Part shown: positions 1 to 64,000 of the stretch, one piece after another
Numbering within the stretch: the stretch's first letter is position 1
How the letters are laid out: each line of letters starts with the position of its first letter
Source: Oculatellaceae cyanobacterium bins.114
GTDB lineage: Bacteria > Cyanobacteriota > Cyanobacteriia > Elainellales > Elainellaceae
DNA: 64,000 nucleotides
Reading direction: 5' to 3'
Assembly: GCA_033764315.1 (NCBI GenBank)
Contig: JANRJA010000193.1
Coordinates: 49,119 to 113,118 of the forward strand
Program-made: the position numbers and the translations under genes
Notes under the pieces: model-generated
The model's database searches: none
What the model saw: only the letters and a program-made list of their open reading frames with translations
Told to the model about the DNA's origin: nothing

Positions 1-31
1 CAAAAGGACCTTTTTTTAATGAACGAGACAT
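1..31 (-). CDS. rpsS: 30S ribosomal protein S19, N-terminus (runs off window)
   Basis: Reverse complement of 1-31 reads MSRSLKKGPF; follows rplB in canonical order. Confidence 0.93.
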   Translation of the reverse strand, partial: MSRSLKKGPF

Positions 32-98
32 ACGTCAGGTAACCTCTAATCAGCTTCAGATTTTTCACAGTGGGCTTTAGTTTAAGCCAACCAAGATG

Positions 99-962
99 TT
101 AAGCATCCCGTCCGCCACGACCTCGCTTAGAACTACGACGACGACGACGAACAATCATCGCGTTACTCAGCTTTTTCTTCTTACGAGTTTTATAACCTAG
201 AGCAGGTTTACCCCAGGGCGTCACTGGACCTGAACGTCCAATAGGGGCACGCCCCTCACCACCACCATGAGGGTGATCGACGGGGTTCATCACACTACCT
301 CGCACTTCAGGTCTACGCCCTAACCAACGCTTGCGGCCTGCTTTGCCAAGGCTAACGTTCCTGGCATCAGTATTACCAACTTGCCCAATCGTTGCGTAGC
401 ATTCTCGTCGAATAAGACGGACTTCAGTTGAAGGCAAGCGAAGAGTGACAAAATTTCCATCTTTAGCCACTACTTGAGCAGACGCACCTGCGGCCCGGAC
501 GATTTGCCCACCTTTGCCTGGGTAAAGCTCCACATTATGAACAAGCGTACCTAAAGGCATATTGCCCAAAGGCAAAGCATTACCGATTTCAAAAGGAGCA
601 TTTGAACCAGCAATTATGGTTGCGCCTACTGCCAGAGTTGCAGGGTGGAGAATATACCGTTTTTCACCATCTTCATATTGCACCAATGCAATACGAGCAT
701 TGCGATTGGGATCATACTCAACCGTCATGACTTGAGCCGGGATATTGCGTTTATCTCGACGAAAATCGATGATTCGATACAATCGCTTGCTACCACCACC
801 ACGATGACGGCAGGTAATCACACCTCGGTTGTTGCGACCCTTGGCACGATGAATTGAATGGGTCAGTGATTTTTCTGGTTTACTACGAGTAATTTCAGAA
901 AAATCAGGATCAGTTCGTTGGCGGGTGCCAGGGGTGTAGGGACGATAATCTCGAATACCCAT
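99..962 (-). CDS. rplB: 50S ribosomal protein L2
   Basis: [17 protein letters not shown] and [13 protein letters not shown] motifs. Confidence 0.99.
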
Positions 963-1017
963 AATTTAAGCTCTCGGCAGTTTCAAATAGCAAAGAATAT
1001 CTTTAGCAAAGCAAGGA

Positions 1018-1320
1018 TTAGACGTCTGGGAAGAGAGTAATGGAATCTCCAGGTGCAAGAGTCACGATCGCCCGCTTGTACAGTGCTTTGTACCCCAAAA
1101 AACGACCCACTCTCCGCTGCTTCCGAGGAGGATTATAAGTATTGACATCAATTACTTTGACATCAAATAATTCCTCAATCGCAGCTCTAATCTCCAACTT
1201 GGATGCCTTTGGAGAAACCTCAAAGGTGTATTTATTCTCCTCTAGTAGGCGTGTCGCTTTTTCATTGACCAAAGGACGACGCACGAGATCCGCCAAATCA
1301 CGAGTCTTAATTTCAGCCAT
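1018..1320 (-). CDS. rplW: 50S ribosomal protein L23
   Basis: EKA..L..NKYTF.V and YKRAIVTL; operon position. Confidence 0.97.
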
Positions 1321-1948
1321 CGCTATAAACCTCCTGAATGGTTGTAATTGCAGAAGCGGTTGCTACAATCTTGTCCGCCGCCAACAAGTCATAAACATTA
1401 AGGTTACTGGCTGAGATTAGCTTGAGATTACTGACATTACGAGCTGAGAGATAAACATTCTCGTCGCGATCGGAGACAATCAACAGCACCTTTTCGCCAA
1501 CAGCAACTCCCCACCGAGTCATCGCTTGAAGCAACTCCTTGGTCTTGGGACGAGGCAATTGACTGGCAAACTCTTCAACAATAACAAGATCATCAACCCG
1601 ACTTTGAAATGCAGTTCGCAATGCCAGACGACGTTCCTTACGGTTCATCTTGACTGAGAAATCTCTAGGTTTGGGCCCAAAGATAACACCACCCCCTCTC
1701 CACAAAGGAGAACGGTTTGAACCTGCACGAGCACGACCTGTTCCTTTTTGTCGCCAAGGCTTACGCCCACCCCCTCTAACTTCAGAACGAGTCTTAGTGG
1801 AGACCGTCCCTTGCCGAGCATTATTCATTTGACGCACTAACGCCCGATGAACAACATGAGCTGCATTTTCTTCTTTTGCAACTCGCAATTCTAAAGAAGC
1901 CGTTCCTGCTTCTTCACCTTGCCAATTTCTAATAACGCAATCAACCAT
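1313..1948 (-). CDS. rplD: 50S ribosomal protein L4
   Basis: [27 protein letters not shown] motif. Confidence 0.99.
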
Positions 1949-2022
1949 ATGTATCTCTACTCAATCCACGAAGTTTGGGGTATTTGGGCTTTTAAAGAAC
2001 CTATTTTCCCTATTCCTATGTC

Positions 2023-2664
2023 TTACTTTGCTCGTCCAACAGTTTTAGCAGGCACGATATTGAGCAGAGCACCTGGTTTACCGGGGACTGCACCTTGAAT
2101 GAGTAGAAGGTTGCGTTCAGCATCTACCCTCACCACTTTCAACTTGCGAATCGTCACTCGACTTCCGCCAAGCCGACCTGCCATTCTTTTACCGGGATAT
2201 ACCCGACCCGGAGTCGTTCCCGCTCCTGTAGAACCAGGCAAGCGGTGGTTCTTAGAACCGTGTGCCATAGGTCCTCGTTTGAAATTGTGGCGTTTCTGAT
2301 AACCAGCAAAGCCACGACCGATGCTGGTTCCAATTACATCTACAATTTGACCTGATGCAAAGGCATCAGCCTTGATTTGCTGACCTAGCTCAAATCCATC
2401 CACACTCTCAAGACGGTATTCTTGCAAATGGCGCAGAGGCGAAGCTTGCGATTTTGCCAAATGACCCAACTCAGGCTTACTTAAAGCTTTTGTTGACGCT
2501 TCACCGTAACCCACTTGAACCGCAGAATAACCATCTGTCTGAGGAGTTTTGATTTGAGTGACAGTGCATGGACCCGCATGAATGACGGTTACAGGAATTG
2601 CCCTACCTGATTCGTCAAACACTTGAGTCATTCCGAGTTTTGTGCCGAGAATGCCAACGGACAC
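2023..2664 (-). CDS. rplC: 50S ribosomal protein L3 (GTG start at 2664 preferred)
   Basis: [18 protein letters not shown] and [12 protein letters not shown] motifs. Confidence 0.98.
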
Positions 2665-3347
2665 GATCACAGTCTCCCTTACTTTACACATCAAAAATGA
2701 GCAAGGTTGCGATTACCCTAGAAGGGAAAGTGCTTCGCATCGCCTCAACAACCTGCATCTCACAAACTTCAGCAAACACAATCAAGCTAAAAATGCACAA
2801 ATAAATTGTGCAAATCAACTTTCAACCGTTCTGCAATCCCTTTAGGTAACAGTTTGCGTAAAGTTTCTCTTTACGTCATTACCTGTAGCTGTGCCAGGAC
2901 TTGGACAGATTTTCTACCCAGTATCCTAATAGCTTCTAAACTTAATCTCGAATTGAGCTTGGTTTAGAAACTCAGAATTAATTTGGCAGCGATTAAACAG
3001 TATAAACAATTAACACTAAATCGTCCAGTATTTTCTAAATCTACTTAGAGCGTCAAGAAAAATAGTGGATGGTGTTAACTGCCGCTTTGTTATGGTAGCG
3101 CACTTTGCTGGCAGTTGCGGAAGATTTTTGGACAGAGATCCTTTGAGGGTATTCTAGTAAAACAACATATTTATATTTGCTTGCAGGACAACTAAGATAG
3201 ATTTTGCCGTGAGATTTTGGGAGAGGGCAGAGTTTGAGTCAGTTTGGTGTTGACTCAACCTGTTGCCAAACAAGTCGAGAAGTCTGTTTTGTAAGTACTC
3301 CCTTCTCTAGGTAACGTTTTATAGATAGGGTTTGGAAACAAAACCTG

Positions 3348-3410
3348 GGGATTGTAGGGGCAAAGCCCCCAATCAGGGGTTCCCCCTTGTACCCCCAATC
3401 CCGCACCCCA
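3348..3410. repeat. GGGG/CCCC-rich short dispersed palindromic repeat (relatives near 13313, 28375, 52930 and 60495)
   Basis: GGGGCAAAGCCCC and GGGGTTCCCC hairpins; shared CCCCTGCACCCC-like ends in the other intergenic copies. Confidence 0.55.
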
Positions 3411-3636
3411 TTTATAGTGTCTATAGTGGCTGTGCTTAGCATGAGGCGATCGCCCATAACAGAACGGATTGCTTACCTTTAATTCATTGAAAAAAATCTA
3501 TGGATCAAACCAGTTTCTCGTTTAGCCGATCGATCCAGGTTAGCCCTACATTTAATATGGTTAGTAACTTTCATATTTTTGTTGAACAACGTCTGTCACG
3601 CTCCAGGTTCATCTCAGGTAGTAGGACAATCTTTTT

Positions 3637-4113
3637 ATGGCACTGATTATCACTGGCAAACAATTTATTCGTGACTTAGAGAGCACAGGAGCGTTAGGGG
3701 TGTACGTTCCTCTAGAGGGTGGTCACGAGGGGCGTTATCAACGACGTTTGCGAGCAGCAGGTTATGGAATGTTGCACATCAGTGCTCGTGGTTTAGGTGA
3801 TCTTTCTTCCTACCTATTAGAGGTTCATGGGGTTCGTCCACCTCATTTAGGCAAGAAGGATATCGGTCAAGGTGCAGCGGTAGGGGCAAGATATTATTTG
3901 CCACCAATGGCACTTTATCAACTAGAGCAGTTGCCCTCTACTTCTAAAGGGTTAGTGATTTGGTTACTTGAGGGCATTATCTTATCTCGACAAGAGTTAG
4001 AATTCTTAGCCAATTTGCCCAAGCTGCAATCCCGCATTAAGGTTGTTGTTGAGTTAGGTGGGGAACGGAGCTTTAAATGGCAACCCTTACAAAGCGTTTT
4101 AGCAGTGGCTTAA
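3637..4113 (+). CDS. ndhN: NAD(P)H-quinone oxidoreductase subunit N
   Basis: PLEGGHEGRYQRRLRAAGY and HGVRPPHLGK, typical NdhN. Confidence 0.95.
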   Translation: MALIITGKQFIRDLESTGALGVYVPLEGGHEGRYQRRLRAAGYGMLHISARGLGDLSSYLLEVHGVRPPHLGKKDIGQGAAVGARYYLPPMALYQLEQLPSTSKGLVIWLLEGIILSRQELEFLANLPKLQSRIKVVVELGGERSFKWQPLQSVLAVA

Positions 4114-4304
4114 ACCATCTTAATCTCAGTCAGGGACATGGGCAGGGTTAAGACGACTTGTGAAGTGTGGGCTTTTAAAGTAGTACATGCCTCCTTAATC
4201 TCTTGTCTCATCTCTAGATATAGAGTTTATCAAGAGCAATCCGTCCTGAACCCTCCTATCTCTGGGATCACCCCAAAATCAACCTGATCCCCAATTCTTA
4301 ACTC

Positions 4305-4349
4305 AGGATCTGAGATTTAGTTTTTTTAATCAACTAAATCTCAGATCCT
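4305..4349. promoter_or_regulatory. Perfect 18-bp stem-loop upstream of ldpA
   Basis: AGGATCTGAGATTTAGTT-9nt-AACTAAATCTCAGATCCT. Confidence 0.6.
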
Positions 4350-4387
4350 TCATTCTATTTCTCCAGTTAACCTACTAACATGTAAGG

Positions 4388-5659
4388 GTGACTAACTTGT
4401 ACTACCCCTTACGATCCCTAAGGGAGGGTAACTGGTTCAAACTGATTTGCGGAGCTAGTTTTCAGCACCTCCCTGCCGTTCGGAATCTCACTTTAGCGTA
4501 TGCATTGGCTGGCGTTGACTGTATTGACGTAGCTGCGGATGCTGCTGTCATTTCATCTGCTCGCGAGGCGTTGAGTGTTGCAGATGGGCTGCGGGATGCT
4601 GCTCAAGCACGAGGGTATGACGCTCAAGGAGCACCTTGGTTAATGGTCAGTCTTAATGATGGAGAAGATCCTCATTTTCGCAAGGCTGAGTTTGATGCGG
4701 GGCAATGTCCTGTTGACTGCCCTCGTCCCTGTGAAACGATTTGTCCGGCACAAGCGATCGCCTTTGAGCACGATAGTCGCAATGACATTGATGAGCATCG
4801 CTCAGGGGTGATTGATAGTCGTTGTTATGGGTGTGGTCGTTGTTTATTAGTCTGCCCATTTGAGCGCATTACGACCCGTTCTTATGTTTCAAGCCCAACC
4901 GCGATCGCCTCGACCGTGCTGCAAGGCATTGATGCCGTTGAGATTCATACGCAAGTTGGTCGCTTAACTGATTTTGAGCGATTGTGGGGTGCGATCGCCC
5001 CTCATGTCTCACAACTCCAGCTAGTTGCGGTGAGTTGTCCAGATGGGGATGGATTAATTGATTATCTCAAGTCAATCTATCAGCTGATTTCACCAATTGC
5101 ATGTCCTGTAATCTGGCAGACCGACGGTAGACCCATGAGCGGTGATATTGGGGATGGTGCCACCCATGCGGCTGTGAGATTAGGGCAAAAAGTATTGGCA
5201 GCAAACTTGCCAGGATATGTGCAATTAGCAGGTGGAACCAATCGTTATACGGTTAAAAAATTGAGGGCACTTGGATTGCTAAATTCAAAAGCACTGCACC
5301 ACAAACCAACAATTGCTCAGAATTCATCACATCACCCTCCTATAGCGCGATCGCCCCATAGAGAGAACGACTTCACATCGCCCCACTACATTTCTGGCGT
5401 TGCCTATGGTAGCTATGCCCGTGCACTGTTGTCACCCGTTTTAGAGCAGCTCGAACCATCTCATTTCGACCCTAGTTTCAACCGCTTTAACGATATTAAC
5501 GACCTCATTGGCGACTTTTCTTCCTCCCATCCTCTGGGTCAATTTAACCCCCACTTGGAATGTCACCCCCCTCTGCTGTGGCAAGCAGTTGAGCTAGCTC
5601 ACTCTCTTGTATCCCAACTTAAATCTCCTAAACATCAGGAGCAGGTCATGTCAACCTAA
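4388..5659 (+). CDS. ldpA: Circadian input Fe-S protein LdpA
   Basis: WFKLICGAS, DGEDPHFRKA, two 4Fe-4S Cys motifs (CPVDCPRPCETIC, CYGCGRCLLVC), DGRPMSGDIG. Confidence 0.93.
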   Translation: MTNLYYPLRSLREGNWFKLICGASFQHLPAVRNLTLAYALAGVDCIDVAADAAVISSAREALSVADGLRDAAQARGYDAQGAPWLMVSLNDGEDPHFRKAEFDAGQCPVDCPRPCETICPAQAIAFEHDSRNDIDEHRSGVIDSRCYGCGRCLLVCPFERITTRSYVSSPTAIASTVLQGIDAVEIHTQVGRLTDFERLWGAIAPHVSQLQLVAVSCPDGDGLIDYLKSIYQLISPIACPVIWQTDGRPMSGDIGDGATHAAVRLGQKVLAANLPGYVQLAGGTNRYTVKKLRALGLLNSKALHHKPTIAQNSSHHPPIARSPHRENDFTSPHYISGVAYGSYARALLSPVLEQLEPSHFDPSFNRFNDINDLIGDFSSSHPLGQFNPHLECHPPLLWQAVELAHSLVSQLKSPKHQEQVMST

Positions 5660-5753
5660 CTTTTCATCGTCAGCGTTCTATTCAGTTCACATTCCCTAAA
5701 CGCTGCCACACCACCAGTTGTTCATCATTTAGATTTAGACGTTTTTATTCCTC

Positions 5754-7655
5754 ATGACATTTAACGGCAATACCTTCTTTGAAAAACCAGAGAATAGTGA
5801 TGCTTCGGCAGATGAGTCAAACACTGCCCCAATTTATATCACCGATGATCTCAATCAGTTATTAGACATTTTGCCTGAAGAGATTCGTCTGCGTTTAAAC
5901 GAGCATCCCCAAAAAAACCAGCTGATTGAAGTTGTTTTAGATTTGGGACGACGACCCGAAGCTCGATTTCCTCAGCAAGCTGAGTATCTCTCTGAGATGC
6001 CTGTTTCGTCGGGTGACCTGCGCTATTGTGTCGATCGCATTGGTCACTTCAGTGGTGACAATCGAGCAGGCATTGAGAAAACCCTACATCGCATCAGTGC
6101 CATTCGCAATCGCATGGGTGAAGTCATTGGACTAACGTGTCGGGTGGGACGTGCCGTATATGGCACGATTGGCATGATCCGCGATCTGGTGGAAACGGGC
6201 AAATCAATTTTGATGTTGGGTCGCCCAGGCGTGGGTAAAACCACTGCACTCCGTGAAATTGCGCGAGTGCTGGCTGATGAGCTAGACAAACGAGTGGTGA
6301 TTATTGACACCTCTAATGAAATTGCTGGGGATGGAGACATTCCTCATCCAGCGATTGGACGAGCAAGGCGCATGCAAGTTGCGCGACCTGAATTGCAACA
6401 TCAAGTCATGATCGAGGCGGTGGAAAACCACATGCCTGAAGTCATTGTGATTGATGAAATTGGCACCGAGCTCGAAGCCCTGGCAGCTCGCACGATTGCT
6501 GAACGAGGTGTGCAACTGGTAGGCACAGCACATGGTAATCGCATTGAAAACTTGATGAAAAACCCCACTCTGTCTGATTTGGTGGGGGGAATTCAATCAG
6601 TTACGCTGGGCGATGAAGAAGCCCGACGCCGGGGGAGCCAAAAGAGCGTTTTAGAACGTAAAGCCCCACCCACCTTTGATATCGCCGTTGAAATGTTAGA
6701 GCGGCACAAGTGGGTGGTCCATGAAAACGTGTCAGACACAGTTGATCTGCTGTTGCGAGGACGACAACCCAATCCACAACTGAGAACAGTTGACAGTGCT
6801 GGGCATGTCTCCATCAGCCATGAAGCACCGACTCCCCCCAATCGAAGTTTTGCCAATAGTGAAACGCGTGCGGCTTCGCCATTATCGCAAGGGTCACGCA
6901 ATGCACATGAACCGAATCGGGGGGGTGGGTGGCGCATGTCTGGGAAAATATCCTCTCTGCCTTCTTCTGCCTATACCCGCAATGATTTAGGAGGCAGGCT
7001 TCCCGATGAGCCACTATCGTTGGCTCCTTATCAACCGCCAGAGAGACAAAACTTTGATCGGCTCTTAAACGAATCCTTTGAGAACCCTTTTTCTCAAGAC
7101 GATTTGGAACCATTTGCTGACATTCCCTCGACTGGACCTAACGGAGAAGACCTGCCTTTGCATGTCTACCCCTATGCGGTTAGTCGGCACATGGTCGATC
7201 AAATTATTCGTACGATGAATTTGCCAATTGTATTGACCAAAGATGTAGACAGTGCTGACACCGTTTTGGCGTTGCGATCGCACATCAAGAATCACTCTAA
7301 ACTGCGACATATGGCAAAAAGCCGACAGCTCTCCATCTACACCATTAAAGCGAACAACATGCCCCAGATTATCCGGGCACTGCAACGGATGTTGCACATC
7401 GACACGCGCGCGCAGGAAGAACCCGTTAATCTCAGTTTGTTTTCACAGAGCGGTGAGGAAGATGAGTTAGAAGCCTTAGAGGAAGCCCGCCTAGCCGTTG
7501 AACAAATCGTCATTCCTAAAGGGCAACCTGTGGAGTTGCTGCCTCGCTCTGCCAAGGTACGGAAGATGCAACATGAGTTGGTAGAACATTATCGCCTCAA
7601 GTCAACAAGCTTTGGCGAAGAACCCAATCGCCGTCTGCGGATCTATCCTGCATAG
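5754..7655 (+). CDS. Ycf45/SpoIIIAA-like AAA ATPase with C-terminal R3H domain
   Basis: Walker A GRPGVGKT, Walker B VIVIDE, C-terminal RKMQH...SFGEEPNRR. Confidence 0.9.
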
Positions 7656-7678
7656 GCCAGGATCAGGAACGTACTAGC

Positions 7679-8740
7679 TTACGGATCAACTAATTCTCGG
7701 ACAAGTTTGGCAAGCCGTTCGGCACTATCGGCGATCGCCAATTTTCCAGCGGCATCGGTCATGGTTTGTAACCGATCGGGCGATCGCAGCAACTTCAGCA
7801 CTTTGTCCTGTAGCTTGGTTGCCGTCAAGTCTGCCTGCCGATAGACACAGGCAGCTCCGGCTGCGGCAAAAATGGCAGCGTTGTACGTCTGATGATCATC
7901 TGCCGCAAAGGGATAGGGAATCAAAATCGAGGGTGTCTGAGTCACTGCAATTTCGGTGAGGCTGCCTGCTCCAGCCCGACTAATCACCAAATCGGCTCGC
8001 TGAAATAGACCTGCCATATTGTTATAGAACGGCAATGCTAGATAACGAGGATGGCTCAAGCTTTTCACATCCGGGTCATTTTCTCCGGTTAAATGCACCA
8101 CCCAAATGCCCTCTTCTAGCCAGACAGGTGCTGCTTGCCGCACTAATTGATTGACAGCAACTGCCCCCTGACTGCCCCCTACTATGACCAACAATGGACC
8201 CTGCTCAGGAATCGGCAGATCTGCCAATGCCGCACCTTGACCCTGGTCACGAAATTGTGAGCGAACTGGAGTGCCAACACAAACATTTCGGGCACTTCTC
8301 AAGTAAGGAGCCGCTGCCTCAAAGCCCAACGCCACCACACTACACCAGGGACTGAGCCAGCGAGTCACTTTGCCTGGAAATGCATTAGACTCATGCAAAA
8401 TAGTGGGCAACCCCAGCGATCGCGCCGCTAAAATGGCTGGTGCTGCAATATAGCCTCCGGTCGTCAACACCCCCTGAAATTGCCCTTGCTTTAACAACTG
8501 TCGGACTTCAAAAATTGCCCCAATCAATCGGCTAACAATGCGCAACGTGCCCAAACCAAACCGTTGTTGAAACCCCTCAACCGCAATCGTGTGGAAGGGA
8601 TATTGTTTAGGCACTAATCGGGTTTCGAGTCGATCGGGCACCCCTAACCATTCAATCTGATAATCCGGTAGTTGCTCAGCAGTGGCGATCGCCGGAAACA
8701 AGTGTCCTCCCGTTCCACTCGCTGCAATCAATAATTTCAT
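7679..8740 (-). CDS. murG: UDP-GlcNAc:lipid I N-acetylglucosaminyltransferase
   Basis: GTGGH, HESN, GGSQGA, SRAGAGS and DHQTYNA motifs. Confidence 0.97.
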   Translation of the reverse strand: MKLLIAASGTGGHLFPAIATAEQLPDYQIEWLGVPDRLETRLVPKQYPFHTIAVEGFQQRFGLGTLRIVSRLIGAIFEVRQLLKQGQFQGVLTTGGYIAAPAILAARSLGLPTILHESNAFPGKVTRWLSPWCSVVALGFEAAAPYLRSARNVCVGTPVRSQFRDQGQGAALADLPIPEQGPLLVIVGGSQGAVAVNQLVRQAAPVWLEEGIWVVHLTGENDPDVKSLSHPRYLALPFYNNMAGLFQRADLVISRAGAGSLTEIAVTQTPSILIPYPFAADDHQTYNAAIFAAAGAACVYRQADLTATKLQDKVLKLLRSPDRLQTMTDAAGKLAIADSAERLAKLVRELVDP

Positions 8741-9229
8741 CTGCTCTTCCCCGTTCCCTGTTGTCCTGCTGTTGCCATCAGAGGATCTGACCTCAAGCCG
8801 TATGGCTTCACCATGTGGATGTTGGCACTCAAAAGATAATTCAGGTTAACCTATTATTCACGGTTGGTCATGTCTGCCTTGATGCAAGATTACCCCATGC
8901 CTGATTTAACTATGTTTTGATTTCACTGTTTTGATTTCACTATGTTTAATGTACAGGGTAGCGATCGCGATCAGCGCACCTGAGCCACCTTACTTAAAGA
9001 TCTGCTAAAGGTATTGTGGATTAAATGAAACCCTTGATTTAGCAATCAAGGACATGACTTTTGGCTCGTCAATCTCGACCCGGTCTGGAAAGTTCTCGCT
9101 CAAATGCAGTGCTCTTACAAAAGCTCGACGTTATTTAATTCCATTCCTAATTTCTTGCGCTAATCTCGGTTCATTGCTAGGGTTATCGCCTGCTTCAATT
9201 CTCTATCCTCTCAACCCCAACTCATAGAC

Positions 9230-10009
9230 ATGCTTCGATCGATCACCTCCGTCCTGTCGTCACTCCTGTTTGGCATTGCCCTAACGAGTGGAACAATGGC
9301 TTATGCCCAAACAGAAAGCCCTGAAACTCCTCCTGAGGTTACAACTGCTGTCACCCAAATTGATGCAGCCGCTAATCAGCGTGACCTACATGGAGTCATG
9401 CGGTTCTTTAGCCCAAACTTTAGGCACGCCGATGGGTTAAACCGTAGTCGTTTAGAAGACGCTCTGCAAAACCTTTGGGAGCGATATCCCCAAATCGCTT
9501 ATCAGACTGAGGTCAACAGCTGGCAGCGAGAAGGAGAGGCGATCGTCTTTGAAACCACAACCACCATTACAGGAACTCAACTCATCAACGGGCAAAACTT
9601 TTCCCTCAACTCAACCGTGCGATCGCGCCAACGCCTAGAAAACGGGCAAATTGTTCAACAAGAAGTGTTATCAGAGCAAAATCAGTTGAGCAGTGGTGAA
9701 AACCCGCCCACCGTCGAGATTCAACTCCCAGAGCAGGTGGTGATTGGGCGTACCTACAACTTTGATGCGATCGTGCAAGAACCTCTAGGGACTCGCCTCC
9801 TGTTAGGCACCGCGATTGAAGAACCAATTAATACCAGTCAGTATTTCACCACAGCCCCAATCGACTTAGAATTGTTGTCTGCGGGCGGGTTGTTTAAGGT
9901 TGGTCGTGCCCCTGCTTTACCGGATAGTCGCTGGATTTCAGCCGTGATTATTCGAGAAGATGGCATCACTCTTGAAACTCGTCGCGTGCGGGTTGTGGGT
10001 CATGAATAG
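9230..10009 (+). CDS. Exported NTF2/SnoaL-like fold protein (conserved in cyanobacteria)
   Basis: Signal peptide ending AYA; IDAAAN...F.HADG NTF2-like start; GGLFK. Confidence 0.7.
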   Translation: MLRSITSVLSSLLFGIALTSGTMAYAQTESPETPPEVTTAVTQIDAAANQRDLHGVMRFFSPNFRHADGLNRSRLEDALQNLWERYPQIAYQTEVNSWQREGEAIVFETTTTITGTQLINGQNFSLNSTVRSRQRLENGQIVQQEVLSEQNQLSSGENPPTVEIQLPEQVVIGRTYNFDAIVQEPLGTRLLLGTAIEEPINTSQYFTTAPIDLELLSAGGLFKVGRAPALPDSRWISAVIIREDGITLETRRVRVVGHE

Positions 10010-10152
10010 GGCGATCGCTTGCAACACCTCTATGCTTGACCTAAAAAAATACACTTATATCATCAGACTCGTAAGACGATAAGATCTAAAAAGTTTTTGT
10101 AGCATTCCATCATTGGCGGCTACCTCTACAGTCGTGTTTAGCGATTAGACCT

Positions 10153-10377
10153 ATGCCTACTATTCCCTTGACCCTTTTGCTATATGTCATTCTCGGTGGA
10201 ACCTATCTCGTTGTTTTGCCAGCCCTGACTTTCTTTTATCTAAAAGGGCGGTGGTATACTGCCAGTTCTGTAGAGCGTCTGTTGATGTACTTTCTAGTAT
10301 TTTTCCTATTCCCTGGTCTGGCACTCCTGTCTCCTTTTCTCAACTTCCGCCCCCAGCGACGGCAATTGCCTTCCTAG
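10153..10377 (+). CDS. ndhL: NAD(P)H-quinone oxidoreductase subunit L
   Basis: RWY..SS.ER..MYFLVF.FPG..L.SPFLNFRP. Confidence 0.95.
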   Translation: MPTIPLTLLLYVILGGTYLVVLPALTFFYLKGRWYTASSVERLLMYFLVFFLFPGLALLSPFLNFRPQRRQLPS

Positions 10378-10458
10378 TGCCGATTGTAAAACTAAAGCTC
10401 AGGGAACTCCTTAAAGGAGTTCTGAAAGATAGGTTTCAGTACATTTAAATGGTCTTGA

Positions 10459-10788
10459 ATGCGGCGCATTGACGTAATTGGCATTGGCATTGGCATTTTT
10501 GTAGCCGGTGGAGCTGTCTACTGGATCTTTCAAGCCGCTGGGCTAGATAGCATTAATGCCGGAATTTGGAGTCAAGTGATTTTGGTTGGGGGATTGGTGG
10601 TTTGGTTGCTTACCTACGTGTTTCGGGCAGTGACCCAAACCATGACCTATAATCAGCAACTCAAAGACTATGAAGACGCTGTGCTACAAAAACGGCTCGA
10701 AGAAATGACTCCTGAAGAAATAGCCCTACTTCAAACTGAGGTAGAACAAGCAAAGCAGGCCATTGAACAAGCAAAGGATGAAGGATGA
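10459..10788 (+). CDS. DUF3007 family membrane protein
   Basis: AGIWSQ, MTY.QQ..DYE; usual ndhL-DUF3007-trpA order. Confidence 0.85.
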
Positions 10789-11582
10789 TTTCTGTTTCTG
10801 ACTGCCTGGATAAACTGCGCGATCGCGGTCAGTGTGCGCTAATTCCCTTCATCACAGCGGGTGATCCTGACTTAGACACAACGGCTCAGGCTCTACAGAT
10901 TCTCGATCGCAGTGGAGCGGACGTGATCGAGTTAGGGGTTCCCTACTCTGATCCCCTAGCTGATGGCCCTGTCATTCAAGCAGCTGCCACTCGTGCTCTA
11001 CAACGCGGCACCAAACTAGAGCAGGTGCTAGAGATGTTGCATTCCATTCGACCTCAGTTAGCCGCACCGATTATTCTCTTTACGTATTACAATCCCATTC
11101 TCAATCGTGGCATTGAGGCGTTCCTCGAAGACATCGTTGCCGCTGGGGTCAGTGGGTTAGTGGTGCCCGATCTGCCCCTCGAAGAAATTGATGGGTTGCT
11201 GCGTCATGCGGCAAAAGCGGGCGTCGAGGTGATCTTGCTGGTGGCTCCTACCAGTTCAAAACAACGCATTGAGGCGATCGCCACCCAATCTCAGGGGTTT
11301 ATTTATCTCGTCAGTGTCACCGGAGTAACAGGTATACGCACTCAAATTGGGGATCGAGTGCAGCAGCTCTTGATGGAGCTACGCAGTGTCACTGACAAAC
11401 CGATTGGGGTCGGGTTTGGCATTTCACAGCCTGAACAGGCACGACAAGTCATGGACTGGGGAGCCGATGCGGTGATTGTCGGTAGTGCTTTTGTCAAGCG
11501 GCTAGCCGAAGGCAGCCCAGCAGAAGGGCTGAAAGCACTTGAAACCTTTTGCCGCAATCTCAAGGCAGCCCTCTCAGATTAA
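10785..11582 (+). CDS. trpA: Tryptophan synthase alpha chain
   Basis: [21 protein letters not shown] and VGFGIS motifs. Confidence 0.98.
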
Positions 11583-11627
11583 TGTAAACCTTGTTTATGA
11601 GCGCATCAAGCTCAGAGGACTCACGCA

Positions 11628-11662
11628 TAGAGGCGAAGCATCCGTAGACTGCCTCGCCTCTA
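11628..11662. terminator. Hairpin between convergent trpA and DUF928
   Basis: TAGAGGCGAAGCA...TGCCTCGCCTCTA. Confidence 0.5.
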
Positions 11663-11692
11663 ACCAAACTCTTGGATTGCTCTGGAATCGCT

Positions 11693-12400
11693 TTAGTTTA
11701 AGAAGGGTTGTTCAGCAAGGGTATCTAACCCAACTGATCTCAGTAGCGTGGTCCACTGAGTGGCAATTTCAGGATTACGGGGTTGAGTTTGGCGCAGATT
11801 TGCCATACTGTTTAACGCGTCATACCAGATTCCGGCTTGAGCATAAACCCTGGGGCGATCGCCTTCTGCGGTTGCTGCCAACTGACTCGTTAAGGTGGTA
11901 GGAGGCGCAATCCGCTGAATCCACCCTTCCGAAAAAATATCCCCAGAGCGATCGTCAGGATCACATATCAGCGAGAAATACCAATGGTAATCTTTGCCAA
12001 TTTCAAGATCAGGCGCGTTTGCTTGATCCTTCAGTGAAAACGCCATAATTCCAGGGTCGCCACTGAGTTGAAACGTGCTGCGATAGACCTCATTGTCCTC
12101 CGCATCTAACAGCACAAACTCTGCTAGTGGACTGGCTGTTGGAGGGACATTCCAATAAAAGGTAGGACGGGCTTCTAACGTAGTCCCAAAATTTGTACTC
12201 GGAATCAAAGCAATCAGTGGTGGCTCACCTCGGAGGCAATTGCCACGAGTGCCGCCCCCTTCTCGTCGTCCTGGGGCTCCCCGATCCGGTGGGACATACT
12301 CTTGAGCGAGTGCCGCCAAGGGGAAGCCACCGCTCAACAATACAATCGATAACAGCAGATGCAAGGCAATCTGGAGATTGCGAGAAAAACGATGAGACAT
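11693..12400 (-). CDS. DUF928 domain exported protein
   Basis: Signal peptide; PGRREGGGTRG, YHWYFSLIC, GWIQR, GIWYDAL. Confidence 0.9.
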   Translation of the reverse strand: MSHRFSRNLQIALHLLLSIVLLSGGFPLAALAQEYVPPDRGAPGRREGGGTRGNCLRGEPPLIALIPSTNFGTTLEARPTFYWNVPPTASPLAEFVLLDAEDNEVYRSTFQLSGDPGIMAFSLKDQANAPDLEIGKDYHWYFSLICDPDDRSGDIFSEGWIQRIAPPTTLTSQLAATAEGDRPRVYAQAGIWYDALNSMANLRQTQPRNPEIATQWTTLLRSVGLDTLAEQPFLN

Positions 12401-12449
12401 GACGATTTCAAGAGGGCGAATGGTTCAACGAGCTTAAACCGATCTAAAA

Positions 12450-13235
12450 CTACTGTCCCAAATTGATGGTCTGATTGCTCTGGCTCAGATTGACGCGCTC
12501 AATGGGGGTTTCGCGAGTAATGTGAACCAAACCTACTGAATTCAATAAATTAACCCATTGAGAAGCAGGAACCGGACCACCTGTTTGAGAACGGAGTGTT
12601 GCAAGACTACTGATGGCATCGTACCAGATTCCTTGTTGTGCATAGATACTTGGGCGTTGCTCTAAGCTTGCCTGCTGTAACTCCGACTGCAAAGTTGCAC
12701 TGGGTTCAATGCGTTGGATCCAACTATCTACTACAACATCAGCTGAGCGATCGCTCATTTCGCAAACTAACGCAAAACTCCAGTGATAATTTTTACCGAC
12801 CTCTAACGCCGGTAGATTGGCATTGGCAGGCAAACTGAGACTGATAACCCCTGACGTTCTGGTTGTCTGGAAGGTTGCTTTATATAACTCGTTGTCTGAT
12901 TCATCACTCAAAATAAATTCAGCCGCAACCGCATTCTCAGCGTAGAACTGTGGTACGTAAACAAAAAAGGAGGGGTAATCGGTCGAGGTATAACCAAAAT
13001 TTTGGTCAGGCACCAGAGCGGTCAAGCGATCGTTAGATGAGATGGTAGTATCGCTGCGCCAGCATCCACGAGTACCCCCTCCTTCTCGGCGACCAGGTAA
13101 GCCGATATCTGCTGGAGGGTTGTAAGTCTGGGCGATCGCAGCCAGTGGCAAACCACCCAACAGCGTTCCTGCGATGAGTGCGACGTGTAAGGCTACACGA
13201 TAGGGAGGCATTAAAGGAGGGATAAGTCGAGACAT
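12450..13235 (-). CDS. DUF928 domain exported protein (paralog)
   Basis: PGRREGGGTRG, YHWSFALVC, WIQR, GIWYDA. Confidence 0.9.
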   Translation of the reverse strand: MSRLIPPLMPPYRVALHVALIAGTLLGGLPLAAIAQTYNPPADIGLPGRREGGGTRGCWRSDTTISSNDRLTALVPDQNFGYTSTDYPSFFVYVPQFYAENAVAAEFILSDESDNELYKATFQTTRTSGVISLSLPANANLPALEVGKNYHWSFALVCEMSDRSADVVVDSWIQRIEPSATLQSELQQASLEQRPSIYAQQGIWYDAISSLATLRSQTGGPVPASQWVNLLNSVGLVHITRETPIERVNLSQSNQTINLGQ

Positions 13236-13285
13236 ACTAAGTTGATCCTTGGTGATTGATGTAGATCTGCGAAAGGGAAAGCGTT

Positions 13286-13412
13286 TATAGCACCTGAAGA
13301 ATTGGTTAAAACGGGGTGCAGGGGCTTGCGTTCAAGATTCGCCTGAGTTCACGCCGAAGTCCAAACGGTGGAACCCTTAACCCTTGCATCAACGGTCTTG
13401 AAAGTTGCTATA
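13286..13412. mobile_element. MITE-like element with TATAGC...GCTATA ends
   Basis: TATAGCA at 13286 and TGCTATA ending 13412; same termini as the 41471 element. Confidence 0.55.
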
Positions 13413-13575
13413 TGAGTCTGATCACTCATCATGGTGGTGATTTAGGATGACGCAGGTGGTGCTCACTCAGCCCCAATGGATTTAATGCTGATGGGCGATC
13501 GCTCTAAAACAACGCTTAGGCAATGGCATAAAAAGTAACCAGGATGAACACAAATTAGTAGATGTCCCTACGGAT

Positions 13576-15609
13576 CTATAGATTCACTGAGTTTGCTTTT
13601 GTTTCCGCTTCAAATGAGGAACTTTCTAGCTCATTTTCAAGCATGTAATGAGAAATCTGAATTGAGGTAGCTGGCATGTGGGATATCACCCGATAAACAT
13701 TCACCAATTGTTGTTTGCCTTTCAGGGCCATCGGTCCCCAGGACTCAACTTGAAAGGCGTTTTGTAAGTAATCTAGCGTCTCTTGCGCAATCAACACTCG
13801 GCACACATCGGTTTGCCTATCTTTGGCACAGCTCTCTAAACGAGAGGCCGTATTGACACTATCGCCAATCACCCCATATTCCATTCGATCTTTGCCACCG
13901 AGACTGCCCACAACAATCTCACCGGTAAAGATACCCACTCGCATTTGCACAGGTTTTAAGCCCCGTTGTTGCCAAGCTTGATTGAGTTGATGGAGGCGAT
14001 CGCCCATCGCTAACGCACACGCCACCGCTTGATAAGCATCTTGAGCAATTTCTGCATCATTGACCCGTGGAATCGGCACCCCAAACACAGCAAGTAAGCC
14101 GTCTCCTGTAAATTTATTGACAATGCCGTGCTGTCGTTGAATCTCTTGCGTCATAGCCTCCAGATATTCATTGAGCCAATCCAGCAGGGCTTCAGGTGAC
14201 ATCTGTTCTGAAACCGTGCTGAAGTCTTTAATATCGGTAAACAACATGGTGGCAACCAATTTTTGCCCCGGCAATTTGCCCGATTGTAAGAGGCGATCGC
14301 GAGCTGCCCAGAGCGCATTCGCAATTTCTGGAGAGGTATTTTGCCCCAACAGGGTCATGACCATTTGTTGTTGACGCTGAGACTGTTGGGCTCGATAGGT
14401 CAACATCGTTCCTGCTGAAGCCAGCATTCCCACCATCGGAGCGACCAAAGGCACCCACCCCTGACACATCAAGATGGCAAAACATGTCCCTGATAACAAC
14501 AACGATAACCGCAGAATGCCAAAACCCAGATTAATGGGATGACGCACATGCCATACAAGAGCACTCCCGGCGATCGCCCATGAAACGATCCACAAACTCT
14601 CTGCCCACTCTGCCCAAAACCACATCAAAGGACGTTGATCCATCGACGCACTGAGAATCTGACTGACATTTTGAGCATGGATCGCCACCCCAGCCATTTG
14701 GTGGTTTCGTTCTGCACTGGCACTAAAAGGGGTATAAAATAGATCCTTGCCGCTGACAGCGGTGGTACCAATCAAAATAATTTTGTCTCTCACCCAGCTT
14801 GGGTCAAAGTCGTTGTGCAACACCTGAGTCAAGGTAATCTGTCGGGCAATGTTTTGGCTAGAGCGGTAGTTGAGTAAGACCTGATAGCCGCGATCATCAT
14901 TGTGCTGATATCCTCCCGAATCGATTTCAAGCGGCACAAACACAGCATGTCCCAGTTGCATATAGTCAGGATTCACTAAGCTCGGCTGGGGTTTGATGCC
15001 ACTCGCTCGCAAATATTGGGTAGCCAATCGTAAGGAAAACGAAAAATAAAGTTCGTTATCCATGCTCGCAAACATGAGGTTGCGGCGGATAATCCCATCT
15101 GGATCAATCGGCAGATCATTAAAACCAATGCGATCATAGGGAATATCTGGTGGAGGTGGCACACTGCGATCGCCCCCGTCGCTTAATTTGGTAATGACTA
15201 CAATATTGGAGTCTTGCAGGCGAGCCCTCAACAACTCATGTCCTGGAGGTTGTGGTAGATCGCGATGAAGGTCAAGCCCAATTACCTGAGGATGGTGTTG
15301 TTGTAAATTACCGAGAGCCGTTGCCAAATCTTGATCAGATGGAGTCGCCCGCCCTAGACTTTGGAGATCTTCTTCGGTAATTGCAACGATGAGCAACCGT
15401 GGATCGGCTCCCTCGTCAGGCCGAAGCCTCACCAGACGGTCATAAGCCCGGAGTTCTAACGGTTCTAACCAACCAATCTGTTCCACCGCGATGACTACAC
15501 TTGTAATGGTCAGACCAAAAGCAAACACGGCTTTCAATCCGGGAGCAATCGTAGGTTTAAAGGTTGTATGCCAATTCTGATAAAGTTGGCGGAGTCGCTT
15601 GAAGCTCAC
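13576..15609 (-). CDS. CHASE2-domain class III adenylate/guanylate cyclase
   Basis: CHASE2 (IGLD, DPDGIIRR, GVAIHA), about 3 TM helices, then FTDIKDFS, KFTGDG, GDSVNTASRLE. Confidence 0.93.
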   Translation of the reverse strand: MSFKRLRQLYQNWHTTFKPTIAPGLKAVFAFGLTITSVVIAVEQIGWLEPLELRAYDRLVRLRPDEGADPRLLIVAITEEDLQSLGRATPSDQDLATALGNLQQHHPQVIGLDLHRDLPQPPGHELLRARLQDSNIVVITKLSDGGDRSVPPPPDIPYDRIGFNDLPIDPDGIIRRNLMFASMDNELYFSFSLRLATQYLRASGIKPQPSLVNPDYMQLGHAVFVPLEIDSGGYQHNDDRGYQVLLNYRSSQNIARQITLTQVLHNDFDPSWVRDKIILIGTTAVSGKDLFYTPFSASAERNHQMAGVAIHAQNVSQILSASMDQRPLMWFWAEWAESLWIVSWAIAGSALVWHVRHPINLGFGILRLSLLLSGTCFAILMCQGWVPLVAPMVGMLASAGTMLTYRAQQSQRQQQMVMTLLGQNTSPEIANALWAARDRLLQSGKLPGQKLVATMLFTDIKDFSTVSEQMSPEALLDWLNEYLEAMTQEIQRQHGIVNKFTGDGLLAVFGVPIPRVNDAEIAQDAYQAVACALAMGDRLHQLNQAWQQRGLKPVQMRVGIFTGEIVVGSLGGKDRMEYGVIGDSVNTASRLESCAKDRQTDVCRVLIAQETLDYLQNAFQVESWGPMALKGKQQLVNVYRVISHMPATSIQISHYMLENELESSSFEAETKANSVNL

Positions 15610-15913
15610 AGATGCCTCTGAGGGTAGGGTTGCTTAGGAAGAATGGAGCACAATGCTCTGTTTCTGATCCAGCAGTGCTGTTAGGCATTGCCGAACAATT
15701 CATGTGGTAGATTGGCACCCAAAACCTGCAAGTAGACACGTTGGCTTGTTTTTGAAAAACTGAATGCCCCCTACAAATGGCTCTTTTAAAGAGAGACGAT
15801 ATAAAGGGCGCAGTATATAAAGTTTTTTAGGATGAGGGGTCTAACCCCTCATTTCTCTCTATTCCTATTTTTAGCACTCTGATCCGCTTACTATTAGAAA
15901 CTTTGCAATCCAA

Positions 15914-18592
15914 TCAAGTTTCAGGTGAAATAACACCTCGAACTAAGATCACTGTGCAATCACTGCTACGAGCGATCGCTTCAGGAATATTGCCTTTAAT
16001 TGCCTGTTGTAACAGGCCCTCACGACTAGCACCCAACACAATTACGTCGCAGTTTTCCTTTGACGCAAGTTTAACTACAGCATCTGAAACCGAATTTCCC
16101 CAAATCGGGTAAGCCATGATGGGGCAATCTACTTGATGGTTCAACTGAGCAATCGATTGTTGCAACAACGTTACATCTAGAGCTTCAACTCCAGGATCAA
16201 ACACCTGACATAACCGAACTGCCGGATCGGTGCTGAGGTTAATCAACGCTGGCAGCAATTTTAAACCCTGTTGTGAATTGGGTCCCCCTGCAATCGGCAC
16301 CAACCAACGATCAAACACTTCAGTCTCACTCAACTTCACCAAAATCACCTCACACGAGGCTTGCCGAATTACTGTATCAACGACACTGCCAAACACTCGC
16401 CCCGGAGTGGCCGTGTTGCCCTTCCAACCCATTAACACCAGGTCAATATGGCGTTCTTGAATTGTTTCTAGCATGGCTTGAGCCGCATCATGGGCAAGCC
16501 GAATCTGGGTATGCACAGGAATTTGCCAACTTTGGGCTGAAGCGTGAACCCACTGTTCGGCTTGTCGCAAGAGCCGACGACTAGCAGTAGTGCGAATGAC
16601 AGCCTCAGCCGGTGATTGGCTGCGAGGGACTTTAATCACCTGCAAACACTCCAACTCATAATGATGAGTTTGGGCGATCGCCACAGCCAATTTGAGCAAC
16701 AGAGGAGCCGTTTGGGGATTGCTCAACGGCACCAACAAACGCCCTTTGCCAATCGCAGGCGATCGCGTTTGATAGACCACATAAGACGGTTCGGGTTGAG
16801 GGCCAAACTGTTGCGTCTCACCACTGATGCGATCAGACTCGGCTCGAATAATATCAGCTCGTGTAATGATACCGACTAGTTTGTGCCCCTCGGTAACGGG
16901 CAATCGACTTAACTTAAAGCGATTTAGCAAATACAATACATGCGTCAACGGGTCTTTAGGAGATACCGTGACGGGTTGAGGCGTCATGATGTCTGCCAGA
17001 GTAATCATGTCTGCGTTAGCATTCGCCGGATAACGAGACGGATCGGCCAAATCGGTCTGAGTTACAATGCCCACGAGCTTGTTGTCGTCCACCACCGGAA
17101 AGCCCCGATGGTGCGATCGCGAAAACGCCTGCATTGCTTCACTTAGAGGCATCTGGCTAGACAACGTCTCGACTCGCCGTTGCATCAAGGTAGCAGCCGT
17201 CAGCTCTGCCCACGGCCCCTGAGTTACAATCGGGTCTTTATCCAGGTGAATACCATTCCACGCCAACAGTTGGTTATAAAACGAGCCACTGGCTGCTTTA
17301 TCTGCAATCAGATAGGCAATCACAGAACCAATCATTAACGGTAACACCAGGTTAAAGTCAGTCGTGATTTCAAAAACAATAACGATCGCCGTAATCGGTC
17401 CTCGCGTCACAGCACTAAAAAAGGCCCCCATCCCCGCCAGTGTATAGGTGGTTGTAGACCCAACTCCTGCTGGCAACCCCAGGGGAAGCCCCACCCACAC
17501 CTCTAGCGTTTGTGCAGATAGCCCCACCAGATGCCCTAATGCTGCACCCAAAATCAGCGACGGTGCAAAAATGCCTCCAGGTGCCCCAGAGCCATAGGCA
17601 ACTAGTGTGAGGATAAATTTGACCACAAATACCAGCAAAGTCACTTGCCATGCTGCCTCACCCGTACTGACAAAGTCTTGCAACCCAGTGCTGTCTCGAA
17701 ATGCAGGCGGCAATAACATGACCACGGCCCCCGATATTAGACCTGCCAGAGCAACCTTCCAGGGCAAACTCATCCGCAGCACATGCCGATTAAAGGCTAA
17801 CGAACCAAAAATGCCACGGCTAAACAATGCCCCCAACAACCCGGCTAGCAACCCTAAAATCAGAAAGAAGGGCACATCTTGTAGAGAAAAACGAGCATTC
17901 ACGGCGGTCATCATCGGGTCTAGGCTCAGCCCCTGCCCTCCTAACAAACGCGACACCACCGCTCCAATAAACGAGGCTAAAATCGCCGTTCCTAGCGTTA
18001 AGCCTGAAAAATCTTGTAAAAACTCTTCAACGACAAAGAGCACCCCCGCAATCGGCGCGTTAAATCCTGCCGCCAACCCTGCTGCTGCCCCTGCTGCAAT
18101 TAACTGTCGTCGATATTCTGGTGAGGTAGGAATCCACTGACTCATCTGCGCAGCCAAGGCAGCACCCACCTGCACCGTAGGGCCCTGACGTCCTAGATTC
18201 AAACCCGAACCCAGCACTATAACAACGCTAACCAGTTTAACGATCGCCACTCGCATATTGAGTGGAATGGGCACATTAGCTAACGCAGCTTTTACTTGAG
18301 GAATGCCACTGCCTGCGGCCTCTGGTGCAAACCGCTCGACTAACCATCCGGCAAACCACCCACCAATTAACCCAATCGCTGGTAAAACTAACCATGCTGG
18401 CAGTTGATAAGACAGTTGAACTCGCCATCCCCCAACCCAACCCACACATTGCTTCAACAAAACAGCCGCCAGACCCGAAACCAGCCCAATCACACAGGCT
18501 TCAAAAATGGCAAGGCGTTTTGACCCAAATAGTCTCTGAAACTTTGACCCAAACAGTCTCTGAAACTGCCGGGTAAGCGCATTTAAGCTCAT
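15914..18592 (-). CDS. ClC-family anion channel/transporter with CBS pair and two universal-stress domains
   Basis: GSGIP, GRQGP and GGIFAP motifs; CBS (FPVVD, LPVTE); USP-like C-terminus (VLMGW, IVLGAS). Confidence 0.93.
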   Translation of the reverse strand: MSLNALTRQFQRLFGSKFQRLFGSKRLAIFEACVIGLVSGLAAVLLKQCVGWVGGWRVQLSYQLPAWLVLPAIGLIGGWFAGWLVERFAPEAAGSGIPQVKAALANVPIPLNMRVAIVKLVSVVIVLGSGLNLGRQGPTVQVGAALAAQMSQWIPTSPEYRRQLIAAGAAAGLAAGFNAPIAGVLFVVEEFLQDFSGLTLGTAILASFIGAVVSRLLGGQGLSLDPMMTAVNARFSLQDVPFFLILGLLAGLLGALFSRGIFGSLAFNRHVLRMSLPWKVALAGLISGAVVMLLPPAFRDSTGLQDFVSTGEAAWQVTLLVFVVKFILTLVAYGSGAPGGIFAPSLILGAALGHLVGLSAQTLEVWVGLPLGLPAGVGSTTTYTLAGMGAFFSAVTRGPITAIVIVFEITTDFNLVLPLMIGSVIAYLIADKAASGSFYNQLLAWNGIHLDKDPIVTQGPWAELTAATLMQRRVETLSSQMPLSEAMQAFSRSHHRGFPVVDDNKLVGIVTQTDLADPSRYPANANADMITLADIMTPQPVTVSPKDPLTHVLYLLNRFKLSRLPVTEGHKLVGIITRADIIRAESDRISGETQQFGPQPEPSYVVYQTRSPAIGKGRLLVPLSNPQTAPLLLKLAVAIAQTHHYELECLQVIKVPRSQSPAEAVIRTTASRRLLRQAEQWVHASAQSWQIPVHTQIRLAHDAAQAMLETIQERHIDLVLMGWKGNTATPGRVFGSVVDTVIRQASCEVILVKLSETEVFDRWLVPIAGGPNSQQGLKLLPALINLSTDPAVRLCQVFDPGVEALDVTLLQQSIAQLNHQVDCPIMAYPIWGNSVSDAVVKLASKENCDVIVLGASREGLLQQAIKGNIPEAIARSSDCTVILVRGVISPET

Positions 18593-18755
18593 GAAAGTTG
18601 GGAAATAAAGAGCCTATTTCATCCACAGTCTTAAGCCTACGACAACCTGCTGCTAGATGCTTAGAACATCAAGATCAAAAAGGGGTAATACCAATTTAAA
18701 TTGGCTTCGCTGCATAGGATAACGATTTAGGAATTTAGGATCGCTCTAGATCAGC

Positions 18756-18799
18756 AAAAAATAAGGATAGGGTTTTCAATTGAAAGAACCCTATCCTTA
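18756..18799 (-). terminator. Rho-independent terminator after the DUF1997 gene
   Basis: TAAGGATAGGGTT...AACCCTATCCTTA stem with a T tail on the minus strand. Confidence 0.7.
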
Positions 18800-18857
18800 A
18801 ACCTATGGCTACATTAACGAGGACAGCAAACGTTGCAATCTTTAATATTTTGATGTC

Positions 18858-19595
18858 TTACTCTGAGTCAGCGTGGTTTACCGAATGACGTTGCCACAGC
18901 GTTTTTTTACGCTTCTTGGGTAAGGCAAGGTTATGGGTGCCATGAAAGTCGTCTTGAACCTTAGCCGTAAGGCGACGAGAAACTTGCCGCACAATTTGAT
19001 TGAGGAGGCGATCGCCCGTTGTTTGAATCAATGACTTGGGCAACGCATGAATGAATCGGGGAAATTGAATCGCAACTTCTAAGTTGAGTTCCCACTCAAC
19101 TCGAGTCATCTTAGCAGAGGAAGCGTCAGCATTCTTGGGGTGCTCCTCGTATTCTGCTTCGACAAGACACATGGAAGCTTGAAAATCGACTTCATACCCC
19201 GGAGGCTGATCGGCCAAGGGAATCGTCTGAATGCGATAAATGCCCTGGTCTTGAGGAAGCAAGTCTAACCCAATTTTAGGTTCGACATCATAGCCAAAAG
19301 AGCCAAATTTACCTACGGTTAGTGCATATCCAGTGTCACCCAATGGCTCAGTTTTCATCGGGTGAGCGCAACGTCTAAACCATTCACGGTGAGCATCTAA
19401 ATAGCTCCCTACTGTCTTGACATCAGCGTACATTTCCATGCAGCTTGTGTAGTAACCATGAAAATAGGTTGGCTCACTGGCATGGCGAATGGAATCGTCC
19501 ATAATTAAATCGCTGCCATCAACTAAACCCGATGCAATCCCCAGTATAGAACTAGAGCCTTCCAGAGATTGATATTCTGCTGAGTTTGCCTGCAT
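18858..19595 (-). CDS. DUF1997 family protein
   Basis: YLDAH.EWF.RCA.PM, EPKIGL, TGDRLL.QIVRQVS. Confidence 0.85.
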   Translation of the reverse strand: MQANSAEYQSLEGSSSILGIASGLVDGSDLIMDDSIRHASEPTYFHGYYTSCMEMYADVKTVGSYLDAHREWFRRCAHPMKTEPLGDTGYALTVGKFGSFGYDVEPKIGLDLLPQDQGIYRIQTIPLADQPPGYEVDFQASMCLVEAEYEEHPKNADASSAKMTRVEWELNLEVAIQFPRFIHALPKSLIQTTGDRLLNQIVRQVSRRLTAKVQDDFHGTHNLALPKKRKKTLWQRHSVNHADSE

Positions 19596-19930
19596 ACCAT
19601 TACTTCCATCACTAAATGTTGAGGCTGAGTTGGCAACGGGTCGGTCATTTATTATGACAGCCTGTCTGCTATTTCACTCAGCATATCCTGCCTTTTTAGA
19701 GAGTCACCATGCTCGATCTACGGAAAGGTAGATGGCATTTTTGGGGATCCGAGGCATGATCTGGATTGATCTACTGAGATCACCCACAAAGGGGCGTCTT
19801 GAATGGATACACTCATTATGGATAGGTTTCCCAATGGCATTGATGAAGTCAGCAAGCTGACGTTATCTTTCAGGTAACTTCATCAATTTGTCATATTAAA
19901 TTATCTAAACACTATTAATAGAGAGCATAC

Positions 19931-20590
19931 ATGAAAGCATTTGTAGCAGGAGCTACCGGCGAGACTGGACGACGGATTGTGCAAGCGTTAGTGCAACGTA
20001 ATATTCCAGTGCGGGCGTTAGTTCGAGACTTAAACAAGGCCAAACAGATTTTGCCTGAGGCCGTCGAATTAGTGGTTGGGGATGTGCTGAAACCAGAGAG
20101 CTTACCAGGGGCGATCACCGACAGCACTGTGATTTTGTCAGCCACGGGAGCCGCACCGAGTTTTGACCCAACAGGGCCTTATAAAGTGGACTATGAAGGC
20201 ACTAAGAACCTGGTGGATGCAGGCAAAACGGTTGGTGTTGAGCAATTTGTCATGGTGTCTTCGTTGTGCGTCTCGAAGTTACTACATCCCCTCAATTTGT
20301 TTTGGCTCATCTTAGTTTGGAAGAAACAGGGTGAAGACTATTTGAAGCAGAGTGGGTTGAATTACACGATTGTGCGTCCTGGTGGATTGAAGAATGAAGA
20401 CTCTACCGATCTGATTGTGATGTCTCAGGCAGATACCTTGTTTGAAGGCAGCATTCCTCGCGTCAAAGTGGCGCAGGTTTGTGTAGAGGCTCTATTTTCG
20501 CCAGAATCTCGCAATAAGGTGGTTGAGATTGTGGCTAAACCAGATGCTCCCTCTAAATCGTTTCAAGAGCTTTTTGCCAGCGTGAGTTGA
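19931..20590 (+). CDS. Atypical SDR NAD(P)H-binding oxidoreductase (Tic62/Ycf39-like)
   Basis: GATGETG Rossmann motif, VDYEG, VRPGGL. Confidence 0.9.
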   Translation: MKAFVAGATGETGRRIVQALVQRNIPVRALVRDLNKAKQILPEAVELVVGDVLKPESLPGAITDSTVILSATGAAPSFDPTGPYKVDYEGTKNLVDAGKTVGVEQFVMVSSLCVSKLLHPLNLFWLILVWKKQGEDYLKQSGLNYTIVRPGGLKNEDSTDLIVMSQADTLFEGSIPRVKVAQVCVEALFSPESRNKVVEIVAKPDAPSKSFQELFASVS

Positions 20591-20746
20591 TGTTAAAGGA
20601 ATGGGAGTGGGAAAAGACAGGGGGTAGGTTGAATAGGGGCGATCGCTTGAGTCGAGAGCATACACTATAAAATAACAGTGGCCATTGTTTGCTGTGCTGC
20701 TTGTTTCTTTGTCTCTGTTTGCTTGTCTCTGTTTGCTTATCTCTGA

Positions 20747-21466
20747 ATGTCTTCTGACAGTAACTCTAAACTCAACCCAACTCAGTCACCCAATCACTCT
20801 AAGGGAGGCACCCAACGCAAGCCTGGTGCGTTTGATTGGCTTATTCTTATCAGTGGCATCGTTGCAATTGGCTTAATCGTGATGGGAGAGCCATTTCGTT
20901 TGGGGTGGGGGCGATCGCGCTATGACCCCTCTTGGGACTACACCCCTGCTCCGTTAATGATGCAAGGCGGTGATCCCTATGTTCGGGCGTTGATGCGAAC
21001 CATTTCTGCCAGCGAAGCCAATAGCCCCCAACCCTACTCGTTGCTATATGGGGGTGAACATTTTCAAGATTTGAGCCAACATCCCGATCGTTGCATACCC
21101 ATTGTCACGGGTCCTAATGTGGGAGATTGCACCACCGCCGCAGGACGCTATCAGTTTCTTAGCAGCACCTGGATTGAGAAGGCTAAACTGTATCACCCTC
21201 AACCGGATGGGCTGTTCTTCTGGGAGCACTACAGTTTTCAGCCAGAGTTTCAGGATGAGGTCATGTATGCATGGCTGACAGACTTTGATGCATGGGGAGT
21301 GGATATAGCAGAACTCTTGCGATCGGGCGAGATCACTGAGGTTCTCTATATTCTGTCGCCTACCTGGACTAGCTTGGGATATGGCATCGAACCCAATGAC
21401 ATGACAGAAGCACTCCCTGAGCTTTACGAGCAAATGTTGCAGGAAGAGTTAGCCAATCTGCCGTAA
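20747..21466 (+). CDS. Membrane-anchored lambda-lysozyme-like muramidase / lytic transglycosylase
   Basis: N-terminal TM; LMRTISASE (catalytic Glu), TAAGRYQF..TW, W.SL. Confidence 0.85.
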   Translation: MSSDSNSKLNPTQSPNHSKGGTQRKPGAFDWLILISGIVAIGLIVMGEPFRLGWGRSRYDPSWDYTPAPLMMQGGDPYVRALMRTISASEANSPQPYSLLYGGEHFQDLSQHPDRCIPIVTGPNVGDCTTAAGRYQFLSSTWIEKAKLYHPQPDGLFFWEHYSFQPEFQDEVMYAWLTDFDAWGVDIAELLRSGEITEVLYILSPTWTSLGYGIEPNDMTEALPELYEQMLQEELANLP

Positions 21467-21491
21467 AATTTTTCCCTTTCAAGCCGCTTTT

Positions 21492-22259
21492 CTAGTGTCG
21501 TTCAGCGATTTTGGGAAGAGGCCGAGCTTGTTTGCGATGATGCATTGAGTTAGCTTCTATCCCAACCGTAGCATTGACGATCTCGACATTAAACCGATAT
21601 CCCACATTTCGCACTGTTTGAATAATGTTGGGTTGCCTCGGATCAGCTTCAATTTTTTTGCGCAACGAGAGAATGTGGGTGTCAACGGTGCGATGGTTGT
21701 CGATCGCATCAGGCCACGCTTTACGCAGCAACTCTGAACGGGTTAAAGGTAAACCCCCTGCTTGTGCCAAAACGTACAACAAGCTGAACTCTTGAGGAGT
21801 CAACTCGATCAACTCCTCTTTAAGACGAACTCGCCGTTGTACCAAATCAACCTTAAGATCGCCATAGTCTAGCGAAGCAGGTGCCGTAGTTGCTCTACTG
21901 CGCCGGGTCAGAGCCTCGACACGAGCCAAAAACTCCTGCATGCCAAATGGTTTGGTTAAATAATCATCGGCTCCAGCCCGTAACCCAGCCACAATATCTG
22001 CTTCAGCATTTCGCGCCGACAACATCAAAATCAAAGTCTGTCGCTGTTGTTGTAACCAGCGACAAAAATCGACTCCATCGCCATCGGGCAACTCCGAATC
22101 AAGAATGACGAGATGGGGTTGGCGCAACTGAAACACATCCCTAGCTTGCTGGAGGTCAGCGGATTGGTGAACCCAGTAACCTACTTGCTGCAAGTGCCAG
22201 CCAAGCAGCGATCGCAAATGGGGATTTCCTTCAACAATCTGAATGCAAACAGAGCCCAC
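21492..22259 (-). CDS. nrrA: OmpR-family response regulator NrrA/Rre37 (GTG at 22259 likely; TTG at 22268 possible)
   Basis: SVCIQIVEGNPHLRSLLGWHLQQ N-terminus typical of NrrA; winged-helix C-terminus; NtcA promoter upstream. Confidence 0.85.
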   Translation of the reverse strand: MGSVCIQIVEGNPHLRSLLGWHLQQVGYWVHQSADLQQARDVFQLRQPHLVILDSELPDGDGVDFCRWLQQQRQTLILMLSARNAEADIVAGLRAGADDYLTKPFGMQEFLARVEALTRRSRATTAPASLDYGDLKVDLVQRRVRLKEELIELTPQEFSLLYVLAQAGGLPLTRSELLRKAWPDAIDNHRTVDTHILSLRKKIEADPRQPNIIQTVRNVGYRFNVEIVNATVGIEANSMHHRKQARPLPKIAERH

Positions 22260-22293
22260 AGGGTTCAAGGTTTCTCTCAGGTTAGCGAGTCCA

Positions 22294-22335
22294 AGGTTAA
22301 CAGAGCAGTTGTCAAGGTTTTGTAACCACTGCTAC
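22294..22335 (-). promoter_or_regulatory. Canonical class II NtcA-activated promoter of nrrA
   Basis: GTA-N8-TAC at 22322-22335, exactly 22 nt, then -10 TAACCT (TAN3T) at 22299-22294. Confidence 0.9.
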
Positions 22336-22582
22336 TCGATCTCTACGGGGTTGCTCCGTAATGTTGTCTTTCATCTCTACAATGCAGTGCTTAATGCTAC
22401 TCCGACCGGAGGAAGCAACAGCGGTCGTTGGAGTTAGAATTAATGTATGCATAGATATAACAGTGTGAATTTTTTCATGCTAGTTTTTCAAAAAAGTTCT
22501 CTTACACTAGATAAGAGACTGCTTTTGTAAAGTTGAGTTGCAATCCTGTCGCTAACCTTAATCAAATTTAAAACTACCACCT

Positions 22583-22831
22583 ATGCTTGTCGATGCCCAA
22601 GTCATCCGTTATTACCAAAAGGTCACTGATGCCCTCAACGAGCAGTGGAATCGAGGCTATCGATTCGATGAACTCCGACTCTACCTTGATGGCTACCTTG
22701 CTGCCTTACGGCATAGTAATGCTCTTGAGCCTTTTTTAATTCACCGACTTGAGGAGGAGGCTATTCGCTATCTCTACGATCAATCTAACTTTGAAACTCC
22801 CCAACCTCAATCTGAGCGTGACTACTACTAA
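22583..22831 (+). CDS. Conserved small cyanobacterial protein (DUF6761-like)
   Basis: IRYYQK.TDA...GY...ELRLYLDGYLAAL; divergent from nrrA. Confidence 0.8.
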   Translation: MLVDAQVIRYYQKVTDALNEQWNRGYRFDELRLYLDGYLAALRHSNALEPFLIHRLEEEAIRYLYDQSNFETPQPQSERDYY

Positions 22832-22931
22832 TTTGACTAGCTCTAGGAAAATGGTGGATGAGTTTTGGGCGGCAACTACTAAATTTAGACTTGTTAAATA
22901 GAGATTACCTCAAAAAAGTTTGATAAAAAAT

Positions 22932-22980
22932 ATCCCCTTCTGAGCGGTGAGTTACCTCAACTAGAAGGGGATTTGCTTTT
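22932..22980 (+). terminator. Probable terminator
   Basis: ATCCCCTTCT...AGAAGGGGAT followed by T-rich run. Confidence 0.5.
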
Positions 22981-22981
22981 G

Positions 22982-23060
22982 GTAGTCCTAAACGAGTCAG
23001 GATGTGCCGCGCGGAGCGCGGCACATCCAGACTCAAAAATAATTACTTTTAGTGGACTAT
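22982..23060. repeat. REP/MITE-like element with TAGTCC...GGACTA ends and a long internal hairpin
   Basis: GAGTC.GGATGTGCCGCGC-GGA-GCGCGGCACATCC.GACTC; short derivative at 41107-41144. Confidence 0.7.
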
Positions 23061-23109
23061 CTTGCTTTTTAAGTCTCTTCTGATGACATAACCCAAGCAG
23101 GGACAATTG

Positions 23110-23442
23110 CTAAGAAGCTAAAGCCACCTCTAACATTTGCTGGAGTTCACCTTTTTGGTATAACTCAATCAGAATGTCAGAGCCACCGACAAACTGACCG
23201 TTTACGTATACCTGAGGAATTGTGGGCCAACTTGAGTATTCTTTGATACCTTGGCGAATATCGCCATCAGATAATACATCAACCGTTTCGTAGGGAACGC
23301 CCAACATGTTGAGAATCTGAACTACATTATTTGAGAAACCACACTGAGGCATCAGTTTGTTTCCCTTCATAAAGACAACAATCTTGTTTTGGTTAACGAT
23401 GGAATCAAGTCGTTCTTGCAATTCTGGGGTCATAGTACTCAC
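23110..23442 (-). CDS. grxD: Monothiol glutaredoxin (Grx4/GrxD)
   Basis: PQCGFS, WPTIPQ and GGSD motifs. Confidence 0.96.
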   Translation of the reverse strand: MSTMTPELQERLDSIVNQNKIVVFMKGNKLMPQCGFSNNVVQILNMLGVPYETVDVLSDGDIRQGIKEYSSWPTIPQVYVNGQFVGGSDILIELYQKGELQQMLEVALAS

Positions 23443-23477
23443 TCAAATGGCTGCTACAACTTCATACTACTGGGAAA

Positions 23478-23738
23478 TTAGGACGCTTGCTTTTCAACTG
23501 CCCAAGCTTGAGGGGTATAGGTTTTTAATGACAAAGCATGAATCGCTTCTGTAGACATTGCCTGCCTCACCGCACCATAAACGAGTTGATGTTGTTGCAC
23601 CAACCCCTTGCCGTCAAACGCAGACGAAACGACAACAACTTGATAATGGTCACCCCCACCCGTCAGATCCTGAATTTGGACTTGAGCATCTGGAAGGGTA
23701 GCTTTAATCATCGACTCAACCTGACTTGGACTAATCAT
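23478..23738 (-). CDS. bolA: BolA family protein (ATG at 23738)
   Basis: [20 protein letters not shown]; adjacent to grxD. Confidence 0.92.
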
Positions 23739-23920
23739 TCTTTCAACCTCAATAAACACTTGCTCTAGATCTGCAATTTTCGTTTTGTAGGATGAAGTGG
23801 CGGGAAATGCTTGATACTCCCACACCATTTCAATGGGGATGGGTCATCAAATAGCAGTGCTAAAAACGCTTTTAATCAACAACGTTTTTGAATGACGGTC
23901 CTATCTACCAGTTTAGAGGT

Positions 23921-24526
23921 TTAGTTACTCCGAGTTGGAGCAGGAGCACTAGAGGTTGGCTCATCTTGGCTACGAGGATAAGGAGAATCAACAAACCCTA
24001 ACTCAAATAGCTGCCGATAGGCTTGCTGACCTAAATCTCGAGTTGGCTGTTGGCTGCGAATAATCTGAACTAAGAGAGGAACTGCCAGTTCAGGTTTGTT
24101 TTGAGCGCGGTGTACTAGTGCCAACTGGTAGGTAGCCTGGTCACGATATTGAGCGGCATCAAGAGCCTGGCGACGTTGAGCATCAGCAATGCGGTTGTCA
24201 ATGCCAGAGAAGCTAGCTGCTAGTTCCTGGTAGAAATTGGAGAGTTGATTAAAAACTTGACGGGCTTCTTGCAGCTTACTGACGGCTAGGTCATAATTTT
24301 GGGCAGCTGCCGCAGTCCCGGCTTCGGTCATTAACCGTTGTCCGCCTCGCATGCTCAAAATGCTGCCGTCTTGAGCGAGAGGACGCAAATCATCTAAGTT
24401 AGGTTGAGTCCCATCTGGTGCGGATTGTGCCCACGCGGATGTGGCGGGAAGCACAGTAATGGCTGCTGTCACAGGCATAGACAGTAAAGAAGCCAAAGCA
24501 AGCGAGCGAACGAGTCCAGATACCAT
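23921..24526 (-). CDS. Conserved exported TPR-like hypothetical protein (ATG at 24526)
   Basis: Signal peptide ending AWA; helical repeats (YQLALVHRAQNKPELAVPLL). Confidence 0.7.
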   Translation of the reverse strand: MVSGLVRSLALASLLSMPVTAAITVLPATSAWAQSAPDGTQPNLDDLRPLAQDGSILSMRGGQRLMTEAGTAAAAQNYDLAVSKLQEARQVFNQLSNFYQELAASFSGIDNRIADAQRRQALDAAQYRDQATYQLALVHRAQNKPELAVPLLVQIIRSQQPTRDLGQQAYRQLFELGFVDSPYPRSQDEPTSSAPAPTRSN

Positions 24527-24832
24527 GAATTCTGCGTGTTGAGAAGTTGAACGACAGGAAACTAATTGTATCGATTGATCTAAAACCAAAACATAGTTAG
24601 TCTTCGGGTATATTATCATCCAACCTTGACTATGTTTTAAGTTCTTTTACAATTGCCAGATGGCTTCAACCGGAAGCTTGAAATTGAGGTAGAGAATGAT
24701 TGAGACTGAACAAATTCTCTTTAAGTTCCCTAGATTGAGCCTTAGCTCAGTCTTAAATAAATCCTGATTTGTAGGGGGCACTTCGTTCGGTGAGTGTAGG
24801 GTGTATTAGAAAATTGGAGATGAGATTTACTA

Positions 24833-27001
24833 ATGACTGGATCTGTCGTTCCACCAAACTCATCTGGAGCGGGTCAAGGCGTTGCCCCTGAAAACGAAGG
24901 GATAATTTTGCAGCGGGGAGGCGAAGAACTTGCCTTAGAAAAAGTGGGCGATCGCTTCACAGTTCGCTTGATCGAAGGTCGAAATTCTCAGGCTCTGGCG
25001 CAACAAGTGGGGGCTCGTGGGGTTCAGCTAATTGAGAGCGTGCAACTGGTTGAATTTCAGGTTGACCCGGCTCGTCTCGATCAAGGTATGCAATTGGCAC
25101 GCACTTCCGCAGATGTGGTGTTTGCCAGTCATGTCTATCGGTTGCAAAACAGCCCTAGTACTTTGGTTTATCTGACCGATCAAGTCACCGTGCAATTTGC
25201 GGGACAGGTCAATACAGCTAGTGTAGAGGCGATCGCCAATCCGTTGGGTTTACAGCGGGCACAGCCAGTGATAGGCATTCCTCAAACCTTTGTCTTTGAG
25301 TTGACCGATCGGGCGCGATCGAACCCGATTAAACTGGCAAATCAACTGATGCGTCGCCCTGAAGTGTTGACTGCCGAGCCAAATGTGGCTGTTAAAACCC
25401 AGTCTCTGTATCGCCCCCGTGATCCGGAATATCCCAAGCAGTGGTATCTGCATCACAGTGGTGGGTCAGAATTAGCTACCAATTCTCACATCTCGGTTGA
25501 AGCTGCCTGGGATATCACTCGTGGAGTGCGATCGATTATTGTAGCCATCACGGATGATGGCTTTGACCTCAACCACCCTGACTTTCAAGGGAAAGACAAA
25601 ATTGTTGCCCCTAGAGACTTAAAGCAAGGAGGAAACACCCCTTTCCCAGATGATGCAAATGAAAATCATGGGACTGCGTGTGCTGGGTTGGCGATCGCCG
25701 AAGAAAATAATGTGGGTATCGTTGGGGTTGCACCAGGATGCGCCTTTATGCCGATTCGCACAACCGGATTTTTAGACGATGAGGCGATCGAAGGTATTTT
25801 TAATTGGGCGATCCAAAATGGAGCCGCTGTCATCTCCTGTAGCTGGGGTTCCAGTCTCACCTATTACCCGCTTTCATTGCGACAGCGGGCCGTAATCACG
25901 CGTGCTGCTACGCAAGGGCGCAATGGCAAAGGCTGTGTGGTGGTATTTGCGGCGGGCAACTCTAATCGCCCCGTGAATGGGACGGTGAATGAACAGGGCT
26001 GGACTAATGATGTGTTGCGCGGGTCAACCTCTTGGCTGAGTGGGTTTGCCGTCCACCCCGATGTGATTGCGGTAGCTGCTTCGACCAGCCTTAACAAAAA
26101 GGCAGCCTATAGCAACTGGGGATCTAATATTTCGATCGCGGCTCCGAGCAACAATGCCCCACCTGGCGTTTATCTGCAAGATGTCGGCTACACCCATACT
26201 GGACCTCAAATTCGATCAGCGTTACCAGGGAAGGGGGTTTATTCAAGCGATCGCACAGGGGCAGCAGGCTATACCCCCAGCAACTTTACGGCTGACTTTG
26301 GTGGCACCTCTAGTGCTTGCCCCATCATTGCTGGCGTGGCAGCTCTGGTGTTGTCGATTAACCCCAACCTTACCGCCAAAGACGTCAAACAGATTTTGCA
26401 AGACAGTGCCGATAAAATTGTTGACCCCGACCCTGACCCTCAACTGGGTTTCCGACGAGGCACCTATGATGCCAATGGCCACTCTCAATGGTTTGGCTAC
26501 GGCAAAGTTAATGCCTTTAAAGCGGTGCAAATGGCTCAGCGTCGCCTCACTCCTCCCACACCCACTCCCAAGCCTCCAACTCCTACCCCTGTCACCCCGA
26601 CTCCTACCCCGACTCCTGCCGTTGTCACTCGCCGCATTCAGCAGCAAAACAACAACCCCTTCAACATTCCTGACTTTAACCCCCAAGGCATCTCTAGCCT
26701 GATTTCCATCAATGATGCCAGTCGCATCAAAGACCTTCAAGTTAACGTCGATATCGAACACAGCTTTTTGGGGGATTTAGAAATTAGTCTGATTTCCCCT
26801 CAAGGAGTCACAGTTCTGTTACAAAGTCGAATTTTGGGTCGGCAGACTCGCCTACAAAAAACTTACTCTCCTCAAACGACGCCATTTTTAGGACGGTTAA
26901 TCAACCAACCCGCAGCAGGACGATGGCAATTACAAATCATTGATTTTGCTCAACTCAACACAGGACGACTCAAGAGTTGGCAGTTGAATATCGGCGTGTA
27001 G
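24833..27001 (+). CDS. S8 subtilisin/kexin-like serine protease with Pro/Thr linker and C-terminal P-domain
   Basis: Catalytic D (AITDDG), H (HGTACAG), S (GGTSSACP); H..GDL.I.L.SP.G and G.W.L P-domain. Confidence 0.93.
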   Translation: MTGSVVPPNSSGAGQGVAPENEGIILQRGGEELALEKVGDRFTVRLIEGRNSQALAQQVGARGVQLIESVQLVEFQVDPARLDQGMQLARTSADVVFASHVYRLQNSPSTLVYLTDQVTVQFAGQVNTASVEAIANPLGLQRAQPVIGIPQTFVFELTDRARSNPIKLANQLMRRPEVLTAEPNVAVKTQSLYRPRDPEYPKQWYLHHSGGSELATNSHISVEAAWDITRGVRSIIVAITDDGFDLNHPDFQGKDKIVAPRDLKQGGNTPFPDDANENHGTACAGLAIAEENNVGIVGVAPGCAFMPIRTTGFLDDEAIEGIFNWAIQNGAAVISCSWGSSLTYYPLSLRQRAVITRAATQGRNGKGCVVVFAAGNSNRPVNGTVNEQGWTNDVLRGSTSWLSGFAVHPDVIAVAASTSLNKKAAYSNWGSNISIAAPSNNAPPGVYLQDVGYTHTGPQIRSALPGKGVYSSDRTGAAGYTPSNFTADFGGTSSACPIIAGVAALVLSINPNLTAKDVKQILQDSADKIVDPDPDPQLGFRRGTYDANGHSQWFGYGKVNAFKAVQMAQRRLTPPTPTPKPPTPTPVTPTPTPTPAVVTRRIQQQNNNPFNIPDFNPQGISSLISINDASRIKDLQVNVDIEHSFLGDLEISLISPQGVTVLLQSRILGRQTRLQKTYSPQTTPFLGRLINQPAAGRWQLQIIDFAQLNTGRLKSWQLNIGV

Positions 27002-27120
27002 GTGAGAAAGAGAAAAGAAAAAAGAAGGCTAAAGAATGAAGGATTAACAAAGCGGAAGAAGCCACTGGCTTAAGGTTCAACCCTAGTTAGACCAGCTATG
27101 GAGCGATCCAGTACTCACGG

Positions 27121-28140
27121 CTACGGGCTAATCGTAATTGACACGATTAAATTGCTGTAGACCGCTTCACCTCCACTAATAGCAGGCTTAAAGTCCCACC
27201 TTTTTACAAGACATTCAGCAAAGGCAGTATATTCCTGGCTTTCACCTGATAGCTCTTGTGGAAATGTTTGTTCAACTTGCCCTTGATTGTCGATTACCAC
27301 TTCTATAGACACCGTTTCACCAAAATAGCGAGTCACCTCTGGAGTGATGATGCATTCTGACTGAGCTGGGTCAGAAATGAATTCTTGGCTCTGTGTCATC
27401 GGTTCTGCAATTTGATCAGGAATGTCTCTGGCTTGACCAATGGGGAGAGGAGATGTCGTTATATTGGCGACGAAGCTGGCAGGTGCAGGATTTTGGCTGA
27501 TCGAGACTCCAGGTAAGTCAGAGCCTTCACTGCCCCCTCCAGAGGTGGGTTGACTGTTTCCGGCGTTTCCAGGAGGTTGTGTTGGAGTCGTCTGTCTAGA
27601 CGGTGTTGAGTTGTCTTGATTGGCTCCCGGTGAGGAGTCCGGATTAGATGAGTCAGCAGAATTAGATGGGTCAGCAGAGTCAGAAGATGAGGGGGGTGAC
27701 GAGGTTTGAGGTGAGTTGTCCTCTGCCGTTCCTCTGCGATCGCCCTCTGTAGAAGGAGATGGCGGAGATTCCGTAGTCGGGTTGGGCAAGACACTCGCTG
27801 AATCAGTGGGGGTGATCGATTCGGTTGGTGCTGTTGATAAAGATGGGTCAGGAGAACCCTGCGTTGCATTAGGGACAACCGTTGTCGCAGTATCCGGTGA
27901 CTGAGCTGTACCAGTCACAGAGGCATTTGTTGCAGTTAGATCGACCAACTCAATCGGCACAGGCTCAGAGCCTGATTGAGGAGCCGCTACTCTCATCATT
28001 AGAGGGATTGTAAATGCCAACAGCAAAAGATGGGCACCGACAGACCCAGCGATCGCCGCTGTCCACAGATGAGGAGACTCGACATGCCGCCGAGATACGG
28101 GCGACTGAGTAGAATCGGTAGCGTTGGGTAGTTGTACCAT
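27121..28140 (-). CDS. TonB-like energy transducer
   Basis: N-terminal TM with SxxxH, long Ser/Pro/Thr linker, TonB_C-like ID..G.V...W.FKPA..G..V. Confidence 0.7.
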   Translation of the reverse strand: MVQLPNATDSTQSPVSRRHVESPHLWTAAIAGSVGAHLLLLAFTIPLMMRVAAPQSGSEPVPIELVDLTATNASVTGTAQSPDTATTVVPNATQGSPDPSLSTAPTESITPTDSASVLPNPTTESPPSPSTEGDRRGTAEDNSPQTSSPPSSSDSADPSNSADSSNPDSSPGANQDNSTPSRQTTPTQPPGNAGNSQPTSGGGSEGSDLPGVSISQNPAPASFVANITTSPLPIGQARDIPDQIAEPMTQSQEFISDPAQSECIITPEVTRYFGETVSIEVVIDNQGQVEQTFPQELSGESQEYTAFAECLVKRWDFKPAISGGEAVYSNLIVSITISP

Positions 28141-28922
28141 GTCGAAAGCTCACATGCAAATCGGTCTTGTTGAAATAGGGGATGCTGAGCCAAAGAATCT
28201 CTCAAACCCGTTCCCAACCCGTCAACAACACCCACAGGCATTGCCACAAAAATCCCTGTTTGATCATAACGACTAGAGTGCGAGGTTCGTCAGCAATGGC
28301 GTGCCAGTTCTCAGAGTTCAACATTGCCCTACCTAATAAAGAACACTGAGTCAGCAACCCGCAACATTGATCAGGTGCAGAGCCCCCTGCACCTCGCCCA
28401 ATCCCCTCTTCAGTTGCTGTCGTGATCTCAACATAGAAACTTTGAGGTGAGCGGTGGAGCAAACTTTGTCCAACCCAGAGAGAAATAAACCCAGTGAGAA
28501 CTATCCATGACCTAAAACCTCATTTTGCAGAGTTCGTAACAATATATTTACAAATTTGCAAGTGTTCACTTCTATAAATTCCCTTAATCAGCGGAGAAAT
28601 TGTAAACAAATTGATAATTTCTGTTACAAAGCTCACGAACCGTTAACAATCGTCAAAAATATAAACGCTAATTATATAGAAGCAAAGAAGTTTCAAAGTT
28701 TCGCTTATTGAATTCCTGATATATTTTGGTTAATCCATCGGTTGGGGTTCTACACAAAGTTATTCATCGAATTACTGAAGTTGCCAGATTGATTTTTGCT
28801 CCAACCGACGCTGACCTAATTTGAAAGCACGAGTTGCCTTGGGGTTATGCACCCGCTTAGTTTTTGTAAGCGGGAGGGATTTTTATGTCTCGGATCTCTA
28901 ATGATTCACAGGAAGGGAAACA

Positions 28923-30353
28923 ATGTCTTATTCACAAACGAGAACCCAGGCAAAAGCCGGGTATAAGGCTGGGGTTCAAGATTATCGCTTAACGTACTAC
29001 ACGCCAGACTACACGCCAAAAGATACTGATATTTTGGCGGCGTTTCGGGTGACACCTCAGCCCGGTGTTCCTCCCGAAGAAGCAGCCGCAGCCGTTGCAG
29101 CTGAGTCTTCTACAGGTACGTGGACAACCGTATGGACGGATTTGTTGACTGACCTCGATCGCTACAAAGGTCGTTGCTATGACATCGAGCCTGTTCGGGG
29201 CGAAGACAGTCAGTTCATCGCTTACATTGCTTACCCACTCGATTTGTTTGAAGAAGGCTCTGTCACCAACCTGCTCACTTCTTTGGTTGGTAACGTATTC
29301 GGTTTCAAAGCTCTGAAAGCATTGCGTCTGGAAGACTTGCGGATTCCTGTGGCATACCTCAAGACCTTCCAAGGTCCTCCTCACGGAATTCAAGTTGAAC
29401 GTGACAAAATCAACAAATATGGTCGCCCATTATTAGGTTGCACCATCAAGCCGAAGCTTGGTTTGTCTGCTAAAAACTATGGTCGTGCCGTGTATGAGTG
29501 TCTTCGTGGTGGTCTAGATTTCACCAAAGATGACGAAAACATCAACTCCCAACCATTCCAACGTTGGCGCGATCGCGTCCTGTGTGTAGCCGATGCGATT
29601 CACAAGTCTCAAGCCGAAACGGGTGAAATCAAAGGTCACTACCTCAACGTTACCGCTGCGACTTGCGAAGAGATGCTAAAGCGGGCTGAGTATGCCAAAG
29701 AGCTGAAAATGCCCATCATCATGCATGACTTCTTAACCGCTGGCTTTACTGCCAACACCACATTGGCAAAATGGTGCCGCGACAATGGCTTGTTGCTTCA
29801 CATCCACCGTGCCATGCACGCGGTTATTGACCGTCAAAAGAACCACGGTATTCACTTCCGCGTTTTGGCGAAGTGCTTACGGATGTCTGGTGGTGACCAC
29901 ATCCACACCGGAACTGTCGTTGGTAAGTTAGAAGGAGACAAGGCAATCACCCTTGGTTTCATCGACCTGCTCCGCGAAAATTATATCGAGCGCGACCCCT
30001 CCCGTGGTGTTTACTTCACTCAAGACTGGGCTTCTATGCCGGGTGTGATGGCCGTTGCCTCCGGTGGTATCCACGTATGGCACATGCCTGCTCTAGTGGA
30101 AATTTTCGGCGATGACTCCGTGCTTCAGTTTGGTGGTGGTACGTTGGGTCACCCCTGGGGTAACGCACCTGGTGCAACTGCAAACCGCGTTGCATTAGAA
30201 GCTTGTGTTCAAGCTCGTAACGAAGGTCGTGACTTGATGCGCGAAGGCGGCGATATCATCCGCGATGCTTGCAAGTGGTCTCCTGAATTGGCAGCAGCTT
30301 GTGAACTGTGGAAGGAAATCAAGTTCGAGTTCGAGGCAGTTGATACCGTCTGA
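28923..30353 (+). CDS. rbcL: Rubisco large subunit, form IB
   Basis: [15 protein letters not shown] and QFGGGT motifs. Confidence 0.99.
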
Positions 30354-30369
30354 TGAGGAGTTATGAATG

Positions 30370-30515
30370 ATGAGTTTTGAGTTTTGAGTGACGGAAAATT
30401 CTAGGTTTTTAAGCTTAAGTGTTTGAAACTTGGCATTCCCAGTTCTTAATTAAAGTCGCGAATTGTGCGTGACCGAACTCGACTCAAAATTCAAAGCTCA
30501 AAATTCAAAATTTTC
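30370..30515. repeat. Inverted pair of STRR heptamer tracts in the rbcL-rbcX spacer
   Basis: (GAGTTTT)n at about 30370-30389 facing (CAAAAYT)n at about 30482-30512. Confidence 0.7.
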
Positions 30516-30521
30516 CAACTC

Positions 30522-30926
30522 ATGGATCTCAAGCAGATTGCGAAAGATACCTCCAAAACAGTTATCAGTTACCTGACCTATCAGGCACTGCAAACGGTGC
30601 TGGCTCAACTGAGGGAGACGGATCCGCCGTTGGCGTTTTGGCTTCATCAGTTTTCATCAAAGGAAAAAATACAGAATGGCGAAGCTTATCTTCAAGCTTT
30701 GTTTAAGGAACGGCAGGCGATCGCATTTCGGATCTTGACGGTGCGAGAATACCTGGCAACTGAGATCTGTGATTTTCTTCCAGAGATGGTTCGGACTGGC
30801 ATTCAACAGGCAAATTTGCAGCAGCGCACTGAGCAGTTAGAGCGCATGACTCAATTGGATATCGTCGTTCCCAGCAATCATCCTGATCACCCATCTGGTT
30901 CAGATGAGCCAGAGGCTAAGAGTTAA
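30522..30926 (+). CDS. rbcX: Rubisco assembly chaperone RbcX (ATG at 30522)
   Basis: MDLKQIAKDT..SYLTYQA, RILTVRE; between rbcL and rbcS. Confidence 0.96.
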   Translation: MDLKQIAKDTSKTVISYLTYQALQTVLAQLRETDPPLAFWLHQFSSKEKIQNGEAYLQALFKERQAIAFRILTVREYLATEICDFLPEMVRTGIQQANLQQRTEQLERMTQLDIVVPSNHPDHPSGSDEPEAKS

Positions 30927-30980
30927 CCTTGCGGTGCTAATAGCCCAATTCAATCTAACCCTTCACGTATCTGAGGAATC

Positions 30981-31322
30981 ATGAAAACTTTACCTAAAGA
31001 GCGTCGTTTTGAGACTTTCTCTTACTTGCCTCCGTTGAGCGATGCTCAAATCGCTCGCCAGATTCAATACACGTTGGATCAAGGTTTTATTCCTGCGGTT
31101 GAGTTCAGCGAAAGCTCTGAACCCACTCAATACTACTGGACGATGTGGAAGTTGCCTTTGTTCAACGTCACTACTCCCCAAGAAGTGTTGAATGAAGTTC
31201 AGCAGTGCCGTTCTGACTACTCCAACAACTACATTCGTGTAGTGGCATTTGACAACATCAAGCAATGTCAGGTGATGAGCTTTATCGTTCACAAACCTAG
31301 TTCTGGTGGCTACCGCTACTAA
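30981..31322 (+). CDS. rbcS: Rubisco small subunit
   Basis: [23 protein letters not shown]. Confidence 0.99.
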
Positions 31323-31349
31323 GAGTTGACTTTACTTTCAGCTCAAATG

Positions 31350-31375
31350 AGGAGGTAGGAGACTACCTCCTTTTC
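31350..31375 (+). terminator. Rho-independent terminator after rbcS
   Basis: AGGAGGTAG-GAGA-CTACCTCCT then TTT. Confidence 0.8.
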
Positions 31376-31559
31376 TATGATCTTCTTTAGATCTCTGGCT
31401 CTTTTAAAAAAGCCGGGGATCTAATACCGATTCAAACAGATTTTTGGGCACATCGAAGTTCAGGAGAGGCTTGGCAGTACCAAGCCCGCACAGGGATCTA
31501 TTGTGCTCTTAATTCAAATTGGTGTGAATTCTTCTTTACAACTAGATAGTTGGCAAATC

Positions 31560-31703
31560 CGAGCATTGGGGGTAGCTTCCCCCAACCCCCCTCGCTGAGG
31601 GACAGCATCCGTCCCTCAGACTCCCTCGATAAGGGATGCTAGACCAGTGGCATGTCGCGCTTCGCATCGGTTCCCAGTTCGGGTGCTTTTTGAGAAGGCA
31701 AGA
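31560..31703. repeat. Dispersed composite repeat (second copy at about 36418-36524)
   Basis: Shared GCATTGGGGG..TCCCCCAA and CGCGCTTCGCATCGGTT.C.AGTTCGGGTG...GCAAGA blocks. Confidence 0.7.
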
Positions 31704-31766
31704 GGCAGATGGCAAAATGATGACCACTAACCACCTACCACTGATGATTGACCAAACTTAAAATTC

Positions 31767-31863
31767 AAAACTCAAAACTCAAAACTCAAAACTCAAAACT
31801 CAAAACTCAAAACTCAAAACTCAAAACTCAAAACTCAAAACTCAAAACTCAAAACTCAAAACT
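31767..31863 (+). repeat. STRR heptamer array (AAAACTC)x13 plus a partial unit
   Basis: 13 perfect units at 31767-31857, then AAAACT; degenerate units upstream. Confidence 0.95.
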
Positions 31864-31943
31864 TTTAACCTTCCCCTTTTTCCTTCCCTACAGACGCAAT
31901 TAATCCCGTCTCTTCCTAATCTCAGCACTCACTCTTTGTTGTT

Positions 31944-33323
31944 ATGGCTTACTACATCTCTCCTAGTTTTTTGGACAAGCTCTCTGTCCACATCACTAAA
32001 AACTATCTCAATATCCCTGGGGTAAAGGTTCCTTTAATCCTGGGTGTTCACGGACGCAAGGGAGAGGGCAAATCTTTTCAGTGCGAGTTGGTATATCAAC
32101 GCATGGGCATTGAGGTGGTGCATATGTCAGCCGGGGAGTTAGAAAGCCCCGATGCAGGTGATCCGGCTCGGTTGCTACGGTTGCGCTATCGCGAGGCCGG
32201 GGAATTGGTGAAGGTGCGGGGCAAGATGGCCGTGTTGATGATTAATGACATTGATGCTGGTATTGGGCGAGTGGATCAATACACGCAATACACCGTCAAT
32301 ACGCAGTTGGTCAACGCCACGTTGATGAAAATTGCCGATAACCCAACCAATGTCCAGCTTCCAGGCAGCTATGAGTTGGAGCCGAACCCACGAATTCCGA
32401 TTGTTTTGACGGGCAACGATTTCTCAACGCTGTATGCACCGCTGATCCGGGATGGGCGGATGGAGAAGTTTTTCTGGGAACCCGATCACGCCGATCGCAT
32501 TGGCATTGTCAGTGGCATTTTTGAGGTAGATGCGATCGCCCGTTCTGATATTGAGACGCTGGTCAATACGTTTGGCGATCAGTCGATTGACTTTTATAGT
32601 GCGCTGCGATCGCGCCTCTATGATGAACAGGTACGAAAATTCATCAACGAGGTTGGATTGGAGAAAATTTCCTTCCGTGTTGTCAATAGCAGCGAGACTC
32701 CACCTGAGTTTCACAAACCGGACTTTAGTCTGGCTCACCTGATTGAGATGGGCAATCGCTTAGTGAGAGAACAGCAGCGTATTCAAGAATTGCGACTTGT
32801 CGAAGAATATAACCGAGCCTTTCAAAACAGACGTTTAGGGGATGTCGATCGCCCAGTTCAATCAACGCCGCCAACCGCTTCAGCAGGACAAACTCCCCCA
32901 GCGGCCTCTGCCCCCAAAGAGCAGTACTTTACCTATTACGGCGATCGCCATTCAGAAAAGTCAGCCGATCGCAGCAATGGTCAATCTCAAGCCATCCCCA
33001 ATCCAACCGTTAGATCCCATCCAAAGCAAACCCAAGCAGAGCATCCGGGCAATGCCTCAGTCAATCAGCAAGCCAGTGCAGACGTCAGTCGCTTGATCAA
33101 TCAGGGTAATCGGTTGGGAATTGAGTATGTTGATAGCCGCCGATTTCGGATCGGTTCGTGGCAGTCCTTTGGCACTTTTCAACATCAGCAAGAGGCGATC
33201 GCGGCTCTCAATACTTGCTTGTCAGAACATCCCAACGATTACATTCGCCTCGTTGGAATTGACCCCACCAGTCGTCGTCGCATTGCAGAAATCATCGTGC
33301 AACGACCAGGAGTAAAAGGGTAG
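31944..33323 (+). CDS. rca: Rubisco activase-like AAA+ protein (Rca/Alc) with C-terminal RbcS-like (SSUL) domain
   Basis: GRKGEGKS, SAGELES, INDIDAG, YAPLIRDGRMEKF; C-terminal EYVD.RRFR..SW...YIRLVGID SSUL. Confidence 0.93.
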   Translation: MAYYISPSFLDKLSVHITKNYLNIPGVKVPLILGVHGRKGEGKSFQCELVYQRMGIEVVHMSAGELESPDAGDPARLLRLRYREAGELVKVRGKMAVLMINDIDAGIGRVDQYTQYTVNTQLVNATLMKIADNPTNVQLPGSYELEPNPRIPIVLTGNDFSTLYAPLIRDGRMEKFFWEPDHADRIGIVSGIFEVDAIARSDIETLVNTFGDQSIDFYSALRSRLYDEQVRKFINEVGLEKISFRVVNSSETPPEFHKPDFSLAHLIEMGNRLVREQQRIQELRLVEEYNRAFQNRRLGDVDRPVQSTPPTASAGQTPPAASAPKEQYFTYYGDRHSEKSADRSNGQSQAIPNPTVRSHPKQTQAEHPGNASVNQQASADVSRLINQGNRLGIEYVDSRRFRIGSWQSFGTFQHQQEAIAALNTCLSEHPNDYIRLVGIDPTSRRRIAEIIVQRPGVKG

Positions 33324-33409
33324 TGTGCCGTTGATTGAGTAAGGCAATCCATTCCAGTGATGTCCTTAAGTTGCACCTATCGAAACGTTATTCGTGAGGC
33401 AATAGGGTT

Positions 33410-34420
33410 TTGGTAAAGTTTCAACACGAACTCCTTCAACACCAAATCACCTTTAGTCTTGGTGAATCCCCTGCCTCACAAGTTCTTAGCCCAAACGGTA
33501 AATGGCTTGTCACAGGTAGTCTTAGGGGCGGGATGATTAAAATTTGGGATGTCCAAACTGGACACATGGAGCGTTCTTGGATCGCCATACCTCTCAGCCC
33601 ATACCCTTACATCAACGAAACGTCTCTCGAATATGGAATTACTGCTTTAGCAATCAGCCCTGACGGAAAAACACTCGTAACTGGTGGTAAAGCGTTAAAA
33701 ACATGGGAGTTTGAGACTGGGAAACAGATTCGGGTGTTTAAAGGATTCGGTAGCGGAGTGTCTTACATCACCATCAGTGCTAACGGAGAAATTTTGCTGA
33801 CTGATGGTAGTGCAGGTTCCTTAGCAGGGGCAATGAACATCTGGGATTTGCGCAGCGGGAAAAAAATCCGTCGAACTCTATCGGATGGAGGCTGGGTCAT
33901 TAGTCCAGATAGTACAGCAATTATTGGTTTTAGGATGGGTGAAAATGAAGAGCCTCCTAACCTTGTTAAAGTTTGGGACTTGATCACAGGTGAAAAACTG
34001 CGTGTTCTAGAGAATAGCGATGCAATTACACCAACACACTTCACATTTAGCCCAGATGGAAGATTAGTCGCAGGTGCGGGTGTTGACGGTATCAAGATTT
34101 GGAACTTTGAAACAGGTGAACAAGTTCAAAGAATCACCAAACACAAGAACGTTAGATTTCATGAGCATCTGGATCATGTGATGAGATGCGTCTTTAGCCC
34201 AGATGGAAAGGCTTTGTTAAGCAGTGGAGCTGACGGTTCAATTCAAATCTGGACTATAGAGACAAGTCAAAATATTGGAACTTTGCGGGCAGAGAACAGG
34301 ATTGGTTGGTTCGCTACAAGTGATGATGGTCAAGTTATTGTTGGAATAAGTGTAATCGATCAACATAACCGAGTTGTTGATGACCGAGTTGTTGAGGTAT
34401 GGAAAATACCATCTCAGTAA
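33410..34420 (+). CDS. WD40-repeat protein
   Basis: Repeated SPDG..L...IKIW(D/N) units. Confidence 0.88.
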   Translation: MVKFQHELLQHQITFSLGESPASQVLSPNGKWLVTGSLRGGMIKIWDVQTGHMERSWIAIPLSPYPYINETSLEYGITALAISPDGKTLVTGGKALKTWEFETGKQIRVFKGFGSGVSYITISANGEILLTDGSAGSLAGAMNIWDLRSGKKIRRTLSDGGWVISPDSTAIIGFRMGENEEPPNLVKVWDLITGEKLRVLENSDAITPTHFTFSPDGRLVAGAGVDGIKIWNFETGEQVQRITKHKNVRFHEHLDHVMRCVFSPDGKALLSSGADGSIQIWTIETSQNIGTLRAENRIGWFATSDDGQVIVGISVIDQHNRVVDDRVVEVWKIPSQ

Positions 34421-34607
34421 CGTAATTATGCTCCAACGCTGCGTTACAACAGTCTGAAGCAACTCAGCGTTACCATAAATGACGACTGACGATTGACAGT
34501 TGACACAGCACTATTTCCCTCTTCTTCAACAACCCGATCGCAGGAAGTAATTCAACTCAACCATCCCCCATCATGGTGAGTCTAAGTGAGAGCATGAGGA
34601 GAAGAGG

Positions 34608-35798
34608 GTGAGTCAGGGAAAAGTCAATGTATTGTTATTAGCCGCGTGTCAGGCTCTGGCAATGACGGGCAATATTGTGCTGTTTACGACAGCGGCAATT
34701 GTCGGAAATATTTTAACAGAGGATAAAACTCTGGCAACCCTACCGTTGGCGATTCAGCAAGCCGCAACGATGGTGGCAACCATTCCTGCCTCGCTGATGA
34801 TGAGACAGGTAGGACGACAAGCTGGATTTATGGTGGGAGTCCTGATCGGACTCGTTGGGGTGAGTTTAGGAGCTTACGCCATTATCACAGGACAATTTAG
34901 CCTGTTTTGTCTAGCCACGCTGCTGTTTGGGGTGTTTAACGGGTTTGCGACGTTTTATCGGTTTGCCGCGGCGGATGTTGCCCCAGAAGGTTTTCGCAGT
35001 CAGGCGATCGCCTTTGTTGTGGCGGGTGGCATTATCGCCGCTCTAGCAGGCCCAAGTCTCGCGACTTGGTCAAAAGATTGGCTGGGGCAAGAGTTTGCAG
35101 GGGGATTTGTGACGATCGCCCTGATCCAAATTATTTCGCTAGCACTGTTAGCCGCTGTAAACATTCCCACTGCCTTAAGTGAGCAAGAACGCAAAACCGA
35201 GGGACGACCTCTGGGAGCGATCGTGCGTCAACCCGTGTTTATCGTAGCGGTGTTGGGTAGCATGGTCGGCTATGGTGTCATGGCTTTAGTGATGACAGCC
35301 ACACCTCTGGCAATGGTAGGGTTTTCCCACGATTTTGCGGATGCCGCAACCGTAATTCAATGGCACGTTTTGGGTATGTTTGTGCCCTCTTTATTTACGG
35401 GTTATTTGATTGCCCGATTTGGCGTGCTCAACATCATCCTCAGTGGCATTTTGCTCAACGGCTTCTGCTTTGTCGTCAACCTCTCCGGCACCCACATGCT
35501 GCACTTTGGGGGAGGGTTGCTGTTATTGGGCATTGGTTGGAACTTTATGTATGTGGGGAGCACAACCTTGTTAACCGAAGCATACACCCCTGGTGAAAAA
35601 GCCAAAACCCAAGCTGTCCATGACTTTTTGATGTTTGCCTTTGTTGCCTTTGCAACCTTTTTGTCAGGAGGCTTGCTCAACCATTGGAGTTGGGCAGGGG
35701 TCAATTATGTCGGTGCCTTGATGATGCTGATGGTGCTCAGTTCCACGGTGTGGCTGCGGTGGCAGCGATCGCGCTCAGTCGTCAAGACCCTGGTGTAA
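34608..35798 (+). CDS. MFS transporter
   Basis: About 12 hydrophobic segments; GRQAGF, YRFAAAD, IQWHVLGMF. Confidence 0.9.
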   Translation: MSQGKVNVLLLAACQALAMTGNIVLFTTAAIVGNILTEDKTLATLPLAIQQAATMVATIPASLMMRQVGRQAGFMVGVLIGLVGVSLGAYAIITGQFSLFCLATLLFGVFNGFATFYRFAAADVAPEGFRSQAIAFVVAGGIIAALAGPSLATWSKDWLGQEFAGGFVTIALIQIISLALLAAVNIPTALSEQERKTEGRPLGAIVRQPVFIVAVLGSMVGYGVMALVMTATPLAMVGFSHDFADAATVIQWHVLGMFVPSLFTGYLIARFGVLNIILSGILLNGFCFVVNLSGTHMLHFGGGLLLLGIGWNFMYVGSTTLLTEAYTPGEKAKTQAVHDFLMFAFVAFATFLSGGLLNHWSWAGVNYVGALMMLMVLSSTVWLRWQRSRSVVKTLV

Positions 35799-36098
35799 AG
35801 GCTCTCGGTCACGCGAAATTGGATTCTCAATCCATTGGCGCAATTGCTCCTCAGTCGGAAATGCCACCTCTTGGTCAGTTAATGGGTGATAAGCACACCA
35901 GAGCCAATTTCCTCGGCGATCGCGCTCTTGCCAAACCCTCAACTCATGATTGGGCTGGAACCAAAGACTCATCCATTGCCACAGTGATTGTAATCTAGAA
36001 GTCTGATCGCTAGTGGAACACGGCGTTATCACAGAGGGCATTTCTACTGGAGTTGCACTCCGCGCCAACTGTCTCGTTAGCAAGGATTCGTTTCTCAT
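35775..36098 (-). CDS. Small conserved cyanobacterial hypothetical protein divergent from the LysR gene (ATG at 36098)
   Basis: WQ..DR.G..W.AY.P.T...F.TE..LR.WIE pattern; GGAGG SD upstream of ATG. Confidence 0.7.
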   Translation of the reverse strand: MRNESLLTRQLARSATPVEMPSVITPCSTSDQTSRLQSLWQWMSLWFQPNHELRVWQERDRRGNWLWCAYHPLTDQEVAFPTEEQLRQWIENPISRDREPLHQGLDD

Positions 36099-36167
36099 AT
36101 ATACCTCCTCAATCTGCTCCCAATCTAGCGATCGCCTGCAAAGAGAACCAACGACCAATTACATCAC

Positions 36168-36190
36168 TTCCATGTATGCTATGCATGGAA
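36168..36190. promoter_or_regulatory. Candidate LysR binding site
   Basis: TTCCATGTA-TGCTA-TGCATGGAA palindrome containing T-N11-A (36173/36185). Confidence 0.55.
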
Positions 36191-36348
36191 AAAAGAAGAA
36201 GGAAAAAAGAAGAAGGAAAAAAGAAGAATAAACTTAACATCTCCTTTTAAGTCTGGGTCTCTTGCCTTGTTCAACACACTTAATACTAATTTGAGTTATG
36301 AATGCGACACTTCAGATCCCCCTGCATCCGGCATCCCCCTTAATAAGG

Positions 36349-36596
36349 CTACCGTGTACACAGATCTCTATTTCCTTCCAAATTAGGTACAGGGTTGTTG
36401 CAAGCGTGTGAAAACTAGGCATTGGGGGAGTCTCCCCCAAACCTCCTAGCAGACGGTGTTTCGGTTCACCCAAAGACGCGCTTCGCATCGGTTTCAAGTT
36501 CGGGTGTTTTGGGTGGGAGCAAGACCCTTGACAAAGGCTCGAAGTCTCCCAAAGCTAGAAGATTTAGGGGCTAAGAGGACTTGGTGTACACAGTAG
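36349..36596. mobile_element. MITE with IS50-like ends and 10-bp target duplication
   Basis: TIR CTACCGTGTACAC...GTGTACACAGTAG; flanks CTTAATAAGG / CTTACTAAGG. Confidence 0.8.
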
Positions 36597-36805
36597 CTTA
36601 CTAAGGAGAACTAAGAGGGATTAGTTCAGGGCAATGATCTATCGAAGAGACTGCTTCAAGTGGTGTAACTATTGACCATTGACCAATCACTTAATTTTCT
36701 TCTCTTCTTTTTTTCTTTTTCTATTCACCTCAACTTATTTTTTTAAACACTACTGACTATTGACCAATAACTTAATTTTTTCTTCTTTCTTCTCTCTTTT
36801 TTCTT

Positions 36806-37699
36806 ATGAACCTCTCCCAGCTTCGAGCCGTGGTTGCAGTTGCCGATTGCCAAAACTTTAGCGAAGCCGCTCTATCGCTCAATTTGAACCAGTCTTCAAT
36901 CAGCTATGCGATCGCGGCTCTAGAAGACGAATTAGGGGTGCCCCTGTTTGTGAGAGGTCGGCACGGAGCCACAGTAACACCCGCAGGAGAAAAGATCACT
37001 CGCTATGCACGAGAAGTCTTGCATTTGATTGAGATGATGCAACGGGAGGCAAACTTGCAAAAAAGCTTGCAAGGGGGGCAGGTACGGATCGCAGCATTTC
37101 GCAGTATTGCCAGTCATATTCTTCCACCTGTCATTGTCCAGTTTCGGCAAGAGTTTCCCGGTGTCGAGTTGCAACTCGTCGAGGGCAATCATGGCAGCGA
37201 CATCGCAGCTGCCTTGCGAGAGCACCGAGCCGATATCGGGTTTATAGAACTGCCTACCTATGAAGAGTTTGATACCTGGGAATTCATGCGCGATGAATAT
37301 GTGGTGTTGTTGCCTCCGGGTGTTGCCCCCCGGTGTGATCTATTAACCTGGGATGAACTCGCTGCCTTGCCGCTGATTTTGCCACCTGCTCAATATGCCT
37401 GTGACCTTGCGCTACACAAACATTTAGAAGCCGTTGCCCCTCCATTAAATGTGGCTCACATCATCAATCAAGACTCGACCATGGTAAATATGGTGCGACA
37501 GGGGTTAGCAGCGGCGATCTTGCCTCGACTTGCAGCAGAACCAATTCCAGAGAGCATTCAAGTCTGTCCATTGCCTGTTCCGTTTGAGCGAGTGATCGGA
37601 GTTGCCACGCTCTCCAATACACTGCATGTTCCGGCTGTGTTTGCCTTTCTCAAACTGTTAAACCTTAAACCGATTCAAGCCCTCAAAACTGAAGAGTAA
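36806..37699 (+). CDS. LysR-family transcriptional regulator
   Basis: NFSEAA..L...QSSIS..I..LE.ELG..LF.R HTH; substrate-binding domain. Confidence 0.95.
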   Translation: MNLSQLRAVVAVADCQNFSEAALSLNLNQSSISYAIAALEDELGVPLFVRGRHGATVTPAGEKITRYAREVLHLIEMMQREANLQKSLQGGQVRIAAFRSIASHILPPVIVQFRQEFPGVELQLVEGNHGSDIAAALREHRADIGFIELPTYEEFDTWEFMRDEYVVLLPPGVAPRCDLLTWDELAALPLILPPAQYACDLALHKHLEAVAPPLNVAHIINQDSTMVNMVRQGLAAAILPRLAAEPIPESIQVCPLPVPFERVIGVATLSNTLHVPAVFAFLKLLNLKPIQALKTEE

Positions 37700-37724
37700 C
37701 TGTATGGCATTTTTGACTGGGGTT

Positions 37725-38558
37725 TTATGAGATGCCTTCTTTAATTAACCAGAGGATGGCTCCCATCACAACCAAGAATAAAAGTCCCACTAACCCTGAC
37801 AACGGTTTGCCACTTGACCCAGTTAACCAACTCCTGTCTGGATTGGGATAGGTGAGTCGTTGAGTTGAGTCGAGGGTGGCGATCGCCCAGATCCATCCAG
37901 CATGTAGCCCACATGCTAATCCTAAATGGCCGTGGTCTGCCCAACGCGCCAGTACTAGCACCATACCCAACAACCACAAGCCTGGTAATTGGGGTACTTG
38001 TTCCACCCCTTCCCAGACCAAATGCAACACGGCAAAAATGACACTGGCGATCGCCGCGGCTATCCAAAGAGAATAATCGTGTTGTAGTTGGTTGAGCAGA
38101 AATCCCCGAAAAATTAACTCTTCGGTGACGCTGATCCAGCTACCCAATGCCAGGGTTGAGAAGATGCTGAGAGATGAGACATTAGCCCCAGAAATAGAGT
38201 CCCACTGCACCCACCCCAACCCCCATTGCACCGCAAACAAGCCCCCCAGACTAATCACTCCCGCCCCAAGCCCAACACTAAAGGATGCCAAAACAGAGGC
38301 TTGCCACGGCAACCCATAAGCAGCAAAAGACTCGTTTTGCACCGTAGCCACACCCCACAACACCAGCGGAGCGAGCACATAGAGTGAGGCCAACAGCGGA
38401 ATTTTTTGAGCAGGGGCAATCGGGTGGGGAGGTTGCCATTTAAGAGCGATCGCCAGAGGAATGGCAATCGGCAACCAGAGCACCAACCAGATGCCAAAAA
38501 AAAGAGCGATCGCGAGTAAGGCAGGGGTTTCAGTAAATGCGGCTTTAAGCAGGGACAT
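37725..38558 (-). CDS. CPBP (CAAX/Abi) intramembrane metalloprotease (start 38558 or 38567)
   Basis: EELIFRG, FAVLH and GLHAGW motifs. Confidence 0.88.
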   Translation of the reverse strand: MSLLKAAFTETPALLAIALFFGIWLVLWLPIAIPLAIALKWQPPHPIAPAQKIPLLASLYVLAPLVLWGVATVQNESFAAYGLPWQASVLASFSVGLGAGVISLGGLFAVQWGLGWVQWDSISGANVSSLSIFSTLALGSWISVTEELIFRGFLLNQLQHDYSLWIAAAIASVIFAVLHLVWEGVEQVPQLPGLWLLGMVLVLARWADHGHLGLACGLHAGWIWAIATLDSTQRLTYPNPDRSWLTGSSGKPLSGLVGLLFLVVMGAILWLIKEGIS

Positions 38559-39453
38559 CGACTGCATAGATGACAAAATCAGCAAAATCGGTGTAAACAT
38601 CCGCTGGAGTTGCCCAAGATGGGTCTCCTCCGCCAAAAAAGGTAGAGAAGAAAATCCCATTAATCTGCAACGTATCCACACTGCGGAATGTTAACCCATC
38701 TTCGTCGAGCACTTGATCTCCGTCAAACCAGACTCGAATTTGCCCATCCGTTTGATTGACGTGGTTCAGCACGACTTCCTGCTCAATGCGATGCCACACT
38801 CCTGAGCGAAATCGCCACTCTCCCCGTCCCAGCGAGGTTCCATGTTCAGTGCTGGCAGGTAAGTAAGCATATACTTCTCCATCCCCTCGTTGTCGCCACA
38901 TGTAACGAGTTGAGAAGCCATCTGTGCCCGTGGGAATGACCCGACCACTGGCACCGTCACCCCCAAACAACCCTGGCAACTTGCCACCTTTGACAAAATC
39001 AAAATGATCTGAAAATCGAATATAGTAACTTAGCCGCAATGCCTCATGCGGTGAAATGCCCAGTTCGCCATAAAACTGTCCCCCACCCACAGGGGCACCA
39101 ATATTACGTGTAACAGTCGGGCTGGCTGATCCTGCTGGATAATTTGCCCGCAGCACCTGCGAAAACTGACCACTTCTGTCGGGCACCACTTCAAGATTTT
39201 CTAATCCCCAAAAATCGCGATCGCGCTTTTGCCAGTTATCCAGCCAGTTACTCTGATCGAAATCACTCCGCCACAGAATCGTTTGAGTACTAGCCTGAGT
39301 ATCGGACTCAGCAACCACAGCAGATGGCATCAGCGTAGGCGATTCACCTAAAACACGGGGCACCATACCTGCACACCCTACTAGAGTGAGCACCAGAGCG
39401 GTGACAAACAGAATGAGATAAGCGATCGCACTCCACTTAAAACGAAAGCTCAT
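38545..39453 (-). CDS. Polysaccharide lyase family 14-like protein, probable lipoprotein
   Basis: FDFVKGGKLPGL, FSTRYMWR, FSTFFGG; lipobox LVGC. Confidence 0.8.
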   Translation of the reverse strand: MSFRFKWSAIAYLILFVTALVLTLVGCAGMVPRVLGESPTLMPSAVVAESDTQASTQTILWRSDFDQSNWLDNWQKRDRDFWGLENLEVVPDRSGQFSQVLRANYPAGSASPTVTRNIGAPVGGGQFYGELGISPHEALRLSYYIRFSDHFDFVKGGKLPGLFGGDGASGRVIPTGTDGFSTRYMWRQRGDGEVYAYLPASTEHGTSLGRGEWRFRSGVWHRIEQEVVLNHVNQTDGQIRVWFDGDQVLDEDGLTFRSVDTLQINGIFFSTFFGGGDPSWATPADVYTDFADFVIYAVDVPA

Positions 39454-39790
39454 AGGATGTAAAAGAGAGGGAATTGGTGAGAGTTGAATAACTAATCGTT
39501 CTTAGAGTTGATTTGTCAACGAAAGGTCATGAGGCTTCCCCCAAAGGCTTAGGTCTAGCTCTCCAATACACTCAAACCATGAGCGTTGCCTTGATTGCCT
39601 TGATGTGATCAAACATGTGATCCCATGAACAAGGTCATGAGATGCACGTCGGATCAGTTTTGAAACACATCGACTGTAACAGATAGCAACAGTTCCCTAT
39701 GCTCTTCCTTAAGAGATAAGTCAAATAGTTTTTGTCATCGTAGGATAATTTGGATGCTACTTTGGATGCCCCTGTTTAGTTTGATAAACG

Positions 39791-40846
39791 ATGACGAATC
39801 TACCGCCCTCTGACCCCCAACCCTCCCGCCGCGATCGCGATGAAGTGATTGCGGTTGTCGTTGCATTTGCTGCAATCGGCTCAATCTTAGCGTGGGGCTT
39901 GACCCGCACCAACTCGGGGTTTGACCTGTTCAACACGCCTCTGATCTCAGGAGCGTTTTCTGGCTCTCCCTCCCCCAGTCCTCAGGTTGACCCATTCACA
40001 GCCTCCCCAACCCCCACATCCTCCACAGTGCCGTTTGTCACCCCTGAAGATGCAGAAGAGGGAGAAGATAGCCCCCGCCTCTTAACCACTGATGAAGAGG
40101 GACGGTTAGTTGATCCAACAAATCCATCTGGGGCGATCGTGCCTGTGCCCATTCCCAATCGAGGCGATCGCACTGACAGGCGCACCTCAGACACCACCGA
40201 AGCCGGAGTTGCCCCAGCCACCGTTGGGTCTGATCCTTCAGCCACCCCTTCTCCTGATGCAACCGCATTTCCTGACGTGCCCTCTAATTACTGGGCTTAT
40301 CCCTTCATCGTAGATCTATCCAATCGGGGAATTATTGCCGGAACCGAAGATGGCACCTTCCAACCCGATCAGCCCATCACTCGTGCTGAATATGCAGCAT
40401 TGCTGCAAAAAATGAATAATCCAGAACGGTTGAATTCCATTACGTTTAACGATCTTCCAGCAAACTATTGGGCAACGCCAGCGATCGACAATGCCATCAA
40501 AACAGGATTCATGCGCGGCTATCCCGGCAATGTGTTTCAACCCAACCAGCCGATTCCCCGGTTTCAAGTGCTGATCTCGCTGGTGAATGGGTTTGGTCTA
40601 TCGAACCCTACCAACCCTGACCCAATTGTGGCAAGCTTTAGCGATCGCGCCGAAATTCCCGACTATGCCATTCAACCTATAGCAGCTGCAACTCAGTCAG
40701 GGTTAGTCGTCAACTATCCTGAACGGGATCAACTGCAACCCAACCGCCCCATTACCAGGGCTGAAGTAGCAGCGATCGTCTATCAAGCGTTGGTGGCAAC
40801 CGAGCAGGCAGAACCGATTGAGTCAGAGTATGTGGTGAGACCATAG
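39791..40846 (+). CDS. Membrane-anchored S-layer homology (3x SLH) protein
   Basis: FPDV...YWA, G..DGTFQP...TRAE repeats; N-terminal TM. Confidence 0.9.
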   Translation: MTNLPPSDPQPSRRDRDEVIAVVVAFAAIGSILAWGLTRTNSGFDLFNTPLISGAFSGSPSPSPQVDPFTASPTPTSSTVPFVTPEDAEEGEDSPRLLTTDEEGRLVDPTNPSGAIVPVPIPNRGDRTDRRTSDTTEAGVAPATVGSDPSATPSPDATAFPDVPSNYWAYPFIVDLSNRGIIAGTEDGTFQPDQPITRAEYAALLQKMNNPERLNSITFNDLPANYWATPAIDNAIKTGFMRGYPGNVFQPNQPIPRFQVLISLVNGFGLSNPTNPDPIVASFSDRAEIPDYAIQPIAAATQSGLVVNYPERDQLQPNRPITRAEVAAIVYQALVATEQAEPIESEYVVRP

Positions 40847-41106
40847 CCCAAAAGCTCGTCTATCCAACTCTGTAAACCAAACATCACCTGATCGAGACCC
40901 GATCGCGGCTCCTGTTGGCAACTATTCTCATGGTCTTGAGATCACCCCAGGAGCACGATACCGGTTTGTTGTTATGTCTTCAAACACGAGCAGAGAACAT
41001 CTTGTTATAGAGGCGATCGCAACTAAAATAATCAACACCGCAAATACCCCAAACACATCCACAAATGAGATAGTTACTCTGTAGATTTTGGGAGAAGCGA
41101 TCGCTG

Positions 41107-41144
41107 GTAGTCCTTACTCAAAAACATTACTTTTAGAGGACTAC
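41107..41144. repeat. Internally deleted copy of the 22982 element
   Basis: GTAGTCCT.ACTCAAAAACATTACTTTTAGAGGACTAC matches both ends of 22982-23060. Confidence 0.7.
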
Positions 41145-41470
41145 ACGATCGCTTTAATGGGTGTTTGAAAGCCAACGAACCCTCTTTAATTTAAAGGGGC
41201 ATGAAAGCCAATGAAGGGGCTTTAAGAGACAACAAAGGGACTCTGAGTGACTTGAATCACACTCTAAGTGGCAATGAATATACTTTGATTTGCAACCACC
41301 AGATGTTTTATATCATCTCTGGTGCGATCGCCCTCGTGTTTGTTAAATAGAGTGCGATCGAATAATGCAGGAATGAAGAAAGATTTTGCCCATCCATCGC
41401 GATCGGCATATTATGCGGAAAGATTCTGCCTCAGATCCGAATTGAGAGTGTTATGCAGAATGTTTTTATA

Positions 41471-41563
41471 TATAGCAGTCCTAAATCATTTGTGGAATTA
41501 GCAGGTTGTGAGCGGCGCACCCCACCGGGGTGCGCCTCTCACAACTCATTTGGGATTGCTATA
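41471..41563. mobile_element. 93-bp TATAGC-ended MITE with internal hairpin
   Basis: TIR TATAGCAGTCCTAAAT / ATTTGGGATTGCTATA; second, inverted copy at 63919. Confidence 0.85.
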
Positions 41564-41653
41564 TCAGGCGTCATACAGTAGATAGGCAGAAGCTTTCCGT
41601 CTAACAATAGTTAAGTTATGGCGAGATCAAGCCCCTCTACTAGATAACCTACA

Positions 41654-42223
41654 ATGTTTGAGGGAAATCAGCCTTCGCTTAAAAAGAAGACGGGTATGAC
41701 AAGTGAGTCTTTTGAAGAAATGCTTACGGGAGGGCATCCAAACTCTCTGGGTAGAACACTTGAGGTGGTTGATATCGTGTTAGCTAATTCCACAAGACTA
41801 TCGGATTTATATAATTGTTATTTCAGTGCCGATGAAATTGTTCGACTTCGCACCTCTAATGCCATCAAGAGAATATCTTTAGAAAATCCTGAATGGCTTA
41901 TTCCATATATTGATAAACTGATTTCCGAAATATCAAATATTCATCAGCCTTCAGCACAGTGGACTTTAGCAAATTTATTTCAGACTCTTTCAGGCTTTAT
42001 GTCAGAGTCGCAAAGAAACAATTCAAAGAGGATTCTGCAAAAAAATCTTGAAACTTATACAGATTGGATTGTCTTAAACAATACAATGGACACTCTAAGT
42101 AAATGGGCGGAAAAGGACTCAACTTTGAAAGAGTGGTTATTGCCGCATCTGGAAAGATTAGCTCACGATCCCAGGAAATCAGTTTCAGGAAGAGCTAAGA
42201 AAATCAAGGCAAAGCTGATGTGA
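41654..42223 (+). CDS. Hypothetical HEAT/ARM-like helical protein, putative gene cassette (start 41654 or 41696)
   Basis: AT-rich, no HIP1; GGHPNSLG, WIVLN.TM.TL, D.RKSV..RA; followed by attC-like site. Confidence 0.7.
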   Translation: MFEGNQPSLKKKTGMTSESFEEMLTGGHPNSLGRTLEVVDIVLANSTRLSDLYNCYFSADEIVRLRTSNAIKRISLENPEWLIPYIDKLISEISNIHQPSAQWTLANLFQTLSGFMSESQRNNSKRILQKNLETYTDWIVLNNTMDTLSKWAEKDSTLKEWLLPHLERLAHDPRKSVSGRAKKIKAKLM

Positions 42224-42263
42224 GACTAAATCAGGGACTTTTGATGAAATCTTATTGTAATCT

Positions 42264-42351
42264 GCATAACAACCCCAATGCACATTGACCGCCGTAAGAT
42301 TATTTGTGAGGGTTTGAGGTTATTCGCAGTAAATGATGAGCATGATTATAC
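42264..42351 (+). other. Degenerate attC-like recombination site
   Basis: R'' GCATAAC 41 nt after stop; inner arms ATTGACCGC/GCAGTAAAT; R' decayed to ATTATAC; 88 bp. Confidence 0.5.
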
Positions 42352-42418
42352 AGCTTTGGCTATTAGTAGGACGTAAGCTAAAGTTCCTTTCAAATGTTTT
42401 GCTCTAGGCTGATATGCA

Positions 42419-42934
42419 ATGGTCGATGATGAGGTTTTTACAGTGCTGCAATTGAGTGAGGAGATAAATCAGAAATTAGAGGTAACAGCACCTCTAATAG
42501 TTTTTTTTGGAATGCTTACAAAAGAACAAATAGCAGTTCTGCCAGTACTAGAGGAGAGGCTTTATGACTTTCCAGAGGGAGACTGGATCACAAGTAATGC
42601 TCTTGAGGTTCTAGTGCATGCTTACAATGCCCGCTTAAATTCAATCTCAATCCGATTCACGACGCTCCAACACATGCAAGATGAGTTAGGCAACAAGAGC
42701 ATCAAAGATTTAGTCGATGAAAATTTAGTTGATCTTATTGAGCAGCTTGTGTCCATAACTCACAAAATTACGGAAGGGCCTTTCGAGATTATCGACAATG
42801 CAGATATTGTGAGAACTATTGAGTGGAAGAGCCTTCGTCAACTTTCCTCTGCTGTCCAACGGAAGTTAGAAATTCAGTTGACGGTCAATACAGAGATTGT
42901 GAAAAACTGTGTAGAACAATGGCTTCATCCTTAG
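42419..42934 (+). CDS. Hypothetical protein, putative gene cassette
   Basis: 171-aa AT-rich ORF between two attC-like sites. Confidence 0.65.
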   Translation: MVDDEVFTVLQLSEEINQKLEVTAPLIVFFGMLTKEQIAVLPVLEERLYDFPEGDWITSNALEVLVHAYNARLNSISIRFTTLQHMQDELGNKSIKDLVDENLVDLIEQLVSITHKITEGPFEIIDNADIVRTIEWKSLRQLSSAVQRKLEIQLTVNTEIVKNCVEQWLHP

Positions 42935-42945
42935 CAATTAATGCT

Positions 42946-43031
42946 GTATAACAATTCGGCTGGAGTGGATTGGTTATATTCTTAATGCAGACTTCAAGGT
43001 TGCTTACAACCGCTCAGCCGAAATGTTAGCT
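42946..43031 (+). other. attC-like integron recombination site
   Basis: GTATAAC-AATTC-GGCTG[G]AGTGG[A]TTG...CAACCGCTCAGCC-GAAAT-GTTAGCT; two unpaired bases in the left arm; 86 bp; 12 nt after stop. Confidence 0.78.
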
Positions 43032-43068
43032 TAGGAATATTGCTTGCTGTTCCCTGATGCAATTGCTC

Positions 43069-43097
43069 TTGCAGTCTTGGTATAACAAAGGTATAAC
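43069..43097 (+). promoter_or_regulatory. sigma70-like promoter/operator of the TA module
   Basis: TTGCAG-17bp-TATAAC overlapped by direct repeat GGTATAAC-AAA-GGTATAAC. Confidence 0.65.
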
Positions 43098-43128
43098 TTG
43101 AAGGATAGAACTTGCCTCCAAAATCATT

Positions 43129-43365
43129 ATGAAAACTGCAATTTCTCTTCCAGACTCGGTTTTTGATGAGGCAGAAGCACTCGCTCAACAACTAGGCTTG
43201 TCACGCAGTGAGCTTTATACAAAAGCGTTAAAAGCTTATTTGAAAAAGTACAACCGTAACCAAATTCTGCACAAGCTGAATCAAGTTTATTCTAAAGAGT
43301 CCTCTGAGCTAGATCCAGTCATGGTAAAGATGCAGTTTATGTCTCTACCTCATGAGGATTGGTAA
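43129..43365 (+). CDS. RHH antitoxin (ChpI/MazE-like)
   Basis: MKTAISLPD.VF..AE.LA..LG.SRSELY; stop overlaps toxin ATG (TAATG). Confidence 0.88.
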   Translation: MKTAISLPDSVFDEAEALAQQLGLSRSELYTKALKAYLKKYNRNQILHKLNQVYSKESSELDPVMVKMQFMSLPHEDW

Positions 43366-43472
43366 TGTATCGGGGAGCAATTTAGCGGGCAGATCTGCCC
43401 ATCCGGTAGGTTCAAAACTAGGGTATCGTCATCCTGTCTTGGTCATTCAAGATGATGTTTTTACTCAAAGCC
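43365..43472 (+). pseudogene. PemK/MazF toxin remnant
   Basis: Reconstructs to MYRGAI*RADLP-PVGSKLGYRHPVLVIQDDVFTQS (in-frame stop plus frameshift), cut by IS630. Confidence 0.82.
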
Positions 43473-43473
43473 A

Positions 43474-44598
43474 TAAGTAGGTGGGTGGGATTAATTGTAA
43501 GATAGAGCGTTAGCTAAATTCGCCTATTATGCCTGCTCCTTTACGCATTCTTTTGACCGCTGAAGAAGACCGTACTTTAACAGAACTGCGACTGGCTCAG
43601 AACCTTCCCCAGCGCACGCGTGACCGCGCCCACATGTTGCGACTGAACGCTCAGGGATGGAATGTGCCAGCGATTGCGGAGGTGTTCGAGTGTCATCCTC
43701 ATACGGTCAGAGCGACACTGCGACGGTGGGAAGAAAAGGGTTTAGGTGGACTATGGGAAGCTCCAGGACGGGGTGCAAAACCAAAGTGGCAAGCCTCAGA
43801 CTTGGATTATCTGACGGAGTGTTTAGAGCACGAAACTCGAACCTACAACAGTCTGCAATTAGCCAAAAAGCTGAAACAAGAGCGGTTAGTCGATTTGAGT
43901 AGTGACCGACTCCGCCGACTCCTTAAAAAAAACCTACCGCTGGAAACGGACTCGACATAGTCATCGTCGCAAACAGGACCCGGTGCAAAAGGCACGCAAG
44001 CAGGCAGACTTAGACACCTTAGAGCTAGCCGCACAGGAAGGGCAGATTGAACTCAAGTATCTCGATGAAGCAGGATTCTGCCTCTGGAGTCCAGTCAGTT
44101 ACAGCTATAGTCGAGTGGGAGTGCAGAAACGGATGGAACAAACCCTCAATCGCTATGGCAACCGGATTAGCATTTTGGGTGTGTGGCAACCGGGAGAACG
44201 GTTCGAGTATGCCTTGGCTCAAGGCGGATTCAAGAGCAAAAGCTACATCAAGGTGATGGATTGGATGGCAGACAAAGCCGCTCAAACCTTGGCAGAAACA
44301 GGGCGTATCACGGTAGTGGTGCAGGATAATGGCTCTCTGCATACCAGTCTGTTGGTGCAGCAACAGTGGTCACGGTGGCAGGAGCAAGGATTATTCATTT
44401 TCTTTTTGCCGCCCTACTGTTCGCAGATGAATCCGATTGAAACCCAGTGGCATCAACTAAAAAGTCATGAGATCGCAGGACAGATGTTTGATAACGAGTA
44501 CGATTTAGCAATTGCTGTCATGAATGGAATGGAAGCTCGTAGCCAAGCAGGTAGTTATGCACTGGAGCGTTTTATATTTAATTACACCTAGCTACTTA
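43474..44598 (+). mobile_element. IS630-family insertion sequence
   Basis: Imperfect TIRs TAAGTAGGTGGGTGGGATTAATT / (rc) TAAGTAGCTAGGTGTAATTAAAT with TA at both ends. Confidence 0.92.
43529..44591 (+). CDS. IS630 transposase, split in two frames at A8 (43925-43932)
   Basis: HTH ORF 43529-43960; DDE ORF to 44591 with LDEAGF, QDNGSLH, MNPIE. Confidence 0.9.
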
Positions 44599-44621
44599 CC
44601 CGTTTAATTTTGTTTAAATGA

Positions 44622-45029
44622 TTACGCTTGACTCGCTTTATAGGCTGCCCAGCCTCCCAAATGAGAGATGTCAACCCAGTTATATTTCTCGACTAACTCT
44701 TTGGGATATAACATTGCGATCGCCGTTGTGTCGTCTTCCAAAAGCACCTCACTGGGATACATATTGGGCGGTTCCGTAGACACCAAATAGTCATACTGCT
44801 CAGCTGAGAGTTCATATAACTCACCGGGAATGGAGATGCCGCCTTCATCCACTGCATAAATTGCGGGATGCCAGCCATCAGCCGCCGCATGTAAACGATA
44901 TAGCGGTTGGGTTTTTGCGGCTCGAATGAACGTCGCCGACTGGAGATTTTGATGGTCGGGCTGTCCCTGCAATGCAGACCCGCAGATAAATACTCGTGTG
45001 GTTGCCTCTGTTGATTGGCTCACAGTCAC
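44622..45029 (-). CDS. Allophanate-hydrolase C-terminal-like / gamma-glutamylcyclotransferase-fold protein
   Basis: FICGSAL.G, T.P.YRL, I.GELYE, DISHLGGWAAY. Confidence 0.8.
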   Translation of the reverse strand: MTVSQSTEATTRVFICGSALQGQPDHQNLQSATFIRAAKTQPLYRLHAAADGWHPAIYAVDEGGISIPGELYELSAEQYDYLVSTEPPNMYPSEVLLEDDTTAIAMLYPKELVEKYNWVDISHLGGWAAYKASQA

Positions 45030-45043
45030 TCCTCCATTAACAC

Positions 45044-45133
45044 AATTTTTCGCAAAACCGAATTTTTCGCAAAACCGTATCTTCGCAAACGGTTTTTACC
45101 ATTGCAGTACTATAGTTTGTATACAGCATACAA
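45044..45133. promoter_or_regulatory. Divergent promoter with 17-bp direct repeats and a palindrome
   Basis: AATTTTTCGCAAAACCG x2 plus a degenerate third; TTGTAT-N5-ATACAA at 45117-45133. Confidence 0.55.
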
Positions 45134-45157
45134 TATCTTACGGTTTCCATAAAGCAA

Positions 45158-46408
45158 ATGACTACGGCAGTACTTCCAAAACTCAGTGTGAATGGCGATC
45201 GCCTTAACGACAGCATCAATCGTTTAGCTGAGATTGGCAAGCAGCCCTCTGGCAGTATTTGCCGCCTTGCCTTTACCCCCGAAGATTTGCAGGCTCGCTA
45301 TTTTGTGCAGCAGTGGATGGTGGAGGCAGGCATGACCGTCCGTGTTGATGCCGCTGGCAACCTGATTGGCACCTATGCCGGAACTGAGGAGATAGCAGCA
45401 TTAGCAACGGGGTCTCACATTGATACGGTGCCCTCTGGGGGGCGGTTTGATGGCGTTTTGGGGGTGCTGGCTGGCATTGAGGTTGTCCGAACGCTGAAAG
45501 AGAACAATCTGCGACTCAAGCATCCGATTCAAGTGATTATTTTCACTGATGAAGAAAAAACCATGATTGGTTGTCAGGCGATCGCTGGAACAGCCCTACT
45601 GCAAACTCCAAACCAATATCAACCTGCGGTTGGCAACTCTATTCAAGCTTGTTTAAAAACGTTGGGAGGAAATTGGGACGCTTTAGCCAGTGCTCAGCGA
45701 TCGCGCTCAGAGATGGCAGCGTTTGTTGAATTGCATGTAGAACAAGGGGCAGTGCTAGAGCGATTGGGCACTGACATTGGGATTGTGCAGGGGGTCGTGG
45801 GGATGCACCGTAAAGCCATTACCATTCTTGGACAAGCCAACCATGCCGGAACAACACCGATGGATATGCGCCAGGATGCCTTGATCGCAGCAGCAAAAAT
45901 TGTCTTGGCTGTGCAAGAGATTGCCCGTCAGATGCCCAGTCAACCTGTTGCGACTGTGGGGTATTTAAACGTTTCCCCTAATGCCGTTAACATCGTGCCG
46001 GGACAAGTGGATTTGTCAGTGGATATGCGTGATTTATCCCACGAGTGTCTGATCGAGATGATGGCGCAATTGCAACACCAAATGGCGGCGATCGCGGTTG
46101 AAACCAATACTGCGATTCAAGTCACGCCCCTATTAGAAGTGGAACCTACCCTAGCCACACCCAAGATACAAACGGCGATCGAATCGGTCTGTCAGACCCT
46201 CGATTTAAGCTACTGCCATTTGCCCAGTCGGGCTGGACATGACGCAATGGAACTAGGACGCATTACCGATATGGGTATGATTTTTGTGCCCAGTCAATCA
46301 GGAGTGAGCCATTCTGAGGCAGAATATACCTCACCCGAACAATGCACCCAAGGCGCAAATGTCCTGCTGCATACCTTGCTAATGCTCGATCGGTTATATG
46401 AATGTTAG
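45158..46408 (+). CDS. M20 Zn-dependent allantoate / N-carbamoyl-amino-acid amidohydrolase
   Basis: GSHIDTV, DG.LGV, DEE, ELHVEQG, NHAGTTPM, AGHDA, SHS.AE. Confidence 0.92.
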   Translation: MTTAVLPKLSVNGDRLNDSINRLAEIGKQPSGSICRLAFTPEDLQARYFVQQWMVEAGMTVRVDAAGNLIGTYAGTEEIAALATGSHIDTVPSGGRFDGVLGVLAGIEVVRTLKENNLRLKHPIQVIIFTDEEKTMIGCQAIAGTALLQTPNQYQPAVGNSIQACLKTLGGNWDALASAQRSRSEMAAFVELHVEQGAVLERLGTDIGIVQGVVGMHRKAITILGQANHAGTTPMDMRQDALIAAAKIVLAVQEIARQMPSQPVATVGYLNVSPNAVNIVPGQVDLSVDMRDLSHECLIEMMAQLQHQMAAIAVETNTAIQVTPLLEVEPTLATPKIQTAIESVCQTLDLSYCHLPSRAGHDAMELGRITDMGMIFVPSQSGVSHSEAEYTSPEQCTQGANVLLHTLLMLDRLYEC

Positions 46409-46439
46409 GAGGTGAATGGGTGGATGGATAGATGCCCCC

Positions 46440-46576
46440 ATTATCATTCTGTACAGGCGCGATTAATCGCTTCATTTCCTACTCCCCATTTTGTACAGAC
46501 ACGATTAATCGCTTCATTCCCTATTCTCCATTCTGTACAGACGCGATTAATCGCGTCTCTTCATTTCCTACTCCCC
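46440..46576 (+). repeat. 3x about 42-bp tandem of a REP-like palindrome
   Basis: GTACAGACGCGATTAATCGC(GTCT) units; single copies at about 31889 and 54015. Confidence 0.85.
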
Positions 46577-46588
46577 AGACGATTAACC

Positions 46589-47518
46589 ATGACTTCTCTT
46601 TATCCCCGCGACATGATTGGCTATGGACAACACCCCCCCGACCCCCAGTGGGAGGGACAAGCCCGCGTTGCCGTGCAATTTGTGATCAACTATGAGGAAG
46701 GGGGCGAAACCTGCGTTTTGCACGGTGATCAAAGCTCTGAAGTATTTTTGTCAGAGATCGTGGGAGCCGTGCCCCTTCAGGGCTTGCGGCACATGAATAT
46801 GGAGTCTTGCTATGAATATGGCAGTCGTGCTGGGTTTTGGCGGTTACATCGGCTGTTTACGGAGCGGGACATTCCAGTCACGGTGTATGGTGTGGCGATG
46901 GCGTTAGAACGCAATCCAGAAGCGGTTGCTGCGATGCTTGCTGCCAATTGGGAGATTGCCAGTCATGGTTATCGCTGGATTGATTACAAGTACTTTGGGG
47001 AGGCCGCAGAACGCGACCACTTGCAACGGGCGATCGCCATTCACACGCAAGTCACGGGCAGCCGTCCTCTGGGTTGGTATACCGGGCGCACCAGTGCTTT
47101 TACTCGTCAGTTGGTGGTTGAAGAAGGCGGATTTCTCTATGACTCTGACAGCTATGCTGATGACCTGCCCTACTGGGTGCATGAGTATGGCAAACCCCAC
47201 TTGGTGATTCCCTATACGCTCGATAACAACGACATGCGGTTCGCTACTGCTCAGGGTTTTAACGCAGGTGATCAGTTTTTTGCCTATCTGCGCGATGCCT
47301 TTGATGTATTGTATGAGGAAGGAGAAACGGCTCCCAAAATGATGAGTGTCGGGTTGCACTGTCGCTTAGTCGGCAGACCAGGTCGAGCCGCTGCCCTGGC
47401 GCGATTTTTAGATTACATTCAACAGCGCGATCGCGTTTGGCTATGCCGTCGTATTGATATCGCTAAACATTGGCATGAGCATCACAAACCCAACTTTCCT
47501 GTTTCTGGTGCAACTTGA
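46589..47518 (+). CDS. puuE: Allantoinase PuuE (polysaccharide-deacetylase fold), ATG at 46589
   Basis: YPRD..GYG, NYEEGGE, YEYGSRAG, GWYTGR, YTLD.NDMRF, GLHCRL.GRPGR. Confidence 0.93.
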   Translation: MTSLYPRDMIGYGQHPPDPQWEGQARVAVQFVINYEEGGETCVLHGDQSSEVFLSEIVGAVPLQGLRHMNMESCYEYGSRAGFWRLHRLFTERDIPVTVYGVAMALERNPEAVAAMLAANWEIASHGYRWIDYKYFGEAAERDHLQRAIAIHTQVTGSRPLGWYTGRTSAFTRQLVVEEGGFLYDSDSYADDLPYWVHEYGKPHLVIPYTLDNNDMRFATAQGFNAGDQFFAYLRDAFDVLYEEGETAPKMMSVGLHCRLVGRPGRAAALARFLDYIQQRDRVWLCRRIDIAKHWHEHHKPNFPVSGAT

Positions 47519-47551
47519 TAGGATGAGAACATTCTTATCCTCAAGCTAGCT

Positions 47552-47764
47552 ATGGCTGAATATCAACAAATTGAGTATCGCATTGGCAAAGATGGCAAGG
47601 TGATTGAAACGGTTCTCAATGCGGATGGAACCCATTGCACCCTCGCCACCGCTAACTTGGAGGAGGCACTGGGGACGGTTGAATCACGAGAACTATTGCC
47701 TGAATATTATGAGTCAGAAGATGTTGAATTGACGGACGAAACTCAATCGCTGGCTCAATATTGA
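47552..47764 (+). CDS. DUF2997 family protein
   Basis: IEY.I..DG.V.E.V....G..C...T..LE..LG.V......EYY. Confidence 0.85.
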   Translation: MAEYQQIEYRIGKDGKVIETVLNADGTHCTLATANLEEALGTVESRELLPEYYESEDVELTDETQSLAQY

Positions 47765-47773
47765 GGGATTGCT

Positions 47774-48319
47774 GTGAGTGATTCTAGTTTGGTTTGGTTT
47801 GGCAGCGTTTTGAGTGTAGGCAGTGTGCTGTTTGTGTTGGGCATATTGGGTAAGTCAACCCGCCAAACCTCTTTAAAGCAAGCGTCGCCCCCCGTTGCTC
47901 CCCAATCTGACCTTGATCAAGTGCGATCGCTCCAACAACAGTGCTTGCAACTGCGACACGACCTGCAACAACAACAGACGCAACTCACCAGCGATTGGCA
48001 AGATGCAACCTTTGAGCAACTGCAATCTTTGCTCACCAGTTATCCTACGGCTCGTAAAATGGCAGAAACTAAACCCGACCTGCCTGCCAAAAATTTGGTA
48101 TCTCTCTTTACTCCGTTAGAGAACTTGCTGCAAACCTGGGAGATAGAGCCAATCGGCTCCCCGTGGGAAGCGGTGCCCTATGATCCGCATCTGCATCAAC
48201 CCGATACTGATGCGCTAGTTGCAGGTGAACCTGTTTATATTCGCTTTATCGGTTATCGGCAGGGCGATCGCATTCTGTGTCCTGCAAAAGTCAGTCGAAC
48301 GTTACCGGGAAGTAGTTAG
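47774..48319 (+). CDS. Membrane-anchored GrpE-like protein
   Basis: N-terminal TM, Gln-rich coiled coil, GrpE head-like YDPHLH...GY..GDRIL.PAKV. Confidence 0.78.
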   Translation: MSDSSLVWFGSVLSVGSVLFVLGILGKSTRQTSLKQASPPVAPQSDLDQVRSLQQQCLQLRHDLQQQQTQLTSDWQDATFEQLQSLLTSYPTARKMAETKPDLPAKNLVSLFTPLENLLQTWEIEPIGSPWEAVPYDPHLHQPDTDALVAGEPVYIRFIGYRQGDRILCPAKVSRTLPGSS

Positions 48320-48350
48320 TAGGGATTGGTTCCCTATCCTCTACCCAGGG

Positions 48351-48513
48351 CTACTGTGTACACAGATCTCGGGTTGAAAGTTTAAAACCTGGCTCGATCC
48401 CCAATCCTCTTTGACAAGAGGAACTTTGACTCCGCTCCCCGCTTTTTTAAGGAAGGTTGGAGAGGCTCAAACCCAGCACAGGCTAGATCAGAAGATTTGT
48501 GGGTACACCGTAG
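48351..48513. mobile_element. MITE with IS50-like ends and 10-bp target duplication (same family as 36349)
   Basis: CTACTGTGTACACAGATCTC...GTACACCGTAG; flanks CTACCCAGGG / CTACCCTGGG. Confidence 0.8.
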
Positions 48514-48559
48514 CTACCCTGGGGTGCAGGGTGTATAACGATTAACGACTAACCTCCTG

Positions 48560-48610
48560 TCTTCTTCATTTTTCATTTTTCATTCTTCATTCTTCATTTT
48601 TCATTCTTCC
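48560..48610 (+). repeat. STRR-type heptamer tract (TTCATTY)n
   Basis: ttcatttttcatttttcattcttcattcttcatttttcattc. Confidence 0.75.
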
Positions 48611-48638
48611 CTCTTCCCTTTGCCTTCATTTTTGCATC

Positions 48639-50213
48639 ATGACTGCGATCGCCATTGACTTCGGCACCAGCAATACAGTGGTGAGCTTATTGGAACCCGA
48701 CACTCAACTGCCCAAGACGCTGCGGTTTCCAGGAATCTCGCGGTTGTTTAAGTTGACTAATTCTAAGGGAGCGGTGCACGAGATTCCGGTGGTGCCATCG
48801 TTGGTGTTTGTCAAAGATGACCAGTGGATGTTTGGTGAACAGGTGCGATCGCAACGCTTGGGGTTGGCTCAGCCCGATCGCCTGTTTAAAGCCTTTAAAC
48901 GAGATTTAGCGGCTGATTTTCGACCTCCGCCTCGCTATCTCGACAACCAGACTTACACCGTTGAAACTGTTTCAGAACAGTTTTTGCAACATCTTTGGCA
49001 GCAGATCAATCAACAGGCGGTGACTCCTTCCCAGGTGATTTTTACTATTCCAGTGGGAGCCTTTGAACGCTATCTTGACTGGTTTCGCAGTGTAGCAGCG
49101 GCATTGGGCATTCCGGAGGTGCGCCTGGTCGATGAGTCTACAGCAGCCGCATTGGGATATGCCGTTCGACATCCAGGGTCGCTAGTCTTGGTGGTTGATT
49201 GTGGCGGAGGCACGTTGGATTTGAGCCTGGTTCGGACAGCTAGCCCAGGGACTCATGCAAAAGTACAGCGGGCAGAGGTGCTGGCAAAATCAGATGCCTA
49301 TGTGGGAGGCGAAGATATTGATCTGTGGATTGTGGAGGACTATTTAGGGCAGATCGGTTCCTCACGAGACGCGGTTGGGGCGGTGGGTTGGCAAAACCTG
49401 TTGGTGATCGCCGAACGACTTAAAATTCGACTGTCGAGTGCAGCGGAAGCCAAGGAAAGCTGGCTGGATGAAGAAACCTTCACGGCTTATGATATCAGTC
49501 TCAGCCGCGATCGCTTAGAAGACATTCTGGAGACACGACAGTTTTTAGAACAAATTCGACAAGCTTTAGATGAGGTGTTGGCGATCGCCTTGGGCAAAGG
49601 CATTTCTAAGGCAGAGATTGAGCAGGTGTTATTGGTTGGTGGCAGTTGCTTGATTCCGGCGGTGCAACAGTTAGTGCTCTCTTACTTTGGGCGACAACGG
49701 GTAAAATTTGATAAACCTTTTGAGGCGATCGCTCATGGTGCTCTGACATTGACCCAACTGACGGGCATTGATGACTACTTGCGGCACACCTATGCGATTC
49801 GTTTGTGGGAACCCTACACCCACACCTATTCTTATTTTCCGCTGTTTGATCGGGGGACTCGCTATCCCTGCCAACGTCCCGACCCGCTGACCTTGCAGGT
49901 TGCCATCCCCGGACAACGAGAGATTCGGTTAGATATTGGCGAAGTGGCAGACCTGACCCAGGCTGAAGTCAGCTATGACGCACACGGTAGGATGACGAGT
50001 AGCCGTTTGAACCGTCTGGAAAGCTATCGATCGCTTGAAAACAACCGAGAAGAGATTTGTATCGCGCATCTTGACCCTCCTGGGCAAACAGGGATCGATC
50101 GCCTCTCTGTGCAGTTTGAAGTCAACGAACAGCGGGTTTTGGTTGCCACCATTCGAGACTTATTGACCGATAAACTATTGATTGAAAAAGGGGCGATCGC
50201 CAAACTCCAGTAG
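48639..50213 (+). CDS. Divergent Hsp70/DnaK-family protein
   Basis: IDFGTSN, ESTAAALGY, DCGGGTLD, GG.DID, LVGGS; short atypical C-terminus. Confidence 0.9.
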   Translation: MTAIAIDFGTSNTVVSLLEPDTQLPKTLRFPGISRLFKLTNSKGAVHEIPVVPSLVFVKDDQWMFGEQVRSQRLGLAQPDRLFKAFKRDLAADFRPPPRYLDNQTYTVETVSEQFLQHLWQQINQQAVTPSQVIFTIPVGAFERYLDWFRSVAAALGIPEVRLVDESTAAALGYAVRHPGSLVLVVDCGGGTLDLSLVRTASPGTHAKVQRAEVLAKSDAYVGGEDIDLWIVEDYLGQIGSSRDAVGAVGWQNLLVIAERLKIRLSSAAEAKESWLDEETFTAYDISLSRDRLEDILETRQFLEQIRQALDEVLAIALGKGISKAEIEQVLLVGGSCLIPAVQQLVLSYFGRQRVKFDKPFEAIAHGALTLTQLTGIDDYLRHTYAIRLWEPYTHTYSYFPLFDRGTRYPCQRPDPLTLQVAIPGQREIRLDIGEVADLTQAEVSYDAHGRMTSSRLNRLESYRSLENNREEICIAHLDPPGQTGIDRLSVQFEVNEQRVLVATIRDLLTDKLLIEKGAIAKLQ

Positions 50214-50231
50214 AGGTTGAGCCGTAAACGC

Positions 50232-50269
50232 TCAAAACCCCTCTCTGAGCTAAAAGAGAGGGGTTTTGA
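50232..50269. terminator. Bidirectional terminator between Hsp70 and glnN
   Basis: TCAAAACCCCTCTCT-8nt-AGAGAGGGGTTTTGA. Confidence 0.85.
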
Positions 50270-50297
50270 ATGAGAGCAGATCAGCCGAGCACAAAGG

Positions 50298-52472
50298 CTA
50301 CTTGATGAACAACATCTCTTGGTAGGTTGGCAGAGGCCAGAAACTGTCTGCAATTTCGCCTTCCAGGGCATCTGCATATTGACGCACTTCATCCATCAAC
50401 GGACGAATTGTTTTAGCGCAATATTGCATATGCTCTTCTGTGGTTGCAAAGTCATGCTTCTTAGAGGCTTCGGTTAACTGACCTGTCGCCTCAACCATCG
50501 AATTTACAAGGCTGGCAATCTTAGTGGCACTCTCCTTCTCAAAATCGATTCCCAAACTGGTCAAACTTGCAATTGTGGATGACAGTTTTGAGAGATATTC
50601 AACAGCGGCTGGATAAATAATGGTTTTTGCCATATTAATCACCAGCTTGGTTTCTACCTCAATAGACAGAATGTATTGTTCCGCATACACCTCAAAGCGG
50701 CTTTCCAATTCAACCGGAGTTAACACCCCAGTCTTTTTGAACAGGTCTTCGATGTATTCTTCTTTCAGCGTGGGTAACGCATCAGCCGTGGTGGGCAGAT
50801 TGGCTAAACCGCGTTCTTCAACTGCCATTGTGTGCCATTCTTCAGAGTAACCATTGCCTCCAAAGACTACAGCCCCATGCGTTTCCATCACCTCTTTAAG
50901 AACAGTGAGGATGGCGGTGTTGAGTTCCAATCCCTTGGCTAATTCACTTTCTAACCGATTGCCGATCCACTCTAAAGAGTCTGCCAACATCGTGTTTAAA
51001 ACAATCAGGGGACCCGATACGGACTGGCTCGATCCAACCGCGCGGAATTCAAAGCGGTTGCCCGTAAAGGCAAAAGGAGAGGTACGGTTGCGATCGCCCG
51101 CATCCTTGGTGAGTGGAGGCAACACATCAACCCCCAGATCCATTACGCCTTTTTGCTTTGATTCTGCAACTGTTCCCGTCTTAATTTGTTCAAAGACTTC
51201 CTCTAATTGCGTCCCTAGATACACCGACATAATTGCCGGAGGGGCTTCATTAGCTCCTAATCTATGATCGTTGCTAGCTGTGGCGATCGCTGCCCGCATG
51301 AGGGAACCATATTTGTGCACCCCTCGAATCACCGCACCACAAAACACTAGAAACTGAGCATTGTCATGGGGAGAATCGCCCGGATCCAGCAAGTTACCTT
51401 GAGTAGCGTTGCCCACTGACCAGTTAACGTGTTTACCAGAACCGTTGATGCCCGCAAAGGGTTTCTCGTGCAGCAGGCAGGTAAACCCGTGCTTTTTGGC
51501 GGTATGGCGCAAAACAGTCATCAACAATTGTTGGTGGTCACTTGCCACGTTTGCGGCTTCAAAGAAAGGAGCAATTTCAAATTGACCGGGGGCCACCTCG
51601 TTGTGTCGAGTTTTTGCAGGAATTCCTAGCTTATAAAGCGTTTCTTCCACATCTTGCATAAAGACTTGAACCCGCTCTGGAATTGCACCAAAGTAGTGGT
51701 CATCAAATTCTTGACCTTTAGCGGGTGCTTTGCCAAACAGAGTCCGTCCTGCCAACATAATGTCGGGGCGTTGACTGGCAAAGTTAGCATCGATCAGGAA
51801 ATATTCTTGCTCAGCTCCACAGCTAGAGTTCACATGAGCAATATTTGTATTTCCCAGAAGTTTTAAAACCTTGTTAGCGGCTTTATCCATTGCGGCAATG
51901 GAGCGCAGCAGGGGCACTTTTTTATCGAGTGCTTCACCCGTCCAAGACACAAAAACGGTTGGAATGCAGAGGGTTGAACCGTTGTCGGTTTCCATGATGT
52001 AAGCAGGACTGGTGACATCCCAGCCTGTGTAACCCCGTGCTTCAAAGGTGTCACGAATACCCCCGTTGGGGAACGAAGAACCATCTGGCTCCCCTTGCAC
52101 CAATACTTTGCCAGAAAATTCTGAAATAACGTTGCCGTCTCCCTGCACTGAGATGAAACCATCGTGCTTTTCGGCAGACAAATTGGTCATCGGATAAAAT
52201 ACGTGGGCATAGTAGAGTGCCCCTTTTGACATTGCCCAATCTCGCATTGCAGTGGCAACGGTATCCGCAATGGAGGGATCTAGCTTTTCACCTGTAACAA
52301 TGGTGTTTTTAATGGATTTAAAGACGGCTTTAGGAAGACTCGCCTGCATTTTGCTGAGATTAAAGACGTTCTCTGCCCAGATCTCTTCTAAACGCTCTGG
52401 GGCTTTGGGAGGCATCAACTCCCGGTTAGTAATTTGACGAACGGCTTGAACACGAGCTTCATTTCCACTCAT
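50298..52472 (-). CDS. glnN: Glutamine synthetase type III
   Basis: 724 aa; [54 protein letters not shown]. Confidence 0.97.
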
Positions 52473-52498
52473 AATTTTTTGTAGAGCTTAACTGCTTG

Positions 52499-52540
52499 AT
52501 GGTACTCAAAGCCCATTCTTAAAATAGATAGCAGAGATAC
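52499..52540 (-). promoter_or_regulatory. Imperfect NtcA-type promoter of glnN
   Basis: GTATCTCTGCTATC (52540-52527), 22 nt, then -10 TACCAT (52504-52499). Confidence 0.55.
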
Positions 52541-53036
52541 TAAAATCCAACTATTCAAGGTTCAAGACTGAAATATATCAATTAAAAATTGATACGCTTC
52601 TCTATGGGCGAAGAAATTGACATGGGCAAAAAAAATCGGCGTTACCAAAGTCGAGAAACCTTGCTACTGCTTCAAAAGCTTTCAAGTTCCAGGCGATGCA
52701 ACTCTTGACTTGTTAGGCACTGCATTTTGTGCTTGCGAATCAGTAACGCCAAAAAAGAGTAATTCAAGACTTAACTTGATGAGAGGCATTTTCTCTGTAA
52801 GTCATAACTTACTGTTGTGCCCAAAGTTACAGAATACTTTTCTGGATGGGTAGAGAGATGGCGAACAGCTAATTCTTTTTCTTTCAATCAATCTGGCTGT
52901 TTTAGCAGTGTGCAAGTTGCTTGAGTACAGGGGGTGTTGGGATCTGTGCCCCCAAGCCAAGGGTTCCACCCCTGCACCCCGTACTTCACCCAGCAAGGTA
53001 CTGCTGTAAAAGATCGATGGGCTGAGGCGATCGCCC

Positions 53037-53075
53037 AAAAAAATGGCAGGGAGGGCAAATCTTACCTCTCTGCCA
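53037..53075 (-). terminator. Terminator of the ssu operon
   Basis: TGGCAGGGAGG...CCTCTCTGCCA stem with T7 tail on the minus strand. Confidence 0.7.
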
Positions 53076-53112
53076 CAAAGTCGTAGGAGAACAAAGACGA
53101 AATGAGTTGTCG

Positions 53113-53877
53113 CTAGGTGCTCAAAATTCGATCTAAGACCTGGGTTTTGAGTTCTGCTAAAGCGGTACCGCCTAGAGGCCGAGGACGAGGCAGTGTAATC
53201 CGTAGATCTAGATCAACTCCACCATTCTTAAGGACAATCACGCGATCGGCCAGAAAAACGGCCTCTTCAACATCGTGAGTTACCAAAATAGCGGTGAACT
53301 GTTGTTCTTGCCAGAGGGTTTGAATCAGTTGCTGCATTTCTAAACGAGTTAGAGCATCAAGTGCCCCTAGCGGTTCATCTAGTAACAATAATCGAGGTTG
53401 ACTCACTAGAGCGCGTGCCAGGGCAACTCGTTGGCGTTGTCCTCCAGAGAGTTGAGTAATCCAGGCTTGAGTGCGATCGCCCAAACCCACTTGTTCTAGT
53501 GCCCACAACCCCTGTTGACGAGCGTTGTGGCGCAACCCCAAAGCGACATTGTCGAGCACGCGTCGCCAGGGCAACAATCGCGAATCTTGAAACATGACTC
53601 TGACATCGCTGTTTAACCCATGCAGCGGATGATCATCTAACAAAATTTCGCCGTCGGTTGGGGTCTCCAATCCTGCCAACAGTCGCAATAGTGTGCTTTT
53701 GCCGCAACCACTGCGCCCTACGATCGCGATAAATTCTCCTGGAGTCACCGATAAATGGATGTCTTGGAGAACACTAATGGGTCCAAAGGCTTTATTCAAG
53801 TTTTGAATCTGAATCCGAGTACCGTATTCAGAGTGTTGCTTTATGGTTTGTGAATCTGTTTTCCCCAACGCTACCAT
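53113..53877 (-). CDS. ssuB: Aliphatic sulfonate ABC transporter ATPase
   Basis: [35 protein letters not shown]. Confidence 0.93.
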
Positions 53878-54061
53878 CGACCATTTCCTCTACTTTTTCT
53901 TTACTTTTTCTTTACTTTTTTGATTTCATCTTTTTTGATAATAGAGAAGGTTTTGAGATCAGAAAATTGACTACGACAATCATACTCATTATCCTTTTAT
54001 CCTTCATCCTTCAGTACAGATGCGATTAATCGCTTCTCTTCCTGCCTTCTGCTTCTTTTTC

Positions 54062-54889
54062 TTATCCCTGTTGACTTGGATGCCACGGTAACCATAACCG
54101 TTCTAAGACTCGCACTGCACTATCGGCCAACTTACCCAAGAGCGCATACAGCAAAATGCTGAGTACAACGACATCCGTTTGCATAAACTCTCTGGCATTC
54201 ATCGCCATGTAGCCAATACCAGAGTTAGCGGCGATCGTCTCAGCTACAATCAGCGTTAACCACATCAACCCCAAGGCATAGCGCAACCCGATTAAGACAC
54301 TGGGGAGAGCACCGGGTAAGATGATTTTCCAAAACAACTCACGGGGGCGTAAACCATACACACGACCCATTTCAATAAGATTGGGGTCGATGGAGCGGAT
54401 GCCATGAAAGGTGTTGATGTAGATTGGGAAAAACACTCCCAAAATTACTAAAAAGATGCGAGCTTGGTCGCCGATGCCAAACCACAAAATGACCAGGGGG
54501 ATCATGGCCAAGTGGGGGACGTTGCGGATCATCTGAATGGAGCTATCTAGCAAACGTTCAGCAATGGGAAAGACTCCATTTAAAACACCCAGCGTTAAAC
54601 CAATACTGCCGCCAATGGCAAACCCCATTAAAGCTCGCCGTGCGCTGATTTGAACGTTTTGGATCAACTCTCCGTTGGCCAATAGACGCACTGCCGCCTC
54701 AAAAATTTGGGTTGGGGCAGGCAACACCCGTGTTGTAATAAACCCTGTTTGTGCCAGGATTTGCCACACGATCAATAATCCGATTGGGACAATCCAGGGT
54801 AGGAGTTGTTGCCAGGGCAAAAGGGCGATTATTTGTCGCAGCGATCGCCCTCTCCAACGAAATCCGAGTTTACCTTGTGCCAGTTGCAT
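54062..54889 (-). CDS. ssuC: Aliphatic sulfonate ABC transporter permease
   Basis: RNVPHLA.IPLVILWFGI, WLTLIVAETI, MNAREF. Confidence 0.94.
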   Translation of the reverse strand: MQLAQGKLGFRWRGRSLRQIIALLPWQQLLPWIVPIGLLIVWQILAQTGFITTRVLPAPTQIFEAAVRLLANGELIQNVQISARRALMGFAIGGSIGLTLGVLNGVFPIAERLLDSSIQMIRNVPHLAMIPLVILWFGIGDQARIFLVILGVFFPIYINTFHGIRSIDPNLIEMGRVYGLRPRELFWKIILPGALPSVLIGLRYALGLMWLTLIVAETIAANSGIGYMAMNAREFMQTDVVVLSILLYALLGKLADSAVRVLERLWLPWHPSQQG

Positions 54890-54907
54890 GTCTATTGGGC
54901 TCCTAAA

Positions 54908-55468
54908 TTAACGACCTACCGGAACTGCAACCGCGGCTGAACGAACGATTGCGATTAACTCATACACTGTGTTTTGCAAGCGTTGCTCAATCTCTTCATC
55001 CACAAAGCGAATCTCGCCATTATCGAGTCGCTGAATCTGTGAATCGACAATATAAATACCTGAAAAAATGTGACGAGCACCCAACGCAGACAAAACGGGT
55101 TTGAGGGCATAGTCGATCGATAACAAATGGGCGATGGTGCCACCCGTGGCGATCGGCAAAATAGGTTTGCCCACCAGGGCGTTTTGTGGCAACAGGTCGA
55201 GCAGTGCCTTGAGCACCCCGGTATAGGCGGCTTTATACACTGGAGTTGAGATGATCACCGCATCAGCTTGCTCAACTTGAGCTTGAATCTGTTGAATCAC
55301 AGGATGATCAAACTGAGCAAATAACAACGCCTCTGCTGGGATGTCTCGAACGGAGATTAATTCAGTGCTGATGCGCTCAACCTCCAAAATGCTCTTGGCA
55401 TACTCCAACACTGAATAAGTGCGAGAAGGATGAGAAGGGCTGCCAGCGATCGCCACAATATTTGCCAT
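54908..55468 (-). CDS. ssuE: NADPH-dependent FMN reductase
   Basis: GSP..PSR, TPVYKAAY, ATGG..AH.L..DYALKP. Confidence 0.93.
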   Translation of the reverse strand: MANIVAIAGSPSHPSRTYSVLEYAKSILEVERISTELISVRDIPAEALLFAQFDHPVIQQIQAQVEQADAVIISTPVYKAAYTGVLKALLDLLPQNALVGKPILPIATGGTIAHLLSIDYALKPVLSALGARHIFSGIYIVDSQIQRLDNGEIRFVDEEIEQRLQNTVYELIAIVRSAAVAVPVGR

Positions 55469-55526
55469 AGACGTTGCTCCTAACGGGGTAACAAAATTAA
55501 CAGGGTGATAGGGCTAAGTGACAGCA

Positions 55527-56663
55527 TTAGCTAGCACTTGTGGGCACCTTTTCATTGGCGATAATTTCACCAATGGGGCTGATGAACCGACTAGGGGCAG
55601 CGGTGGGTAGGTTGGCGAGAGGCAATTTAGGGAAAAGCAACTCAGCGACGCGATAAGCCTCTTCGAGGTGGGGATAACCAGAGAAGATAAAAGTATCGAT
55701 GCCCAAGTCGGCATATTCTTGCATTCGAGCAGCCACCTGATCAGGATTGCCCACTAACGCTGTGCCTGCGCCACCTCGCACCAGTCCGACCCCTGCCCAG
55801 AGGTTGGGAGAGATCTCTAACTGGCTGCGATCGCCGTTGTGCAATTCCATCATGCGCCGTTGACCTTCAGAATCTGATTTTCCGAGGGCTGACTGAGCGG
55901 CGGCGATCGTCTCGTCATCCAGATATTTGATCAGATCATTCGCGGCATCCCATGCTTGTGCTTCCGTTTCCCGTACAATCACATGCAGACGAATACCAAA
56001 TCGTAAGGTTCTGCCATATTCGGCGGCGAGTTGTCGGACTTCGGCAATCTTTTCTGCTACCTGTGCTGGCGTTTCACCCCAGGTTAGATATAAGTCTACA
56101 TGCTTGGCGGCGACTCGTTTTGCGGCTGGTGATGACCCCCCAAAATAGACAGGCGGATAGGGAGTTTGTAACGGTGGAAACAGCACTTTAGCCCCTTTGA
56201 CGTTGAGAAAACGTCCTTCAAAATCCACAACCTCACCGCCGCTAATGCCACGCCATACGGTCAAGAACTCATCTGTCAAGTCATAGCGATCGTCCTTGTT
56301 GAGGTGCAACCCGTCTCCAGCTAACTCTGCCGGATCGCCACCCGTCACCACGTTAATGAGCAATCGACCATTTGACATGCGATCGAAGGTTGCTGCCATG
56401 CGGGCTGCCATTCCTGGTGATGAAATGCCAGGACGAATCGCCACCAAAAACTTCATGCGTTTTGTTACCGAGATCAGTGAGGCGGCTGTAATCCAAGCAT
56501 CTTCACAGGATCGTCCCGTTGGTAACAGTGCCCCTGTAAACCCCAAAGAATCGATCGCGGTTGCTAGTTGGCGCACATATTCTGGAGTCAGTGCTCGTCC
56601 TCCAATGGAGGTTCCTAAATAGCGACCATCGCCATGAGTTGGAATAAACCAAAGTACGTCCAT
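55527..56663 (-). CDS. ssuD: FMNH2-dependent alkanesulfonate monooxygenase
   Basis: [44 protein letters not shown]. Confidence 0.97.
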
Positions 56664-56840
56664 TGTTACTCCTGAGATGAAAAAAAGAAGAGAAAAGAGA
56701 GAAGAAAGAAGACAAAAAAAGAAAAAAAGTAGTTGGGGTGAAGCAAGGCGAAACCCAATCCCTCTAAAGCTGGTTGGGTTTCATTTACACGCTCAACCTA
56801 CAGGTTTGTCTTCTTCCTCGTGCTTGCTTTGCCGTCTGTC

Positions 56841-57923
56841 TTATCCTTGCCACACCACATCAGCGACCTTAATTTCTTTGGGAATCAAGCCCAATTTAAA
56901 AAAGGTGTCTGCGATCTCCTGTTGACCTGCGATCGCTTCATCGTCAATCGGCAACACACCATAGCCACGACGCTGTTCTGCCAGTTCTAATGCGGCTTGA
57001 TCGATTTTGAGCTCGGCTGAGAGAAACTTAGCCACATCGGTTGGGTTACTCTTTGCCCATTCAGCGACTTTAGTTAGCTCATCCAGCAACGTTTTGACTA
57101 ATTCTGGTTTTTCTTGAGTAAAGCTTTGAGTCGAGAGGAAAAAGCCTCGATTTTTGACCAGATTGCTGCCATCTACCAATACTCTGGCTTGAATGGACTT
57201 TTCAGCTGCTGCCTGAAACGGATCCCAGATCACCCAGGCATCTACTGAACCCTGCTCAAACGCGGGACGAGCATCACTCGGTGGAAGAAACACAGGTTCG
57301 ATGTCGGTGTATTGCAAGCCTGCTGACTCTAGGGCTTTGACAAGTAAATAGTGGACATTGGAGCCTTTGTTGAGAGCGACTTTTTTGCCACGCAGGTCAG
57401 CCACCGTTTGAATTGGTGAATCTTTTTGCACCAAAATAGCCTCCGCCGCACCGCCAACTGGGTCATAGCTGACATAGGCGAGAGGGGCACCTGCTGCTTG
57501 GGCAAAGACGGGAGGGGTTTCCCCAGTGTAGGCAAAGTCAATACTGCCGACGTTGAGAGCCTCTAGCATTTGTGGGCCAGCCGCAAACTCATTCCAGGTC
57601 ACTGATACGCCTTCTGGCTGCAATCGCTTCTCCAAATCGCCTTTGCTTTTGAGTAGATTGAGCGCAGTTGATGATTTTTGATAGCCCACACGCAACACCT
57701 GCGCTTGGGCGGGGGTGCTGGGAGACGCACTGGGACTGGTGCTCGCCGTTGGCTCTGGGGAAGAACTGCAAGAGGCGATCGCCAAACTCAGCCCCACACC
57801 TAACACAAACAATAACGACAGAGTCTTGAAAGAGCGTCGCTGCCAGCGTTGGAAGGGGGCAACAAGGGGGGTAAACCAGGATGTTAGGGAAATCCATCGA
57901 AAGTGTTGAGATAGCCTGCTCAT
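56841..57923 (-). CDS. ssuA: Sulfonate ABC transporter substrate-binding lipoprotein
   Basis: Lipobox IASC; GYQK, GETPP, KGSNVH, WDPF. Confidence 0.92.
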   Translation of the reverse strand: MSRLSQHFRWISLTSWFTPLVAPFQRWQRRSFKTLSLLFVLGVGLSLAIASCSSSPEPTASTSPSASPSTPAQAQVLRVGYQKSSTALNLLKSKGDLEKRLQPEGVSVTWNEFAAGPQMLEALNVGSIDFAYTGETPPVFAQAAGAPLAYVSYDPVGGAAEAILVQKDSPIQTVADLRGKKVALNKGSNVHYLLVKALESAGLQYTDIEPVFLPPSDARPAFEQGSVDAWVIWDPFQAAAEKSIQARVLVDGSNLVKNRGFFLSTQSFTQEKPELVKTLLDELTKVAEWAKSNPTDVAKFLSAELKIDQAALELAEQRRGYGVLPIDDEAIAGQQEIADTFFKLGLIPKEIKVADVVWQG

Positions 57924-57927
57924 GATT

Positions 57928-58190
57928 GTTAGTTTTGAGTTTTGAAGGTTGAGGTTTGAGTTGTAGGTTGTGGGTGTTGTTAGAGATGCGGTGTTAGTTT
58001 TGAGTTTTGAAGGTTGAGGTTTGAGTTGTAGGGTGTGAGTGTTGTTAGAGGTGCGGTGTTAGTTTTGAGTTTTGAAGGGTAAGGTTTGAGTTGTAGGGTG
58101 TGAGTGTTGTTAGAGGTGCGGTGTTAGTTTTGAGTTTTGAAGGGTGAGGTTTGAGTTGTAGGGTGTGAGGTTGTTAGAGGTGCGGTGTTA
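57928..58190. repeat. Tandem repeat, 4 x 65 bp (last unit 64 bp)
   Basis: Units start at 57928, 57993, 58058 and 58123; near-identical; G/T-rich on +. Confidence 0.95.
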
Positions 58191-59249
58191 ACTGGGAGTC
58201 CACACGATGTCTTCAACTTTGACTGCCTTGGGAATTAAGCCCAATTCATAGAAGCTGTCGGCGATCGCCTGTTGTTCGGCAATCATCTCGGCGTTAATCG
58301 GCTCAAACCCGTAGTTGCGGCGTTTGGTGACGACATCCAAAATGGGAGCATCGATGCCCAAAATGGGTGAGAGAATTTGCACAACCTCGTTGGGGTTTGC
58401 GTCTGCCCAGGCTGCAATAGCTTGAGTTTCTTGGGCGATCGCGTCAATGATGTCTTGGTTGTCAGCCGCAAAGGTGTTGGCTGCCAAATAGAAATCTCGG
58501 TTGGCTACCAACCCTTCGCTGTCGCGAACCACACGAGCATTTGCCTGTTTTTGTGCTGCTGCATAGAACGGATCCCAAACGGCCCAGGCATCTACACTGC
58601 CTTGCTCAAAGGCAGATCGGGCATCGGCGGGAGAGAGATAAACTGATTCCACATCAGAGAGCTTGAGTCCACCCGACTCCAACACCCGCACGATCAAATA
58701 ATTGGCACTAGAGCCTTTGGCATACGCTACTTTTTTGCCCCGCAAGTCAGCGACCGTCTTGATGGGAGAATCTGGCTTGACTAAAACGGCTGAACTGCGA
58801 TCTTTGGGGGCACTACCCCCGATATAGAGCAGGGGCGCATCAGCGGCTTGGGCAATGACTGGAGGGGCATCTCCGGTGCGGGCAATATCAATGCTACCGA
58901 CGTTGAGGGCTTCTAGCATGGGCGGGCCTGCTTGAAACTCAGTCCACTCCACGGTGACTCCTAAGGGTTCCAACCGCTTTTCTAGCCCGCCTCTGGCTTT
59001 GACCAGGGTAAAGGGATCAAATTTTTGGTGTCCGATGCGAACAACGCGTTCTTGAGCAGGGGCTGAGGCAGGGGCAGATGCCGGAGCACTCGCATCAGAC
59101 GTGGGGGACGGGCTGCAAGCAGCAGCTATGAGGCTAAAGCTCAACCCCAACCCAAACATCAGGGAAGCGATTTTGATAGAGCGTGACCGAAATAGCCCTA
59201 TTACACAGCTGAGCACTCGAAATATTGGAAATTGCCACAGGGTGTTCAC
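58188..59249 (-). CDS. ssuA: Second sulfonate ABC substrate-binding lipoprotein
   Basis: Lipobox AAAC; GHQK, GDAPP, KGSSAN, WDPF. Confidence 0.9.
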   Translation of the reverse strand: MNTLWQFPIFRVLSCVIGLFRSRSIKIASLMFGLGLSFSLIAAACSPSPTSDASAPASAPASAPAQERVVRIGHQKFDPFTLVKARGGLEKRLEPLGVTVEWTEFQAGPPMLEALNVGSIDIARTGDAPPVIAQAADAPLLYIGGSAPKDRSSAVLVKPDSPIKTVADLRGKKVAYAKGSSANYLIVRVLESGGLKLSDVESVYLSPADARSAFEQGSVDAWAVWDPFYAAAQKQANARVVRDSEGLVANRDFYLAANTFAADNQDIIDAIAQETQAIAAWADANPNEVVQILSPILGIDAPILDVVTKRRNYGFEPINAEMIAEQQAIADSFYELGLIPKAVKVEDIVWTPS

Positions 59250-59357
59250 ACGTCAGACTCCTTGGAATGCGGTTGAAATCACTCAATCTTGGTTTAAGGG
59301 CAGGTCTTTCAAAGGCATTTGGGGGCGATCGCCTTTGAGATCGCTTAATCTCAAAAC

Positions 59358-59531
59358 TACACTAAACAGATCGAGTTACCGTATTTTATTAACTCAGGAG
59401 TTTGCCACAACCCCTTAGAAAAAGCAAGTGTTCTGGCAACATTTGGCGAGAAGCGATCGCTGACTTGCTTTTTAGAGGAAGCTATGAGATGCTAAAACGA
59501 ATAAATACGGTATTCCTATTGTATTACCGTA
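59358..59531. promoter_or_regulatory. Two copies of a TACGGTA-N12-TACCGTA palindrome in the ssu/DUF442 divergent promoter
   Basis: Perfect at 59506-59531; TACACTA-N12-TACCGTA at 59358-59383. Confidence 0.65.
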
Positions 59532-59739
59532 GATTATTTGTGGTGGAGTTCTAACCTTAGAATTCATCCTCTCTAATGCTCCTCATAATCAGTCGGTGAG
59601 CATCGCTCTCAATCACAATTGCTGTTTGCTCACCACTGATTTTCTTCTGCTGATGGTTGTCACTAGTATTTTCTATCCTTCCCTTTCCCCTCTTCCCTTT
59701 TCTTTCTTTCTTCTTCTTTTTTTCTTTTTTCCTAAACCA

Positions 59740-60186
59740 ATGGTTAACAACACAAAAAAGGTTAACGACGATTACAGCATTGCGGGACAAGTCACGCCAG
59801 AACAATTGCAACAAGCGGCTGATGAGGGGTTTAAGTCGGTGCTTAATGTGCGATCGCCCGATGAGTCTGGTGTTTTAGTCGATGAACAACAGCAAGCCAA
59901 TGCATCAGGATTGGAATACGCTAATGTGCCTCTCAGCAATACCCATCTCGACACGAGTAAAGTTGCTCAAGCCATCGAAGCGTTGGGCGATCTGCCTAAA
60001 CCTGTTCTGATTCATTGTGGTGCAGGTGCACGAGCCGGAGGCATTGCGCTGATTGCAACGGCAATTCAAGAGGGGTTAACGTTAGAAGAATTAACGGTCA
60101 AAGCTGAAGAAATTGGACTTAATTTAGATCAACCTCACCTTAAAAAATTTGTTGAAGAACAATACTTAGAGAAGAAGGAAGAGTAA
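59740..60186 (+). CDS. DUF442/Blh-like sulfurtransferase or PTP-fold protein (ATG at 59740)
   Basis: AGQ.T, GFKSVLN.R..DE, PVLIHCGAGAR (CX5R). Confidence 0.85.
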   Translation: MVNNTKKVNDDYSIAGQVTPEQLQQAADEGFKSVLNVRSPDESGVLVDEQQQANASGLEYANVPLSNTHLDTSKVAQAIEALGDLPKPVLIHCGAGARAGGIALIATAIQEGLTLEELTVKAEEIGLNLDQPHLKKFVEEQYLEKKEE

Positions 60187-60231
60187 AAAAAGAAGAAAAA
60201 AAGAGAATATTTTGAGTGAATTAAGGATGTG

Positions 60232-60580
60232 TATAGCAGTTCTAAGGGAGTTGCATTGAAATAAAGTATCAGCTTAAGCGCAGGGTTGATAGATTCCCGC
60301 CTGCACGGGACAACGGCAGGGTGTATCTAGCGGTTGGGGGGGTGGCGGTTAACACCGCGACTACCAGAACAAAACCTGCCTTCGCAGGTTTCAAACACCC
60401 CAGTCTGCGAAGGCGGACTTTGTTCAAATAGACGCGAATTCATCGCCGAGTTCAGTCCCCAACTTTCACAGATAGGGTTCGGATATAAAACCAAGGGGGG
60501 TGTGTGGGCTACATCCCCAGCCAGAAGTGGAAACCCCTGCACCCCAAATTCCCACCCCTATTTACGACGAGTTGTACTAA
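60232..60580. repeat. Composite of dispersed repeats including an inverted REP-like doublet (60344-60447)
   Basis: GAACAAAACCTGCCTTCGCAGGTTT facing AGTCTGCGAAGGCGGACTTTGTTC; TATAGCAGT end at 60232; GGGG/CCCC element at 60495-60545. Confidence 0.7.
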
Positions 60581-60593
60581 GTCATTTGTAAGA

Positions 60594-62066
60594 TTAGCAG
60601 GTTGTGAGTTCAGGTGAGGTAACACGCTCAAGGGTTGAAATGGATTGCAGCAGGGTTCTCGCTAACCGCTGGGCTTGTTCTCGAATTTCAGGAATGGCGG
60701 TTGTCTCCCACAATTCTCCTCGACGGGGTGAACCCAAGGTGTAGAGCCAGTTTAATGGAGTGTGATCGGTTGCAACCAGTGCTCCATTGGGGGCAGTCTT
60801 TAACCCGATCGCCAGTGCGTTGGACTGCACGAAGCCACTTTGTAGTAATTGCTGAATCAACGGATGCGTGAGGTGACGATAATCACCCGTTGATCCGGTG
60901 CAATTCACAACCTTACCTGCTTTTACAGTTGTTAAAGCTGTGCTGCCGCGTTGACACACGATGACATCTACTTCATCTGCTCGTTTTACGTACGCTTGAA
61001 TGCGACCTGCATGAACTTGCAACTGTCCCGATCGCTGCATGTCTTCGAGAATCTGAGCGATCGCTGGAGCCACTCGATGCCGATGAATATCCCAATGGGG
61101 TCGCAGATGGCGTAAGAATCGACGCTTTTCGGTTGGGGGCAAGGATTGCCAAATGGAGTTGGTCAACGGACGCAAGCTATCCATCACCGATCGCCAGTCT
61201 TGCCCGTGAGCCTCTGCCTCTGAGATAGCTTGTCGTATCTGGCGCAAGGCTGTTCGTACTGTCAACCCATTGAGATTGGACTCTAGCCCAGATAACGTTG
61301 CCCGCTGCTTCACTGGAGGCAATGCATGAGCTTGAGGGAGCAATCCCCGACGTGAGATCAGGTGAATGGTGCCGCGATGTCCCTGTTGATGGAGCGCGAT
61401 CGCCCAATCTACAGCGGTTAGCCCTGACCCAATTAACACAACCGATGCATCGGCGGAAAAGGCAGATCGGTCAACCGCAGACCACCCTGAACGGATGTAG
61501 CGATCGCTTTGATAAAAGGATGGATCAGCGATCGCTGGGTCACGCGGTGGAAAGTTGCCCAGTGCCAACACCACTTGAGCCGCTTGTATCGTAGCTCCAG
61601 ATTGCAAAAACACAGTGGCGCGATCGCCGTTTGACTCAAGTGCAACCGCTTCATCGATGACTCGCTCTAACCGCACTCCTGCCGGGGCCGTTGCCTCAGC
61701 TTCAGCCAGCACTGCTTGTACATAGTGCCCATAGAGCGATCGCGGCACAAAACTGTGTGGGTGAAGTTCGCCAGAGTCTGCTTTCGCTGAATTCAAAGCA
61801 CTGCCATCAATCGAAGAGATTTGTTGTGCCCATTGCAAAAAATGGTTCGGTTGGTCGGCAAATGCACTAATTTTGCCCGCTGGAACATTCATCAAATGGC
61901 AGGTCAATGGAGTGCTATAGGCAACTCCACAGCCGACCTTGGGGCGCGGCTCAATCAAATGAATCGTCAGGGGTTGGTGTGCCGTTCGCAGTAAATGAAC
62001 CGCTACCATTGCCCCACTAAAACCACCCCCAATAATGGCGATCGCGGTTGTTGATTGTTGTGACAT
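60594..62066 (-). CDS. FAD/NAD(P)-binding oxidoreductase (YdhS-like; ATG at 62066 or 62093)
   Basis: IIGGGFSG, G.GVAYS, HLMNVPA, GSGLTAVD, W..HRHR, VNCTG, WETTAIPEIR. Confidence 0.88.
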   Translation of the reverse strand: MSQQSTTAIAIIGGGFSGAMVAVHLLRTAHQPLTIHLIEPRPKVGCGVAYSTPLTCHLMNVPAGKISAFADQPNHFLQWAQQISSIDGSALNSAKADSGELHPHSFVPRSLYGHYVQAVLAEAEATAPAGVRLERVIDEAVALESNGDRATVFLQSGATIQAAQVVLALGNFPPRDPAIADPSFYQSDRYIRSGWSAVDRSAFSADASVVLIGSGLTAVDWAIALHQQGHRGTIHLISRRGLLPQAHALPPVKQRATLSGLESNLNGLTVRTALRQIRQAISEAEAHGQDWRSVMDSLRPLTNSIWQSLPPTEKRRFLRHLRPHWDIHRHRVAPAIAQILEDMQRSGQLQVHAGRIQAYVKRADEVDVIVCQRGSTALTTVKAGKVVNCTGSTGDYRHLTHPLIQQLLQSGFVQSNALAIGLKTAPNGALVATDHTPLNWLYTLGSPRRGELWETTAIPEIREQAQRLARTLLQSISTLERVTSPELTTC

Positions 62067-62119
62067 AAAACGTCTCAAAATTTCTCGCTGCATTACACCG
62101 TTCGATTACGTTGCCCCGC

Positions 62120-62665
62120 TTACGCGACTAAGTCATATTGCACAGGCATCTGATTGACTCGCCCTGACTGTGGGCAATAGGTCTGAATGGTTTTTAAGGG
62201 TCGGGCATAGAGATGTAGCGTTACTAAATTTTCGTCAGAAGTATTGGTGAGTTGGTGAATTTGGTGGCGATTGACAGTGGCGATCGCATTTTGTTGTAAG
62301 CGTTCTTCGTCAAGCAACTCTAGACAACATCGGGCTTGAGACGAATCAACCTGCTCAAACGCCCTAGACGTTAACTCGCCTCGATAGACCCGCGTGACAT
62401 TGAGGGAATCAGCATGATCGTGAATCGTGCTGCTTTGCCCCGGTTGCCAGCACAAAATCAACATGTCAAAGCGAGACGTGCGGCAAACCAGAGTCCGGTG
62501 ATAGCTCTGGCTGCAAAAGGCAATGTGGTGCTTGAATAGGTCGTCTTTGAGATCGAGATCGGCAACCCAGGTTTGGAGTTGGCTGACTTGGAGTTGATCG
62601 ATGGGCGATCGCATCGTTTCCAGGATGAAATCATCAATGCCCAGGCGTGTTCTGACCAATTTCAT
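62120..62665 (-). CDS. Cysteine (thiol) dioxygenase family cupin
   Basis: YHRTLV, W.PGQ.S.IHDH, IHQL, TLHLY: 3-His facial triad. Confidence 0.88.
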   Translation of the reverse strand: MKLVRTRLGIDDFILETMRSPIDQLQVSQLQTWVADLDLKDDLFKHHIAFCSQSYHRTLVCRTSRFDMLILCWQPGQSSTIHDHADSLNVTRVYRGELTSRAFEQVDSSQARCCLELLDEERLQQNAIATVNRHQIHQLTNTSDENLVTLHLYARPLKTIQTYCPQSGRVNQMPVQYDLVA

Positions 62666-62995
62666 AGAGTCACCCCCAAATTCATCGACAAAAGTGCATT
62701 ACGGCTCATTGTACTCAATATGAATTCAATTTGTATTTCAATTCATTTGAAATTTATGTCAAATTCAATACAAATACGCATGGATGACGATTCCAGATCT
62801 CCAGTTTCTAAAGATGGAACGAGGCACCCTTTCAGTCAGCTTCAACAAGAAACCGGGGATCTAAACCCTAAATTGGCGACCTCCTTGATCACCCATCTTT
62901 CCTACAACTTTTCTGTCTCTCGCCCTCTGTCTCCTTTTCCCCTTGAGCGATCCTGCTGTAGAGTGTGGAAAACCCCCTCGTGTCCACCATCCAAC

Positions 62996-63787
62996 ATGGC
63001 AAATTCCGCCAACGCCCCGTCTCCCGATTTACTGGATCAACTGATTGAGCACAATTACTTGTGCAAAGGGCTAGACAAAACCTGGTTAGCGAGTTATCTG
63101 CCGATTGACCGCTTGAAATTAGAGAAGCTTTATTCCAATCGGTTGATCTATACTGCTTTTCGCCCTGAAACCTGGTTAGACGGACTTTACCTGATTCTCA
63201 GTGGTGGCCCTATCATCATTCGCAGTGCTCCCCTCGATCGCATCATTGCTCTCAGCTATCCCGGTGGATGTTTTGGGATGCGAAGTTTGCCCATTGGTTA
63301 TGGGTTAGTGGGGCGTGCTTTTCCTAGTCAAGTTGAGGCCTATAAAACTACGAATGTGGTCAAAGTTCCGGTTGATCTGGTGGAAAAGCTTTACGAAAAT
63401 AATGAAACGTTTCGCGATCGCTACGATCTCCTCTTTGAACTGCGAGAAAAGTTTCAATATCATCTGCTCAATTGCAGCACCTATCCCCCACAGGCGGTTG
63501 CAGCATTGCTCCGGGCGTTGATCTATCAAGAGCGCACCTTGGGCAATCAACCTGACCCGACGGGAACCTATGTCTTTGATCTGCCGATTGATATCATTGC
63601 TCGTGTCTGCCAACTCAATCACCGCACAGTGGAACAGGTGCTCAAGGGCATGCAAACCATCGGATTAACAGAAGCCGCAAAGACCAGCGATTTGTCAGCT
63701 GATACAATTCGGGTAATTGACCCAGAGGCGATGAAGGAAACCTATAGCGCCACCCGCGATAAAGTGTCATGGTGGCCCCTACGCTAA
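62996..63787 (+). CDS. Crp/Fnr-family transcriptional regulator (ATG at 62996)
   Basis: cNMP-binding-like LYLILSG..GGCFG; C-terminal HTH IARVCQLNHRTVEQVLKGM..IG. Confidence 0.8.
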   Translation: MANSANAPSPDLLDQLIEHNYLCKGLDKTWLASYLPIDRLKLEKLYSNRLIYTAFRPETWLDGLYLILSGGPIIIRSAPLDRIIALSYPGGCFGMRSLPIGYGLVGRAFPSQVEAYKTTNVVKVPVDLVEKLYENNETFRDRYDLLFELREKFQYHLLNCSTYPPQAVAALLRALIYQERTLGNQPDPTGTYVFDLPIDIIARVCQLNHRTVEQVLKGMQTIGLTEAAKTSDLSADTIRVIDPEAMKETYSATRDKVSWWPLR

Positions 63788-63834
63788 AAGGTTTGTTTGA
63801 GATGGTGTTTGAATCAACCTTACCACCTAAAACA

Positions 63835-63921
63835 ATGTTTATTCAAACCGAAGAGAAAAAAAAATATACTCTCGAAGAGTATTTAGAACTCGAAATTCAC
63901 TCAGAAGAGAGACATGAATAT
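63835..63921 (+). pseudogene. Uma2-family endonuclease 5' part interrupted by a MITE
   Basis: YTLEEYLELE..SEERHEY Uma2 N-terminal signature, broken at the TATA where the MITE begins. Confidence 0.78.
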
Positions 63922-64000
63922 AGCAATCCTAAATGGGTTGTAAGAGTCGCACCCTGGAGGGGTGCGACTCTTACAACCTCCTAATTTCACAAATGATTTA
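63919..64000. mobile_element. TATAGC-ended MITE, inverted relative to the 41471 copy (runs off window)
   Basis: TATAGCAATCCTAAAT...CACAAATGATTTA aligns to the reverse complement of 41471-41563. Confidence 0.85.

What the first reader, a model, noticed from the sequence alone, without database searches (positions are those of the whole stretch)
41400..43472. Candidate integron cassette array (CALIN) in a cyanobacterium
Seen: three co-oriented, AT-rich units with no HIP1 octamer (two unknown ORFs, then a TA pair), separated by 86-88 bp imperfect palindromes that begin just after stop codons. The 42946-43031 site has attC anatomy: R'' GTATAAC and R' GTTAGCT, short unpaired spacers, and L arms that pair only if one G and one A are looped out. 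The 42264-42351 site looks like a decayed version. Established: attC sites have conserved AAC/GTT cores and extrahelical bases, and self-promoted TA cassettes are common in sedentary integrons. Inference: an integrase-less array, or the remnant of one, served by an IntI elsewhere. Cassette ORFs of unknown function are candidates for defence or stress genes.
Basis: partly seen in the sequence, partly recalled or inferred. Interest (0 to 1): 0.85.

Follow-up and report, generated by a model that had tools for sequence, protein, structure and literature searches.

The report
Decayed integron cassette cluster in cyanobacterium
This stretch is a small, partly decayed cluster of integron gene cassettes in a cyanobacterial chromosome, of a kind already described, and the matching integrase gene lies elsewhere in the same genome.

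Summary

- **Integrase:** the genome has an intact integron integrase on another contig (G000:C16:150-1127; TIGR02249 482 bits, cut-off 265). An adjoining contig (C183) carries five co-oriented 86-87-nt attC sites.
- **attC sites:** covariance models built only from attC sites outside the window find two matches in the 64-kb window. Site 42946-43031 (+) scores 58.9 bits (E 3e-13). Site 42264-42351 (+) scores 28.6 bits (E 5e-5). Noise stays at or below 10.8 bits.
- **State of the sites:** the first is structurally intact. The second has decayed, and its GTT core now reads ATT.
- **Cassette 1:** a 175-aa HEAT-like protein. It starts exactly at a GTT core (41615) and sits between intact attCs in other cyanobacteria.
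- **Cassette 2:** a helical protein of unknown function.
- **Cassette 3:** an intact RHH antitoxin plus a dead MazF-like toxin, cut by an IS630 element (43474-44598).
- **Left flank:** 41469-41563 is a dispersed MITE-like repeat, not an attC.

Integrons, CALINs and a cyanobacterial attC model are already in print. This is a new member of a known kind, of modest interest.

The parts
41469..41563 (.). MITE-like ~95-nt palindromic dispersed repeat on the left flank. It is not an attC and not part of a cassette.
   Evidence: Fold z -8.75 and -7.43. About 40 near-full-length copies at 84-93% identity in the genome, from 45 matches with 40 of 203 candidates scored.
41578..41590 (+). 13-mer GTAGATAGGCAGA, shared only with the three attI-like regions of this genome. 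Possible attI remnant.
   Evidence: GTAGATAGRCAGA occurs 4 times in 6.64 Mb on both strands: C183:204, C155:33663, C44:187 and here, 37 nt upstream of the cassette boundary. Local alignment shuffles were as good in 3-7 of 2000. An nhmmer attI profile gave no hit here at E<=10.
41615..41621 (+). GTTATGG, an R'-type core. Left boundary of cassette 1, with the crossover expected between G41615 and T41616.
   Evidence: DNA homology to the same cassette in L040 and L047 begins exactly at this GTT. In those loci a full attC lies upstream; in the window it does not.
41616..42345 (+). Cassette 1. ORF1 runs 41696-42223 (175 aa from the second ATG) and encodes a HEAT/armadillo-like solenoid of unknown function.
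   Evidence: 1754 relatives, typically 175 aa. AF2 pLDDT 94.9. Only generic ARM/HEAT fold matches, best E 1.7e-3. No Pfam family for the window protein at E<=0.01; weak Cnd1 matches (best E 5.4e-4) in 18 of 24 members and HEAT in 5 of 24.
42264..42351 (+). attC A, decayed. The left half is conserved and the right half mutated. The R' core reads ATTATAC (GTT -> ATT).
   Evidence: R1 21.9 bits, E 7.5e-4. R2 28.6 bits, E 5e-5 in the window and 5.2e-3 genome-wide. Aligned with the intact orthologous attCs. Fold not better than shuffles.
42346..43025 (+). Cassette 2. ORF2 runs 42419-42934 (171 aa; most relatives start at residue 9) and encodes a helical protein of unknown function.
   Evidence: 44 relatives. 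AF2 pLDDT 86.8. No PDB fold match, best E 0.18. No Pfam, NCBIfam or PADLOC family of note.
42946..43031 (+). attC B, structurally intact. R'' is GTATAAC and R' is GTTAGCT. Bulged G and A lie on the top strand, separated by a 6-bp stem.
   Evidence: R1 54.7 bits, E 6.5e-14. R2 58.9 bits, E 3.1e-13 in the window and 3.2e-11 genome-wide. The reverse strand scores only 13-15 bits.
43026..43473 (+). Cassette 3, truncated. Intact RHH antitoxin at 43129-43365. MazF/PemK-like toxin pseudogene at 43366-43473, with a stop at codon 7 and a frameshift, cut by the IS after about residue 40. Its own attC is missing.
   Evidence: RHH_3 E 1.5e-4. PemK_toxin E 0.018, below cut-off. Compared with the intact cassette in L111: attC, 78-aa antitoxin, 114-aa toxin, attC. 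Sequence read.
43474..44598 (+). IS630-family insertion sequence (HTH and DDE_3 ORFs at 43529-43960 and 43902-44591), bounded by TA. It forms the right end of the cluster.
   Evidence: Pfam HTH_23 and DDE_3. Its ends match contig ends elsewhere in the assembly. Contigs of four unrelated public runs break at 43473/43474 and 44598/44599.

Best explanation
The locus is a small cluster of integron gene cassettes without its own integrase (a CALIN), and it is partly frozen by decay.

How cassettes move (inferred from the known integron mechanism). Each cassette was mobilised as an ORF plus an attC site. The bottom strand of the attC folds into an imperfect hairpin with an R box, an L box and two bulged bases. 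The integron integrase recognises that hairpin and cuts in the conserved AAC/GTT triplet.

What the sequence shows.
- Cassette 1 still begins at a GTT core.
- attC A has lost its GTT, so cassettes 1 and 2 are now fused.
- attC B is intact and belongs to the same attC family as the array next to the genome's own intI on contig C16.
- Cassette 3 is a toxin-antitoxin cassette with a dead toxin, truncated by IS630.

Inferred. IntI made from C16 could still recombine attC B in trans with other attC or attI sites. I judge the left junction to be a remnant of a second attI platform whose intI was lost, at about 0.5 odds. The alternative is a random secondary site.
For: Integrase.
- An intact IntI is present: TIGR02249 482 bits against a cut-off of 265.
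- It aligns end to end with VchIntIA (2a3v), E 2.7e-94, including the IntI-specific insertion.
- The start of C16 overlaps the start of C183 by 141 nt at 100% identity. C183 carries five co-oriented attCs separated by single ORFs or a TA pair.

attC sites in the window.
- Model R1 was built from those 5 sites only. It scores site B at 54.7 bits and site A at 21.9 bits, with noise at or below 10.6 bits.
- Model R2 was built from 31 genome sites outside the window. These are 31 of the 37 rows, after dropping 4 reverse-strand rows, 1 duplicate and 1 truncated row. It scores site B at 58.9 bits and site A at 28.6 bits.

attC family structure.
- 88.5% of cells pair, against 72.7% in shuffles (0 of 500 as high).
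- 100 double-change cells, against 36.4 in shuffles.
- Slid controls pair at 27-48%.
- The bulges sit at model positions 17 and 24 with a 6-bp stem between them, on the same arm as AAC on the ORF-sense strand. This matches the geometry described in PMC5027507 (passages read).

Genome-wide distribution. There are 50 hits on 28 contigs, and all 12 contigs with more than one hit have them co-oriented.

The same cassettes elsewhere.
- The ORF1 cassette lies next to attCs in 5 of 14 cyanobacterial loci. In L040 it lies between two attCs of 62 bits each.
- The TA cassette is bracketed by attCs in 4 of 9 loci.
Against: - Only one attC is intact. Site A folds no better than shuffles and has lost its GTT, so a strict two-site CALIN call rests on a decayed site.
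- No attC lies upstream of cassette 1, and the attC of cassette 3 is missing.
- IntegronFinder's general attC model was not run.
- ORF1 relatives have no adjacent R2 hit in the other 9 of 14 cyanobacterial loci. In L082 the only hits are weak (18.2 and 25.6 bits) and lie 109 nt or more from the ORF. None of the 33 non-cyanobacterial loci has an adjacent hit.
- ORF2 relatives have an attC-like site in 0 of 6 genome loci, and in 2 of 8 metagenome loci that are probably one sequence.
- The bottom strand of site B folds less stably than the top strand (-13.3 against -16.3 kcal/mol). This is opposite to the average trend reported in PMC5027507.
- The L-box bulge is C on the bottom strand, where that paper says 'usually a G'.
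- The attI-remnant idea rests on one 13-mer and a short local alignment, and a profile search missed it.
- No recombination or expression data exist.
Confidence: 0.88

Rival explanations
1. The cassettes were inserted here by IntI at a non-att secondary genome site (attG-type, G|WT), not at an attI. On this view the cluster never had its own integrase.
For: - The left junction is a bare G|TT with no attC upstream.
- No intI remnant lies in window 36-48 kb (tblastn best E 0.14), and TIGR02249 gives no hit on this contig.
- An attI profile finds nothing here.
- This route and its GWT consensus are described in preprint 10.1101/2022.09.11.507474 (passages read).
Against: - The 13-mer GTAGATAGRCAGA occurs only 4 times in the genome. 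Three copies lie in attI-like regions. The fourth lies 37 nt upstream of this junction in the same orientation, against 32 nt in the C183 attI region.
- No empty site is available for comparison. In the closest relative the two flanks lie on different contigs.
Confidence: 0.3
2. The cluster is a piece of the main array, or of another array, that IS630-mediated rearrangement moved here.
For: - IS630 forms the right end, and the sequence beyond it does not continue the toxin gene.
- Copies of the same IS abut an attI-like region on C44 and lie 600 nt from an attC on C223.
- The flanks are not syntenic in the closest relative.
- Cury et al. 2016 list rearrangement as one origin of CALINs (PMC4889954, passages read).
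Against: - The left end is a precise GTT cassette boundary, not an IS end.
- Only one IS copy is present at the locus.
Confidence: 0.15
3. The palindromes are not integron sites. They would be ordinary terminators or a REP/MITE-type repeat that happens to resemble attC.
For: - The genome is rich in palindromic repeats.
- Site A has no significant fold.
- Rfam has no matching family.
Against: - The family lies next to intI in a co-oriented array.
- It keeps AAC/GTT cores and bulges at canonical positions, with strong covariation.
- Cassette boundaries fall exactly at GTT.
- The same ORF-plus-site unit recurs in other hosts' arrays.
Confidence: 0.02

Closest known systems
[quoted passage not shown] 2016, PMC4889954)
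   Same: - At least two co-oriented attC sites within 4 kb, with no intI nearby.
- Small size, cassettes of unknown function, and an IS beside it.
- A complete integron elsewhere in the same genome.
   Different: - One of the two attCs has decayed (GTT -> ATT), so an automatic caller might report a single site.
- The third cassette is truncated.
- A possible attI remnant lies at the left end.
Sedentary chromosomal integrons with homogeneous attC sites (for example Vibrio VCRs). A Cyanobacteria-specific attC covariance model exists (Ghaly et al. 2021, PMC8352920).
   Same: - attC sites of this genome are much alike, loop included.
- The family is found in 30 of 31 relatives searched.
- TA cassettes are present.
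   Different: - The sites are scattered over 28 contigs rather than gathered in one long array.
- The bulge nearest the L box is C on the bottom strand, where PMC5027507 says 'usually a G'.
- I could not see Ghaly's supplementary tables or model.
attC x attG insertions and SALINs (preprint 10.1101/2022.09.11.507474)
   Same: A cassette boundary at G|TT, next to sequence that is not an attC.
   Different: - There are three cassettes here, not one.
- The upstream sequence shares a rare 13-mer with this genome's attI-like regions.

Membership tests
integron attC site (site B, 42946-43031) | Inverse core RYYYAAC at the 5' end and core GTTRRRY at the 3' end, with conserved AAC/GTT | tested here: met
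   GTATAAC and GTTAGCT, each with one departure from the degenerate consensus. AAC and GTT are intact.
integron attC site (site B, 42946-43031) | Imperfect hairpin with R and L boxes and extrahelical bases: on the AAC arm of the top strand, at about positions 16 and 23/24, with a 6-bp stem between them | tested here: met
   Model alignment puts bulges at positions 17 and 24 with 6 bp between them. Fold z is -3.98 and -3.24. The criteria come from PMC5027507. The first bulge is C, not the usual G, on the bottom strand.
integron attC site (site B, 42946-43031) | Unpaired central spacer between the R and L boxes | tested here: inconclusive
   AATTC and GAAAT can pair at 4 of 5 positions, and the minimum-energy fold pairs them.
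integron attC site (site B, 42946-43031) | Homology in sequence and structure to attC sites of an array next to an intI | tested here: met
   Model R1, built from the five C183 sites only, gives 54.7 bits and E 6.5e-14. The reverse strand gives 13.1 bits.
integron attC site (site B, 42946-43031) | Hit with IntegronFinder's general attC model (attC_4) | not testable with these tools
   The model is not held here. Rfam 15 has no match in 40500-45000.
integron attC site (site B, 42946-43031) | Recombined by IntI as a folded bottom strand | not testable with these tools
   This needs a conjugation or excision assay.
integron attC site (site A, 42264-42351) | Conserved GTT core and a stable hairpin | tested here: not met
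   The R' position reads ATTATAC. Eight model pairs are non-standard. Fold z is 0.28 and -0.57. It is homologous to intact attCs (28.6 bits; alignment), so it is a decayed member.
CALIN | At least two attC sites no more than 4 kb apart, and no integron integrase nearby | tested here: met
   The two hits lie 595 nt apart. There is no TIGR02249 hit on the contig. tblastn of IntI against 36-48 kb gives a best E of 0.14. The result depends on counting the decayed site A.
integron integrase (G000:C16:150-1127) | Tyrosine recombinase above the IntI-specific model cut-off, with the IntI-specific insertion | tested here: met
   TIGR02249 gives 481.9 bits against a cut-off of 265. The protein aligns with 2a3v over residues 13-324, including the insertion region. 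The frame is open over 325 aa.
type II toxin-antitoxin cassette (RHH antitoxin with MazF/PemK toxin) | Intact antitoxin and intact toxin ORFs | tested here: not met
   The antitoxin is intact (RHH_3, 22.1 bits against a cut-off of 21.6). The toxin has a stop, a frameshift and an IS truncation. PemK_toxin scores 15.7 bits, below the cut-off of 23.1.

The most novel reading that the evidence does not exclude
In this cyanobacterial lineage the integron is not one array. It is a chromosome-wide, dispersed pool of cassettes with several attI-like platforms, of which this locus would be one degraded example. IS630 fragments the pool. It uses an attC type whose L-box extrahelical base on the recombined strand is C rather than G, which implies a co-adapted IntI pocket. 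The 175-aa HEAT-like cassette protein is found at 49-66% identity in some ten other phyla. On this reading it would be a new, widely exchanged accessory function.
Probability: 0.25. Interest if true: 0.55.

Novelty: new member of a known kind. Interest (0 to 1): 0.3.

Why it matters
- It confirms by independent tests that a reader working from raw sequence can recognise attC anatomy.
- It documents a cyanobacterial genome with one intact integron, at least one degenerate platform, and about 50 attC sites scattered over 28 contigs.
- It gives a worked example of how cassettes become fixed: loss of the attC core, death of the toxin gene, and IS insertion.
- Cyanobacterial integrons are known but little studied. 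The conserved C bulge and the cross-phylum HEAT-like cassette protein are concrete starting points for experiments.
- It does not change what is known about how integrons work.

Tried and rejected
- **Rfam:** the scan of 40500-45000 gave only a chance snoRNA match.
- **BLAST of the two sites:** no similar copies in the genome. The family is too diverged for BLAST and needed a covariance model.
- **attI profile:** an nhmmer profile from 3 attI-like regions gave no hit at the left junction at E<=10. The by-eye match 'TAGTTAAG' to C44 was dropped, because in C44 those letters belong to an IS630 end.
- **intI remnant:** a search of 36-48 kb found nothing.
- **Empty site:** the flanks lie on different contigs in the closest relative.
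- **Toxin fragment:** tblastn against plasmids gave no match.
- **ORF2 relatives:** the first metagenome scan, with the single sequence, found nothing. The alignment-based scan gave 8 distant loci.
- **Defence families:** PADLOC, NCBIfam and Pfam gave nothing meaningful for ORF1 or ORF2.
- **Language-model atlas:** only HEAT-like leads for ORF1, and no usable feature hit for ORF2.
- **PDB profile search for ORF1:** only 2db0_A, at E 0.005.
- **Promoter scan:** 2 sites against 4.7 expected, and none ahead of the antitoxin.
- **Sequencing runs:** no RNA holder was listed, and no run held more than 9% of the sampled words. The four runs laid covered the IS and part of the antitoxin only, with no cover of cassettes 1-2, so nothing can be said about excision.
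- **Earlier findings:** the look-up returned nothing.
- **Script machine:** it was lost, so exact GC figures and HIP1 gap statistics were not recomputed. The values given are read.
Full report
**1. The observation**

The window comes from a cyanobacterium. The HIP1 octamer occurs 99 times, against 0.76 expected. The largest gap between HIP1 sites runs from 41331 to 44716. GC falls to 0.35-0.42 across 41.75-43.5 kb, against about 0.50-0.58 in the flanks.

Site B (42946-43031) folds better than every one of 200 shuffles on both strands (z -3.98 and -3.24). Site A (42264-42351) does not (z 0.28 and -0.57).

A third, much stronger hairpin at 41469-41563 lies inside the stated interval. It is a dispersed ~95-nt MITE-like repeat with about 40 near-full-length copies in the genome. 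It has nothing to do with attC.

**2. The genome has an integron**

A search of the window's own assembly with the integron-integrase model TIGR02249 gave one match far above the cut-off: G000:C16:183-1124, 482 bits against 265, with no stops.

- The ORF (C16:150-1127, 325 aa) aligns end to end with the crystallised VchIntIA (2a3v, E 2.7e-94). The alignment includes the stretch that is specific to integron integrases.
- The first 141 nt of C16 are identical, in reverse, to the start of contig C183.
- Read outward from intI, C183 carries five co-oriented 86-87-nt sites with RYYYAAC...GTTRRRY ends. Single ORFs or a TA pair separate them.
- Caveat: the same 141-170 nt also open contig C112. There they run into a transposase after about 8 codons of intI. 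A second, disrupted copy or allele therefore exists, and the link between C183 and C16 is by overlap only.

**3. Covariance-model test, independent of the window**

- **Model R1.** I aligned the five C183 sites (A1) and wrote the structure: a 7-bp R box, 5-nt spacers, and a 13-bp stem with two bulges. 90.8% of cells pair, against 18-49% when partners are slid. With filters off, R1 finds two significant matches in the 64-kb window. Site B scores 54.7 bits (E 6.5e-14) and site A 21.9 bits (E 7.5e-4). The next hit is the reverse strand of site B (13.1 bits), and everything else is at or below 10.6 bits.
- **Model R2.** In the whole genome R1 finds 42 matches at E<=1. I built R2 from 31 sites outside the window. 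These are 31 of the 37 rows, after dropping 4 reverse-strand rows, 1 duplicate and 1 truncated row. R2 scores site B at 58.9 bits (E 3.1e-13) and site A at 28.6 bits (E 5e-5).
- **Covariation.** On the 31-site alignment the structure covaries strongly. 88.5% of cells pair, against 72.7% in shuffles (0 of 500 as high). There are 100 double-change cells, against 36.4. Slid controls pair at 27-48%.
- **Genome-wide.** R2 finds 50 sites (E<=0.1) on 28 contigs. In all 12 contigs with more than one site the sites share a strand. By a crude ORF rule, 27 of 50 sites have a same-strand ORF of at least 40 aa ending within 60 nt upstream. Those ORFs are unrelated to each other apart from one pair.

**4. 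attC anatomy**

On the ORF-sense strand the bulges are a near-invariant G (model position 17) and an invariant A (position 24). [quoted passage not shown]

This is the geometry given for top strands in Nivina et al. 2016 (PMC5027507, passages read): extrahelical bases at position 16 and at 23/24, with a 6-bp stem between. On the recombined bottom strand these bases are T, as in known sites, and C, where that paper says 'usually a G'.

Site B has both bulges and both cores. Its spacers can pair at 4 of 5 positions, so the 'unpaired spacer' is not evident.

**5. The cassettes**

- **ORF1.** It belongs to a family of 1754 proteins, typically 175 aa, so the start is the second ATG at 41696. Relatives were fetched at 47 loci in Cyanobacteria, Chloroflexota, Proteobacteria, Spirochaetota, Bacteroidota, Actinomycetota and others.
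  - R2 finds attCs directly next to the ORF1 relative in 5 of 14 cyanobacterial loci.
  - In L040 (94% identity) the gene sits between two 62-bit attCs inside a five-site array.
  - In L046 and L048 an attC starts 44 nt after the stop (40 nt in the window).
  - In 7 other cyanobacterial loci none appears even with filters off. One locus has only weak hits.
  - None of the 33 non-cyanobacterial loci has an adjacent hit, though the model is lineage-specific.
- **Cassette 1 boundary and site A.** A DNA alignment shows that homology between the window and the L040 and L047 cassettes begins exactly at the GTT core (window 41615-41621, GTTATGG). Site A is the orthologue of their intact attCs. Its left half is conserved. 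Its right half carries many changes, mostly transitions, and its core GTT now reads ATT.
- **ORF1 fold.** It is a confident HEAT/armadillo-type solenoid (pLDDT 94.9). Only generic matches were found, best E 1.7e-3.
- **ORF2.** It has 44 relatives and a helical model (pLDDT 86.8) with no PDB match. Its relatives are followed by an attC-like site in 0 of 6 genome loci and 2 of 8 metagenome loci. Those two both score 25.8 bits and are probably one sequence.
- **Cassette 3.**
  - The 78-aa RHH antitoxin is intact.
  - Its relatives occur in 26 of 151 genomes of the class.
  - They are bracketed by attCs in 4 of 9 loci.
  - In L111 the full unit is attC, antitoxin, 114-aa MazF-like toxin, attC.
  - The window's toxin has a stop at codon 7 and a frameshift, and it ends at the IS after about 40 codons.

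**6. The ends of the cluster**

- **Right end.** An IS630-family element occupies 43474-44598. Contig ends in this assembly and contig breaks in four unrelated public runs fix its limits. The sequence beyond it does not continue the toxin gene. Copies of this IS also abut an attI-like region on C44 and lie near an attC on C223.
- **Left end.**
  - There is no attC upstream of cassette 1 and no intI remnant.
  - The 13-mer GTAGATAGRCAGA occurs only four times in the genome. Three copies are in the attI-like regions of C183, C155 and C44.
  - The fourth copy lies 37 nt upstream of the cassette boundary in the same orientation.
  - Short local alignments beat all but 3-7 of 2000 shuffles.
  - An attI profile search missed the region.
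  - I therefore hold 'attI remnant' at about even odds. The alternative is insertion at a secondary site of the kind described in preprint 10.1101/2022.09.11.507474.
- **No empty site.** In the closest relative the two flanks lie on different contigs.

**7. Context among relatives**

- IntI above the cut-off is present in 17 of 31 genomes searched, the window's own included.
- The attC family (E<=1e-5) is found in 30 of 31, with 2-94 matches per genome. Only 143 candidates were scored per genome.
- Nine genomes with attC matches had no IntI match at E<=1e-20.

**8. Comparison with what is known**

- Cury et al. 2016 define CALINs, list their possible origins, and state that Cyanobacteria encode integrons (PMC4889954, passages).
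- Ghaly et al. 2021 built a Cyanobacteria-specific attC covariance model (PMC8352920, passages). I could not see its supplements.
- The IntegronFinder 2 preprint does not mention cyanobacteria in its main text.

The locus is therefore a new member of a known kind.

**9. Verdict**

What remains open is the origin of the left junction, whether attC B is still used, and what ORF1 and ORF2 do. I searched for the C bulge only through the passages cited, so I do not claim that it is unreported.

Noticed in passing
window 41469-41563: A ~95-nt palindromic MITE-like repeat (fold -30 kcal/mol, z -8.75) with about 40 near-full-length copies at 84-93% identity across the genome. It is often found at contig ends.
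   Followed up: partly
G000:C155:33299-43407 (L009, L021, L026, L032): A degenerate second integron platform. It has an intI N-terminal fragment (model positions 1-40, one TAA) on the minus strand, an attI-like region at 33494-33744 (86-93% identical to C183), and four co-oriented attCs at 35276, 41557, 42402 and 43323.
   Followed up: partly
G000:C112:1-800 (L007): The first ~170 nt equal the start of C16, including about 8 codons of intI. The sequence then diverges into a transposase ORF (372-764). This is a second intI copy or allele disrupted by an IS, and it makes the C183-C16 link ambiguous.
   Followed up: partly
G000:C44:1-345 and C223:1-838: The same IS630 element as in the window ends at the start of both contigs. 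In C44 it is inserted at a TA inside the attI-like region. In C223 it lies 600 nt from a 94.6-bit attC.
   Followed up: partly
alignment A3 (31 attC sites of G000), columns 19 and 27: The two bulged bases are near-invariant G and invariant A on the top strand, so C and T on the recombined strand. The published description says the first is 'usually a G'.
   Followed up: partly
relatives G006, G008, G010, G016, G018, G020, G023, G026, G027: Nine of 31 genomes searched carry 2-63 matches to the attC model but have no IntI match at E<=1e-20.
   Followed up: no
window 42475-42498: A 9-10-bp hairpin followed by T8, terminator-like, lies inside the conserved N-terminal coding part of ORF2 (residues ~19-30, LEVTAPLIVFFG).
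   Followed up: no
loci L052-L085: The 175-aa HEAT-like ORF1 family is kept at 49-66% identity in some ten phyla outside Cyanobacteria, among them Chloroflexota, Pseudomonadota, Spirochaetota, Deinococcota, Bacteroidota, Actinomycetota, Myxococcota and Saccharibacteria. That is unusually high for a small protein of unknown function.
   Followed up: partly
window 39791-41400 and 44600-46408 against G001: The two flanks of the cluster lie on different contigs (C23 and C12) in the same-genus relative. The cluster therefore sits at a synteny break, or at an assembly join through the IS.
   Followed up: partly
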